DNA from: a virus
Taxonomy: Duplodnaviria; Heunggongvirae; Uroviricota; Caudoviricetes
Reading direction: 5' to 3' (one strand)
DNA: 16,577 bases
IMG/VR virus record: IMGVR_UViG_2671180846_000036
Coordinates: 1 to 16,577 of that record
Part shown: in pieces, positions 1 to 16,577 of the stretch
Numbering within the stretch: position 1 is the first letter of the stretch
Layout: each line of letters starts with the position of its first letter
Notes under the pieces: generated by a model
Told to the model about the DNA's origin: nothing
What the model saw: only the letters and a program-made list of their open reading frames with translations
Databases searched by the model: none
Made by a program: the position numbers and the translations under genes

Positions 1-1314
1 CTAACCCACTGATTTTAATAGGCCTCCTGTGTCACTTTGGTGACTATGGGACATCATTGGGACATAATCTGCCAGCTTCTGATTCAGCATTGCTATCTGT
101 TCTGCATTGCTGTCAGTCATCCATGCTCCGTATACATTGAACACCATCTGGGCACTTGCATGGCCCATCTGGCTGGCAATGAAGCTTGGATTTGCTCCGG
201 CAGATAATGACCAGCACGCATAAGTGTGTCGTGACTGGTATGCCTTTCGATGCCTGATGCCTGCACGTTTAATGGCTGTTTCCCATGAGTCGCCAATGGA
301 ATCTACCTTGTAGATAAAACCTACCTGTTTGCTTTTTCTAACCACCTGGGGGTTAAATACGAAAGTACATTCATGATTCACTGAACGTCCATATTCACGT
401 AGTTGAACCTTGATGTGGTGCTGCTTACCCAGTCTTGTCATTTCAGCCTGATTTTTCAGGACATTGATAGCGGGCTGGATAAGATGCACAACCCTGTTTG
501 TACTTGCTTCAGTTTTAGGTAGAGTGAACTCACCGAGTTTCGTATAATTGCGCCTGATAGTAATTGTTCCTGCTTTCAGATCGATATCTTCCCAGGCTAG
601 GGAGACCAGTTCACCATGACGCATTCCTGTGTACACAGCCAATGACCACAGGTTTTTTGTCTGCTGATGCCGGCAAGCATCTATCAGGCGAATAAATTCG
701 TCACGAGTTAGCGGATCTGGCTCTGCCCTGGCTCTTTTGAGAGGCTTAATTCCCTCGAAGGGATTTGCTTCTAAGTAACCGTGATCTGCAGCAAACTGAA
801 ACATTCCAGCGATTGTCGTCATATAATAATTTACAGTAACGACGCTCCGTCCTCTTGCTGGTGCTTTGTCTTTCGTTGAATTCTGATATCCGGTCAGCAA
901 ATCTTTCCTGATATACAGCAATTCCTCTTTGGTCACCGTTGACACCAGTCTGCTACCTCCAATTTTCGGAACCATCGTTCTTGCAACGGATTCATAGCGA
1001 TTGAATGCATTTGCAGAGATTTCCATGCGTTTCAGATCCAGCCACTTTTCTTCAAGCTCTTTCACCGTAATTTCTTTTTTATTTACCCCAAAAGCCTTGA
1101 GGTTAGGAGAGTCAGGGAACTGCGCAGCGTAATCAAAGTTTCCTGTACGAATGGCAAAACATACAGATGTCCGCAGCTCTCCGGCGATCTTCCTGTTCTT
1201 GGCAGTGTCAGGGACACCAAGGTTTTCCCTGACACGTTTACCTTTAAAATTAAACCAGATGCGTAATGTGCCACCGTGGTTTTCGACGCCTGTTGGATAT
1301 TTGACTTTATCCAT
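1..1314 (-). CDS. int: Tyrosine-type site-specific integrase (phage integrase family), 437 aa
   Basis: Full ORF; stop codon TAG is the reverse complement of cta at 1-3. The C-terminal catalytic region carries the RHTYA box (HxxR) and a downstream Tyr in the VYGAW context, typical of lambda-type integrases. Position at the prophage edge next to an excisionase-like gene. Confidence 0.9.
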   Translation of the reverse strand: MDKVKYPTGVENHGGTLRIWFNFKGKRVRENLGVPDTAKNRKIAGELRTSVCFAIRTGNFDYAAQFPDSPNLKAFGVNKKEITVKELEEKWLDLKRMEISANAFNRYESVARTMVPKIGGSRLVSTVTKEELLYIRKDLLTGYQNSTKDKAPARGRSVVTVNYYMTTIAGMFQFAADHGYLEANPFEGIKPLKRARAEPDPLTRDEFIRLIDACRHQQTKNLWSLAVYTGMRHGELVSLAWEDIDLKAGTITIRRNYTKLGEFTLPKTEASTNRVVHLIQPAINVLKNQAEMTRLGKQHHIKVQLREYGRSVNHECTFVFNPQVVRKSKQVGFIYKVDSIGDSWETAIKRAGIRHRKAYQSRHTYACWSLSAGANPSFIASQMGHASAQMVFNVYGAWMTDSNAEQIAMLNQKLADYVPMMSHSHQSDTGGLLKSVG

Positions 1315-1369
1315 CGATACCTCCAGACGCCCAAGAGCGATACGAGCTTACATATTTCATGGTATTAAA

Positions 1370-1606
1370 TCACCTGGGTTGTTTGTTTTTCATTGAAGCG
1401 ACCCAGGCATCGATTGCTTTTCTGTTATACATACATTCGCTGGAAGGTTTTGGATTACCGTCAGGCGATACGTGAATATACTCTCTTCCTACCATCCAGC
1501 ATTCTTTCCGGGCCCGGAGAATTGTGCCTGGTTTGAGCCCGGTAATTGCGATAAGAACGCTTTCACAAACCCATTCATTGGGAGCCAGTTGAATCACATT
1601 GCCCAT
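1370..1606 (-). CDS. Excisionase-like small DNA-binding protein, 78 aa
   Basis: Small basic protein immediately upstream of int on the same strand. The pattern NEW...LKPGTILRARKECWMVGREYIHV resembles the lambda Xis / putative-excisionase winged-helix signature (..EW......RRW.REC.I....GREY..). GAGGTAA RBS 8 nt upstream of the ATG. Confidence 0.6.
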   Translation of the reverse strand: MGNVIQLAPNEWVCESVLIAITGLKPGTILRARKECWMVGREYIHVSPDGNPKPSSECMYNRKAIDAWVASMKNKQPR

Positions 1607-1614
1607 GCATTACC

Positions 1615-1761
1615 TCACACAACACTCAGCCCACGGCAGTGGCACCACACATCAAACATTCGTTTTACAATTTCACGGCAGTAGAAACCGTCAACATCTC
1701 GCGTCAGGTCATAGCGATTGCCGTAACGCTGGCGTACCCATAGCTCAAACGCTTTATTCAT
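1615..1761 (-). CDS. Small hypothetical protein, 48 aa (MNKAFELWVRQRYGNRYDLTRDVDGFYCREIVKRMFDVWCHCRGLSVV); absent from the supplied ORF track
   Basis: Translated by hand on the minus strand. ATG at 1759-1761 lies 3 nt after the TAA stop (1765-1767) of the upstream gene, with an AAGGAAG RBS 7 nt upstream; its TGA stop is 8 nt before the xis ATG. It fills an otherwise unexplained gap in a tightly packed operon. Confidence 0.35.
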   Translation of the reverse strand: MNKAFELWVRQRYGNRYDLTRDVDGFYCREIVKRMFDVWCHCRGLSVV

Positions 1762-1764
1762 TTT

Positions 1765-2007
1765 TTACTTCCTTTGCATGGCTCGTAATTTCTTCAGATG
1801 AGTTTCCTGCTCTGTTTCTGCCAGAATTTGTAGGTATTCCTGATGATCGAGCCGTTCAAACGTTTCATTAAAATCGTTTATTTTTACCGACTGTGTTCGC
1901 CCATCCATTCTTCTGTACAACACGGTGTTATTTATGCAGCGAATAATTCTTACCGGGTAACCGGCACTGTCGGTATACAGTTGTCCCTGATTAATCAAAG
2001 CGAACAT
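1765..2007 (-). CDS. Hypothetical protein, 80 aa (start trimmed to the internal ATG beginning MFALINQ)
   Basis: The long ORF 1765..2148 overlaps the upstream gene; the internal ATG at 2005-2007 is preceded by AGGAGAA. No recognisable motif. Confidence 0.45.
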   Translation of the reverse strand: MFALINQGQLYTDSAGYPVRIIRCINNTVLYRRMDGRTQSVKINDFNETFERLDHQEYLQILAETEQETHLKKLRAMQRK

Positions 2008-2038
2008 TTTTTCTCCTGCTCTCTGAATAGTGAGAACT

Positions 2039-2398
2039 TCAGAGTCGTATGTTTGTAGCGGGTTCAATGCTGATGATTTCTGCTGAGATAAGCATCCCGG
2101 CAAGCCAGAGCTCTCCGGACAGGTTTTCATCCTTGCATTCCAGTCCACCGATATTAATGGTGGCTATGATATCGCGCTCATCCTCGACTTCTTCATAAGG
2201 CAGCGTTGCGTACAGGCTTTCAATAGCGCAACTGATAACATCCAGTCCGGTCAGATTGCCGCCGACAGTAACTTCGAATGTTTCGCGGTATTCCCATAAC
2301 CCGAAAGTTAATCGAACGGTTTGTTTTGCCATGCGTCCGCATGACGTCAGATTCGGGTCATAGTTCATTATTTGCGGTTGGGCATTATGGGTGTTCAT
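2039..2398 (-). CDS. Hypothetical protein, about 119 aa (start trimmed to MNTHNAQ)
   Basis: ORF 2039..2470 overlaps the 3' end of the SPFH gene; the internal ATG at 2396-2398 is preceded by AAGGGAAAAG. No recognisable motif. Confidence 0.45.
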   Translation of the reverse strand: MNTHNAQPQIMNYDPNLTSCGRMAKQTVRLTFGLWEYRETFEVTVGGNLTGLDVISCAIESLYATLPYEEVEDERDIIATINIGGLECKDENLSGELWLAGMLISAEIISIEPATNIRL

Positions 2399-2438
2399 CT
2401 GCTTTTCCCTTAGCCCGGCGGCCTGCCGGGCATATAAG

Positions 2439-3266
2439 TTATTTAACCTGGATAAATGGTGTATTAGCACCGCTGGTCATGTATTGCGGCAGTGTGCCGT
2501 TCCATTTATTGATGGCTTCCAGCTCCATAACGCCGGGGTTCTGGCGCAGAGCTTCACCGCGTAAACGAATAGCATCAGCTTCGGCCTGGGCTTTTGTGCG
2601 AATCGCATCAGCCTGTCCGGCAGCTTCTGCGCGCAACATATTGGCTTCCGCTTCGCGCTGTTTTACTTCCTGCTCGCGCTGCAGTGTTTTCTGGTTCGCC
2701 GTGACTTTGGCATTAATGCTGTCGATAACGGTTGGCGGGTACTCCGGCTTACCCACATATGAGAGGCTCATTACCTGAATGCCGATAGGTGTCATCTCTG
2801 CCTGAATGTCTTTAAGAGCTTCATCCAGCAGCTCAGACTTGCCGCCGTCGATAAATTTGTCAGTGGTCATTTTGCTGGCCAGTCGGTTGAGTGCGTCGGC
2901 GATCTTCTGGCGCAGGTCAGTGTCGGTAATGTCATCCACGCCTTTGCGGTAGGTCTGAAACACCGTGGTAACTTTGGATGGATCAACTTTGTAGGCCACA
3001 CCGATGTGATAGCCGATGGTTGTACCGTCACTCATCTGGAAACTGAACGGTTCATCGTAGGTCTTCATTTGTTTGAAGGTGGGGAAGATATAAACTTCAG
3101 TATTCCAGCCAGTCCAGTAGCGACCAACACCGACCACCTCACCGACGCCTTTGTCGTCGCCCAGTTTATTTACCTTGATGCCAACATTACCTGGTTCAAC
3201 GCGATCGCAACCGACAAGGCCAATAGTCGGCAGAACAATGGCTAAAGCAAAAATAATTTTTTTCAT
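2439..3266 (-). CDS. SPFH/band-7 (prohibitin/stomatin-like) domain lipoprotein, 275 aa
   Basis: N-terminal lipoprotein signal peptide MKKIIFALAIVLPTIGLVGC with lipobox LVGC. Central beta-rich region followed by a long Ala/Glu/Arg/Gln-rich coiled-coil (REQEVKQREAEANMLRAEAAGQADAIRTKAQAEADAIRLRGEAL), the typical SPFH architecture. Start overlaps the stop of the upstream membrane-protein gene (ATGA). Confidence 0.75.
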   Translation of the reverse strand: MKKIIFALAIVLPTIGLVGCDRVEPGNVGIKVNKLGDDKGVGEVVGVGRYWTGWNTEVYIFPTFKQMKTYDEPFSFQMSDGTTIGYHIGVAYKVDPSKVTTVFQTYRKGVDDITDTDLRQKIADALNRLASKMTTDKFIDGGKSELLDEALKDIQAEMTPIGIQVMSLSYVGKPEYPPTVIDSINAKVTANQKTLQREQEVKQREAEANMLRAEAAGQADAIRTKAQAEADAIRLRGEALRQNPGVMELEAINKWNGTLPQYMTSGANTPFIQVK

Positions 3267-3451
3267 CTTTTATCCTTAGTGAAAGAAAGACCCTTGTAAA
3301 TGGCATAAATGCAGGGCGGGGTCAGAAACGCCAGTGCAAAGCCAGAAATAACTGCTATCGTATCCTTCATGGATATAAGGAACGGAACGAGTAATCCGTA
3401 AATGCATGCGATAATTGCCAGTGATATGACTATTCTGAAATAAATATTCAT
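3263..3451 (-). CDS. Small integral membrane protein, 62 aa, two predicted TM helices
   Basis: Two hydrophobic stretches (IVISLAIIACIYGLLVPFLI and IAVISGFALAFLTPPCIYAIY) with a basic C-terminal tail. Translationally coupled to the SPFH gene (ATGA overlaps at both ends). Confidence 0.6.
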   Translation of the reverse strand: MNIYFRIVISLAIIACIYGLLVPFLISMKDTIAVISGFALAFLTPPCIYAIYKGLSFTKDKR

Positions 3452-3726
3452 GCTCCTCCTGATATCTTTCTGATTGCCTTTTTCAACTTTTTACTGTTAT
3501 TCACGCTACAGTAAATTTCGGCAATCTCACGTGATAACATTATTTCTCCACTGTTTTTATCTATAGCAACGAGACTGGAATTGTCTCGTATGAGTTTCTT
3601 TATCATTGGCATTGCCATAAACTCTTCTGGCGTATAGATGCGTGTATGGCGGCGAACGTGTTTTATTACAGGTGTTTTATGTTTTGACTCAACCTGAAAT
3701 ACATTAATTTTATTCTGATTTGACAT
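3448..3726 (-). CDS. Hypothetical basic protein, 92 aa
   Basis: Complete ORF, ATG at 3724-3726 two nucleotides after the stop of the upstream gene; Lys/Arg-rich. No recognisable motif. Confidence 0.5.
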   Translation of the reverse strand: MSNQNKINVFQVESKHKTPVIKHVRRHTRIYTPEEFMAMPMIKKLIRDNSSLVAIDKNSGEIMLSREIAEIYCSVNNSKKLKKAIRKISGGA

Positions 3727-3728
3727 AT

Positions 3729-4310
3729 TTAATGTGCCACTGGTGTTTCTGGCATACCATGAGTATTCAGATCGTGAATCATTTCATCCAGAAGGAGTTC
3801 AAGCCCTTCGCGCCCCATAGCAGAAACAATGAAACCATTATCAGGATCTGCGATGAGCATATTTTGATAGAGAAACAGAACTCGCCCCATGCCTTCAGCT
3901 TCGCCATATTTTTCAATAAATCCCCATTCGACATGGTTTTGCAGGGCAATGCGAAGTGGTCCTGGGTATATACTCATGCAACCATGCTTCCCCTTATAAA
4001 TAACTGCGCGATCTGTAGTTCCGTCATCGTTAGGGATATCAATGGTGCCGTTCTTGCCTTCTTCTTCATTTATAAACGTCGTCACATACAGCCATCGCCA
4101 TTGAGCAATCTTCATATCGACTGAAAATCGTCCCAGTAATCCGGCATCATCGGCTTCAGCAATACATTGCATAATTCTTAAACCGTGAGAATTTGGATAA
4201 TCGTATTCACCATCATTAAGCCGCTGTACGGCCTCAACATAATCAATGGTTGTATTGCCCATTTTTATGCCATGTGGCGTAACTTCTGGTCGGAACTCTG
4301 AATGATTCAT
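3729..4310 (-). CDS. Hypothetical protein, 194 aa (start trimmed to MNHSEFRPEV)
   Basis: ATG at 4308-4310 overlaps the TGA stop of the upstream 67-aa gene (ATGA) and is preceded by AAGGAG 7 nt upstream. Acidic protein with no recognisable motif. Confidence 0.55.
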   Translation of the reverse strand: MNHSEFRPEVTPHGIKMGNTTIDYVEAVQRLNDGEYDYPNSHGLRIMQCIAEADDAGLLGRFSVDMKIAQWRWLYVTTFINEEEGKNGTIDIPNDDGTTDRAVIYKGKHGCMSIYPGPLRIALQNHVEWGFIEKYGEAEGMGRVLFLYQNMLIADPDNGFIVSAMGREGLELLLDEMIHDLNTHGMPETPVAH

Positions 4311-4510
4311 AATGTTTGCTCCTTTGCTGGTGGAATAATCGTGTAACCCGCTCTTTTTGCCATCCACAGAAATGTATCCATGCAGCCAACGAATTCATTA
4401 TCCAACAGATGTTTTGAGTAAATTACTTCACCATTTTCAATGGTTAGCAACACTCTTACTTTTTTATGTGTTATGTTTTGTTGTTTTTCTTCCATTGACT
4501 TATCTCCCAT
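4307..4510 (-). CDS. Hypothetical small protein, 67 aa, first gene of a five-gene leftward operon
   Basis: Complete ORF with a roughly 180-nt AT-rich upstream region (4511-4691) that probably carries the promoter; stop overlaps the next start. Confidence 0.45.
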   Translation of the reverse strand: MGDKSMEEKQQNITHKKVRVLLTIENGEVIYSKHLLDNEFVGCMDTFLWMAKRAGYTIIPPAKEQTL

Positions 4511-4691
4511 ATGCTTTGCGCAAATACAGGTTAGCTATATGAAGATAAGAATCTCCATGTTGTGCAATGAGGCAGGCAGTTTTATACGATGCCTTATGTT
4601 TCAGGAAAATCATAACATAATCTCCTGCGAATAAAGGTTGCAATAATCCCCGGCGATAAAACCGTAATAAACATTCAGGGAATATTTATTG

Positions 4692-5057
4692 TTATTGCGC
4701 TAATTCTTTTTCGGCAGCAGCTTTTGCATATTCACATGCAAAATTTAGAATTTCGCTGCCAAGTGTTTTTGTTTCGTGATTACTTGACATATGTAATACC
4801 TGTGTTGCATGCAATAAATGATAAACATTTACCGCAAATGAGTCCGGCTCCAGACAAATGCCTTCATAATCATCTTGTTGTGAGGTTGTTTCTGTCATTG
4901 CTCCTGAAGTGCATGCGAGCCTGTTTTTGACAATTCTCTTTCCTCTAATCACTATATCGGCAACATCTATTGCCTTTACAACCTCCGGGAGAAGTTCCGG
5001 GTTTGTATAATCAAAGTTATCAACATGGAGAACAGTTATGTTTTCGAACTTTTTCAT
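4692..5057 (-). CDS. Hypothetical protein, 121 aa
   Basis: Complete ORF in an AT-rich segment; no recognisable motif. Confidence 0.5.
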   Translation of the reverse strand: MKKFENITVLHVDNFDYTNPELLPEVVKAIDVADIVIRGKRIVKNRLACTSGAMTETTSQQDDYEGICLEPDSFAVNVYHLLHATQVLHMSSNHETKTLGSEILNFACEYAKAAAEKELAQ

Positions 5058-5185
5058 GGCTTCCTCAGCTGACTTATATGTTCTGCTATATAGCGAGTCT
5101 CAGAAGTGTTTTCATATTGAGACTGTTTCCGCAATGATCGATAAAAATGTTCGCATGTACCTTGAGGGGCGAAGCGGTGATTATG

Positions 5186-5734
5186 TCACCATTGGTATTG
5201 GTTCTTCCTTAGAAGAGCTTCGCGAGATAAGGAGCAAACTTGTTGAGATGCGTCATGGTGTTGCTGCTCCTCACTTTTTGGTTGCTCCGGAGGAGTAACC
5301 TCGCCAGTTAACAGCCACATCGGATCGCAGCCAAGAATATTTGCCAGTGGGATAAGCATACTGATAGTTGGTTCATACTCTCCGCTCTCCCACTGGATGA
5401 TAATTTCTTCATCGAGATCGAGCAGCCTGGCGAGTTCGGCGGTTGTTAAGCCGCAGGCTTCGCGTTGGGGGCGAAGGTTAACCAGCCAGCTTTCAGGGAA
5501 GGATTGTTTTTGTTGTGCAGGAGAAGCAGCAGATAGAGCATATTCATGGATAAATTCCATTACCTCAATGCCCAGTTCCTTTGAGCGAGCACAATCCAGA
5601 AGATGGAATGTGCGTACAGCACTTAGCAAATTTGCAATATTTAATGCAAAGGAATCAAGTTCTAAGCCCTTAAGCGTAACACAGCCGCAGTTGATAAAAT
5701 TAGTTGTTTCTGGAGTTGCGTTTAGTGTCTTCAT
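5186..5734 (-). CDS. XRE/Cro-C1-type HTH domain protein, 182 aa
   Basis: Segment LTTAELARLLDLDEEIIIQWESGEYEPTISMLIPLANILGCDPMWLL matches the XRE-family HTH pattern (helix, turn, QWE.G...P....L..LA..L). The HTH sits in the C-terminal half, which is atypical. Confidence 0.55.
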   Translation of the reverse strand: MKTLNATPETTNFINCGCVTLKGLELDSFALNIANLLSAVRTFHLLDCARSKELGIEVMEFIHEYALSAASPAQQKQSFPESWLVNLRPQREACGLTTAELARLLDLDEEIIIQWESGEYEPTISMLIPLANILGCDPMWLLTGEVTPPEQPKSEEQQHHDASQQVCSLSREALLRKNQYQW

Positions 5735-5843
5735 ATATCCACCAACAATTTTAAATTGAATTAAATCAAGTTATAATTGATGGTGCGATATTATGCTTTG
5801 AGAAATAGGCTGTCAAGAAAAAATTGATATTGTGTGTTTTAGG

Positions 5844-5868
5844 CAGAAAAAAACGGGCAAAGCCCGTT
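5844..5868 (-). terminator. Rho-independent terminator downstream of the repressor gene
   Basis: Plus strand aaaaaaa-AACGGGC-aaa-GCCCGTT; on the minus-strand transcript this is a 7-bp GC-rich stem, 3-nt loop, then a U7 tract, about 12 nt after the cI-like stop. Confidence 0.55.
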
Positions 5869-5879
5869 AAAATCAAAGA

Positions 5880-6575
5880 CTAACCAAATCTGTTTATATT
5901 GAATGGTACTGATGAGATCACTTTAGACTGGATATAAAGCAGAGCTAACCCCTCTTTTTCGATGCTCCATGGTTGATAATTGGGGTTATCAGATAACACC
6001 ATGATTTTGCTTCCAATTTTCTGAAGTCTTTTTACGTAGCATTCTCCATCAAAACAAAATGCATAAATGCCATCGCCATCAAAATAAGTTACTGTCTTAT
6101 CAAGAAAAAGAAGGTCGCCAGGTGAGATTGTGGGAGCCATACTGTCTCCTCTGGCGTTACCTATTTCTATATTTTTGAATGCCCGATTTCCAACAAGGCG
6201 TCGGGCATATTCAGGGTCAAGTTCTATTGAGCGCACTACATCTATCAAGTCACCACGGACATGAGTTCCATCACCGCAACTAAACTCAACATCAAGGACA
6301 TTAAACACGACGCTATCTGTTCTTGTCTGGTGTTTCTCTTGCGAGGAAAAGGTTGGTGAGGAGTCTTCACCTAAGAACCAGGATTGTGGATAACCGCTAA
6401 TCTCTGATAAATGCGCGAGCTTATCACTCCGTGGAAATGTTTTTCCTGTTGTCCAATACTGCACTGATTGCGCACTCACACCTAACTTGCGGGCCAGTTG
6501 AGCCTGAGTCCATCCTTTTGCTTTCAGCATTGCGGCTATTCGATTTTCCGTGTTTTTGACGTTCTTCATAACCAA
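5880..6575 (-). CDS. cI: CI-like phage repressor (N-terminal HTH, C-terminal S24 LexA-like autopeptidase), 231 aa
   Basis: N-terminal HTH (WTQAQLARKLGVSAQSVQYWTTGKTFP). The C-terminal domain carries the S24 catalytic Ser in GDSMAPT and the Lys in YVKRL. Divergent from a Cro-like gene across a 127-bp repeat-containing intergenic region. Confidence 0.9.
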   Translation of the reverse strand: MVMKNVKNTENRIAAMLKAKGWTQAQLARKLGVSAQSVQYWTTGKTFPRSDKLAHLSEISGYPQSWFLGEDSSPTFSSQEKHQTRTDSVVFNVLDVEFSCGDGTHVRGDLIDVVRSIELDPEYARRLVGNRAFKNIEIGNARGDSMAPTISPGDLLFLDKTVTYFDGDGIYAFCFDGECYVKRLQKIGSKIMVLSDNPNYQPWSIEKEGLALLYIQSKVISSVPFNINRFG

Positions 6576-6702
6576 ATCCTGTGGGTTTCTTTACAAGGAT
6601 AAATCTTTACTTGATTTTAGTGTATTCGATCCTTTTGTAACTTGCATGTTAATTTAAACTTGATGTATTCTTGATTCATAAAGTTAATATTGGTGCTTTG
6701 TT
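6576..6702. promoter_or_regulatory. Immunity-switch intergenic region (putative divergent promoters and operators)
   Basis: AT-rich 127-bp region between divergent cI-like and cro-like genes. Contains the imperfect inverted pair TACAAGGAT / ATCCTTTTGTA and several copies of ACTTGAT / CTTGATT. Exact operator half-sites and -10/-35 boxes were not resolved. Confidence 0.5.
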
Positions 6703-7002
6703 ATGAAAGGAAATGATTACGACAAACTTCGTGCATTAATTGCGCAAAATGCCATAGCGCGAAATCTTGGTGTGACGCCGCAAGCGGTGAATCAGTGGTT
6801 TTCAAAAAACACAATTCCTGCTCGTTTCGTTTTACGCGTATGTGAAGTAGTTGCATGGAAGGTCACGCCACATGGCTTAAGGCCAGATCTTTATCCTCAC
6901 CCTGAAGATGGAATTCCTGATTCGTTACGCAAAATTTCAAATCCAAGCTTAGCGCGCACGGAAGATGGGCAGAGTGATTTATCAGAAATGTCCACGCGAT
7001 GA
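6703..7002 (+). CDS. Cro-like HTH regulator, 99 aa
   Basis: Small protein with HTH (AIARNLGVTPQAVNQWFSKNTIP) transcribed divergently from the cI-like gene, in the canonical cro position. Short leader and weak SD. Confidence 0.7.
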   Translation: MKGNDYDKLRALIAQNAIARNLGVTPQAVNQWFSKNTIPARFVLRVCEVVAWKVTPHGLRPDLYPHPEDGIPDSLRKISNPSLARTEDGQSDLSEMSTR

Positions 7003-7078
7003 ACGGTTACTGAACGAAAAAAGAAAAGCCGGGCCGCATTCCGTCAGCCCGACTTATTCTGATTAGTAAGGGGATTTC

Positions 7079-7924
7079 ATGATGATCAATAAACAAAAAT
7101 TAGTCAACCCTGAAAACCTGCCAGTTATTGCTGGTGTAGAAATTTCAACTGATATGGTTGGGCGCTTTAATCTGAATGCATTGCATCGAGCCAGCGGTCT
7201 TGGCCCCAATAAAGCTCCGACGCAGTGGTTGCGTACTCAGTCAGCTAAACAACTTATTGAAGAGCTGGAAAAAGAAACTATGCAGAATTGCATAGTTTCA
7301 CTGGAAGGGCGGAATGGCGGTACTTTTGCGCACGAACTGCTTGCTGTTGAATATGCAGGATGGATTTCTCCTGCGTTCCGGTTGCAGGTGAACCAGACTT
7401 TTATTGACTATCGTACTGGCAAACTTACAGCGGGCAATAATCAGTTACCCAATTTTGACGATCCGATCGCTGCTGCTGAAGCGTGGATTGAGGCCAGAAA
7501 AGCCGAACGCCTTGCTCTCGGGTATGTAGAGCGTCAGGCTCGCTACATCAACAAACTTGAAAGCCATCTCGCCGATGGCATCACTCCTGTGCAGTTCTGC
7601 AAACAACTCAACGGTGTAAACACTCGTCAGATTAATGCGTTCCTTGAAGAGCGTAACTGGCTGTATGACGACCGTCCGGAGGCGATGTATCCGCGCTGGC
7701 GTGTAAAAGCGTATGCACGTGACCAATACCTGACTGAGCGTTCTGGGCAGGTTGAGCAGGAAAACGGGGAAATGCGCGAGATTTTCAAACCACTCCTGAA
7801 GAAAAAAGGTGCCGCCTGGTTATATCGCCATTATCTGAACGGCGAACTACCGATGAAGAAAACATGGGATGGGCTATTTACCCATAACACTGAGCTCGCG
7901 AATCTTTTACAGGAGAACAAATGA
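7079..7924 (+). CDS. KilA-N domain protein with C-terminal antirepressor-like region, 281 aa
   Basis: N-terminal segment FNLNALHRASG...GGTFAHELLAVEYAGWISPAFRLQV matches the KilA-N signature as I recall it (GTWxHP.LA...A.WlSP.F). AAGGGGA RBS upstream; stop overlaps the next gene start. Confidence 0.6.
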   Translation: MMINKQKLVNPENLPVIAGVEISTDMVGRFNLNALHRASGLGPNKAPTQWLRTQSAKQLIEELEKETMQNCIVSLEGRNGGTFAHELLAVEYAGWISPAFRLQVNQTFIDYRTGKLTAGNNQLPNFDDPIAAAEAWIEARKAERLALGYVERQARYINKLESHLADGITPVQFCKQLNGVNTRQINAFLEERNWLYDDRPEAMYPRWRVKAYARDQYLTERSGQVEQENGEMREIFKPLLKKKGAAWLYRHYLNGELPMKKTWDGLFTHNTELANLLQENK

Positions 7925-8133
7925 TGCAAACCAAGACGTGTGTAACTGGTGATGTCGATCTGAAACCTTGCCCGTTCTGCGGAAATCCGGAAGTACAACT
8001 CATTGAGGTGAAATATTTTCTGGATGGCGATGATGGTTATTACGTCGCATGTACTTGCTGTAACGCAAACCAGATTCCTGATTCGAAAGAACGTGCCGTT
8101 CATGACTGGAACCAGCGCGAAAACGTGGATTAA
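7921..8133 (+). CDS. Small zinc-ribbon protein, Lar-like (putative restriction alleviation), 70 aa
   Basis: Two Cys pairs (LKPCPFCG ... CTCC). The LKPCPFCG motif and size fit the Lar-family restriction-alleviation proteins of Rac-type prophages as I recall them. Translationally coupled (ATGATG) to the upstream gene. Confidence 0.5.
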   Translation: MMQTKTCVTGDVDLKPCPFCGNPEVQLIEVKYFLDGDDGYYVACTCCNANQIPDSKERAVHDWNQRENVD

Positions 8134-8447
8134 CGGCGAGTAGGTACAAAATGATCCGCAACCAAAATATTGATTCTGCAATTTCGGGACGTTACACTGT
8201 TCCGGCACCTTATAAAGCGGGTGCCGGGATTGGAACCCCGGAATTGCTCGAGGCGATATACGACGCGCCAGCGTCTTTTTTATCGTCCATGCTCGCGCAC
8301 GCCAGAATTATGGTGGGCTGGGCAGGGGAGCCGAAAGGCTCGCCGGTTTCCTTGAGCGCCGGTAGTTCCAACCCTGTCCAGTCCGCCACCAGTGAGATTG
8401 GAACCTCCGGTGGTGGAAGTTTTTCACTGCTCAAGGAGGCTGCCATC

Positions 8448-8810
8448 ATGGCTACAGTCCCAACTTCCCCATACCTGAAAATCGAAGTCGTCAACGGCAA
8501 AGCTGTTATTTTCTCCCTGCATGTTGCCTGCCACTTTAAGCGCATGCACCAGAACATCGTCGACAAAATCGAGTATCTGAACTGCTCACGCGAATTTTTT
8601 ACCCGCAATTTCATACCGGGTACTTATCACATCTATGGTGACTCCCTGCGTGGTTATTACATCACCCTTGATGGGCTGATGATGCTTCAGCTTGGGTTAA
8701 GTCTGCGCACAATGCGGTACTACGAGAGCTGCATTGAAGTATTCCATGAGGCTGAAACCAGTCTGAATCACACTGCTTTCCGCCGTAATCAATGGGAGGT
8801 GCGCCCATGA
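8448..8810 (+). CDS. Rha-family phage regulatory protein, about 120 aa (start at internal ATG; in-frame ORF extends back to 8151)
   Basis: VVNGKAVIFSLHVACHFKRMHQNIVDKIEYLNCSREFF...YITLDGLMMLQLGL resembles the Rha N-terminal domain pattern (V.NG.avt.Sl.vAe.FgK.H.nVlrdi..l.cs.eF...mTrdGf.lL.mg). The ATG at 8448 has a strong AAGGAGG RBS 8 nt upstream; the upstream in-frame extension is GC-rich, low-complexity and lacks a good RBS. Confidence 0.6.
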   Translation: MATVPTSPYLKIEVVNGKAVIFSLHVACHFKRMHQNIVDKIEYLNCSREFFTRNFIPGTYHIYGDSLRGYYITLDGLMMLQLGLSLRTMRYYESCIEVFHEAETSLNHTAFRRNQWEVRP

Positions 8811-9031
8811 TTCGTCGCGTTGTGAATTCTCTGTATCACCGATACAACCGTTGCCCCCGTGTGGGGCAGTGGTTTGCCACCAGCAACGGTCATGTTCTGC
8901 GGGTTTGCCTGGTCAGTACCGAAAGCCAGAAAGTCGTGTGTGAATTACTGGGGCGTAACTACACCATTAGCTACCCACTGGCGGTGTTTCAGTCCGGAAA
9001 AATGTTTAAACGCCTGGGAGGTGCCGTGTGA
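8807..9031 (+). CDS. Hypothetical small protein, 74 aa (start at MIRRV)
   Basis: ATG at 8807 overlaps the Rha stop (ATGA) and is preceded by GGGAGGTG. No recognisable motif. Confidence 0.45.
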   Translation: MIRRVVNSLYHRYNRCPRVGQWFATSNGHVLRVCLVSTESQKVVCELLGRNYTISYPLAVFQSGKMFKRLGGAV

Positions 9032-9984
9032 GTAGCAAAATTCTCGGTAACGTCTGGGATGCATGTGCCGCGTATGGAGTCAAAGGTGCAAAGCTGATGA
9101 TCATGGCGCGCCTGGCTGATTATTCGAATGATGACGGGGTGTGTTACCCCGGTGTTGAAACAATATGCCGACAGCTTGGGTTGGGAGAAAGCACAGTAAG
9201 AACGGCAATTTCAGAGCTGGAGGCTGATGGCTGGCTGACGCGTCATTCACGCCGCAAAGGTAATCGTAATACGTCCAATCTTTATCATCTGAATGCTGAT
9301 CGGCTTGAACAGCTTGCCAGAACGGAGCGGGATAAGGTCGCTGAACTGAAAAAACAGCGCAGACTTTCAGCATTACGTGACCCGTCAGAATCTGAACCGT
9401 CAGAATCTGAACCTTCAAAATCTGAACCGTCAGAATCTGAACCTTCAAAATCTGACCAGTCAGAATCTGAATGTTCAGGTGTGTTTGACCCTTCAGATTC
9501 TGGCAAAAAAACGGTTTTGACCCTTCAGAATCTGGACCCAGATCCACAAGGTTTAAAACATGATCCACAAGTAAATTCAAAACATGATCCGCAAGATATT
9601 GGCGCATCCGCTGACGCGTCTGCACCAGCGCGTTCTGCCCGACAGGAATATTCACCGGAATTTGAACAGGCCTGGCAGGAATATCCCAAACGTGCTGGTG
9701 GCAATTCCAAGTCAGCAGCCTTCAAAGCCTGGAAAGCCCGTCTCAGGGAGGGAATAAAACCGGAGACCATGCTTGATGGTGTGAGACGTTATGCCGCCTG
9801 GGTACGTGCTACAGGAAATACCGGCACACAGTTCGTGAAGCAGGCTGCGACGTTCTTTGGACCCGATCGTCATTTCGAGGAAGCCTGGCAACAGCCAGCC
9901 GCTCCCGGAGGTGGGCGAACTACCGGCCTCCCGATCTCGGGATTCAGTGAGCAGGACTACGGTTCAACGAACTTCAACTGGTGA
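9028..9984 (+). CDS. Replication initiator / replisome organiser (O-like; N-terminal wHTH, repeat-encoded Ser/Glu/Pro linker, C-terminal DnaT-like region), 318 aa
   Basis: N-terminal HTH-like region (CYPGVETICRQLGLGESTVRTAISELEADGWL); an internal low-complexity linker PSESEPSESEPSKSEPSESEPSK encoded by DNA tandem repeats; position immediately upstream of the DnaC-like and DnaB-like genes. The arrangement parallels lambda O, where ori iterons lie inside the gene. Confidence 0.7.
   Translation: MSSKILGNVWDACAAYGVKGAKLMIMARLADYSNDDGVCYPGVETICRQLGLGESTVRTAISELEADGWLTRHSRRKGNRNTSNLYHLNADRLEQLARTERDKVAELKKQRRLSALRDPSESEPSESEPSKSEPSESEPSKSDQSESECSGVFDPSDSGKKTVLTLQNLDPDPQGLKHDPQVNSKHDPQDIGASADASAPARSARQEYSPEFEQAWQEYPKRAGGNSKSAAFKAWKARLREGIKPETMLDGVRRYAAWVRATGNTGTQFVKQAATFFGPDRHFEEAWQQPAAPGGGRTTGLPISGFSEQDYGSTNFNW
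9382..9471. repeat. Six tandem 15-bp direct repeats (consensus CCGTCAGAATCTGAA), putative origin iterons
   Basis: Read directly: CCGTCAGAATCTGAA x2, CCTTCAAAATCTGAA, CCGTCAGAATCTGAA, CCTTCAAAATCTGAC, CAGTCAGAATCTGAA. The core CAGAATCTG is near-palindromic. Two further copies (GACCCTTCAGATTCTGG and GACCCTTCAGAATCTGG) lie at 9487-9535, followed by CATGATCCACAAG repeats and A/T-rich spacers at 9541-9600. Confidence 0.7.
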
Positions 9985-10003
9985 TTTTTCGAGGTGATGA
10001 ACA

Positions 10004-10894
10004 ATGTTTGAACAGTTAAAAAAATACTACGCACAACACGACAAAGCGCAATTGCTCAACCGCAGGGCGGAACTGGAGGAGGAGATGCAGTTTGCCCGTG
10101 CCGGGAAGCGTCCGTGGCGCTGTGAACACTGGCTGACAAGCGAGGAAACTGCTGAGTGTGAGAAACACGGGAAATACACACGTCTGGTGTTGAAAGGGCC
10201 AGATGTTCGTGGGGAAGCCATCAAACGGGTGTCTGGTTGCCCGACCTGCATTGCGAATGAACTGGATCAGGTACAGGAGGCGTTACGCATCCTGAAAGTT
10301 CATGAATTACTCGACAGGGCTGGTATTGCCCGCCGCTTCCAGAACTGCGAGTTTGAGAATTATCAGGCGGTGAATGCTGACGCACAGAGAAATCTTGAGG
10401 CTTGTCGGCGCTATGCCGGTTCATGGGAGAAGTGTCTTGCTGCGGGTACCAGCATGATCATGATTGGCAATTGCGGTACCGGGAAAAATCACCTGGCTGT
10501 ATCAATGGCAAAAAATATTATTCGCCACCACCTGGCGACTGTCGAAATTACGGATGTTATGCGACTGACCCGCGCTGTGAAAAATACCTGGCGTCACAAT
10601 TCTGAACGCACTGAAGATGAAGTTATTGACCATTTTGTATCGCTGGACCTGCTCATCATCGATGAGGTTGGTGTGCAGTTCGGTACGCCAACAGAGATAA
10701 CCATCCTGCAGGAAATCATCAATGCGCGTTACGAAAGCGTGTTACCGACAATTTTGATCAGCAATCTGACGTTTGAACAGCTTAAGGAATCCATTGGTGA
10801 ACGGATTGTGGATCGCGTTACTGATGGTGGGCGTAACTGTCTGGTGTTTGGTTGGGAAAGCTACCGTGCACATATCAGAGGTGTGGCAGCATGA
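10004..10894 (+). CDS. DnaC-like helicase loader (IstB-like AAA+ ATPase), 296 aa
   Basis: Walker A GNCGTGKNHLA and Walker B LLIIDEVG. N-terminal Cys cluster (RCEHW ... GCPTC) suggests a zinc-binding module. GAGGTGA RBS upstream. Confidence 0.85.
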   Translation: MFEQLKKYYAQHDKAQLLNRRAELEEEMQFARAGKRPWRCEHWLTSEETAECEKHGKYTRLVLKGPDVRGEAIKRVSGCPTCIANELDQVQEALRILKVHELLDRAGIARRFQNCEFENYQAVNADAQRNLEACRRYAGSWEKCLAAGTSMIMIGNCGTGKNHLAVSMAKNIIRHHLATVEITDVMRLTRAVKNTWRHNSERTEDEVIDHFVSLDLLIIDEVGVQFGTPTEITILQEIINARYESVLPTILISNLTFEQLKESIGERIVDRVTDGGRNCLVFGWESYRAHIRGVAA

Positions 10895-12282
10895 CAACTC
10901 CAGTCTGGCGTAACGATGACCTGGAAGGCGCTGTCATTGGCGCGTTCTTTCTGCGCGGGGCAGATCCTGAAGTGATGGATATTCTGGCCACACTACCTGC
11001 GGACGTTTTTTCTGTACGACCGTATCGGGATATCTACACAGGCATCTGCAGACAGGCCCGTGTTTCAGGTGTGATTGACCCTGTGCTGCTGTGTAATGAG
11101 ATGCCGGAACTTGCCCCGGTGATTACTGATACCGGGCGTAAAACCTGGGTGAAGTCTTCACTGGAGCACTATGTTGCAGCGTTGCGTCGCAATGCCGCAC
11201 TGCGTGATGCAGAAAAGACGCTGAATGAGGCGTTGCAGAAATTACGTGATGCGCATACCTGTGAAGCAGCTGAAGATGCCCTGAAGGATGCGCAGAACAT
11301 GATGGCCTCATTGTCGACGGAAAAGGGCGTTATTCAGCCGGTACATATTGATGATGTGCTTCCGGAAGTGGTTGAGCGTGTTGAATGCCGGAATCAGGGG
11401 CTGGAGAAATCCAGGACGTTGATGACCGGTATTGATGAACTGGACGCAAAAACGGGCGGCATGGAGCCTGGCGACCTGGTATTTATTGCTGCACGTCCTT
11501 CGATGGGCAAAACCGAACTGGCGCTGGATATCATCGACAAGGTGACTGAGCAGGGGCATGGTGTTCTTCTGTTCACAATGGAAATGGCGAACATCCAGAT
11601 TGGTGAGCGCATGGTATCTGCGGCTGGAGGAATGCCGGTATCACGTCTGAAATCTGTCACTCACTTTGAAGACGAAGACTGGGCACGTTTCTCACAAGGG
11701 GTGGGGCGGATGACCGGGCGCAATATCTGGATGGTGGACCAGGCGAACCTGACCATTGACGAGATATGCGCAACAACGAAACACCACCTGATTAAACATC
11801 CGGAAACGGCGCTGGTGGTGGTTGATTATCTCGGACTGATAAAAACCCGAACCACGGGGCGTCATGACCTTGCCGTGGGTGAAATCTCAAAGGGGCTTAA
11901 AGGTCTGGCAAAATCCGGTGGTTTTCCGTTGATTGCGCTGAGTCAGCTCTCCCGCGGTGTGGAGTCCAGACCCAATAAACGTCCGATGAACTCAGACCTG
12001 AAAAATTCCGGAGAAATAGAGGCGGATGCAGACATCATTCTGATGCTTTACAGGGATGAAGTGTACAACCCGGATACGCAGGCCAGGGGCATCGCAGAAA
12101 TCAATATCACGAAACAGCGTAACGGTTCTCTGGGGACGGTTTACCGGCGTTTTTATAACGGACATTTTCTGCCTGTGGATCAGGAAAGCGCACAGATTCT
12201 TTCCACCCCAATGCAGCAGCCCCAGCCGCGCAGATACAGCAATAAGCGAACCGACAGCAGTAAGATGGAGCGTTTCTTTTGA
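10891..12282 (+). CDS. DnaB-like replicative DNA helicase, about 463 aa (start at MTTPVW)
   Basis: RecA-like C-terminal domain with Walker A ARPSMGKTELAL, Walker B-like VVVDYLGLI and the SQLSR motif typical of DnaB-family helicases. ATG at 10891 overlaps the DnaC-like stop (ATGA). Confidence 0.85.
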   Translation: MTTPVWRNDDLEGAVIGAFFLRGADPEVMDILATLPADVFSVRPYRDIYTGICRQARVSGVIDPVLLCNEMPELAPVITDTGRKTWVKSSLEHYVAALRRNAALRDAEKTLNEALQKLRDAHTCEAAEDALKDAQNMMASLSTEKGVIQPVHIDDVLPEVVERVECRNQGLEKSRTLMTGIDELDAKTGGMEPGDLVFIAARPSMGKTELALDIIDKVTEQGHGVLLFTMEMANIQIGERMVSAAGGMPVSRLKSVTHFEDEDWARFSQGVGRMTGRNIWMVDQANLTIDEICATTKHHLIKHPETALVVVDYLGLIKTRTTGRHDLAVGEISKGLKGLAKSGGFPLIALSQLSRGVESRPNKRPMNSDLKNSGEIEADADIILMLYRDEVYNPDTQARGIAEINITKQRNGSLGTVYRRFYNGHFLPVDQESAQILSTPMQQPQPRRYSNKRTDSSKMERFF

Positions 12283-12293
12283 ACAACCAGACC

Positions 12294-12536
12294 ATGACTT
12301 TTACGCCTGAACAATTACGTAAACAGGCACAGGAAATGTTACGACAGGCGGAACAACTGGAAAAGACAGGCGTAACAAAAGATGCCATTCGTAAGGATAT
12401 GGTGCCAGCGCTCAGGGAACTGATGCAGGCGAAACACCGCGCACAAAAAGCAGTGGATGAGCTGGTGGATTGTGTGGCAGAGCTGGAAACCAAAGTTGGA
12501 AAGTTCGAAAAACTGGTGCAGGAGGTACTGCGCTGA
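12294..12536 (+). CDS. Small coiled-coil hypothetical protein, about 80 aa
   Basis: Charged helical sequence (EQLRKQAQEMLRQAEQLEK...). The track ORF begins at a TTG at 12279; the first ATG is at 12294. Stop overlaps the Q start (TGATG). Confidence 0.45.
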   Translation: MTFTPEQLRKQAQEMLRQAEQLEKTGVTKDAIRKDMVPALRELMQAKHRAQKAVDELVDCVAELETKVGKFEKLVQEVLR

Positions 12537-12904
12537 TGCGTGATATGTACGAAGTTTTAGATCGTTGGGGGGCCTGGGCTGCAGCAGATAACAGTGGTGT
12601 GGACTGGCAGCCGATAGCAGCAGGCTTCAAGGGGCTTTTACCACACGGTAAAAAGTCACGTCTCCAGTGTGATGATGACGAAGGTATCATGATAGACGGT
12701 TGTGTGGCTCGGTTGCGAAAGTATAAACCCGAAGAGTATGAGTTGATCATTGCTCACTTTGTTATTGGTATCTCATTACGCGCTATTGCTAAAAAACGGA
12801 AATGTTCAGATGGAACAATACGGAAAGAGATGCAAACAGCAATGGGGTTTATTGATGGCTGCTTGTCATTTTTCATTTACTACAATGACTTAAGTTCTAT
12901 GTAA
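12536..12904 (+). CDS. Q: Late-gene antitermination protein Q (phage 82/21/DLP12 QuuD-type), 122 aa
   Basis: [60 protein letters not shown]... closely parallels the N-terminus of DLP12/phage-21-type Q as I recall it ([34 protein letters not shown]...[20 protein letters not shown]). Position after the replication genes fits. Confidence 0.85.
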   Translation: [122 protein letters not shown]

Positions 12905-12910
12905 AATCGT

Positions 12911-12945
12911 TCTACTTTCCCAACTTTTATGTGTATATAATACCA
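12911..12945 (+). promoter_or_regulatory. Putative promoter region downstream of Q (candidate PR'-like late promoter or cargo-gene promoter)
   Basis: AT-rich stretch with a consensus TATAAT hexamer at 12936-12941, about 27 nt upstream of the GTG start of the methyltransferase; no convincing -35. Proximity to the Q stop (12904) matches where lambdoid PR'/qut sites lie. Confidence 0.3.
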
Positions 12946-12967
12946 GGATAAAGTAACGGAGAATCTT

Positions 12968-14008
12968 GTGAACATTCAGGCAGTAGACATTTTTTGTGGT
13001 GCGGGGGGCTTAACTTTTGGGCTAAAAAAAGCCGGGATTGAGGTTTCTCATGGTATTGATATTGATGAATCCTGCCGTTTTGCTATTGAGAGCAATAATC
13101 CTTTAACGCAGTTCATTAATCAGTCAGTTACAGAACTGCAATCCTGCGATGTGTCTGCTATGTTCAAGGAAGGAAATATTAGATTGCTTGCTGGATGTGC
13201 TCCTTGCCAACCGTTTTCCAAGTATCGTAATCCAAATAGCCGTAAAGACGATACAAAGTGGCGTTTGTTATATGAGTTTCAAAGGCTTGTAAGTGATGTC
13301 ATGCCAGAGCTTGTGACGATGGAGAATGTTCCTCAACTTAGAAACCATAAGGTTTTTGAAGGGTTTGTTAGTGCATTAAAGACTCTTGGATATCATTTGT
13401 GGTACGACGTTGTAAGATGTTCTGAGTATGGCTTACCTCAAAATAGACGTAGATTAATTCTAATTGGTTCCCAATTGGGGCCGATCAGCCTTGATCAAAA
13501 AAAAGTTAGCCGTAAAGTTACTGTTAAGGATGCTATTGGTAGGTTGCCAAAAGTAGGGGCAGGTGAGAAGCTGGAAAGCGATCCCTTGCATCGTTCGCCT
13601 AAATTGATGGATATCAATCTTAAACGAATCATGCATTCTTTACCTGGTGGTACGTGGGATGACTGGCCTGAAGAAATTAGAGCAGACTGTCATAAAAAGA
13701 ATTCAGGTGCTACCTATAAAAGCGTTTATGGACGGATGGTTTGGGACGATACTAGCCCTACGATAACTACCCAGTGTTATGGATATGGAAATGGACGATT
13801 TGGCCATCCTGAGCAAAATCGCGCCATAACTTTGCGTGAAGCTGCGATTTTGCAATCCTTTCCAATGGATTATAAATTCCTTGACAAGGAGACGCCTTTT
13901 TCATTCCAAAAATTGGGGACAATGATTGGAAATGCTGTTCCCCCTATAATTGGTCAGATAATAGGGGAAACATTTATCAGACATGTTGAGGGGATAAATA
14001 CCCGTTAG
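12968..14008 (+). CDS. DNA (cytosine-5)-methyltransferase (Dcm-type), 346 aa, GTG start
   Basis: Canonical C5-MTase motifs in order: I DIFCGAGG (FxGxGG), IV GCAPCQPFS (catalytic PCQ), VI TMENVPQL (ENV), VIII QNRRRL, X GNAVPP. ACGGAG RBS upstream. AT-rich relative to the replication module. Confidence 0.9.
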   Translation: MNIQAVDIFCGAGGLTFGLKKAGIEVSHGIDIDESCRFAIESNNPLTQFINQSVTELQSCDVSAMFKEGNIRLLAGCAPCQPFSKYRNPNSRKDDTKWRLLYEFQRLVSDVMPELVTMENVPQLRNHKVFEGFVSALKTLGYHLWYDVVRCSEYGLPQNRRRLILIGSQLGPISLDQKKVSRKVTVKDAIGRLPKVGAGEKLESDPLHRSPKLMDINLKRIMHSLPGGTWDDWPEEIRADCHKKNSGATYKSVYGRMVWDDTSPTITTQCYGYGNGRFGHPEQNRAITLREAAILQSFPMDYKFLDKETPFSFQKLGTMIGNAVPPIIGQIIGETFIRHVEGINTR

Positions 14009-14666
14009 AGGTAATATAATTTTCTGTTGAGTTGATTAATAAACGCAAATATAGATCAATTCTTTCTGACCTCGATTTGACTTCTTCTAAAGGGTCTATT
14101 TGACCTTTTTTAGAAAAGCTGGTACTTCCATGTGCCAGCTCATTTCTGATATCTTTAAGTAAATCTAAGTCAACACCATTTCTACACTCTGGTGAGTTTG
14201 CAACAGTTATTCCGTAAGCTTGTGTTATTTTGTGCAATACAGACTTGCAAACATTACCATTGAATTCTTTACGTATGTTTAATGAGGCTGAAATGATCCT
14301 TTTAGATATATCGGAACCAATTTTTTGATAAAGAGATTTTCCCGATTCATTATCTGAAATGATACGGTGCAAGATATTTACTTGGAATTTCTCCCTGAGT
14401 GATGCGTAATTTACTTCATTATCTTGCAAATGGTCATAAATTGACTCAATGCATCCTCTGGCAGTGTTTTCAACCTGATTGTACAGCATCATGTGCACGG
14501 ATGATTTTAAAATGTTAACCCTAAGGGTATTTGATTCTATTTCATCTTTATGCGTTTGCTGATCTAACTGCTGAGTCTGAGCCTCTAAAGATGACGCAAG
14601 AGAAAGCAATTCCATAATATCTCTTGCTCTTTCTTCGTATTCATCTCTTAAATCAATCAAACTCAT
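13977..14666 (-). CDS. HEPN-like protein (Rx4H motif; resembles the MAE_28990/MAE_18760 HEPN family), 229 aa
   Basis: Predicted all-helical protein with the motif DIRNELAHG (R-x4-H) in the C-terminal third, the hallmark of HEPN RNase domains. Second gene of a two-gene operon (start 2 nt after the DUF262 gene stop). Its 3' end overlaps the convergent C5-MTase gene by 32 bp. Confidence 0.55.
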   Translation of the reverse strand: MSLIDLRDEYEERARDIMELLSLASSLEAQTQQLDQQTHKDEIESNTLRVNILKSSVHMMLYNQVENTARGCIESIYDHLQDNEVNYASLREKFQVNILHRIISDNESGKSLYQKIGSDISKRIISASLNIRKEFNGNVCKSVLHKITQAYGITVANSPECRNGVDLDLLKDIRNELAHGSTSFSKKGQIDPLEEVKSRSERIDLYLRLLINSTENYITSNGYLSPQHV

Positions 14667-14668
14667 AG

Positions 14669-15826
14669 TTACATTCCTAATAATTTATCTTTGACATAAA
14701 ATATTCTGTTTTTGAGTTGGCTGGTGTTGTTGGCACTATCAGCAGTAACTATGGTTTCAAATTCCTCCCCAAACAGCCAGTCTCCTACAGGAATAACCGG
14801 AGCCTGTAGATGTGGATTGGCTTTTAAGGCAAGAGCAGTTCCCACTGCTATGGCTTCGTATCTAGCACGGGGGGTGGTTTTGCTTGTTGGTGTCTTTTTA
14901 AACCCCATAGGGAAATGAGTATCTACAAAAGCAAGCATGCTTTCAAAATCATGTTTAAATTTGTCAACATCTTGTTGTGTGACCCTTTCGGCCTGAACAT
15001 TAAGATAATTGTCAATAAAAGGAGCGACATAACCCTTATAATTTTCTAAATCATTTAAGTATGCAAAAAATCTCAAAACTAACTCACGATGATCGCCATT
15101 CGAACGCTTCCGGTCTGATAATGGAGCTAGACTAGCGAAAAGTGGATTTGTTGAGCAAGGAGTCACAACATCCCTATAGAAAATTGAAGTGGCCGCATCT
15201 GAACCATGTCTAACCTCCATCGCTTCCAGTCTCTTAACACCTGAATTTATTCTTTCGAATAAATCTCTTCTATGTTGCTCCTCAACATCACCTTTCAATT
15301 CAATAAATCTTAGTGATGCCCTTAAAAATCGCCTCTGGCGGCTAGCCAAAAGATCTGAAAATTTGAAGCCCTCTAAACTTTTGAGTTCTTTTAAGTCTTT
15401 CAATTCAAACTGATTGTTCCAAAAGTAGTAAATTGAGCGAATCCTTTGTGAACCGTCAATAATTTCTACACGACCATCCAACTCAGGATCTTCATTAAAT
15501 ACGTCGGAGATGTAGAGGTACGGGATTGGAAAATCTAATAATATACTTTCGATGAATCGAGAGGCTGTTTTGATATCCCATTTGTAATCGCGTTGATAAT
15601 CAGGAATAAAAAGTTCGTTTTTGTCAGTTTCAAGATTATTGCCATACTTTTGTACAATTAATTCAACGGTCCATTCACGTACGTTGTATCCAATATTTCT
15701 CTGAGCAAGCCTAATCTCGTTGTCGGCAGAAGTGACCAAGGCTGCAATTTCAGCTTTTTTTCTATTTTTCGCGTTTTCATCTTGAATCTGAGCAAGCTCT
15801 TCTTTGAGTTCTTTGAGTGTGGTCAT
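14669..15826 (-). CDS. DUF262 (ParB/Srx-like NTPase, GmrS-N-like) domain protein, 385 aa
   Basis: N-terminal region contains the two DUF262 signature motifs: IPDYQRDYKW (P-x-[FY]-QR-x-Y-x-W) and EIIDGSQRIRSIY (DGQQR-like). No recognisable C-terminal HNH/DUF1524 nuclease. AGGAA RBS upstream of the ATG at 15824-15826. Confidence 0.8.
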   Translation of the reverse strand: MTTLKELKEELAQIQDENAKNRKKAEIAALVTSADNEIRLAQRNIGYNVREWTVELIVQKYGNNLETDKNELFIPDYQRDYKWDIKTASRFIESILLDFPIPYLYISDVFNEDPELDGRVEIIDGSQRIRSIYYFWNNQFELKDLKELKSLEGFKFSDLLASRQRRFLRASLRFIELKGDVEEQHRRDLFERINSGVKRLEAMEVRHGSDAATSIFYRDVVTPCSTNPLFASLAPLSDRKRSNGDHRELVLRFFAYLNDLENYKGYVAPFIDNYLNVQAERVTQQDVDKFKHDFESMLAFVDTHFPMGFKKTPTSKTTPRARYEAIAVGTALALKANPHLQAPVIPVGDWLFGEEFETIVTADSANNTSQLKNRIFYVKDKLLGM

Positions 15827-15936
15827 ATCACTGTTCCTTTAATTGGAGTTGGAAATAGATTGTAAGAAAACTATAACGCGTACGCAAAAAATATTATATC
15901 GTGTTAAGAGTGGTTACTACGCCACACAGCTTAAAC

Positions 15937-15957
15937 CCGCCGCCAGGCGGTTTTTTG
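15937..15957 (+). terminator. Putative rho-independent terminator (plus-strand orientation)
   Basis: CCGCC-gcca-GGCGG hairpin (5-bp GC stem, 4-nt loop) followed by TTTTTTGTGT. No plus-strand CDS lies immediately upstream, since the region between 14008 and 15826 is occupied by minus-strand genes. Confidence 0.4.
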
Positions 15958-16079
15958 TGTCCGAAAAACGGCGCAGTACGTTAAACGTGCTGGTGGTTGC
16001 GAATACCGGTCTTTCAGCTTGCTGGCTTTTCAGACAAGAGTTATTGGTGTGTCACGTTAACCAGAAAAGGGAAAAAGAC

Positions 16080-16277
16080 ATGCTAAAACAGCAGGATATG
16101 ACCGAAACCGCCAGAGTGGTATTTAATGAATTAAGTGTCACCGAACCGGCGACCGTCGGGGAAATTGCGCAGAATACCTACCTTTCACGCGAACGCTGCC
16201 AGTTAATACTGACCCAGCTTGTTATGGCGGGTCTGGCAGATTATCAGTTCGGTTGTTACAGACGCCTTCCGCAGTGA
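16080..16277 (+). CDS. Small putative winged-helix DNA-binding protein, about 65 aa (start at MLKQQ; alternative start MTETA at 16098)
   Basis: Internal start of ORF 15843..16277, preceded by AAAAGGGAAAAAG. Segment ATVGEIAQNTYLSRERCQLILTQLVMAGLA looks like a wHTH recognition helix and is reminiscent of FaeA/PapI-like small regulators; the resemblance is weak. Confidence 0.4.
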   Translation: MLKQQDMTETARVVFNELSVTEPATVGEIAQNTYLSRERCQLILTQLVMAGLADYQFGCYRRLPQ

Positions 16278-16427
16278 AGGCTTTTTAATTTGTGGTAATG
16301 GGCGGCTGGTGGGTGTTAGCGGCACCTGCCAGCCATCTGCTCATGCGTTGGGGTCACAAGCAAACCTCAGGCCCATCTGCTTTGCGCAAAAGCGGAATGA
16401 GCCTATCAGAGAAGTGCTTATTGATCT

Positions 16428-16577
16428 ATGGCTAATACTGTAAAAATATCCAGTTGTGAGTTAATCAACGCTGATTGCCTGGAATTTATCCAGACCTTAC
16501 CGGAAAACTCTGTCGATCTGATAGTCACAGACCCGCCATACTTTAAAGTGAAGCCCGAGGGCTGGGATAACCAGTGG
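16428..16577 (+). CDS. DNA methyltransferase, N6-adenine/N4-cytosine class (DPPY motif), 5' partial (first 50 codons; runs off the window)
   Basis: Hand translation from the ATG at 16428: MANTVKISSCELINADCLEFIQTLPENSVDLIVTDPPYFKVKPEGWDNQW. SVDLIVTDPPY is the catalytic motif IV (DPPY) of amino-MTases, placed near the N-terminus as in beta-class enzymes. Absent from the ORF track because no stop lies within the window. Confidence 0.75.
   Translation, partial: MANTVKISSCELINADCLEFIQTLPENSVDLIVTDPPYFKVKPEGWDNQW

Follow-up and report, generated by a model that had tools for sequence, protein, structure and literature searches.

In the current view SPFH proteins (HflK/C, prohibitin, stomatin, flotillin) form membrane cages, whose bacterial clients and purposes are largely open. 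HflK/C, prohibitin and erlin face away from the cytoplasm, an orientation also proposed here for a phage-encoded lipoprotein. The window analysed, a stretch of 16,577 nucleotides, represents the left arm of a lambdoid, phiP27-like prophage whose integration site is yecE. On its minus strand it encodes an SPFH/Band-7 lipoprotein of 275 aa (2439..3266), preceded by a hairpin (two-TM) inner-membrane protein of 62 aa (3263..3451).

The lipoprotein shares with HflK/HflC (7vhp, 7vhq, 7wi3, 9cz2) the fold and the domain order over the full length (Foldseek E 3e-13), and these are its best sequence matches in the PDB, yet at about 17% identity. As in HflK/HflC, the SPFH domain would face the periplasm from the inner membrane, and the long wall helix and the conserved tail at the C-terminus are consistent with assembly into a cage. 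The locus differs from HflK/HflC in having a single gene and no K/C heteropair, a lipid anchor and no N-terminal TM helix, and a dedicated 62-aa hairpin partner. The scores against the HflK/HflC equivalogs TIGR01932 and TIGR01933 (25.9 and 23.1 bits) lie below the cutoffs of 134.4 and 159.4. In the SPFH-NfeD operons (QmcA-YbbJ, 8z5g; YqiK-YqiJ; archaeal stomatin-STOPP) the SPFH gene is likewise linked to, and co-oriented with, a gene for a small membrane protein, the TM helices of the partner plausibly lie inside or under the SPFH ring, and gene fusions occur occasionally. However, the NfeD domain (PF01957) is absent from the 62-aa partner, which has no Pfam match at E<=0.1 and is too short to hold an OB fold after two TM helices. 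Unlike the cytoplasmic, TM-anchored QmcA, the phage SPFH protein would be periplasmic and lipid-anchored, and its partner gene lies upstream of the SPFH gene, which also sets it apart from the SPFH-NfeD operons. The prohibitin and erlin cages (8rrh, 9o9z, 9vvg, 9o9u) are top structural matches (E about 1e-12, TM 0.5-0.6) with SPFH domains on the non-cytosolic side of the membrane, but these are eukaryotic, TM-anchored heteromers without a hairpin partner. The 2009 classification of SPFH proteins contains no lipoprotein or hairpin-partner subfamily, and no NfeD partner for subfamilies 3, 4 and 6-12.

The two window proteins are clear members of phrog_200 (lipoprotein, E=2.7e-114) and phrog_1130 (partner, E=3.7e-24), annotation bins labelled ‘lipoprotein’ and ‘membrane protein’ (moron/host-takeover), respectively. 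No statement was found in the literature searched that these two families are obligate partners, at times fused, in both phages and bacteria. The best explanation, to which we assign a probability of roughly 0.55, is that the pair constitutes a periplasm-facing inner-membrane SPFH scaffold with a dedicated non-NfeD hairpin partner, serving as an accessory that organises or stabilises the membrane early in infection.

Co-inheritance within the leftward gene block

All five minus-strand ORFs of the original prediction are present at 2439-4510, and the block lies where it was placed, with int (1-1314) and xis (1370-1606) to one side of it and the genes for a cI-like repressor (5880-6575) and a Cro-like protein (6703-7002) to the other, so that the pair does sit in the early-left accessory region of a lambdoid prophage. 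The lengths of 67, 92, 62 and 275 aa stand, while the protein given as 194 aa has 193 aa from its ATG, the stop codon having been counted. The description of the block as AT-rich fits the four upstream genes (GC 0.36-0.43) but not the SPFH gene (0.50, against a window mean of 0.45). The tight junctions can be read directly from the sequence as ATGA at 4310-4307, 3451-3448 and 3266-3263, and as a TAA-at-ATG junction with a 2-nt gap between the 193-aa and 92-aa genes. Comparison with diverged homologues indicates purifying selection on all five genes, with dN/dS of 0.60 (p67, the 67-aa gene), 0.16 (p193, 193 aa), 0.23 (p92, 92 aa), 0.12-0.54 (hairpin gene) and 0.07-0.08 (SPFH gene). Judged by these low values, and because four of the five proteins also match PHROG families (p92 being the exception), the ORFs are real genes and not chance ORFs.

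The five genes had been read as one module, a reading refuted by the co-conservation analysis since they do not co-occur in homologous loci. All five are found together in three of 83 close loci; the hairpin and lipoprotein genes always occur together in these 83, whereas p92 and p193 do not. Among 5426 complete E. coli genomes 591 matched, 133 of them covering at least 80% of the block, and EC12 alone among the matches listed covered it fully. In phage ASU11 and E. coli 2013C-4991 the upstream three are found but the membrane pair is missing, and P88, P1-like phages, N4 and others show the reverse. The indel that separates loci with and without the cassette comprises exactly the two genes and a 3' hairpin. 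As delimited by these comparisons, the co-inherited unit is the 62-aa hairpin gene and the lipoprotein gene. Nor are the stop/start overlaps special to the block, as this prophage commonly has them where neighbouring genes are unrelated: in the near-identical prophage of EC12, at least six junctions of unrelated genes in the rightward operon have four-nucleotide overlaps. For defence-system hunting this is a caution that closely overlapping genes in the early operon of a phage are not enough to define a module. The 3' hairpin (2413..2431, minus strand; GCCCGGC-aggcc-GCCGGGC) is GC-rich, begins 8 nt past the SPFH stop codon and lies within the segment missing from cassette-free loci; it marks where the cassette ends on its 3' side and may stabilise the 3' end of the RNA. 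It has no U-run, was not called in the terminator scan and does not resemble an intrinsic terminator.

The three upstream proteins were originally described as lacking a recognisable motif, and Pfam, NCBIfam and PDB sequence searches indeed returned nothing beyond sub-threshold noise (for example DUF1980_C, whose 16 bits fall short of the 25.9 cutoff, and PDB matches with E no better than 0.013). The p67 gene (4307..4510, minus strand) belongs to the phiP27 L07 family (phrog_340, E=2.6e-24), a common small lambdoid early gene seen both with and without the cassette. Its true start is probably the second ATG at 4495, which has GGAG 9 nt upstream and gives the 62-aa form annotated by RefSeq in strain EC12. 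The p193 gene (3729..4310, minus strand; phiP27 L06 family, phrog_1515, E=1.4e-91) encodes a soluble protein of a family with 59 clusters, all in Enterobacteriaceae, and is missing from about 27 of the 83 close loci; it belongs to the backbone or accessory genes of this group of phages and not to the cassette. Also outside the cassette is p92 (3448..3726, minus strand), a rare and separable accessory gene without a family match in Pfam, PADLOC, PHROG or NCBIfam, which occurs in three of 83 close viral loci, 14 of 5426 E. coli genomes and one phage record, and at whose position phiP27 carries an unrelated 176-bp spacer. All three are unrelated, separable passengers of the same operon.

The lipoprotein and its hairpin partner

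The SPFH assignment is borne out by a match of residues 22-208 (2643..3203, Pfam envelope) to PF01145 with 109.2 bits (cutoff 23.6, E=3e-31), and by the AlphaFold model (pLDDT 77), which in Foldseek searches of the PDB matches HflK/HflC (7vhq), erlin1/2 and prohibitin with E about 3e-13 to 1e-12. There were 68 matches at E<=1e-3, and the 50 best listed are all SPFH-type (HflK/C, erlin, prohibitin, stomatin, flotillin, QmcA) or major vault protein. The modelled alpha/beta domain has strands at 19-94 and 163-175 and helices at 96-161 (pLDDT 80-94). It is followed by a single long helix rich in Ala, Glu, Gln and Arg (residues 178-242; 2541..2735) and by a C-terminal tail (245-275, …INKWNGTLPQYMTSG…PFIQVK) which is of low model confidence and is conserved across the family, K254, W255, G257 and P260 being the conserved positions in the alignment. 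The modelled long helix and tail are the counterparts of the wall helix and the cap region in SPFH proteins that form cages, so that the lipoprotein as modelled has their full architecture: an alpha/beta domain, a wall helix of ~65 residues and a conserved tail. The sequence alignment to HflK spans residues 114-240.

The signal peptide and the expected L-V-G-C lipobox are found at 3207..3266, with Cys20 (codon 3209-3207) followed by Asp21 at +2. Asp at +2 is an inner-membrane retention (Lol-avoidance) signal in E. coli, and by this established rule the lipoprotein would be retained in the inner membrane. A lipobox Cys precedes the first SPFH strand in at least 65 of 80 genomic homologues, and the predicted membrane attachment is a lipid anchor and not a TM helix. 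The Cys is followed by Asp-Arg (C-D-R) in the nine closest scored E. coli-type enterobacterial homologues (two further enterobacterial loci were unscored) and by Glu-Arg (C-E-R) in Xenorhabdus and Morganella; the Arg at +3 may weaken the Asp+2 signal. These residues bear on the idea of a surface or vesicle lipoprotein of lysogenic conversion, acting on the interaction between host and bacterium (virulence). A possible precedent is the HflK/C-like Pmorf0222 of a Pasteurella multocida prophage, which has a part in virulence, signals via TLR1/2, and is both expressed in the lysogen and found in outer-membrane vesicles (PMC9872710). The present cassette is frequent in Stx-converting phages. Such a role nevertheless appears extremely improbable, as both Asp+2 and the inner-membrane partner speak against a location at the surface or outer membrane, and as homologues occur widely, in virulent phages as well as in environmental bacteria.

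The 62-aa protein is predicted to have two hydrophobic helices, in line with the two-helix membrane protein originally described, and has no Pfam, NCBIfam or PADLOC match. The predicted topology is N-in/C-in, with both ends cytoplasmic, a basic C-terminal tail (KGLSFTKDKR) and a conserved periplasmic turn (…G-L-L-V-P-F-L-I-S-M-K-D-T…; family consensus G-x-x-P-x-L-I-S-A-x-[SD]-T-x-A-V-x-x-G). The conservation profile of the partner peaks at this turn between the helices, while the TM helices vary freely, even in loci whose mature SPFH proteins are 93% identical. The turn is the only part of the partner able to reach an SPFH domain in the periplasm.

The size and layout of the partner (two TM helices, N-in/C-in, basic C-tail) also fit a class II holin or pinholin, which would make the pair a lysis-timing module in which the SPFH lipoprotein cages or regulates the holin. 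In Kayvirus the SPFH gene mbpS and its neighbour mbpV do lie in the lysis-gene region, between the endolysin gene lysK and tgl, and MbpV has been noted as resembling a holin (PMC7150955). However, MbpV is a single-TM protein of a PHROG family different from that of the hairpin partner, the pair lies far from the lysis genes, in early regions, both here and in P88, N4 and P1-like phages, and chromosomal copies stand in non-phage contexts, which makes a lysis-timing function very unlikely.

Distribution of the pair in phages and bacteria

The protein L05 of phiP27 is 100% identical in sequence to the window lipoprotein, and the pair alone recurs in the P2-like P88, in P1-like phage-plasmids (239 plasmid places matched), in N4 and the N4-like MY01, and in rV5-like, Pseudomonas, Burkholderia and Rhizobium phages. 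The partners in N4, LG08 and D14B all belong to phrog_1130, and MbpS belongs to phrog_200. SPFH homologues are found in 737 phage records, mostly of virulent phages (Kayvirus, Schiekvirus, N4, rV5-like, FelixO1-like and phiCbK-like among them), and also in haloarchaeal viruses.

A phmmer search with the 62-aa partner against 1.8 billion representatives returned only 38 small proteins at E<=1e-3, the query being too short. Far more informative was an HMM built from nine members of the partner family and run on the neighbourhoods of SPFH homologues in 80 bacterial species, which had been fetched by a genome scan with a nine-sequence SPFH alignment. The HMM gave 68 matches among the 5315 ORFs of these loci, all on the same strand as the SPFH gene: 64 end between -3 and +79 nt from it, two are interrupted by IS1 and two are fusions. 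Inspection by eye added two adjacent partners and three fusions. The partner is directly upstream in 70 of the 80 species loci and fused to the SPFH protein in at least five. In these fusions, which are natural and independent, the hairpin comes first, followed by a basic linker, a third TM helix and the SPFH domain, an order that fixes the relative topology of the two parts and argues for their physical interaction. No third gene was conserved beside the pair in the 80 species outside one clade, where a BlaI/BlaR1-like gene pair recurs in about 22 Dyella/Rhodanobacteraceae loci; other chromosomal copies adjoin sdhA or LysR/MFS/FlhA genes, so that some contexts are ordinary chromosomal ones.

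Together with that of the Kayvirus genes, the placement of the pair in N4, where it adjoins a phrog_1510 gene annotated as superinfection exclusion, hints at more specific roles. Superinfection exclusion or defence, as originally suggested, would mean that the pair alters the inner membrane against competing phage DNA or triggers abortive infection. Virulent phages encode exclusion proteins as well, T4 Imm and Sp being examples. The pair is moreover horizontally mobile among unrelated phage types and occupies an accessory region of temperate phages in which sie genes are common, and the PHROGs category of the partner is ‘moron, auxiliary metabolic gene and host takeover’. On the other hand, none of the five proteins, and thus neither member of the pair, matches a PADLOC v2 model at E<=0.1, which leaves no basis for filing them under a known defence system. 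Neither phrog_200 nor phrog_1130 is annotated as exclusion, and no similarity was found to known Sie families, as exemplified by phrog_1510, T4 Imm/Sp, P22 SieA and the Cor/Llp lipoproteins. The chromosomal copies stand in housekeeping contexts and not in defence islands, a recognisable defence cassette is already present elsewhere in the window, and the pair is carried in early lytic operons (lambdoid, P2-like) or, in P1-like phages, just upstream of the DnaB-like helicase gene, without the promoter and terminator typical of morons. An exclusion or defence function is therefore considered unlikely.

Expression and possible function

The best candidate promoter for the whole leftward array in a scan for promoters and terminators is TTGACA-17-TAATAT (5788..5816, minus strand), which is regarded as pL-like because it lies just downstream of a terminator-like hairpin after the cI-like gene. 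Operator-like CTTGA(T) motifs are common to the pL-like and the pR/Cro regions, and from the sequence we infer repressor control of the pL-like promoter. No convincing promoter or terminator belonging to the pair itself was seen in the window or in the 176-bp spacer of phiP27. With the pL-like promoter and no strong internal one, expression would be expected on infection or induction rather than in the lysogen; the scan was crude, and a promoter that it missed could drive the pair in the lysogen.

The same leftward operon encodes a CII-like regulator (phrog_4836), a context that would suit a mimic of HflK/C which engages the periplasmic domain of FtsH or displaces HflK/C, altering the turnover of CII-like and CIII-like regulators, Xis, LpxC or SecY and so biasing the choice between lysis and lysogeny or the physiology of the host. 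Such mimicry has been suggested for a Burkholderia phage (PMC10269572) and agrees with the rank of HflK and HflC among the closest solved structures and best PDB sequence matches, and with the periplasm-facing orientation common to both. However, the score of 25.9 bits is far under the equivalog cutoffs (134 for the nearer of the two), the locus has a single SPFH gene and not a K/C pair, and homologues are common in virulent phages, which do not choose between lysis and lysogeny, and in viruses of haloarchaea. Strict conservation of the dedicated partner further suggests that the enclosed client is the hairpin and not FtsH. An HflK/C mimic accordingly seems decidedly improbable.

The preferred reading, that of an inner-membrane scaffold with its own partner, may be pictured by analogy with the known cages. 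The lipoprotein would be acylated at Cys20, kept by Asp at +2 on the periplasmic face of the inner membrane, and assembled into a ring or cage like those of HflK/C, prohibitin and erlin. The hairpin, at roughly 1:1 with the lipoprotein, would supply the membrane-spanning element which a lipid-anchored SPFH protein is without, docking onto it via the periplasmic turn, and the two together would fence off a patch of the inner membrane. As cargo of the early leftward pL-type operon, the cassette would be made after infection or induction, and might aid the phage in its lytic programme by keeping the energised membrane intact or by controlling the turnover of membrane proteins. A defence role expressed in the lysogen is less likely than such a general membrane role, given the mostly virulent carriers, the chromosomal copies, the lack of a PADLOC match and the pL-like promoter. 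No functional study of phage SPFH lipoproteins was found in the literature, which offers speculation only (PMC13239085, PMC7150955, PMC10269572).

A bolder proposal, made tentatively and open to considerable doubt, is that of an undescribed two-component SPFH system, in which a lipid-anchored periplasmic cage and a separate, obligate non-NfeD partner allow phages to remodel a patch of the inner membrane early in infection. If true, the system would be common to bacteria and to lambda-like, P2-like, P1-like, N4, rV5-like and other phages, and its purpose might be to close the entry route of competing phage DNA or to shield the membrane until programmed lysis. The cassette, kept by phages of very different lifestyles (N4 and P1-like plasmids included) and present in the 591 E. 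coli genomes noted above, may represent a minimal, portable version of SPFH, with one SPFH gene and one 62-aa partner. Should the two proteins form a defined complex, the effect of an SPFH cage on the membrane could be studied in a tractable system, which would also help to explain why viruses want one. For annotation, better names can take the place of the misleading ‘serine protease’ and ‘lipoprotein’, and the small partner ORF, which is uncalled in phiP27 and many Stx phages, should be called.

The early left region and its five ORFs

The window covers the left arm of a lambdoid prophage of the phiP27 type. On the minus strand it carries an integrase (1-1314), a DUF1233 excisionase (1370-1606), DUF4222 (1765-2148) and DUF5406 (2039-2398) genes, the five ORFs under study (2439-4510), a 121-aa ORF (4692-5057), an HTH/CII-like protein (5186-5734) and a cI-like repressor (5880-6575), and on the plus strand a Cro-like gene (6703-7002). 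The segment 2300-4700 is 97% identical to phiP27 across 88% of its length and matches the yecE-integrated prophage of E. coli EC12 from end to end at 99.9% identity. Read directly in the sequence, the five minus-strand ORFs and their junctions are as first described: an SPFH gene (2439-3266, 275 aa), a 62-aa ORF (3263-3451), p92 (3448-3726), p193 (3729-4310) and p67 (4307-4510). The ORF given as 194 aa encodes 193 aa, and the description of the block as AT-rich does not extend to the SPFH gene (GC 0.50). The true start of the 67-aa ORF is probably its second ATG. All five ORFs are under purifying selection, with dN/dS values of 0.07-0.08 for the SPFH gene, 0.12-0.54 for the 62-aa ORF, 0.23 for p92, 0.16 for p193 and 0.60 for p67. 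Further upstream, two neighbouring genes (4692-5057 and 5186-5734, minus strand) share matches to phrog_5451, phrog_4587 and phrog_4836, which fall in the C-terminal half of the former's 121-aa product and in the N-terminal part of the latter's 182-aa HTH/CII-like product and indicate a duplicated domain; for the former gene the RefSeq annotation has only a 68-aa version.

The original prediction joined the five genes into one candidate exclusion or defence module. A five-gene module is contradicted by their distribution, as they do not co-occur across close viral loci or E. coli genomes. Among 83 close loci (SPFH protein 97-100% identical) the 62-aa ORF is kept wherever upstream DNA exists, p92 is present in three and p193 is missing in about 27. 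Part of the block is carried by 591 of 5426 complete E. coli genomes, 133 of which cover at least 80% of it, and among the matches listed EC12 is the only complete E. coli genome with full coverage. The genomes with 87-88% coverage among those matches align in two pieces, and phiP27, checked directly, lacks p92 and has an unrelated 176-bp spacer at its position; p92 DNA occurs in 14 of the 5426 genomes and in one phage record. In phage ASU11 and E. coli 2013C-4991, p67-p193-p92 abut DUF5406 directly and the two membrane genes are missing, the junction alignment showing a difference of exactly these two genes plus a GC-rich 3' hairpin. Gene overlaps of 4 nt also link unrelated genes all along the rightward operon of the EC12 prophage (KilA-N/Lar, Ash/next gene, loader/DnaB, RusA/Q), so that such overlaps mark a phage operon rather than a functional complex. 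The p193 product corresponds to phiP27 L06 (phrog_1515), is confined to Enterobacteriaceae and has a confidently predicted fold (pLDDT 89.6) with no structural relative in PDB or BFVD; p67 belongs to phrog_340, and p92 matched no protein family. None of the three has a TM segment, and no link to the membrane genes other than position was found. The defence reading of the block is unsupported.

An SPFH lipoprotein with a membrane hairpin partner

The 275-aa protein belongs to the SPFH superfamily, as predicted for the last gene. It matches Pfam Band_7 with 109 bits (E=3e-31) and phrog_200 with E=2.7e-114. The AlphaFold model (29-sequence input, mean pLDDT 77) comprises an alpha/beta SPFH domain, a single long helix (178-242) and a low-confidence tail; its top Foldseek matches in the PDB are HflK/HflC, erlin1/2 and prohibitin (E 3e-13 to 1e-12), with stomatin, flotillin, major vault protein and QmcA ranked lower. 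Among solved structures, HflK is the nearest in sequence (E=4e-4). The protein is nevertheless neither HflK nor HflC, since it falls far under both equivalog cutoffs, is encoded by a single gene and, having a signal peptide and a lipobox (LVGC) followed by Asp, is lipid-anchored. An HflK/C-like effect on FtsH is improbable. The 62-aa ORF indeed encodes a 2-TM membrane protein, hereafter the hairpin, and the two genes do not form an SPFH-NfeD pair, since the partner has no OB-fold domain. No PADLOC defence model matches any of the five proteins. In phiP27 (L001) and Stx2 phages the SPFH gene bears the legacy label 'putative serine protease', while the phiP27 reference genome leaves the partner gene (L001 3304-3492) without annotation, and the listed records of Stx2-converting phages (H133-H143) have no feature under the partner match.

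Co-inheritance of the pair in phages and bacteria

The true unit is the pair of hairpin and SPFH genes, which is widespread. In phage P88 (P2-like) and in P1-like phages and phage-plasmids the SPFH gene alone shows DNA identity, of 86-92%, and each locus has a small 2-TM ORF overlapping the SPFH start. By tblastn, SPFH relatives are found in 737 phage records, mostly of virulent phages, including Kayvirus (whose homologue is named MbpS), Enterococcus Schiekvirus, N4 together with N4-like, rV5-like, FelixO1-like, LUZ24-like and phiCbK-like phages, as well as crAss-like phages, Lak megaphages and haloarchaeal viruses. A small neighbour with two TM helices and a common turn motif is present in eight of ten fetched proteobacterial-phage loci; in SalP219 the two-TM protein sits two genes upstream of the SPFH gene, in Ccr10 the neighbour is a different, three-helix membrane protein, and the fetched loci of DL54 and phiEa104 have no recognisable partner homologue. 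The partners from N4, Rhizobium LG08 and Pseudomonas D14B fall with the 62-aa protein in phrog_1130, and staphylococcal MbpS falls in phrog_200. In Staphylococcus phage fRuSau02 (L090 1154-2253) MbpS is preceded by MbpV, a single-TM protein with a highly charged tail (phrog_3667). The Kayvirus genes lie between the endolysin gene lysK and the transglycosylase gene tgl, a lysis-module setting that differs from the one in Gram-negative phages.

The pair is not confined to viruses. A partner HMM built from nine partners was run against 5315 ORFs from 80 loci, one per bacterial species, retrieved by SPFH alignment. It gave 68 matches, at most one per locus and every one on the SPFH strand: 64 end between -3 and +79 nt from the SPFH match, two have an IS1-like insertion of about 770 bp in between, and two lie inside the SPFH ORF itself. 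Inspection by eye added a divergent partner in two Sutterella loci and three more fusion loci, giving an adjacent partner gene in 70 loci and at least five fusions, together all but seven; in these seven (Bacteroidota, Kapaibacterium, one Leptospira MAG and one unclassified MAG) the partner is absent. The five single-ORF fusions (L141 2809-3960, L176 2692-3867, L165 2743-3852, L170 2686-3825 and L175 2635-3825) come from MAGs of unrelated lineages (Iamiaceae, gammaproteobacterial, Acidiferrales, deltaproteobacterial and unclassified). They run from hairpin through a basic linker and a third hydrophobic helix, ending in the former lipobox Cys, kept internally, to the SPFH domain, the order expected if the hairpin ends are cytoplasmic and the SPFH domain outside. 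The IS1-like insertion, so assigned by its size and an InsA-like ORF, lies between the two genes in Shigella flexneri SFBU1023 and E. coli ECMA0423 (L098 2234-3000, and L099) and lengthens the 2-TM ORF by six codons, a natural uncoupling of the pair.

No third gene conserved across clades was found beside the pair. It adjoins sdhA in Leptospira, lies between LysR/MFS genes and flhA in Xenorhabdus, and has prophage-like contexts in Cupriavidus and Pseudomonas. In about 22 Dyella/Rhodanobacteraceae species (L116-L140, L148, L162) a chromosomal pair is divergent from genes for a BlaI-like repressor and a BlaR1-like M56 sensor-protease, a hint that envelope stress may regulate the cellular homologues.

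Proposed role and expression

The SPFH lipoprotein and the hairpin are thus co-inherited, often translationally coupled and sometimes fused, and the conserved part of the partner is its periplasmic turn: conservation peaks there (P, L, I, S, then [SD]-T), and the helices diverge freely even at 93% mature SPFH identity. The lipoprotein would stay in the inner membrane, because of the Asp+2 rule, its inner-membrane partner and the fusions. By analogy with HflK/C, prohibitin, erlin and QmcA it may assemble a ring or cage, for which the hairpin would provide a membrane-spanning fence, docking via its turn. As the pair occurs in virulent and temperate phages and at ordinary chromosomal loci, a general role in organising or protecting the membrane during infection is favoured, the statement as a whole having a probability of about 0.55. 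Superinfection exclusion, one of the roles originally proposed for the block, is possible, if unlikely.

No function for phage SPFH members was found in the literature searched; MbpS might aid Tgl secretion (PMC7150955), and a phage HflC might promote lysogeny (PMC10269572). An HflK/C-like protein of a Pasteurella multocida prophage, a possible member of this subfamily, is reported to be a vesicle-borne virulence factor (PMC9872710). That the pair supplies a lysogenic-conversion lipoprotein is very unlikely. The 2009 classification of prokaryotic SPFH proteins describes no lipoprotein subfamily with a hairpin partner. Widely carried by phages, the pair constitutes an SPFH system whose partner is not an NfeD protein. 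Its genes are common and already bear SPFH annotation; what appears undescribed is that the pairing is obligate, that fusions occur and that the carriers span phage lifestyles, and together these features offer a simple experimental system.

Neither in the window nor in phiP27 is the pair flanked by a convincing promoter or terminator. Upstream, the minus strand has just one strong sigma-70-like site (TTGACA-17-TAATAT, 5816-5788), which directly follows a terminator-like hairpin 3' of the cI-like gene, and CTTGA(T) motifs occur both there and in the promoter region on the Cro side. In P88 the pair is part of the early operon, upstream of the replication gene, and in P1-like phages directly upstream of the DnaB-like helicase gene (ban). 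We infer that the pair is expressed upon infection or induction. A role in holin regulation is very improbable.

Elsewhere in the window lies an AT-rich two-gene cassette (13977-15826, minus strand), with 12968-14008 on the plus strand. No cassette of this type is annotated in the EC12 prophage, which has the left arm in common and whose downstream rightward operon has DUF968, RusA and Q. The cassette encodes a 385-aa GmrSD_N/DUF262 protein (PADLOC NsnA, E=7e-46; PD-T4-2_A, E=3e-27) and a 229-aa HEPN protein (HEPN_MAE_28990, E=4e-16), both genes being adjoined by a C5 cytosine methylase, and looks like the window's actual defence system of known type.

Follow-up and report, generated by a model that had tools for sequence, protein, structure and literature searches.

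A probable IsrK-C4 RNA switch beneath an annotated 'ash family protein' gene in the early-right region of an Escherichia coli lambdoid prophage

Positions 7079-8810 of the window, the whole 16,577-nt stretch of DNA that was analyzed, are probably the early-right regulatory region of an E. coli lambdoid prophage. The 219-aa 'ash family protein' annotated there is probably for the most part a translated IsrK-C4 module, an RNA switch of the P1 immI/Gifsy-1 isrK type that lies within the early-right operon. The gene actually gated by C4 is most probably a shorter reading frame that begins at an internal ATG. The corrected gene model would place a 120-aa Rha-domain product under an antisense-RNA switch in place of the 219-aa protein, and the segment makes most sense as an immunity/antirepressor region, not as an anti-restriction cluster. 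The features of the window are as follows.

5880-6575, minus strand: S24 cI-like repressor gene, divergent from the cro-like gene
6703-7002, plus strand: cro-like gene for an HTH protein (YdaS/Cro type) that opens the early-right operon
7026-7055, no strand assigned: G+C-rich hairpin in the gap between the cro-like and KilA-N genes, from a terminator scan
7079-7924, plus strand: KilA-N + ANT (KilA-C) protein, 281 aa, antirepressor/P1 KilA type
7921-8133, plus strand: 70-aa zinc-ribbon protein of the Lar family, with a start ATG that overlaps the upstream stop (ATGA 7921-7924)
8151-8447, plus strand: 'Ash' frame (Pfam PF10554) over the promoter, isrK and C4, with an orf45-like AUG at 8310
8170-8198, plus strand: putative isrK promoter, -35 TTGATT (8170-8175), 17-nt spacer, -10 TACACT (8193-8198)
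8205-8281, plus strand: isrK sRNA (a1/b1 element), Rfam RF01394
8306-8393, plus strand: C4-type antisense RNA, b2 specificity loop 8347-8358, a2 8383-8392
8407-8439, plus strand: C4 target sites, a' 8407-8416 and b' 8428-8439
8448-8810, plus strand: Rha-domain-only protein, 120 aa, from the internal ATG at 8448
8807-9031, plus strand: 74-aa ORF, its start overlapping the Rha-like stop (ATGA 8807-8810)
9028-9984, plus strand: replication initiator (O-like/DnaD-like), its GTG overlapping the stop of the 74-aa ORF (GTGA)
12968-14008, plus strand: C5 cytosine DNA methyltransferase, just 3' of the Q antiterminator gene
13977-15826, minus strand: GmrSD_N/DUF262 and HEPN, candidate defense genes
16428-16577, plus strand: DPPY (amino) DNA methyltransferase, N-terminal 50 residues, cut by the window end

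The C4 RNA was identified by a full-length match (1-87) to Rfam RF01695 that scored 86 bits against a gathering threshold of 45. Its structure is upheld by compensatory double changes at 12 of 24 pairs among 23 diverse homologues. The specificity loop is complementary at 12 of 12 positions to b', which covers the Shine-Dalgarno sequence AAGGAGG (8433-8439) and ends 8 nt before the ATG at 8448. RNAduplex on whole RNAs returned long, uninterpretable duplexes, and loop-target pairing was scored instead by a loop-run analysis of 23 loop classes from IMG/VR. Cognate runs averaged 10.8 nt (range 8-12) compared with 6.3 nt for non-cognate runs, and cognate pairing ended 5-9 nt upstream of the ATG in 23 of 23 classes. 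A second site complementary to the C4 loop, 7-9 nt long across the 23 classes, lies in isrK; here it is the 9-nt b1 site at 8245-8253. The covariation of loop and target defines at least 23 specificity classes and could be used to predict which prophages cross-regulate each other's antirepressors.

The isrK covariance model scored 63 bits against a gathering threshold of 50, and the terminator scan placed an intrinsic terminator at 8262-8281. The start site, read from the sequence, lies near 8205. The putative promoter has the geometry and spacing of the Gifsy-1 isrK promoter, and its hexamers are kept in 44 of 50 anchored homologues; it matches the consensus at only 8 of 12 positions and falls below the threshold of a generic scan. 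This promoter would make an IsrK RNA that carries a1/b1 and stops at its own terminator, and C4 would also be carried on isrK read-through transcripts and on transcripts from the early-right promoter. Pairing of the C4 loop with b' and of the C4 3' arm with a' would occlude the Shine-Dalgarno sequence of the 8448 gene. IsrK bears a copy of the C4 target (b1) and therefore could titrate or re-fold the C4 region. Such an action would turn translation on, as demonstrated for Gifsy-1, and we infer this direction of regulation for the module here.

The 120-aa product of the gated gene matched phrog_995 at 2e-57 and phrog_518 ('Rha-like') at 9e-14. Its scores lie below the curated Rha cut-offs (PF09669, 25.0 versus 29.9 bits; TIGR02681, 38.6 versus 45.95). 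Over residues 1-107 the 120-aa protein shares 35% identity (E 2e-18) with a genuine Rha protein (113.9 bits on PF09669) encoded at the same C4-gated position. Elsewhere C4 gates antirepressor genes of the Rha, Bro-N, and ORF6N types, among others, and the 120-aa protein can be aligned from end to end with one of their products. Stx phage F039 has both RNAs annotated, and its CDS begins 55 nt past C4, just as the 8448 gene does here. The Rha-like protein found no match in the PDB by sequence search or in PADLOC. The protein is a candidate antirepressor or regulator; antirepressor activity is a guess because the Rha score is below cut-off and a C-terminal partner domain is missing. The first-pass annotation had assigned the whole of 8151-8810 to a 'Rha-like gene', and that description does not hold: the Rha resemblance is limited to residues 110-208 of the 219-aa ORF and falls below the cut-offs, and residues 15-107 correspond in the DNA to isrK and C4.

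Two further genes follow. The 74-aa ORF matched phrog_1153 at 2.8e-42 and is called as a CDS by PGAP in EC12, an E. coli prophage that is 99.9% identical. The replication initiator matched phrog_270 at 7.6e-76 and Pfam HTH_36, and its gene holds 15-nt iteron-like tandem repeats at 9378-9471. The start/stop overlaps at 8807 and 9028 would chain translation of the Rha-like gene, the 74-aa ORF, and the initiator. The IsrK-C4 switch thus probably also modulates the downstream replication genes, a link drawn solely from these overlapping codons.

The closest counterpart is the isrK-orf45-anrP region of Salmonella prophage Gifsy-1, where the switch mechanism was shown experimentally and orf45 was found to be translated (Hershko-Shalev et al. 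2016, PMC4825925). The two regions share, in the same order, a promoter, IsrK with its terminator, a C4-like RNA (STnc1160 in Gifsy-1), and an antirepressor-type gene whose Shine-Dalgarno sequence pairs with the C4 loop. In both, the same frame (MVG..EPKGSPV) begins at an AUG that lies at +106/+107 relative to the 5' end of IsrK. The orf45 TGA overlaps the anrP ATG in Gifsy-1, whereas here the orf45-like frame has no in-frame stop between AUG 8310 and ATG 8448 and is fused into the gated gene. The Gifsy-1 frame is also closed two codons 5' of orf45, but the one here stays open back to 8151. Gifsy-1 gates an ORF6N-type gene and the window a Rha-like one, and the Gifsy-1 module lies after antQ, whereas the present one is part of the early-right operon and precedes the replication genes.

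In immI of phages P1 and P7 the gene order is c4 antisense RNA, icd, and ant. The first gated gene of P1, at the icd position, is small and is followed by ant, and the mature P1 C4 RNA is processed by RNase P. The RNA here belongs to the same RF01695 family as c4 of P1/P7 immI (Citron and Schuster 1990, cited in PMC7313666). It also shares with immI the a1/b1 elements upstream, the a'/b' sites downstream over the ribosome-binding site of the first gene, the translational coupling of the downstream genes, and a loop sequence that determines specificity. Where P1 has the icd-ant pair, the window has the 120-aa Rha-domain gene, the 74-aa ORF, and the replication initiator, and P1-like sequences have stops in the Ash frame that is open here. 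Satellite phage P4 provides a third comparison: its CI RNA (seqA/CI/seqC) is a processed leader RNA that pairs with complementary flanking sequences and so blocks expression of downstream replication genes (PMC4825925). The P4 module likewise lies 5' of replication genes. P4, however, works by premature transcription termination.

The genes upstream of the module are of familiar kinds. Three ORFs (7079-7924, 7921-8133, and 8151-8810) run in the same direction directly 3' of the cro/YdaS-like gene. The cro-like product matched Pfam YdaS_toxin at 47.3 bits, P22_Cro weakly, and phrog_35 (transcriptional repressor). The first-pass annotation had described antirepressor-like (KilA-N), Lar-like, and Rha-like genes directly after cro in the place of lambda cII, coupled at 7921-7924. 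The ORF positions and profile matches bear out the cluster, the ATGA start/stop overlap is present in the sequence, and the cII position stands, with no match to the CII family in profile searches of the proteins encoded after cro and before the replication initiator; only the third gene is not as described. The same gene names had already been assigned in EC12 (NCBI/PGAP), and the post-cro cluster is genuine yet ordinary. The IsrK-C4 RNA module was overlooked in the first pass.

The 281-aa product of 7079-7924 scored 76.4 bits on Pfam KilA-N (cut-off 23.8) and, at its C terminus, a marginal 25.9 bits on ANT against a cut-off of 25.3, which upholds the proposed family; it also matched phrog_63 ('anti-repressor Ant') at 1e-33. 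PGAP names the EC12 counterpart a 'KilA-N domain-containing protein'. For the KilA-N protein, too, the PDB yielded no sequence match. Transcription from the early-right promoter would pass cro into this gene and then into the Lar-family gene, reached through the overlapping ATGA. The hairpin at 7026-7055 is terminator-like on the minus strand because the T-run comes after it there, and on the plus strand it may be a tR1-like element. The minus-strand RNA from 7075 to 7010 folds at -21.3 kcal/mol (z -2.7), and the hairpin region is kept in a variant that bears a different antirepressor gene. A permissive Rfam search of 6560-7200 for known antisense RNAs gave chance-level matches only.

The Lar-family assignment, originally made from motif similarity only, was also confirmed by profile search. 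The 70-aa protein scored 43.2 bits on Lar_restr_allev (Pfam PF14354; cut-off 28.6) and 49.5 bits on TIGR03655 (cut-off 39.6), and it matched phrog_599, labeled 'Lar-like restriction alleviation protein'. It is 36% identical (E 2e-9) to Lar/RalR of the K-12 Rac prophage (King and Murray 1995; Guo et al. 2014, PMC4041452), and its C17/C20 (CPFC), C44/C47, and WNQR align with CPFC...CNGC...WNKR of RalR, the CPFC...CxxC and C-terminal WNxR pattern. PDB sequence searches and PADLOC found no match for this protein. On the RalR equivalog (NF007260), however, it scored 25.3 bits against a cut-off of 113 and therefore is not a RalR orthologue. The settings differ as well: the Rac gene adjoins recET, whereas the 70-aa gene is in the early-right operon, coupled to the KilA-N/ANT gene. 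RalR, the founding member of the family, was also characterized as a DNase toxin (PMC4041452). Since orthology to RalR is lacking and RalR is also a toxin, restriction alleviation can only be proposed for the 70-aa protein.

Two DNA methyltransferases and candidate defense genes of the prophage's own had been reported from the sequence, and all are present. The C5 enzyme scored 183.4 bits on Pfam DNA_methylase and 292 bits on PADLOC MTase_II, a six-frame scan recovered the partial DPPY enzyme at the window end (MANTVKISS...LIVTDPPYFKV), and GmrSD_N/DUF262 and HEPN occupy 13977-15826. The methyltransferases may plausibly protect against host restriction. The first pass had united them with the post-cro cluster as functions aimed at restriction, so that the cluster and both enzymes would be chiefly a counter-restriction set in which the 70-aa protein alleviates type I restriction like Rac Lar. 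The family scores, the conserved zinc-ribbon cysteines, the phrog_599 label, and the two enzymes agree with this proposal, but we consider it unlikely. The RalR equivalog score is far under its cut-off, the founding family member is also a DNase toxin, the adjoining genes are antirepressor and immunity elements and not anti-restriction genes, and both methyltransferase genes are 5-8 kb distant, past Q, in another transcription unit. The family assignments survive; the unifying theme does not, the dominant feature of 7079-8810 being an antirepressor/immunity region with an IsrK-C4 switch.

It is also rather improbable that the 70-aa protein is no alleviator at all but a RalR-type toxic DNase (a type I toxin) or a small zinc-ribbon partner that assists the KilA-N/ANT protein. 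RalR does belong to the same family, and the ATGA coupling to an antirepressor-type gene persists where ORF6N replaces the N-domain; identity to RalR is low, however, and Rfam found no RalA-like antitoxin RNA in the window, a further difference from Rac.

The IsrK-C4 module accounts for most of the reading frame at 8151-8810. Codons 1-99 of the 219-aa ORF overlie isrK and C4, and residues 15-107 are the Pfam 'Ash' region, which scored 60.6 bits on Phage_ASH against a cut-off of 26. The pN/pS ratio was 0.83 for the Ash part and 0.99 for the promoter and isrK stretch, compared with 0.42 for the Rha part; protein-level purifying selection was not found on the Ash part and is confined to the last 120 codons. 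Neither isrK nor the spacer nor C4 shows an excess of changes at third codon positions. Across the 83 sequences of one clade, which are at least 56% identical in any pair, the Ash frame has zero stops, and the counts of distinct stop positions in the other two frames are 12/18 and 6/7. P1-like relatives keep the RNAs and have stops within the Ash frame. For the 219-aa ORF, AlphaFold2 with an alignment of 28 sequences reached a mean pLDDT of 32 and a pTM of 0.20, which says nothing about either half.

It is very unlikely that 8151-8810 encodes a genuine two-domain Ash + Rha protein with secondary or coincidental RNA matches: the Phage_ASH score, hundreds of 'ash family protein' database entries, an open frame in a clade where stops accumulate in the others, and spacer indels of 39 and 45 nt, each a multiple of three, speak for one, but the Ash part has a pN/pS near 1 with synonymous sites constrained too, lacks codon-position periodicity, changes amino acids in step with compensatory stem changes, has stops in P1-like relatives despite the retained RNAs, carries annotated N termini that are arbitrary (219 to 357 aa), and shows residues 1-109 without structure in an AlphaFold model that is uninformative as a whole, and the ORF holds a promoter, an intrinsic terminator, and an internal Shine-Dalgarno sequence and ATG that covary with the C4 loop.

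The opposite idea, that the Ash ORF is purely spurious, was dropped because the frame is stop-free in 83 of 83 sequences and Gifsy-1 orf45 is known to be translated. Since the frame is stop-free in the 83 sequences, ribosomes probably traverse the RNA module, and a fusion product of 219 aa, or of 166 aa from AUG 8310, may be made. A tentative extension, possible but on balance doubtful, is that the Pfam/PGAP 'Ash' is IsrK-C4 translation with no domain of its own and that the lambdoid frame is kept open for ribosome transit, which would create a translation-sensitive replication gate. On this view, ribosomes arriving from the early-right operon would overcome both the terminator of IsrK and the folding of C4, and Rho polarity would be avoided. 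The untranslated IsrK/C4 transcripts of a lysogen would silence the Rha-like gene and, via the start/stop overlaps, the replication initiator too. The open but non-conserved Ash frame is a small, testable puzzle of translation through a regulatory RNA. In E. coli and its phages, two unannotated regulatory RNAs seem to lie hidden beneath thousands of 'ash family protein' annotations; of 5426 complete E. coli genomes, 1255 contain the matching region.

The third ORF after cro (8151-8810, 219 aa), annotated as an 'ash family protein' and called Rha-like in the first-pass annotation, is RNA for the most part. Rha resemblance is limited to residues 110-208 and scores below the curated cut-offs. The Pfam 'Ash' match covers residues 15-107, but at the DNA level the first 99 codons (8151-8447, the Ash part) hold two Rfam RNAs, with the following elements:

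8170-8198: putative isrK promoter preceding IsrK, TTGATT-N17-TACACT
8205-8281: IsrK, Rfam match of 63 bits (gathering threshold 50)
8262-8281: intrinsic terminator at the 3' end of IsrK
8306-8393: C4 antisense RNA, Rfam match of 86 bits (gathering threshold 45)

In geometry the putative promoter is identical to its isrK counterpart in Gifsy-1, and 44 of 50 anchored homologues conserve it. The loop of C4 hairpin 2 (8347-8358, UUUCCUUGAGCG) is complementary at 12 of 12 positions to 8428-8439, which contains the Shine-Dalgarno sequence AAGGAGG 8 nt 5' of an in-frame ATG at 8448. Within IsrK, 8245-8253 is a second copy of the loop target (9 nt), and the C4 3' arm (8383-8392) has its pairing partner at 8407-8416. 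The module belongs to an established class of antisense-RNA immunity switches; it is concealed by the 'ash family protein' call and was missed in the first pass.

C4 cores were gathered from IMG/VR using a structure-based, ORF-blind pattern, which gave 105 unique 530-nt segments. Compensatory double changes occur at 12 of the 24 C4 pairs. All 23 distinct C4 loop sequences have a cognate target run of 8-12 nt (mean 10.8) that ends 5-9 nt 5' of an ATG, compared to a mean run of 6.3 nt for non-cognate pairs, and for each loop the upstream IsrK element offers a further site of 7-9 nt. The loop-target covariation in these sequences is the specificity logic of the P1/P7 type and sets the regulated start at 8448. 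Stx phage F039, in which both RNAs are annotated, has a CDS start at the equivalent position. Among 21 full-length homologues, pN/pS reaches 0.83 in the Ash part, with 0.99 over its promoter-isrK stretch, compared with 0.42 in the last 120 codons (8448-8810, the Rha part), and synonymous divergence is lower in the Ash part than in the Rha part. Across isrK, the spacer and C4, nucleotide diversity is not raised at third codon positions.

The older paradigms are the P1/P7 c4-icd-ant system and the P4 CI RNA. Gifsy-1 has the same element order as this locus, isrK-C4(STnc1160)-antirepressor, and the start AUG of its experimentally translated orf45 is equivalent to position 8310 in the identical frame. 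The short Gifsy-1 IsrK works in trans on a read-through transcript, opening the orf45 RBS, and the antirepressor AnrP is coupled to orf45 translation (PMC4825925). Lysogens contain abundant IsrK and STnc1160 (PMC4825925; PMC7067206), and isrK and C4 adjoin a Bro gene in APSE phages (PMC7313666). The locus at 8151-8810 differs from the characterised systems in that the orf45-like frame has no stop ahead of the regulated gene, the gated gene encodes a Rha-domain-only protein, and the module lies within the early-right operon followed by overlap-chained genes to the replication initiator.

The Ash frame is uninterrupted although its peptide is without protein-level constraint. In a clade delimited solely on nucleotide identity (83 unique sequences, minimum pairwise identity 56%), the Ash frame has 0 stop positions, whereas in the other two frames stops fall at 12 and 18 different positions upstream of C4 and at 6 and 7 across C4. 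The other 22 sequences, P1-like contigs included, have 17 and 6 Ash-frame stop positions. The indels in the spacer measure 39 and 45 nt. On the simplest interpretation, ribosomes need to be able to pass through the RNA module, which would extend the requirement for orf45 translation in Gifsy-1. A long fusion product made from the open Ash frame is also conceivable. Ribosome passage might protect the replication genes from polarity or overcome the IsrK terminator. By implication, the Ash family consists for the most part of an RNA module that has been read as protein. Annotated N-termini of 'ash family proteins' vary, giving 219 to 357 aa, and two divergent tandem C4 modules share one uninterrupted frame in some 'ash' members of 342-357 aa (proteins P0001 and P0005, comparison loci L018 and L086).

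An alignment spanning the whole 120-aa gated product (35% identity, E 2e-18) pairs it with a bona fide Rha protein that another phage carries at the same C4-gated site. Elsewhere in phages this position is occupied by Bro-N, ORF6N or small unknown proteins. The first C4-gated gene of a 93-kb P1-like IMG/VR contig (85 aa, just 3' of C4) matches Pfam Tad2-like (Thoeris anti-defence 2-like) with 27.7 bits against 25. In the window, the Rha-like gene stop overlaps the 74-aa ORF start (ATGA, 8807-8810), whose own stop overlaps the replication initiator start (GTGA, 9028-9031). Due to these serial overlaps, the C4-gated RBS may influence initiator synthesis. A 15-nt unit in 6.3 copies (84-92% matches) at 9378-9471 of the initiator gene encodes SESEPSK repeats and resembles the iterons of the lambda ori, which lie within the O gene.

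The window is an E. coli lambdoid prophage. A prophage of strain EC12 shares 99.9% identity with positions 6600-9100, and some part of this interval has a match in 1255 of the 5426 complete E. coli genomes. An integrase and then early-left genes occupy the left end, followed by:

5880-6575, minus strand: S24 cI-like repressor
6703-7002: cro/YdaS-like gene
7079-7924: first ORF after cro, 281 aa
7921-8133: second ORF, 70 aa
8151-8810: third ORF
3' of these, in order: 74-aa ORF, replication initiator, DnaC-like loader, DnaB helicase, Q antiterminator

The three ORFs and the ATGA overlap at 7921-7924 read exactly as first annotated. Profile searches of all proteins between cro and the replication genes found no CII-family protein, in agreement with the earlier view that other genes occupy the cII slot. 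Left of the cI-like repressor, a 182-aa HTH protein (5186-5734, minus strand) matches the PHROG 'CII-like regulator' (1e-77) and, weakly, DicA. A cII analogue, if any, may be located there rather than after cro.

HMM scores above cut-offs bear out the KilA-N and Lar calls. The 281-aa protein combines a KilA-N domain at 76.4 bits with an ANT/KilA-C domain that is marginal (25.9 bits against 25.3), and its PHROG match is to 'anti-repressor Ant'. The 70-aa protein is established by sequence as a Lar-family member because it passes both family models (43.2 against 28.6; 49.5 against 39.6) and retains the CPFC...CxxC zinc ribbon and WNxR motif of the founding member, Rac Lar/RalR (36% identity). 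It scores 25 against a cut-off of 113 in the RalR equivalog model. Restriction alleviation is a candidate role; RalR is also characterised as a DNase toxin (PMC4041452). The NCBI pipeline already uses the first-pass names for these genes, and the 7079-8810 cluster is ordinary for E. coli prophages, its names being in public annotation. Related prophages carry ORF6N in place of KilA-N and retain the intergenic region, the first 19 codons and the coupled Lar gene.

The hairpin formed by 7055-7026, with TTCTTTTTTC after it, makes a canonical terminator on the minus strand only, and a weak promoter-like site, TTGACT-N17-CATCAT, lies just upstream (7107-7079, minus strand). Together they could yield a ~50-nt RNA antisense to the KilA-N/ANT gene RBS, similar to P22 sar. 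The 7026-7107 region, first 19 codons included, is conserved in the ORF6N variant and matches no Rfam family.

The first-pass observation was largely correct and its family calls good. The restriction genes have no evident link to 7079-8810. Both methyltransferases it named are real:

12968-14008: C5 methyltransferase
16428-16577: DPPY methyltransferase, N-terminal fragment

Their function may plausibly be to protect against host restriction. Between them on the opposite strand, just 3' of Q, two adjacent genes occupy 13977-15826 (minus strand): a DUF262/GmrSD_N protein (PADLOC NsnA 155 bits, PD-T4-2_A 93 bits) and, next to it, a HEPN_MAE_28990 protein. The pair resembles a moron-borne defence system of two genes; like the methyltransferases, it is located beyond Q in the late/moron region. 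At ~12300-14000 the window has a 144-aa Q (Phage_antitermQ family) and then the C5 methyltransferase, whereas the EC12 prophage has DUF968, RusA and an 820-nt antitermination gene in its late-regulation segment. This difference is a mosaic exchange downstream of the replication genes.

Follow-up and report, generated by a model that had tools for sequence, protein, structure and literature searches.

Where does replication begin in a lambdoid prophage whose initiator protein does not match the Pfam family of lambda O? The stretch of DNA analyzed here (16,577 nucleotides, referred to below as the window) poses this question through a cluster of short repeats that lies inside its replication initiator gene. 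We consider it probable that a phiP27-type lambdoid prophage of E. coli replicates from an origin at positions 9378-9600, inside the stretch of its own initiator gene that codes for the linker. The first-pass annotation had proposed that the repeats are the origin of this prophage, and comparison with related loci supports that proposal on several counts: constraint on the repeats at the level of DNA, their co-variation with the DNA-binding domain, their offset within the gene, the modular construction of that gene, and the lack of any other array in the interval 6500-12950.

Gene content, open reading frames, and profile matches show that the window carries a lambdoid prophage's left half. 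On the minus strand are genes for an integrase (1-1314) and a CI-type repressor (5880-6575); a Cro-like gene occupies 6703-7002, KilA-N/Ant and Ash/Rha regulators are encoded in the same prophage half, and a Q antiterminator gene is found at 12470-12904. Within the lambdoid early-right operon, the initiator gene is followed by DnaC-like and DnaB-like genes, all three on the plus strand. The initiator gene (9028-9984) has a GTG start and, as translated from its open reading frame, specifies a protein of 318 amino acids. The product of the second gene (10004-10894; 296 amino acids) is a DnaC-like helicase loader: it matches Pfam IstB_IS21 (E = 1e-15), phrog_50, "DnaC-like helicase loader" (E = 3e-83), and the NCBIfam DnaC model NF005931 with E = 3e-44, which falls under that model's curated cut-off. 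The third encodes a DnaB-family replicative helicase (Pfam DnaB_C, E = 6e-73; TIGR00665, E = 1e-92). Its coordinates, 10852-12282, are those of a mechanically defined open reading frame beginning at TTG, and the true start is probably slightly past this TTG, where the gene would overlap the last part of the DnaC-like gene, as its phiP27 counterpart does.

The initiator consists of an N-terminal winged helix-turn-helix, a linker rich in serine, glutamate, proline, and aspartate that is predicted to be unstructured from about residue 117 to 200, and a helical C-terminal domain. Its one Pfam match is to HTH_36 (residues 23-70, E = 1e-11), its best PHROG is phrog_270, "replication initiation protein" (E = 8e-76), and a search of NCBIfam returned no informative model for it. 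A single-sequence AlphaFold2 prediction has low confidence (pLDDT 52), and we took nothing but the secondary-structure pattern from it. It shows the pattern of a winged helix-turn-helix, then a long helix spanning residues 90-117, a stretch free of secondary structure (118-209), and a helical C-terminal region (210-287); this predicted pattern fits an origin embedded in the linker. The repeats are located at 350-572 nucleotides into the gene (residues 117-190), between HTH_36 and the C-terminal domain (approximately residues 200-295). Among solved structures, only weak FadR/PaaX winged-helix matches were obtained (E = 0.14-0.55). FadR likewise uses a short dyad site, and the likeness of the initiator to FadR is no more than a hint.

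The gene had been called O-like in the first-pass annotation, a description that holds by analogy and through remote PHROG links but not by family, the protein belonging to HTH_36 and not to Phage_rep_O. Phage_rep_O (PF04492) matches lambda O and P22 gp18, whereas the initiator has no match to it, and comparisons of the initiator with those two proteins by BLASTP and by shallow profile-profile alignment (hhalign) were not significant. The initiator does match phrog_678 (E = 7e-13) and phrog_345 (E = 2e-11), both of them families that lambda O and/or P22 gp18 match strongly, and P22 gp18 in turn matches phrog_270, the best family of the initiator. Direct homology to either O or gp18 is unsupported, these cross-matches of PHROG profiles being the sole link. 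Brezellec et al. (2017; PMC5509034) described the N-terminus of the O protein as HTH_36-type by HHpred. Since the PHROG and HHpred links come without a Phage_rep_O match, we regard "O-like" as a fair statement of analogy and remote homology and not of membership.

Six tandem 15-bp iterons occupy 9378-9471, as defined by Tandem Repeats Finder, a repeat search, and a motif count (the positions of iterons, spacer, and A/T-rich units are given without strand). Tandem Repeats Finder reports a 15-bp period over 9378-9471 with 6.3 copies and 84% matches, together with a 30-bp super-period at 92% matches. Eight copies in register were recovered by the repeat search, starting at 9378, 9393, 9408, 9423, 9438, 9453, 9486, and 9518, the last two spanning 9486-9506 and 9518-9538. 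Within the tandem run, 11-bp dyad cores of the form TCA(G/A)AATCTGA begin at 9385, 9400, 9415, 9430, 9445, and 9460 and are separated by 4-bp spacers. A seventh core, TCAGATTCTGG, lies 33 bp past the sixth (9493-9503); next comes an A-tract/T-tract spacer, CAAAAAAACGGTTTTGACCCT (9504-9524), which may be intrinsically bent, and then the eighth core, TCAGAATCTGG (9525-9535), in a reading frame unlike that of the other seven. With one mismatch or none allowed, the core TCAGAWTCTGA occurs eight times in the whole window, every time within 9385-9535, against an expectation of 0.34, and none of 200 shuffles reached eight. The six tandem repeats with a near-palindromic core and the two further related copies claimed at the outset are thus both present as described. 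The accompanying claim that the repeats encode a SESEPS linker holds for seven copies, which encode S-E/K-S-E/D-P; it fails for the eighth, which is read at a frame offset of 2 where the others have 0 and is translated LTLQNLD.

On the far side of the iterons, three A/T-rich units, each headed by GATC (at 9541, 9562, and 9586), fill 9541-9600. Each is GATCC(A/G)CAAG followed by an A/T-rich spacer; the repeats CATGATCCACAAG and CATGATCCGCAAG, plus CAGATCCACAAG, at 9539-9596 bear out the description of GATC repeats separated by A/T-rich spacers. GC content is 29% over 9552-9600 and 29-33% over 9541-9600, compared with 45% in the window and 50-57% in the remaining gene. We propose this block as the DNA-unwinding element of the origin. 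Within 8800-12300 just one stretch is less stable, but in the whole window the block ranks only in the top 3-9% for instability and is not the least stable DNA. As the A/T-rich feature of an origin, then, the block is A/T-rich as had been said, and its instability is only moderate.

An origin inside the initiator gene, as in lambda, had also been suggested, and the gene offsets bear this out: the array begins 350 nucleotides into its gene, the annotated lambda iterons at 348, and the annotated P22 rep_origin at 352. In lambda, as in the window, direct repeats with a dyad come first and A/T-rich DNA lies beyond them, away from the promoter. Other features differ. Lambda has four 18-bp iterons (as annotated) placed 20-24 bp apart, whereas the window has eight 11-bp cores with a tandem spacing of 15 bp, which sets neighbors on nearly opposite faces of the helix where lambda iterons have a spacing of about two turns. 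The A/T-rich part of lambda has a GC content of 22% and a purine asymmetry of 0.73; in the window the values are 29-33% and 0.55-0.57, which makes for a weaker block with no purine asymmetry, and the units are headed by GATC. The weaker block and the tandem spacing are points against the origin reading. The lambda partner is the P protein, which delivers host DnaB, whereas the window encodes a DnaC-like loader and a phage DnaB; and lambda O is a Phage_rep_O protein, to which the HTH_36 initiator has no significant BLASTP similarity. Iteron number varies among relatives of lambda (four in lambda, six in Stx phages; PMC7466680), and it varies in the window type too.

P22 also has its origin annotated within a gene (gene 18, offset 352-496 nucleotides) and brings its own DnaB-family helicase, the product of gene 12, to which the window helicase is 40% identical. 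P22 gp18 and the window initiator match each other's best PHROGs (phrog_345 and phrog_270) and have phrog_678 in common, which suggests a remote relationship between their N-terminal domains. Unlike the window initiator, P22 gp18 is a member of Phage_rep_O; the P22 iterons, of the TCGGTAAAAC type, are unrelated to those of the window, and P22 has no DnaC-like loader gene between initiator and helicase, whereas the window has one.

The closest sequenced phage is phiP27 (AJ298298 / NC_003356), which was deposited as a complete phage genome. Over its L17-L19 genes it has the same arrangement of initiator, DnaC-like, and DnaB genes; the initiator DNA is 96% identical, and the iteron cores, the out-of-frame distal copy, and the GATC block are the same. 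It carries three tandem units plus two (3+2), as opposed to six tandem units in the window. The phiP27 annotation describes L17 simply as hypothetical or as a helix-turn-helix protein and lists no origin feature. Smith et al. (2012; PMC3430580) treated the phiP27 replication genes as a separate system, "O4/P4," and discussed no origin.

A similar layout, with multiple initiator sites next to short repeats that form an A/T-rich unwinding element, is found in iteron plasmids (P1 oriR, F, pSC101, and RK2) and in oriC. The 13-mers of oriC bear adenine-methylation sites, and the RK2 element is likewise composed of 13-mer repeats (PMC5043065). The GATC units of the window are spaced 21 and 24 bp, are longer than 13-mers, and are unrelated in sequence to the oriC 13-mers. 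Iteron plasmids have a Rep_3-type initiator, DnaA boxes, and a spacing of about 22 bp, whereas the window has neither of the first two and a spacing of 15 bp; its origin, unlike theirs, is within coding sequence. The window protein has no Pfam match to a Rep_3-type initiator. A candidate DnaA box in the origin, TGATCCACA at 9561, was rejected: it is a single 8-of-9 match, and relatives carry GATCCGTCA instead. DnaA boxes are not enriched in the origin; across the window, ten 8-of-9 matches, this one included, lie scattered, against 4.3 expected.

The parallel with iteron plasmids has another side, for binding-site arrays can serve in control there. The repeats might accordingly be initiator sites for regulation (autoregulation, titration, or exclusion of related phages), with replication starting elsewhere. 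The merely moderate A/T-richness of the block and the intergenic stretch at approximately 9970-10030, which is less stable than the block, fit such an arrangement. We nevertheless judge it unlikely. The array is not at a promoter, and no promoter-like site was found near it on the plus strand; iterons lead into A/T-rich DNA at the same gene offset as in the annotated origins of lambda and P22; and the remainder of the early region (6500-12950) is without a second iteron-like array. In addition, the GATC block travels with the iterons and not with the C-terminal or DnaC module, a point best seen in the relatives of the gene.

To survey these relatives, one genome per species was scanned; a related N-terminal domain turned up at 80 loci spread over the Enterobacterales, and iterons were located in these loci by periodicity-based detection. 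Most of the 80 have three to seven cores at 15-nucleotide spacing, beginning about 300 nucleotides into the gene. The common layout is a run of tandem iterons, an A-tract/T-tract spacer, a last iteron ending in CTGG, and two or three GATCCRTCAGTAA..TTCAAAACAW units. The spacer element CAAAAA..CG..TTTT(G/C)ACCC recurs across genera, and the solitary copy 33 or 48 bp past the tandem run is kept. In complete E. coli genomes the tandem array has two to six units, with differences in multiples of 15 bp; phiP27 has three, and the six of the window are the largest number seen among E. coli genomes. A set of E. coli matches that start inside the array (query 124-361) was considered as a possible case of a different N-terminal domain with the same iterons and rejected; these are the same protein in slightly diverged DNA with three tandem units.

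When the loci are compared, the repeat sequence co-varies with the predicted N-terminal DNA-binding domain. The predicted recognition helix ST(V/I)RTAI pairs with TCARAATCTGA, and the Erwinia/Mixta loci and the Klebsiella phage Kp4866-6, in which the helix reads KTTVSAAI or ENTVRSAI, have TCAAnnnTTGA cores. In HTH_36 initiators that are more distant, the repeats found at this position are unrelated: GGGGCAGGAGCTGCCC three times in Min27, TGCCATCTGATGGCA four times in ST15-VIM1phi2.1, and CCTGTGCC/GCACAGG repeats in ZF40. Had the repeats also turned up in homologues that are not replication proteins, the origin reading would have suffered; there was no such case in the approximately 95 loci examined.

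The gene also appears to be assembled from two parts that exchange separately. Megablast matches confined to its 3′ part begin at query 570, or window position 9597, the first base past the A/T-rich block, and this marks a recombination-module boundary at about 9597 (ATTGGCGCATCC) from which the segment coding for the C-terminal domain runs to 9984 on the plus strand. In Stx1_14040, the N-terminal half is unrelated and brings repeats of its own (GGGAAACCC-type, followed by four copies of ACAGAGAATAC); it joins the same C-terminal sequence at ATTGGCGCATCC. The window-type C-terminal domain is accompanied by DnaC-like and DnaB genes in four of four loci, one of which has an unrelated N-terminal domain and different repeats. 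Conversely, 83 loci combine a related N-terminal domain and iterons with another C-terminal domain, and these have no DnaC or DnaB homologue downstream. From these two patterns and the boundary at 9597 it follows that the N-terminal domain and the repeats form one exchange unit, and the C-terminal domain, loader, and helicase another. In lambda O, origin specificity resides in the N-terminal half and partner specificity in the C-terminal half. The two-module initiator described here gives the same classical picture: as in lambda, the iterons go with the N-terminal domain, and the partner that delivers the helicase goes with the C-terminal domain.

A block that sits exactly at the boundary of two exchangeable modules, and that is similar across genera even where iteron cores differ, might owe its conservation to exchange itself: the GATC block and the last iterons could be kept mainly as a shared junction for homologous recombination that swaps initiator halves between mosaic prophages. 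This is very unlikely in our estimation. Use in crossing over does not by itself preserve sequence, and the regular 24-bp spacing of GATC suggests a structural or binding role. Moreover, the Stx1_14040 junction has the same C-terminal module behind a different A/T-rich repeat, and because that junction repeat differs, the GATC block belongs to the origin side and is not a universal linker.

Four independent lines favor the conclusion that the repeats are a DNA element, as read from sequence comparison, and not just a peptide repeat. The first comes from the eighth copy. In relatives, the spacing before the eighth core is 33 bp rather than 32, and CGGG rather than ACCCA follows it; one base more before the core and one less after it indicate a compensated pair of frameshifts in the lineage of the window. 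This presumptive pair kept the DNA and changed the peptide. The second is codon choice, examined in about 85 distinct relatives with the gene split by protein coordinates alone and the linker taken as residues 96-150. TCA and TCT make up 86% of serine codons in the linker but 21% of those in the N-terminal domain and 31% of those in the C-terminal part; lysine is AAA in 95% of cases as against 60-64% elsewhere, and valine is GTA in 57% as against 10-15%. These counts do not represent independent events, since new units are made by duplication and the loci share a phylogenetic history. Aspartate and proline, the residues at spacer positions, show no codon bias, so that the bias is confined to core positions. 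Third, the core is a dyad, and one lineage altered both halves together: in Kp4866-6, whose N-terminal domain is 47% identical, both half-sites are changed symmetrically to TCAAAATTTGA. Fourth, the linker is conserved beyond the synonymous sites of the folded domain. Between the window and its relatives, third-codon identity in the N-terminal domain is 0.24-0.57, near saturation, whereas alignments of the distal origin block, 50-113 nucleotides long, reach 0.66-0.89, a figure that local alignment somewhat inflates. Against these four lines, the idea that the repeats are a coding feature only, a low-complexity, slippage-prone SESEP linker without a DNA role, is very unlikely, even though seven of the eight copies are in frame, the array varies by whole units as slippage would produce, and the linker region is predicted to be unstructured.

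If the repeats are the origin, we envisage that initiation would proceed as follows. Derepression would permit rightward early transcription, and with it synthesis of the initiator. Initiator dimers would bind the eight TCAGAWTCTGA dyads through the N-terminal winged helix-turn-helix, six cores being packed at 15-bp spacing and two set apart by the A-tract/T-tract spacer, which could help to shape the complex. The resulting nucleoprotein complex would destabilize the adjoining A/T-rich GATC block at 9541-9600, the C-terminal domain of the initiator would recruit the phage DnaC-like loader and DnaB-like helicase, and host primase and polymerase would presumably take over afterwards.

The phiP27-type origin is most likely a clean, widespread, and previously uncharacterized example of an origin inside an initiator gene. 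Within the searchable literature (the original phiP27 genome paper lies outside that scope), we found no published description of this origin and no experimental report of binding, unwinding, or replication for it. The Eru classification papers, which deal with the replication regions of non-lambdoid Stx phages, make no mention of phiP27, iterons, or an origin. The "P27" replicon of the Wegrzyn laboratory (Kozlowska et al. 2020) was considered as direct evidence and set aside as a different phage and system; its O protein is of the lambda type, with two residues changed relative to lambda O, and is therefore distinct from phiP27 L17.

Of 5426 complete E. coli genomes, some 400-480 carry a phiP27-type replication module; Stx-converting phages are among its carriers, and relatives are found across Enterobacterales. 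The level of phage replication affects Shiga-toxin output, and for that reason the origin and its specificity determinants should be useful in three ways: (i) in classifying the non-lambda replication types of Stx phages; (ii) in predicting whether co-resident prophages are incompatible in replication or cross-activate each other; and (iii) in building mini-replicons. Nothing is overturned here; the textbook principle of the in-gene origin is extended to another family of initiators.

The GATC units themselves recur well beyond the window. In 76 of 87 distinct relatives, across genera, the iterons are followed by two or more GATCCRYNA motifs, and in 74 of the 82 intervals between these motifs the spacing is 24 bp. 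GATC sites in relatives concentrate at gene offsets 400-550, and the block is similar across genera, lineages with differing iteron cores included; in KH16-043, a close relative, two of the three units read GAACC. One might speculate that the GATC-headed 24-bp repeats are a methylation-sensitive unwinding or licensing element common to many Enterobacterales prophage origins, whatever their iteron specificity. We put this forward tentatively, as a possibility that on balance is doubtful. Firing of the origin would in that case be timed or restricted by Dam methylation and by SeqA bound to hemimethylated pairs of GATC sites separated by approximately two turns of the helix. Methylation sensitivity of the element, if real, would account for the N6-adenine methyltransferase gene that directly follows the initiator gene in 53 of 84 relatives. 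The occurrence of a GATC pair or triplet with a methyltransferase gene nearby is a feature that could repay experiment.

The tandem array in the linker-coding part of the initiator gene (window 9378-9471) has a 30-bp super-period, with 92% matches, in which units of two kinds, CCG-TCAGAATCTGA and CCT-TCAAAATCTGA, alternate. The alternation, taken together with the super-period, suggests that the latest expansions of the array proceeded by duplication of unit pairs.

On the 3′ side of the iterons, the motif is either GATCC or GAACC, and it differs among the compared loci (L008-L010, L012, L013 and L015). GAACC is found in two of the three units of Stx2_KH16-043 (L012, 2994-3038); GAACCAGTCA(CT) is present two or three times in the more distant HTH_36 initiators (L008-L010 and L013); and P22 (L015) carries GAATCAGTCAAAC at about 1915-1927. 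A motif of the GATCC/GAACC type may be a broader element common to these origins, or it may represent merely the codons for D/E-P in the encoded protein.

The HTH_36 N-terminal domain is also found joined to other C-terminal parts. In four of the compared loci, Flotzy (L002), PhiR49_1_star (L004), L005 and L006, this domain and iterons of the window type occur with a C-terminal domain of the lambda O type (Pfam Phg_2220_C; phrog_277 and phrog_2357), and genes for P, DnaC and DnaB are all absent downstream of the initiator in these four. In E. coli ECDA1023 (L092; CP178308.1, from 3501 onward), the approximately 90 leading residues of a 455-aa open reading frame match the initiator N-terminal domain, the sequence thereafter is unrelated, and the locus lacks iterons. 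By eye, we judged the remainder of this reading frame to be terminase-like; the whole resembles the ymfN fusion of the e14 type, which has lost its origin by deletion.

An N6-adenine methyltransferase gene lies just downstream of the initiator, approximately 0.9-3.7 kb past its start, in L002, in L004-L007 and in 53 of 84 related loci, a count confined to loci that share the iteron/GATC origin. Forty-two of the 53 genes encode a phage Dam (PF05869) and 11 an enzyme of the D12 class. In the lineage of the window itself, no such gene is present downstream of the initiator.

The Stx2e phage phiP27 (AJ298298), whose L17 protein matches the window initiator, invites confusion with the Stx phage "P27," the source for lambdoid plasmids and for studies of O iterons (PMC7466680). 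The two are not the same phage, since the "P27" O protein differs from lambda O at two residues, whereas L17 of phiP27 matches the window.

Immediately 3′ of the Q antiterminator gene is a C-5 cytosine DNA methyltransferase gene (window 12968-14008, plus strand; Pfam DNA_methylase, E = 1e-53). Beyond both, in an A/T-rich stretch, two neighboring genes on the minus strand (window 13977-15826) encode a 229-aa HEPN protein (Pfam HEPN_MAE_28990) and a 385-aa DUF262/GmrSD_N protein, the latter with PADLOC matches to NsnA (E = 7e-46) and PD-T4-2_A (E = 3e-27). The pair looks like an anti-phage defense cassette, at the site that stx occupies in Stx phages. The methyltransferase and HEPN genes are convergent, and their 3′ ends overlap.

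Elsewhere in the window, 1.9 copies of a tandem repeat with a 17-18-bp unit, TCTGATTCAGCATTGCTA, lie at 78-111, inside the 3′ portion of the integrase reading frame, which is itself on the minus strand, and the early-left region of the prophage encodes a 275-aa SPFH/Band 7 family protein (2439-3266, minus strand).

Follow-up and report, generated by a model that had tools for sequence, protein, structure and literature searches.

The window analysed here, a stretch of 16,577 nt of tailed-phage DNA, carries what is very probably a methylase-linked DUF262-HEPN defence cassette. The conserved unit comprises three genes, which encode an m5C methylase (M), a DUF262 protein predicted to be a sensor-NTPase (A) and a HEPN protein predicted to be an RNase (B), and it normally, though not always, includes M. 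The original prediction had described A and B as a two-gene operon and missed M, which converges on the HEPN gene and overlaps its 3′ end (Table 1). It had also supposed that the pair might be rare or undescribed and belong to no named system, a view that does not hold, as comparative genomics had already listed the cassette in 2013, and it is widespread and shares its architecture with a validated system. The proposal of a candidate defence module in which a sensor-NTPase is joined to an RNase is supported. A defence function would follow by analogy with the PD-T4-2 system and from the genomic position of the cassette.

Table 1. Features of the cassette and its borders (positions in the window)
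Feature	Position	Strand	Remarks
Antiterminator Q gene, left boundary of the cargo slot	12536..12904	+	PGAP annotation, locus L001
C-5 cytosine DNA methyltransferase (M)	12968..14008	+	346 aa, starts with GTG, converges on the HEPN gene
Convergent 3′ ends of M and B, overlap of 32 nt	13977..14008	.	ORF coordinates
MAE_28990-family HEPN protein (B)	13977..14666	-	229 aa, ATG start, predicted RNase effector
Spacer of 2 nt between A stop and B start	14667..14668	-	TAA of A, then 'ct', then ATG of B
DUF262 (ParB-fold NTPase) with helical ParBDB-like C-terminal domain (A)	14669..15826	-	385 aa, ATG start, predicted DNA sensor/switch
TATAAT hexamer, candidate -10 element of an A-B promoter	15893..15898	-	66 nt ahead of the start codon of A
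Terminator-like G+C-rich hairpin with a T run after it	15937..15957	+	right-hand edge of the cassette; CCGCCGCCAGGCGG then TTTTTTGTGT

The annotated context is a lambdoid prophage, with the Q antiterminator, the cassette and then the lysis genes; the coordinates of Q were taken from a PGAP-annotated locus that is 99.8% identical and shifted by 1101. As originally proposed, the genes lie past Q in an AT-rich cargo island, where the GC content falls to 0.35-0.39 (positions 14001-15500) against 0.49-0.53 in the upstream replication genes, and A and B run in the opposite direction to Q and the late genes. The 2-nt gap between A and B was read correctly, and their junction is likely to involve translational coupling; among relatives the spacing is negative, with overlapping start and stop, in 45/76 genome loci and 0-12 nt in another 27/76. 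The convergent placement of M recurs in 44/50 genome loci and 58/59 viral loci that have an orthologous methylase, and the 3′ ends of M and B overlap in 33/44 and 34/58 of these convergent loci, respectively. A consensus promoter scan called no promoter for A-B or M, and only isolated TATAAT hexamers were seen, the one listed in Table 1 and another at 12936-12941(+), at a frequency in the window that does not exceed chance; the former may be the -10 element of an A-B promoter. An Rfam scan detected no RNA family within or beside the cassette.

The methylase matches PF00145 over its full length (9.5e-54), its catalytic Cys is C80, in the PCQ motif, and PGAP calls it 'DNA cytosine methyltransferase' (WP_001025378.1). 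An orthologue of M (E 1e-105 to 1e-136) adjoins the A-B genes in 51/80 genome loci from many phyla and in 59/71 viral contigs, and each of the 107 E. coli genomes with the pair has M next to it. The 12 viral contigs devoid of M include no close relative that is intact and leaves space for M; adjacent M is absent from 15 genome loci that do have room, and at least 11 A-B loci occur with no adjacent methylase. Microcoleus is an example of a genome in which the neighbouring methylase is missing. Moreover, M and A co-diverge (r=0.77, Mantel p=0.001). The TRD region of M is conserved among relatives, and its best matches among solved structures (Dnmt1, 3g7u and M.HaeIII) cover the catalytic core only. 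An orphan-M pattern, with A or B disrupted and M intact, was found in 3 or 4 loci; the corresponding decay census stands at 3 or 4 loci versus 2, where MAG or sequencing errors are possible.

Both DUF262 motifs announced for A are present (IPDYQRDYKW at residues 74-83 and IIDGSQR at 122-128) within a PF03235 (GmrSD_N/DUF262) match of 1.1e-25 that is limited to residues 69-206, and the DGSQR stretch (residues 124-128) is invariant in the alignment of relatives. In agreement with the absence of a nuclease domain noted at the outset, no Pfam match of A to DUF1524 or HNH was obtained even at E<=1, and no PD-(D/E)XK, HNH, GIY-YIG or PLD domain was detected in A or B (Pfam search of both, fold model of A). 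In structure, A comes closest to BrxU and SspE. A cryptic His-Me/HNH nuclease in its C-terminal half, suggested by residues D245-H246 and N366-N367 that were invariant in a first alignment, was rejected because this half is modelled as all-helical, with no beta-beta-alpha element, because DUF1524 gives no match and because conservation is weaker in a wider set of 47 loci (<90% for D245, H246 and N367).

The assignment of B to the HEPN proteins was also borne out, with matches to PF18737 (HEPN_MAE_28990; 3.8e-16, residues 6-221), to PF18735 (HEPN_RiboL-PSP; 6.7e-8) and to phrog_3846 (3e-85), and PGAP names it 'MAE_28990/MAE_18760 family HEPN-like nuclease'. Its Rx4H motif RNELAH spans residues 174-179, from R174 to H179, and in 77 sequences R174, N175, L177, A178, H179 and G180 are 95-100% conserved, whereas E66 and G137-N138 each reach 99%. 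Judged from its sequence, B is predicted to be a HEPN RNase effector; it is inherited as tightly as A with its catalytic motif kept, which argues for an effector rather than an accessory subunit.

Homologues of A number 2857 at E<=1e-5, and in 76/80 genome loci the next gene downstream, on the same strand, is a B homologue; these figures place the two genes far beyond chance. The cassette was found in 107/5426 complete E. coli genomes (~2%), including an O25b:H4-ST131 isolate and an O111:H8 isolate, and in 325 species-representative genomes. It is mobile, sits in prophages and islands, and occurs in P2-like as well as lambdoid phages, where its relatives occupy the Q-lysis junction or the end of the P2-like phage genome, both known prophage defence slots. 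Megablast against INPHARED phages gave no match, and protein-level relatives were found in phages by tblastn. P2_4B2 carries a member of the M-A-B family and the pair of Klebsiella phage ST16-OXA48phi5.4 represents another DUF262+partner lineage; neither is PD-T4-2 proper.

The three components had been brought together before. A MAE_28990 HEPN/ParB/DNA methylase operon was tabulated in 2013 (Anantharaman et al., Biol Direct, Table 1; PMC3710099), made of a MAE_28990 HEPN gene with an Rx4-6H motif, a gene of the ParB superfamily (DUF262) and a DNA methylase gene. The present locus has all three features, with the DUF262 gene adjacent to that of the HEPN protein, and belongs in this category. 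The entry is one line of a comparative-genomics table, with no name, experiment or mechanism, and it labels the ParB protein as a nuclease, whereas A is here a predicted sensor-NTPase. No experimental work on the combination of methylase, DUF262 and HEPN was found in the literature searched.

The closest validated architecture is that of PD-T4-2 from E. coli ECOR65, a DUF262+HEPN anti-T4 system that was selected with T4, cloned, and works as two genes, and in its strain of origin the protection against phage is strong (Vassallo et al. 2022, Nat Microbiol; PMC9519451); systems selected with T4 generally protected against T2 and T6 as well (PMC9519451). As in PD-T4-2, a DUF262 gene is followed by a co-oriented HEPN gene (definition in PMC9519451, Table S1), and the HHpred matches of PD-T4-2B, HEPN_RiboL-PSP (97.8%) and HEPN_MAE_28990 (96.9%), are the two Pfam families matched by B. 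The search for a named two-gene system was successful for one half of the pair. The PADLOC model PD-T4-2_A matches A at 3.4e-27 (93 bits, model positions 52-313 of 363), more weakly than NsnA does, but the 168-aa PD-T4-2_B model gave no match at E<=1 with the 229-aa B, and none in four relatives (L082, L083, L058 and L048). In comparisons with the IMG/VR locus L153, a PD-T4-2-like proxy standing in for the true PD-T4-2A (RCO39066.1), identity to A was 34% and confined to the DUF262 domain, and the B profile aligned with the L153 partner only at RNxxxHG, with an hhalign probability below 1%. Furthermore, PD-T4-2 is a two-gene unit, while the M-A-B family normally has its own m5C methylase. The cassette belongs to the DUF262+HEPN architectural class of PD-T4-2 and, on these sequence comparisons, appears to form a separate sequence family.

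Menshen (NsnABC; Millman 2022; Li et al. 2025 NAR) was considered on account of the strong match of A to the PADLOC NsnA model (7e-46), and A does share with NsnA the arrangement of a ParB-DUF262 and a helical ParBDB domain. Membership was rejected, as the cassette holds neither the ABC/OLD-type ATPase NsnB, the gene downstream of A being that of the HEPN protein, nor the third gene for the inPIN effector NsnC. Moreover, the NsnA model is not specific for Menshen: the true NsnA of locus L155, where NsnB is recognized at 9.3e-96, scores 99 bits versus 155-256 for HEPN-linked DUF262 proteins. By sequence, then, the cassette would be a member of neither PD-T4-2 nor Menshen. With GmrSD, BrxU and SspE, protein A has in common the DUF262 NTPase domain and its DGxQR motif; in these characterised enzymes DUF262 is the NTPase/sensor and DUF1524 cleaves, whereas here no DUF1524/His-Me nuclease exists, fused or alongside, and the effector would be the separate HEPN protein. 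The linked modification is also different, m5C methylation instead of the phosphorothioation of PT-sensing enzymes. As in classical Type II restriction-modification a methylase is present, but none of the DNase domains sought was found in A or B.

The best reading would be a restriction-modification-like module whose DUF262/ParBDB protein reads the methylation state of DNA and switches on a HEPN RNase. M would place its mark on the resident DNA at a single, fixed target sequence, and A would bind DNA and read this mark through its ParBDB and DUF262 domains. Non-self DNA, most simply incoming phage DNA with unmethylated target sites, would trip an NTP-dependent switch in A that releases or activates B, whose dimers would cleave RNA (tRNA or mRNA) and bring the infection to a halt, for which the cell would probably pay. 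The direction of methylation sensing, the interaction of A with B and RNA as the target are what we infer here. To the full explanation, a mobile three-gene 'moron' defence cassette between Q and the lysis genes that acts by this mechanism, we give an even chance; the specific step in which unmethylated DNA switches on the RNase is put forward tentatively, as possible rather than probable. Slightly more doubtful is the strict form, a restriction-modification system whose 'restriction' arm spares DNA, with a ParB-fold NTPase reading m5C at a fixed sequence and unmarked DNA unleashing the HEPN RNase.

These proposals have to be weighed against others. In a type IV-like scheme, which is in essence the model of the original prediction, A would resemble GmrSD and BrxU in recognising hypermodified phage DNA (e.g. 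the hmC or glucosyl-hmC found in T-even phages), the HEPN RNase would replace the DUF1524 DNase, and M would be a separate passenger such as a prophage anti-restriction methylase. The structural proximity of A to BrxU and SspE, the T4 selection of the two-gene PD-T4-2 with the general cover of such systems for T2 and T6, and the loci devoid of methylase all speak for it. The scheme nevertheless leaves unexplained an orthologous M with a conserved TRD that overlaps the 3′ end of B, across many phyla and most viral contigs, and the co-divergence of A and M as well. In addition, E. coli is normally Dcm+, so that a sensor such as A cannot respond to m5C in general. We regard this scheme as unlikely. 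The idea that a HEPN protein supplies in trans the nuclease of a type IV enzyme is a reasonable analogy in itself but ignored M, whose presence points to a self/non-self logic of the restriction-modification kind rather than to purely modification-dependent restriction.

Classical restriction-modification, with A as a ParB-fold DNase or nickase acting at unmethylated sites and B as a second-line RNase or accessory subunit, would suit the wording 'ParB nuclease' of Anantharaman et al. 2013, the convergent M/R-type layout and the few orphan-M loci, as well as the weak matches (E 1e-5 to 1.5e-11) of A relatives, in the DUF262 core, to the PADLOC model PDLC03418 'Type II restriction enzyme'. The A protein of the window has no match to that model, however, and the sensor role of DUF262 in the characterised enzymes, the lack of the four nuclease domains sought and the tight co-inheritance of B with an intact catalytic motif make this option decidedly unlikely. 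Very improbable is a stabilisation role, in which the HEPN toxin would be checked by A and/or by methylation and post-segregational killing would retain the prophage, any anti-phage effect being absent or incidental. HEPN proteins commonly serve as the toxin in toxin-antitoxin systems (PMC3710099) and the cassette is mobile, but the related PD-T4-2 strongly protects its native strain, the invariant NTPase motifs of A would be needless in an inert antitoxin, and the slots occupied fit defence cargo.

PD-T4-2 is the validated example of the DUF262+HEPN systems, a group that the literature calls largely uncharacterised (PMC12065111). In this regard, a dedicated and highly conserved M turns the vague idea of a sensor plus an RNase into a directly testable one, that of methylation state gating an RNase. 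If true, the logic of restriction-modification would extend to an RNA-targeting effector, epigenetic discrimination of self from non-self would be coupled to abortive infection, and a simple E. coli prophage system would supply DUF262 with a defined ligand. PD-T4-2-type pairs could then be explained as methylase-less derivatives using a resident methylase or another cue. With the PADLOC 2.0 models the cassette would go uncalled or be flagged only as an orphan 'NsnA', and therefore defence-system censuses are likely to miss or mislabel it.

The conserved unit at this locus comprises three genes, a C-5 cytosine methyltransferase (M) and the DUF262 (A) and HEPN (B) proteins, so the two-gene operon originally predicted stands as regards the A-B pair but was drawn one gene too short. 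The open reading frames and their translations agreed with that prediction in the lengths of both proteins, in the 2-nt spacer and in the motifs IPDYQRDYKW and IIDGSQR (A) and RNELAH (B). Its domain assignments also withstood a Pfam HMM check, in which A matched GmrSD_N/DUF262 (PF03235, 1.1e-25, residues 69-206) and no DUF1524 or HNH nuclease, whereas B matched HEPN_MAE_28990 over its full length (PF18737, 3.8e-16) and, more weakly, HEPN_RiboL-PSP. PGAP names these products 'DUF262 domain-containing protein' and 'MAE_28990/MAE_18760 family HEPN-like nuclease', respectively. M is convergent with B and overlaps its 3' end by 32 nt. As had been described, the cassette region is AT-rich (GC 0.35-0.39, about 0.5 upstream). 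In an annotated, 99.8%-identical E. coli chromosome it is part of a lambdoid prophage, where the Q antiterminator precedes it, the lysis genes follow, and A and B are on the opposite strand.

Coordinates of the cassette genes and of other features in the window
Feature	Position	Strand	Description
A	14669..15826	-	ORF of 385 aa; DUF262
B	13977..14666	-	ORF of 229 aa; HEPN
M	12968-14008	+	Full-length C-5 cytosine methyltransferase; PF00145, 9.5e-54
isrK	8205-8281	+	Hfq-binding RNA; 63 bits (Rfam)
C4	8306-8393	+	Antisense RNA; 86 bits
Left hairpin	15937-15957	+	G+C-rich, then T run
Small ORF	16080-16277
Right hairpin	16264-16290	+	G+C-rich, then T run
Second DNA-methyltransferase	16428-16577		Unrelated to M; runs past window end

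Relatives of A were matched in 325 species-representative genomes, and 80 loci (38-59% identity) were fetched from Gammaproteobacteria, Betaproteobacteria, Cyanobacteria, Planctomycetes, Bacteroidales, Verrucomicrobiota, Armatimonadota and others. The expected neighbourhood conservation of the pair was found in 76 of these 80 loci, where a B homologue lies directly 3' of A on the same strand, with start and stop codons that mostly overlap or abut. A close M orthologue (E 1e-105 to 1e-136) adjoins the pair in 51/80 loci: in 45 it follows B and converges on it, and in the other 6 it shares the strand of the pair, either preceding A or following B. Another 5 loci have a different m5C methylase next to the pair, and a contig end explains 7 of the 22 methylase-less ones. 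All three genes are present on 59 of 71 IMG/VR viral contigs, the 12 exceptions being six loci cut by a contig end, five distant DUF262 relatives at 29-34% (L152-L156) and one contig (L145) with a truncated A and an m5C methylase fragment farther off. Among the 5426 complete E. coli genomes, 107 carry the pair, each of them together with M. The sequence occurs there in two versions (99.9% and 86.9% identity), which occupy the same Q-to-lysis slot of two different lambdoid prophages, and the layout recurs in the P2-like phage P2_4B2 and in Moraxella Mcat phages. The three proteins co-diverge over 47 loci (A-B r=0.91, A-M r=0.77; Mantel p=0.001 each), to which shared host phylogeny may contribute. 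The most conserved part of M is the segment where the target-recognition domain normally sits, which fits one fixed specificity.

The cassette is thus neither rare nor undescribed, contrary to what had been suggested: besides its abundance, it shares all three features of the 'MAE_28990-ParB-methylase' category in Table 1 of Anantharaman et al. 2013 (PMC3710099). Vassallo et al. 2022 described PD-T4-2 of E. coli ECOR65 as 'DUF262, HEPN', a system that guards K-12 from T4 and without which ECOR65 regains T4 plaquing; their HHpred table assigns PD-T4-2B to HEPN_RiboL-PSP (97.8%) and HEPN_MAE_28990 (96.9%) (PMC9519451). PD-T4-2 is termed 'largely uncharacterized' in later papers (PMC12065111), and a literature search found no experiments on the methylase-linked form.

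A PADLOC run gave half of a match to that named two-gene system, since A hit PD-T4-2_A (3.4e-27) as well as NsnA (7e-46), but B matched neither PD-T4-2_B nor any Nsn model; relatives in L082, L083, L058 and L048 and a more distant Klebsiella phage pair behaved alike. Two IMG/VR loci served as calibration. The true Menshen locus L155:3980-6964 matched NsnB (9.3e-96) and NsnC (3.5e-40), its NsnA reaching just 99 bits on the PADLOC 2.0 model PDLC03877, on which HEPN-linked DUF262 proteins score 155-256 bits. The NsnA match of A is therefore not diagnostic; PDLC03877 picks up DUF262+ParBDB proteins in general, and an 'NsnA' call that stands alone may in truth mark a DUF262-HEPN system. The window cassette is not Menshen because it has no NsnB or NsnC, and not a GmrSD/BrxU/SspE enzyme because DUF1524 is absent. 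In the PD-T4-2-like pair L153, A covers the full PD-T4-2_A model (168 bits) and its 170-aa partner weakly matches the 168-aa PD-T4-2_B model; identity between window A and the A of L153 is 34% and confined to the DUF262 domain, and apart from the RNxxxHG motif the two B profiles do not align. With B lacking a PD-T4-2_B match, membership of that sequence family was also rejected, and the cassette is a separate methylase-linked family inside the DUF262+HEPN class.

Further DUF262 genes with downstream partners of 220-273 aa were seen on viral contigs (L152:3839-5811, motif RNRIAH; L154:1182-2961, RNKIAH) and in a Klebsiella P2-like phage (L084:2860-4763). They have no methylase and no partner matching PD-T4-2_B, so the class holds several unnamed lineages. 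The PADLOC 'Type II restriction enzyme' model PDLC03418 (372 positions) weakly matched (E 1e-5 to 1.5e-11) the DUF262 core of many A homologues (L082, L083, L058, L048, L084, L152-L155) but not window A, implying that a REBASE-derived REase family contains this domain.

Altogether, the original observation is confirmed and its interpretation partly supported; the feature is genuine, makes biological sense and is probably a methylase-linked DUF262-HEPN defence cassette. A methylase of fixed specificity that is so closely linked, across phyla, to a DNA-binding NTPase and an RNase finds its simplest reading in restriction-modification logic whose effector cuts RNA. M would mark self DNA, and A would read this mark, much as SspE, GmrSD and BrxU use DUF262 to read phosphorothioate or modified cytosine; the NTP-driven switch of A would control the predicted RNase B. 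The specific direction, in which unmethylated DNA activates the RNase, is a tentative proposal that may well be wrong. The appeal of the cassette is that, within an E. coli prophage, it putatively couples DNA methylation to a HEPN RNase in a readily testable way.

The main rival retains the initial idea of a type IV-like system, with A sensing hypermodified phage DNA and M as a passenger; the two-gene action of PD-T4-2 and the methylase-less A-B loci favour it, but it leaves the methylase linkage unexplained. M is indeed frequent but not obligate: at least 11 loci have no methylase inside about 5 kb (e.g. Microcoleus loci flanked by ClpB and BrkB), and in four the neighbours of A-B are a large helicase on one side and, on the other, an N6-methylase fusion of the MmeI/Eco57I type. 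Loci with frameshifted M and intact A-B (P2_4B2 and L024), or with intact M and disrupted A or B (L023, L066, L062, possibly L035), are too few to decide. Ranked behind are a classical restriction-modification pair in which A itself is the DNase and, lastly, an addiction module only.

A-B in Alcanivorax (L048:1715-11851) and Brachymonas (L057) is flanked on the same strand, without m5C methylase, by a 1376-aa N6-methylase fusion of the MmeI/Eco57I type and a roughly 1330-aa helicase-domain protein, and may belong to a larger composite system with a swapped methylation partner. In Peduovirus P24B2 (NC_049387.1; L082:2021-3041), a single frameshift near residue 227 splits the M orthologue but leaves A (gp44) and B (gp43) whole; either the sequence is in error or this M-minus, A-B-plus state is natural. 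In Okeania sp. SIO3I5 (L035:7166-8646), two tandem partial copies of the HEPN gene and another piece of it lie between A and the methylase; the effector gene is locally duplicated or rearranged.

Elsewhere in the window, the isrK RNA, with the C4 RNA directly behind it, sits in the early region. A gene annotated as a Rha-family regulator stands on either side, an 'ash family protein' gene overlaps the two RNAs, and the arrangement looks like a P1/P7-type antisense immunity element within a lambdoid prophage. Just to the right of the cassette, two hairpins on the late-gene strand bracket a small ORF and may act as Q-dependent (tR'-like) terminators; window 12400-16577 has more terminator-like sites than expected (8 observed, 3.5 expected). 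The second methyltransferase, just before the lysis genes, is annotated in this prophage type as a truncated pseudogene that is joined to another, of DUF6645. The variant at 86.9% identity has an intact gene of 350 aa (L085:12523-13575), so that the Q-to-lysis slot carries two methylases.

Follow-up and report, generated by a model that had tools for sequence, protein, structure and literature searches.

Textbooks treat DUF262 proteins as restriction modules of the modification-dependent type IV kind, and the characterized DUF262 enzymes GmrSD and BrxU attack modified DNA. HEPN proteins, in turn, typically act as RNases in abortive infection and in toxin systems. An operon in which a MAE_28990-family HEPN protein, a ParB-like (DUF262) protein and a DNA methylase occur together was predicted in 2013 (Anantharaman 2013, Biol Direct 8:15, Table 1), in a single table line given without quantification, mechanism or experiment; this was the one mention of the triad that we found in the literature, and no experimental test was found. 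The two-gene PD-T4-2 of E. coli ECOR65 (Vassallo et al. 2022) likewise combines DUF262 and HEPN proteins against phages and, cloned on a 1.8-kb fragment devoid of a methylase, was nonetheless protective in E. coli K-12 (PMC9519451 Table S2). In SspABCD-SspE, a DUF262 protein is the restriction arm of host phosphorothioate modification, modification and restriction modules are exchangeable, and growth arrest follows when the modification genes are missing (PMC12707154). The DrmMII methylase of DISARM marks self DNA (bioRxiv 10.1101/2021.12.28.474362), and a 2025 analysis asked whether the methylases found beside Menshen (NsnABC) work for ParB-DUF262 proteins directed against unmodified DNA (PMC12065111).

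The locus analyzed here lies in a window of 16,577 nt (the whole stretch of virus record IMGVR_UViG_2671180846_000036 under study) and presents the same triad as the 2013 entry, with a MAE_28990 HEPN protein bearing the Rx4-6H motif, a DUF262 gene in the same operon and a conserved adjacent methylase gene; its HEPN protein is a match to the Pfam family derived from the 2013 study. New beyond that table are the phage context, the finding of two methylase families, the range of alternative partners and the pattern of decay described below. PD-T4-2 is one of the systems nearest to it: the window DUF262 protein matches PD-T4-2_A (3.4e-27, residues 72-336), and PF18735, one of the families matched by the HEPN protein, is that reported for PD-T4-2. 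However, the NsnA model of Menshen is a much better match for the DUF262 protein (7e-46, the best in PADLOC), the HEPN protein matched none of the PD-T4-2 models even at E <= 10, PD-T4-2 measures 1,540 bp against 1,850 bp in the window, and the PD-T4-2 clone leaves no room for a methylase, which is the conserved third gene of the window cassette. SspE differs in that its cognate mark is backbone sulfur rather than 5mC and in carrying its own DUF1524 HNH nuclease, whereas the predicted nuclease of the window cassette is the separate HEPN protein. GmrSD and BrxU resemble the window protein in their N-terminal DUF262 NTPase domain, which contains a DGQQR-type motif (DGSQR in the window), but have neither such a nuclease partner arrangement nor a cognate methylase, and the linkage to a methylase therefore sets the logic of the window cassette apart from theirs. 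DISARM (through DrmMII) and GHKL type II restriction-modification (R-M) systems use the same methylase family as a self-marking module, with restriction arms unlike that of the window, namely a SNF2/DUF1998 complex or a GHKL-nuclease fusion.

Membership in Menshen, GmrSD and DISARM was considered and rejected, since partner genes that define these systems are absent. The DUF262 protein has no DUF1524 His-Me/HNH domain, as judged from Pfam and from an AF2 model whose C-terminal half is purely helical, which places it outside GmrSD, BrxU and SspE. No NsnB ATPase or NsnC accompanies it, the partner gene encoding a HEPN protein instead, which rejects Menshen, and the DrmA/DrmB/DrmC core of DISARM is absent from the window despite the DrmMII match of the methylase (4e-85). 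Compared with classical type II R-M, the methylase motifs are present and neither partner matches a domain with a restriction-enzyme fold (PD-(D/E)xK, HNH, GIY-YIG, PLD or half-pipe).

The three-gene cassette and its prophage setting

The methylase ORF (12968-14008, plus strand) encodes 346 amino acids from a GTG start, preceded 8 nt upstream by GGAG, to a TAG stop at 14006-14008. The HEPN ORF (13977-14666, minus strand; 229 amino acids) faces it, its stop codon reading TCA on the plus strand at 13977-13979, and the DUF262 ORF (14669-15826, minus strand; 385 amino acids), on the strand of the HEPN gene, stops 2 nt short of the HEPN start, so that the two were taken to form an operon. Direct reading of the sequence confirmed the 32-bp overlap of 3' ends (13977-14008) described in the earlier note, with the methylase gene ending at 14008 and the HEPN gene at 13977. 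The GC profile likewise agreed with a single AT-rich island common to the three genes, at 0.34-0.42 over about 12750-15750 compared with 0.49-0.54 upstream.

Homology breakpoints and the GC profile delimit a mobile cassette at 12875-15896, inserted between the gene of the Q antiterminator and a conserved promoter/terminator-like segment; homology to phiP27 and to strain WAT breaks off within the 3' part of Q and is back at about 15896. The same slot after Q holds other cargo elsewhere, namely PD-Lambda-1 in phiP27, a porin in strain WAT and HicAB in Klebsiella, and prophages of Klebsiella pneumoniae carry the same cassette in the same slot. One locus for each of the two E. coli alleles, which reside in two different lambdoid prophages, was checked and showed the order Q, cassette, lysis genes. 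The setting is an E. coli prophage and, within it, a defence-cargo slot just past the Q gene, and many homologous loci are chromosomal and outside recognizable mobile elements. The proposal that the three genes are co-acquired cargo regulated by convergent transcription held in its first half, the slot being shared by both E. coli alleles and by Klebsiella; the regulatory half is taken up below.

A perfect TATAAT at 12936-12941 (plus strand), 27 nt before the GTG start and within a stretch that the second E. coli allele shares almost unchanged, is a candidate -10 element for a promoter of the methylase's own; it was missed by a consensus promoter scan because its -35 is poor. A second perfect TATAAT, on the minus strand at 15893-15898 at the right edge of the cassette, is a candidate -10 element for the DUF262-HEPN operon, located 66 nt upstream of an ATG that has an AGGA ribosome-binding site ahead of it. 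The consensus scan found fewer promoter-like sites than in shuffled sequences.

Convergent orientation was found in 75 of 90 loci, with 56 of the 75 overlapping tail to tail by 4-101 bp (median 17 bp), including the second E. coli allele (also 32 bp) and Klebsiella (35 bp). The tail-to-tail overlap is thus characteristic of the family rather than peculiar to the window by chance. It might be a regulatory device in which convergent transcription or antisense RNA balances the methylase against DUF262-HEPN, for instance by delaying the effector in a new host. In the scan for promoter and terminator consensus sequences nothing was called within the 32-bp overlap, and without a terminator between the methylase and HEPN genes their transcripts must run into each other, which together with the frequency of the arrangement favors such a role. 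However, 15 of the 90 loci are co-directional and 19 convergent loci do not overlap, the protein tails encoded in the overlap are poorly conserved and vary in length, no structure is conserved there (RNA folding gave no significant structure, z -0.7 and -1.7), and genome compaction explains it equally well. We regard a regulatory function of the overlap as rather doubtful.

Predicted functions of the three proteins

The methylase, hereafter family A and the presumed modification module, matched PF00145 (183 bits, 9.5e-54) and, over its full length, the PADLOC models MTase_II (1.6e-87) and DrmMII. Its description as Dcm-type proved loose: the general dcm superfamily model TIGR00675 was passed (121 bits, cut-off 100.65), whereas the E. 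coli Dcm subfamily model was failed by far (16.5 bits, cut-off 710). The canonical motifs reported previously were all found, I (FCGAGG), IV (PCQPFS), VI (ENV), VIII (QNRRR), IX (LREAAILQSFP) and X (GNAVPP). The catalytic motifs are invariant across 19 orthologues with 46-59% identity, in which the target-recognition region is conserved as well. With this full catalytic set the protein is predicted to be an active C5 enzyme. In a search for clues to the target site, sequence matches in the PDB covered the catalytic core only (DNMT1, HaeIII and 3g7u), and TCGA/MTCGAK, at which DrmMII of Serratia acts, showed no depletion in the window (observed/expected 1.11). The published ST131 methylome did not cover the methylase gene and did not detect m5C.

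The DUF262 protein, a GmrSD_N-type ParB-like NTPase and the predicted sensor, matched PF03235 (91 bits, 1.1e-25), and in 26 sequences its motifs PDYQR (75-79) and DGSQR (124-128) do not vary. The closest PDB structures to its AF2 model (pLDDT 81.5) in Foldseek were BrxU, SspE (second) and ParB/Noc CTPases, all globally weak matches (BrxU E 7e-3) because the domain arrangement differs; the comparison confirms a ParB/GmrSD N-domain and nothing beyond. No nuclease domain was found in this protein. Its variable segments, residues 1-45 and about 256-300, are common to proteins paired with methylase family A and with a second family, B, and no region was found that separates the partners of family B from close relatives paired with family A.

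The HEPN protein, the predicted effector nuclease, matched PF18737 (MAE_28990; 60.4 bits, cut-off 26.8, 3.8e-16) and PF18735 (6.7e-08). Its Rx4H motif, R174-N-E-L-A-H179-G, is kept in 99-100% of 71 homologues, in which residues N63, E66, G137 and N138 are likewise conserved. The assignment is based on these HMM matches and the motif and not on structure, since a Foldseek search of the PDB with the model (pLDDT 73.7) returned generic helical bundles only (best E 0.15).

Linkage and decay of the three genes across genomes

Among 5,426 complete E. coli genomes, 107 carried the methylase and 107 carried DUF262-HEPN, with identical allele groups of 73 and 34; co-occurrence here means matching genome counts, adjacency itself having been checked in two loci. 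A more distant set of 80 loci was collected through DUF262 homologues with 38-59% identity, 70 of which were long enough to be informative. They belong to Gamma-, Beta- and Deltaproteobacteria, Bacteroidota, Planctomycetota, Acidobacteriota, Lentisphaerota and Cyanobacteria, hence at least six phyla. An adjacent C5 methylase was found in 53 of the 70, orthologous to that of the window in 48 and of the second C5-methylase family in five, and the replacements were always C5-specific (PF00145), never N6 or N4. The 17 remaining loci form a single cyanobacterial clade, with intact DUF262-HEPN pairs set amid housekeeping genes and no methylase within about 6 kb; a hidden methylase of another class was also not found near them, the neighbors being ClpB, aconitase B, HemA, SppA, PilT and an RsmB-like rRNA methylase.

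Conversely, 80 loci in viral contigs were surveyed through the methylase family (47-100% identity), and DUF262-HEPN was the neighbor in 45 of the 74 informative ones. The 29 others included 19 with a GHKL ATPase, classed by PADLOC as a type II restriction enzyme (1.5e-91), 6-7 with DISARM DrmD (>1500 bits) and one with a NERD/UvrD helicase, while the methylase was solitary, with no restriction-type neighbor, in two. The earlier note's orphan anti-restriction methylase carried by the phage is thus not supported, with only 2 of the 74 viral loci of this kind, and the co-occurrence at the three levels (107 E. coli genomes for each part, 53 of 70 distant and 45 of 74 viral loci) speaks for another option it raised, a modification-linked three-gene system resembling R-M. 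Judged from these comparisons, the linkage of methylase and DUF262-HEPN is not due to chance, and the unit is kept from enterobacteria to cyanobacteria and planctomycetes.

Pairwise distances correlated strongly between DUF262 and HEPN (r = 0.92) and less between DUF262 and methylase (r = 0.71; Mantel p = 0.001), the latter weakly by rank (Spearman 0.27). DUF262 and HEPN therefore co-evolve tightly, and DUF262 and the methylase co-vary less. All three genes were intact in 92 loci. The methylase was intact next to a broken DUF262 and/or HEPN gene in about eight, and no locus of the same census had a broken methylase with both partners intact, an asymmetry that rests on few, phylogenetically clustered cases. 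In four loci (L080 and the E. coli loci L165-L167) the methylase was frameshifted and HEPN was truncated as well.

Proposed mode of action

We consider it probable, at roughly 60%, that the cassette is an R-M-like defence module, and probably also an addiction module, carried as prophage cargo. The C5 methyltransferase would methylate a fixed short site on host and prophage DNA as a self mark, and the DUF262 ParB/GmrSD-type NTPase would sense the cytosine-methylation state of DNA. Upon meeting unmarked DNA, DUF262 would switch on its operon partner HEPN, a predicted nuclease with the Rx4H active site, and HEPN would destroy nucleic acid, most likely RNA, and thereby stop phage growth or the infected cell. 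The methylated site, the unmethylated trigger and both the effector role and the substrate of HEPN are, like every functional assignment made here, predictions from comparative genomics. Observed as such were the genes and the catalytic motifs in them, a three-gene linkage that is both tight and ancient, partners exchanged as modules, and decay that is asymmetric. The linkage, the C5-only replacement, the decay asymmetry and the co-variation of DUF262, HEPN and methylase all support this reading, for which SspE is a precedent.

Several observations count against an R-M-like module. PD-T4-2, the only validated DUF262-HEPN system, protects without a methylase; the methylase-less cyanobacterial pairs stay intact; and the polarity of GmrSD and BrxU, which attack modified DNA, is the opposite one. 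The lack of a DUF262 region tracking methylase family A or B is odd for a sensor reading one specific sequence, and the weak rank correlation between DUF262 and methylase, like the small number of clustered decay cases, tells in the same direction. Class 1 DISARM of Serratia tolerates loss of its methylases (bioRxiv 10.1101/2021.12.28.474362), so that sharing a methylase family is no proof of dependence.

An extension of the R-M-like reading, offered only tentatively, is R-M without a DNA endonuclease, in which a ParB/CTPase-like DUF262 clamp, its polarity reversed from that of its type IV relatives, would read 5mC and unmethylated (foreign) DNA would unleash a HEPN RNase. Epigenetic self/non-self recognition would thereby be coupled to an RNA-cleaving effector of abortive infection, the methylase family serving as a self-mark hub for at least three effector arms (DUF262-HEPN, GHKL nucleases and DISARM). 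A cassette that joins a DUF262 protein and a HEPN protein to a dedicated cytosine methylase suggests a third use of DNA methylation in immunity. It would stand beside classical R-M and BREX/DISARM and would do with m5C what the Ssp system does with phosphorothioate. It would also explain the occurrence of PD-T4-2-like pairs with and without methylases and gives a handle on what the orphan-looking DUF262 domain senses. The 3-kb cassette is widespread in prophages of ST131-type E. coli and K. pneumoniae; in these clinically important lineages, host range in phage therapy, the stability of prophages and the methylome of the host could all be shaped by it. Being compact and from E. coli, it is directly clonable.

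The same linkage data would be accounted for if host 5mC were not a shield but a cofactor or reference signal for DUF262 activity or regulation, as in the logic of SspE, with the methylase as an integral component whose loss would abolish defence and not kill the cell. This would match the preference of DUF262 proteins for modified DNA, since BrxU acts on 5mC (PMC10952713) and phosphorothioate stimulates SspE (PMC12707154), as well as the tolerance of methylase-less pairs in cyanobacteria. Toxicity, however, explains better why no locus combined a broken methylase with intact DUF262-HEPN while the reverse was common, and the same methylase family is the protective partner of restriction-enzyme-like proteins and of DISARM; we hold this explanation to be unlikely.

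Less likely still is a primarily selfish function, stabilization of the prophage with defence as a by-product, whereby a stable DUF262-HEPN toxin and the dilution of methylation once the prophage is lost would kill cured cells. Post-segregational killing is known behavior of type II R-M systems, the compact mobile module occurs in prophages of successful clones (ST131, K. pneumoniae), and addiction agrees with the decay asymmetry. Such a function is nonetheless compatible with defence, it sits poorly with the many chromosomal loci outside mobile elements, and the PADLOC-type relatives PD-T4-2 and Menshen NsnA are defence proteins. Least probable of all is that two independent cargo functions merely lie side by side, an orphan phage methylase that keeps phage DNA safe from restriction by the host, and a DUF262-HEPN pair of the PD-T4-2-like or type IV-like kind acting against other (e.g. 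hypermodified) phages: PD-T4-2 does work without a methylase, the slot after Q gathers unrelated cargo and the methylase is oriented as the early and late phage genes with DUF262-HEPN opposite, but adjacency, usually with overlapping stops, reaches far beyond phages and enterobacteria, to at least six phyla in all, the methylase family is solitary in just 2 of 74 informative viral loci, its replacement is always another C5 methylase and decay is asymmetric.

Gene layout and condition of the parts

The window derives from a lambdoid E. coli prophage resembling phiP27; ST131-type and other strains carry prophages that match it at 99.5-100% identity. Replication genes coding for an HTH/O-like protein, a loader resembling DnaC and a DnaB helicase lie to the left of the Q antiterminator gene (12470-12904; PF06530). 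The C5-cytosine methyltransferase gene (methylase; 12968-14008, + strand, 346 aa) is convergent with an operon in which the DUF262/GmrSD_N gene (14669-15826, - strand, 385 aa) and the MAE_28990-family HEPN gene (13977-14666, - strand, 229 aa) are separated by 2 nt, and the stop regions of methylase and HEPN share 32 bp (13977-14008). ORFs read from the sequence bore out the coordinates given in an earlier note for the methylase, HEPN and their overlap, as well as the AT-rich island common to them and DUF262 (GC 0.34-0.42 over the three genes versus about 0.50 to the left). The same note's description of a Dcm-type enzyme with all canonical motifs was correct as to the motifs, the six diagnostic ones being invariant in the orthologue alignment, but the E. 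coli Dcm subfamily model was unmatched and the protein belongs to the C5-methylase superfamily.

The DUF262 motifs PDYQR and DGSQR were invariant in 26 sequences, and the HEPN Rx4H motif (R174-H179) was 99-100% conserved over 71 homologues. An AlphaFold model of the DUF262 protein (pLDDT 81.5) has an N-domain resembling ParB, followed by a C-terminal half that is helical, with BrxU, SspE and ParB/Noc CTPases as best PDB matches; model and PDB comparison revealed no nuclease domain, and HEPN is therefore the sole candidate effector nuclease of the cassette. Residues 1-45 (15692-15826) and about 256-300 (about 14927-15061) of the DUF262 protein were hypervariable in all pairwise comparisons: irrespective of the methylase family paired with the protein, they show 10-50% identity, versus 60-90% in the rest of it. 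They may serve in specificity, in contact with a partner or in evading inhibitors, among other possible roles.

Among 90 loci combining the window enzyme's methylase family with DUF262-HEPN, the methylase is convergent behind HEPN in 75, with overlap in 56 of these (median 17 bp), and is co-directional upstream (12/90) or downstream (3/90) in the others. A consensus scan of 13977-14008 found no terminator, nor was significant RNA structure detected there, and the overlap may have a regulatory role or simply reflect compaction.

Linkage, decay and proposed mechanism

The methylase was present in 107 of 5,426 complete E. coli genomes (at least 80% coverage), as was the DUF262-HEPN pair, with an identical split into 73 genomes with at least 99% identity and 34 with a diverged allele. 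For distant loci, an alignment of DUF262 homologues was scanned against one genome per species, yielding 80 loci from many phyla (38-59% identity); the window methylase and profiles for HEPN/DUF262 then served as queries against their six-frame ORFs. An orthologous methylase was directly adjacent in 47 (E 1e-106 to 1e-139), a decayed copy in one more and a C5-methylase of a second family, family B, in five (43-68% mutual identity, about 28% to the window methylase), giving 53 of the 70 informative loci; 10 contigs were too short to judge. The remaining 17, with no adjacent methylase, form one cyanobacterial clade in a neighbor-joining tree of DUF262 proteins, and their DUF262-HEPN pairs sit among housekeeping genes. 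The possible modification-linked three-gene system that headed the earlier note, a reading staked in part on co-occurrence across homologous loci, withstands that comparison.

A gene-integrity census of all loci gathered in the analysis counted 92 with all three genes intact, about eight with an intact methylase and DUF262 and/or HEPN split or truncated, and none with a broken methylase and both partners intact; in four, a frameshifted methylase accompanied a truncated HEPN, including an E. coli lineage whose HEPN lacks the last 37 residues. Such asymmetry would be predicted of an effector arm that does harm once the methylase is lost; because the cases are few and non-independent, it is taken as supporting evidence, not proof. 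In the decayed E. coli cassettes L165-L167 (CP184814, CP184811, CP184821; 5001-6700), the methylase is split by frameshifts with motif I destroyed and HEPN retains 192 aa; one of the genomes also has a split DUF262. Distance correlations were r = 0.92 for DUF262 against HEPN and r = 0.71 for DUF262 against methylase (Mantel p = 0.001; by rank just 0.27), which fits joint inheritance over short divergences and exchange of modules over longer ones.

We favor, with a probability of about 0.6, a restriction-modification-like model in which the methylase would mark self DNA, the DUF262 NTPase would read cytosine-methylation status and HEPN would execute the response. The main rival keeps the three-gene system and inverts the role of the mark, with 5mC licensing or regulating the sensor; phosphorothioate plays such a role for SspE (PMC10952713; PMC12707154), and by this analogy the inversion is conceivable, though we regard it as unlikely. 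A simple model with the unmethylated site as target calls for caution on three grounds: PD-T4-2 functions without a methylase (PMC9519451), the cyanobacterial clade has no linked methylase, and sequence comparison found no distinguishing region in DUF262 proteins paired with family B. A 2025 analysis of Menshen (PMC12065111) independently asked whether methylases adjoining ParB-DUF262 proteins might imply unmodified DNA as target.

Other partners of the methylase family and known systems

In the reverse test, viral contigs scanned with the methylase alignment yielded 80 loci (47-100% identity); DUF262-HEPN adjoins the methylase in 45, six were too short to judge and 29 remain. The partner in 19 of these is a GHKL ATPase of ~650 aa (HATPase_c_3, MORC-like) assigned by PADLOC to the type II restriction enzymes (1.5e-91), as in viral loci L116 (6088-8073), L131 (6021-8033), L164 (1013-2977) and 16 more. 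Six to seven carry the DISARM SNF2 protein DrmD (>1500 bits); in L123 (6039-9248) and its five to six counterparts the methylase family lies directly upstream of it. The partner in one locus is a NERD/UvrD helicase, accompanied by Vsr, and just two lack a restriction-type neighbor. In two shorter GHKL versions (L153 and L162, both of about 550 aa) the C-terminus carries an Rx4H-like motif (RDAVAH / RDAMSH), a sequence feature suggesting GHKL-HEPN fusions.

A PADLOC DrmMII model aligns with the whole of the window methylase (4e-85), and the enzyme's target-recognition region is conserved across phyla. Together with the varied restriction-type partners, these results identify the family as a modification module able to serve several different restriction arms, and its place beside DrmD makes it the DrmMII of viral-contig DISARM-type systems too. 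With a partner in nearly all viral loci, the evidence weighs strongly against an orphan anti-restriction methylase, an option listed in the earlier note. In DISARM the family is the self-marking component (bioRxiv 10.1101/2021.12.28.474362). MTCGAK is the reported methylation site of Serratia DrmMII and offers a lead to the target site.

PD-T4-2, the closest validated system, differs from the cassette in having no methylase, and its HEPN model fails to detect the window HEPN. Menshen, GmrSD/BrxU/SspE and DISARM each have one component in common with the cassette, their defining partners being missing here. Our literature search found only Anantharaman et al. 2013 (Biol Direct 8:15) to name the MAE_28990 family, with Table 1 of that paper listing its association with a ParB-like DUF262 gene and a DNA methylase, and no experimental study of a methylase-DUF262-HEPN system. 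The three-gene finding is real. This kind of system was foreshadowed in the literature yet is uncharacterized, and the cassette is an m5C-linked DUF262-HEPN system, a variant not seen among characterized systems, widespread, compact and testable at once.

Cargo slot and neighboring features

The three genes form a single mobile unit that occupies a slot for cargo. Phage phiP27 and E. coli strain WAT lose homology to the window within the 3' part of Q and regain it at about 15896, and the cargo of this slot (12905-15896) differs between relatives: phiP27 holds L22 (locus L002, 3612-4841), a PADLOC match to the validated defense gene PD-Lambda-1 (2e-89), and strain WAT an ompC-like porin gene (locus L003, 3710-4807). 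A second E. coli prophage type with different Q and replication genes has a diverged allele of the cassette, in which the overlap is likewise 32 bp; in Klebsiella pneumoniae prophages the cassette occupies the same slot, with 35 bp of overlap and a HicAB toxin-antitoxin pair beside it (L168, 5007-5638). The interval from Q to the conserved segment downstream is a hotspot for cargo. That segment of ~60 bp (15896-15960), kept in four otherwise different prophages, contains a -10-like element followed by a strong hairpin/T-run terminator (15937-15956) and looks like a late-promoter (pR'-type) leader; if so, the cassette would sit between Q and its site of action.

A 144-aa TTG ORF from a mechanical ORF list (15843-16277) spans the terminator region and is probably spurious; in RefSeq, annotation is limited to its last 66 codons (16080-16277; TrmB-like in phiP27). 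Within the O-like replication gene (9028-9984), a 15-bp unit repeated 6.3 times (9378-9471) codes for SEPSKSEPSE repeats and probably represents the phage origin's iteron array. A second DNA-methyltransferase gene, of non-C5-cytosine type, starts at ~16428 and leaves the window at its right end (16428-16577).
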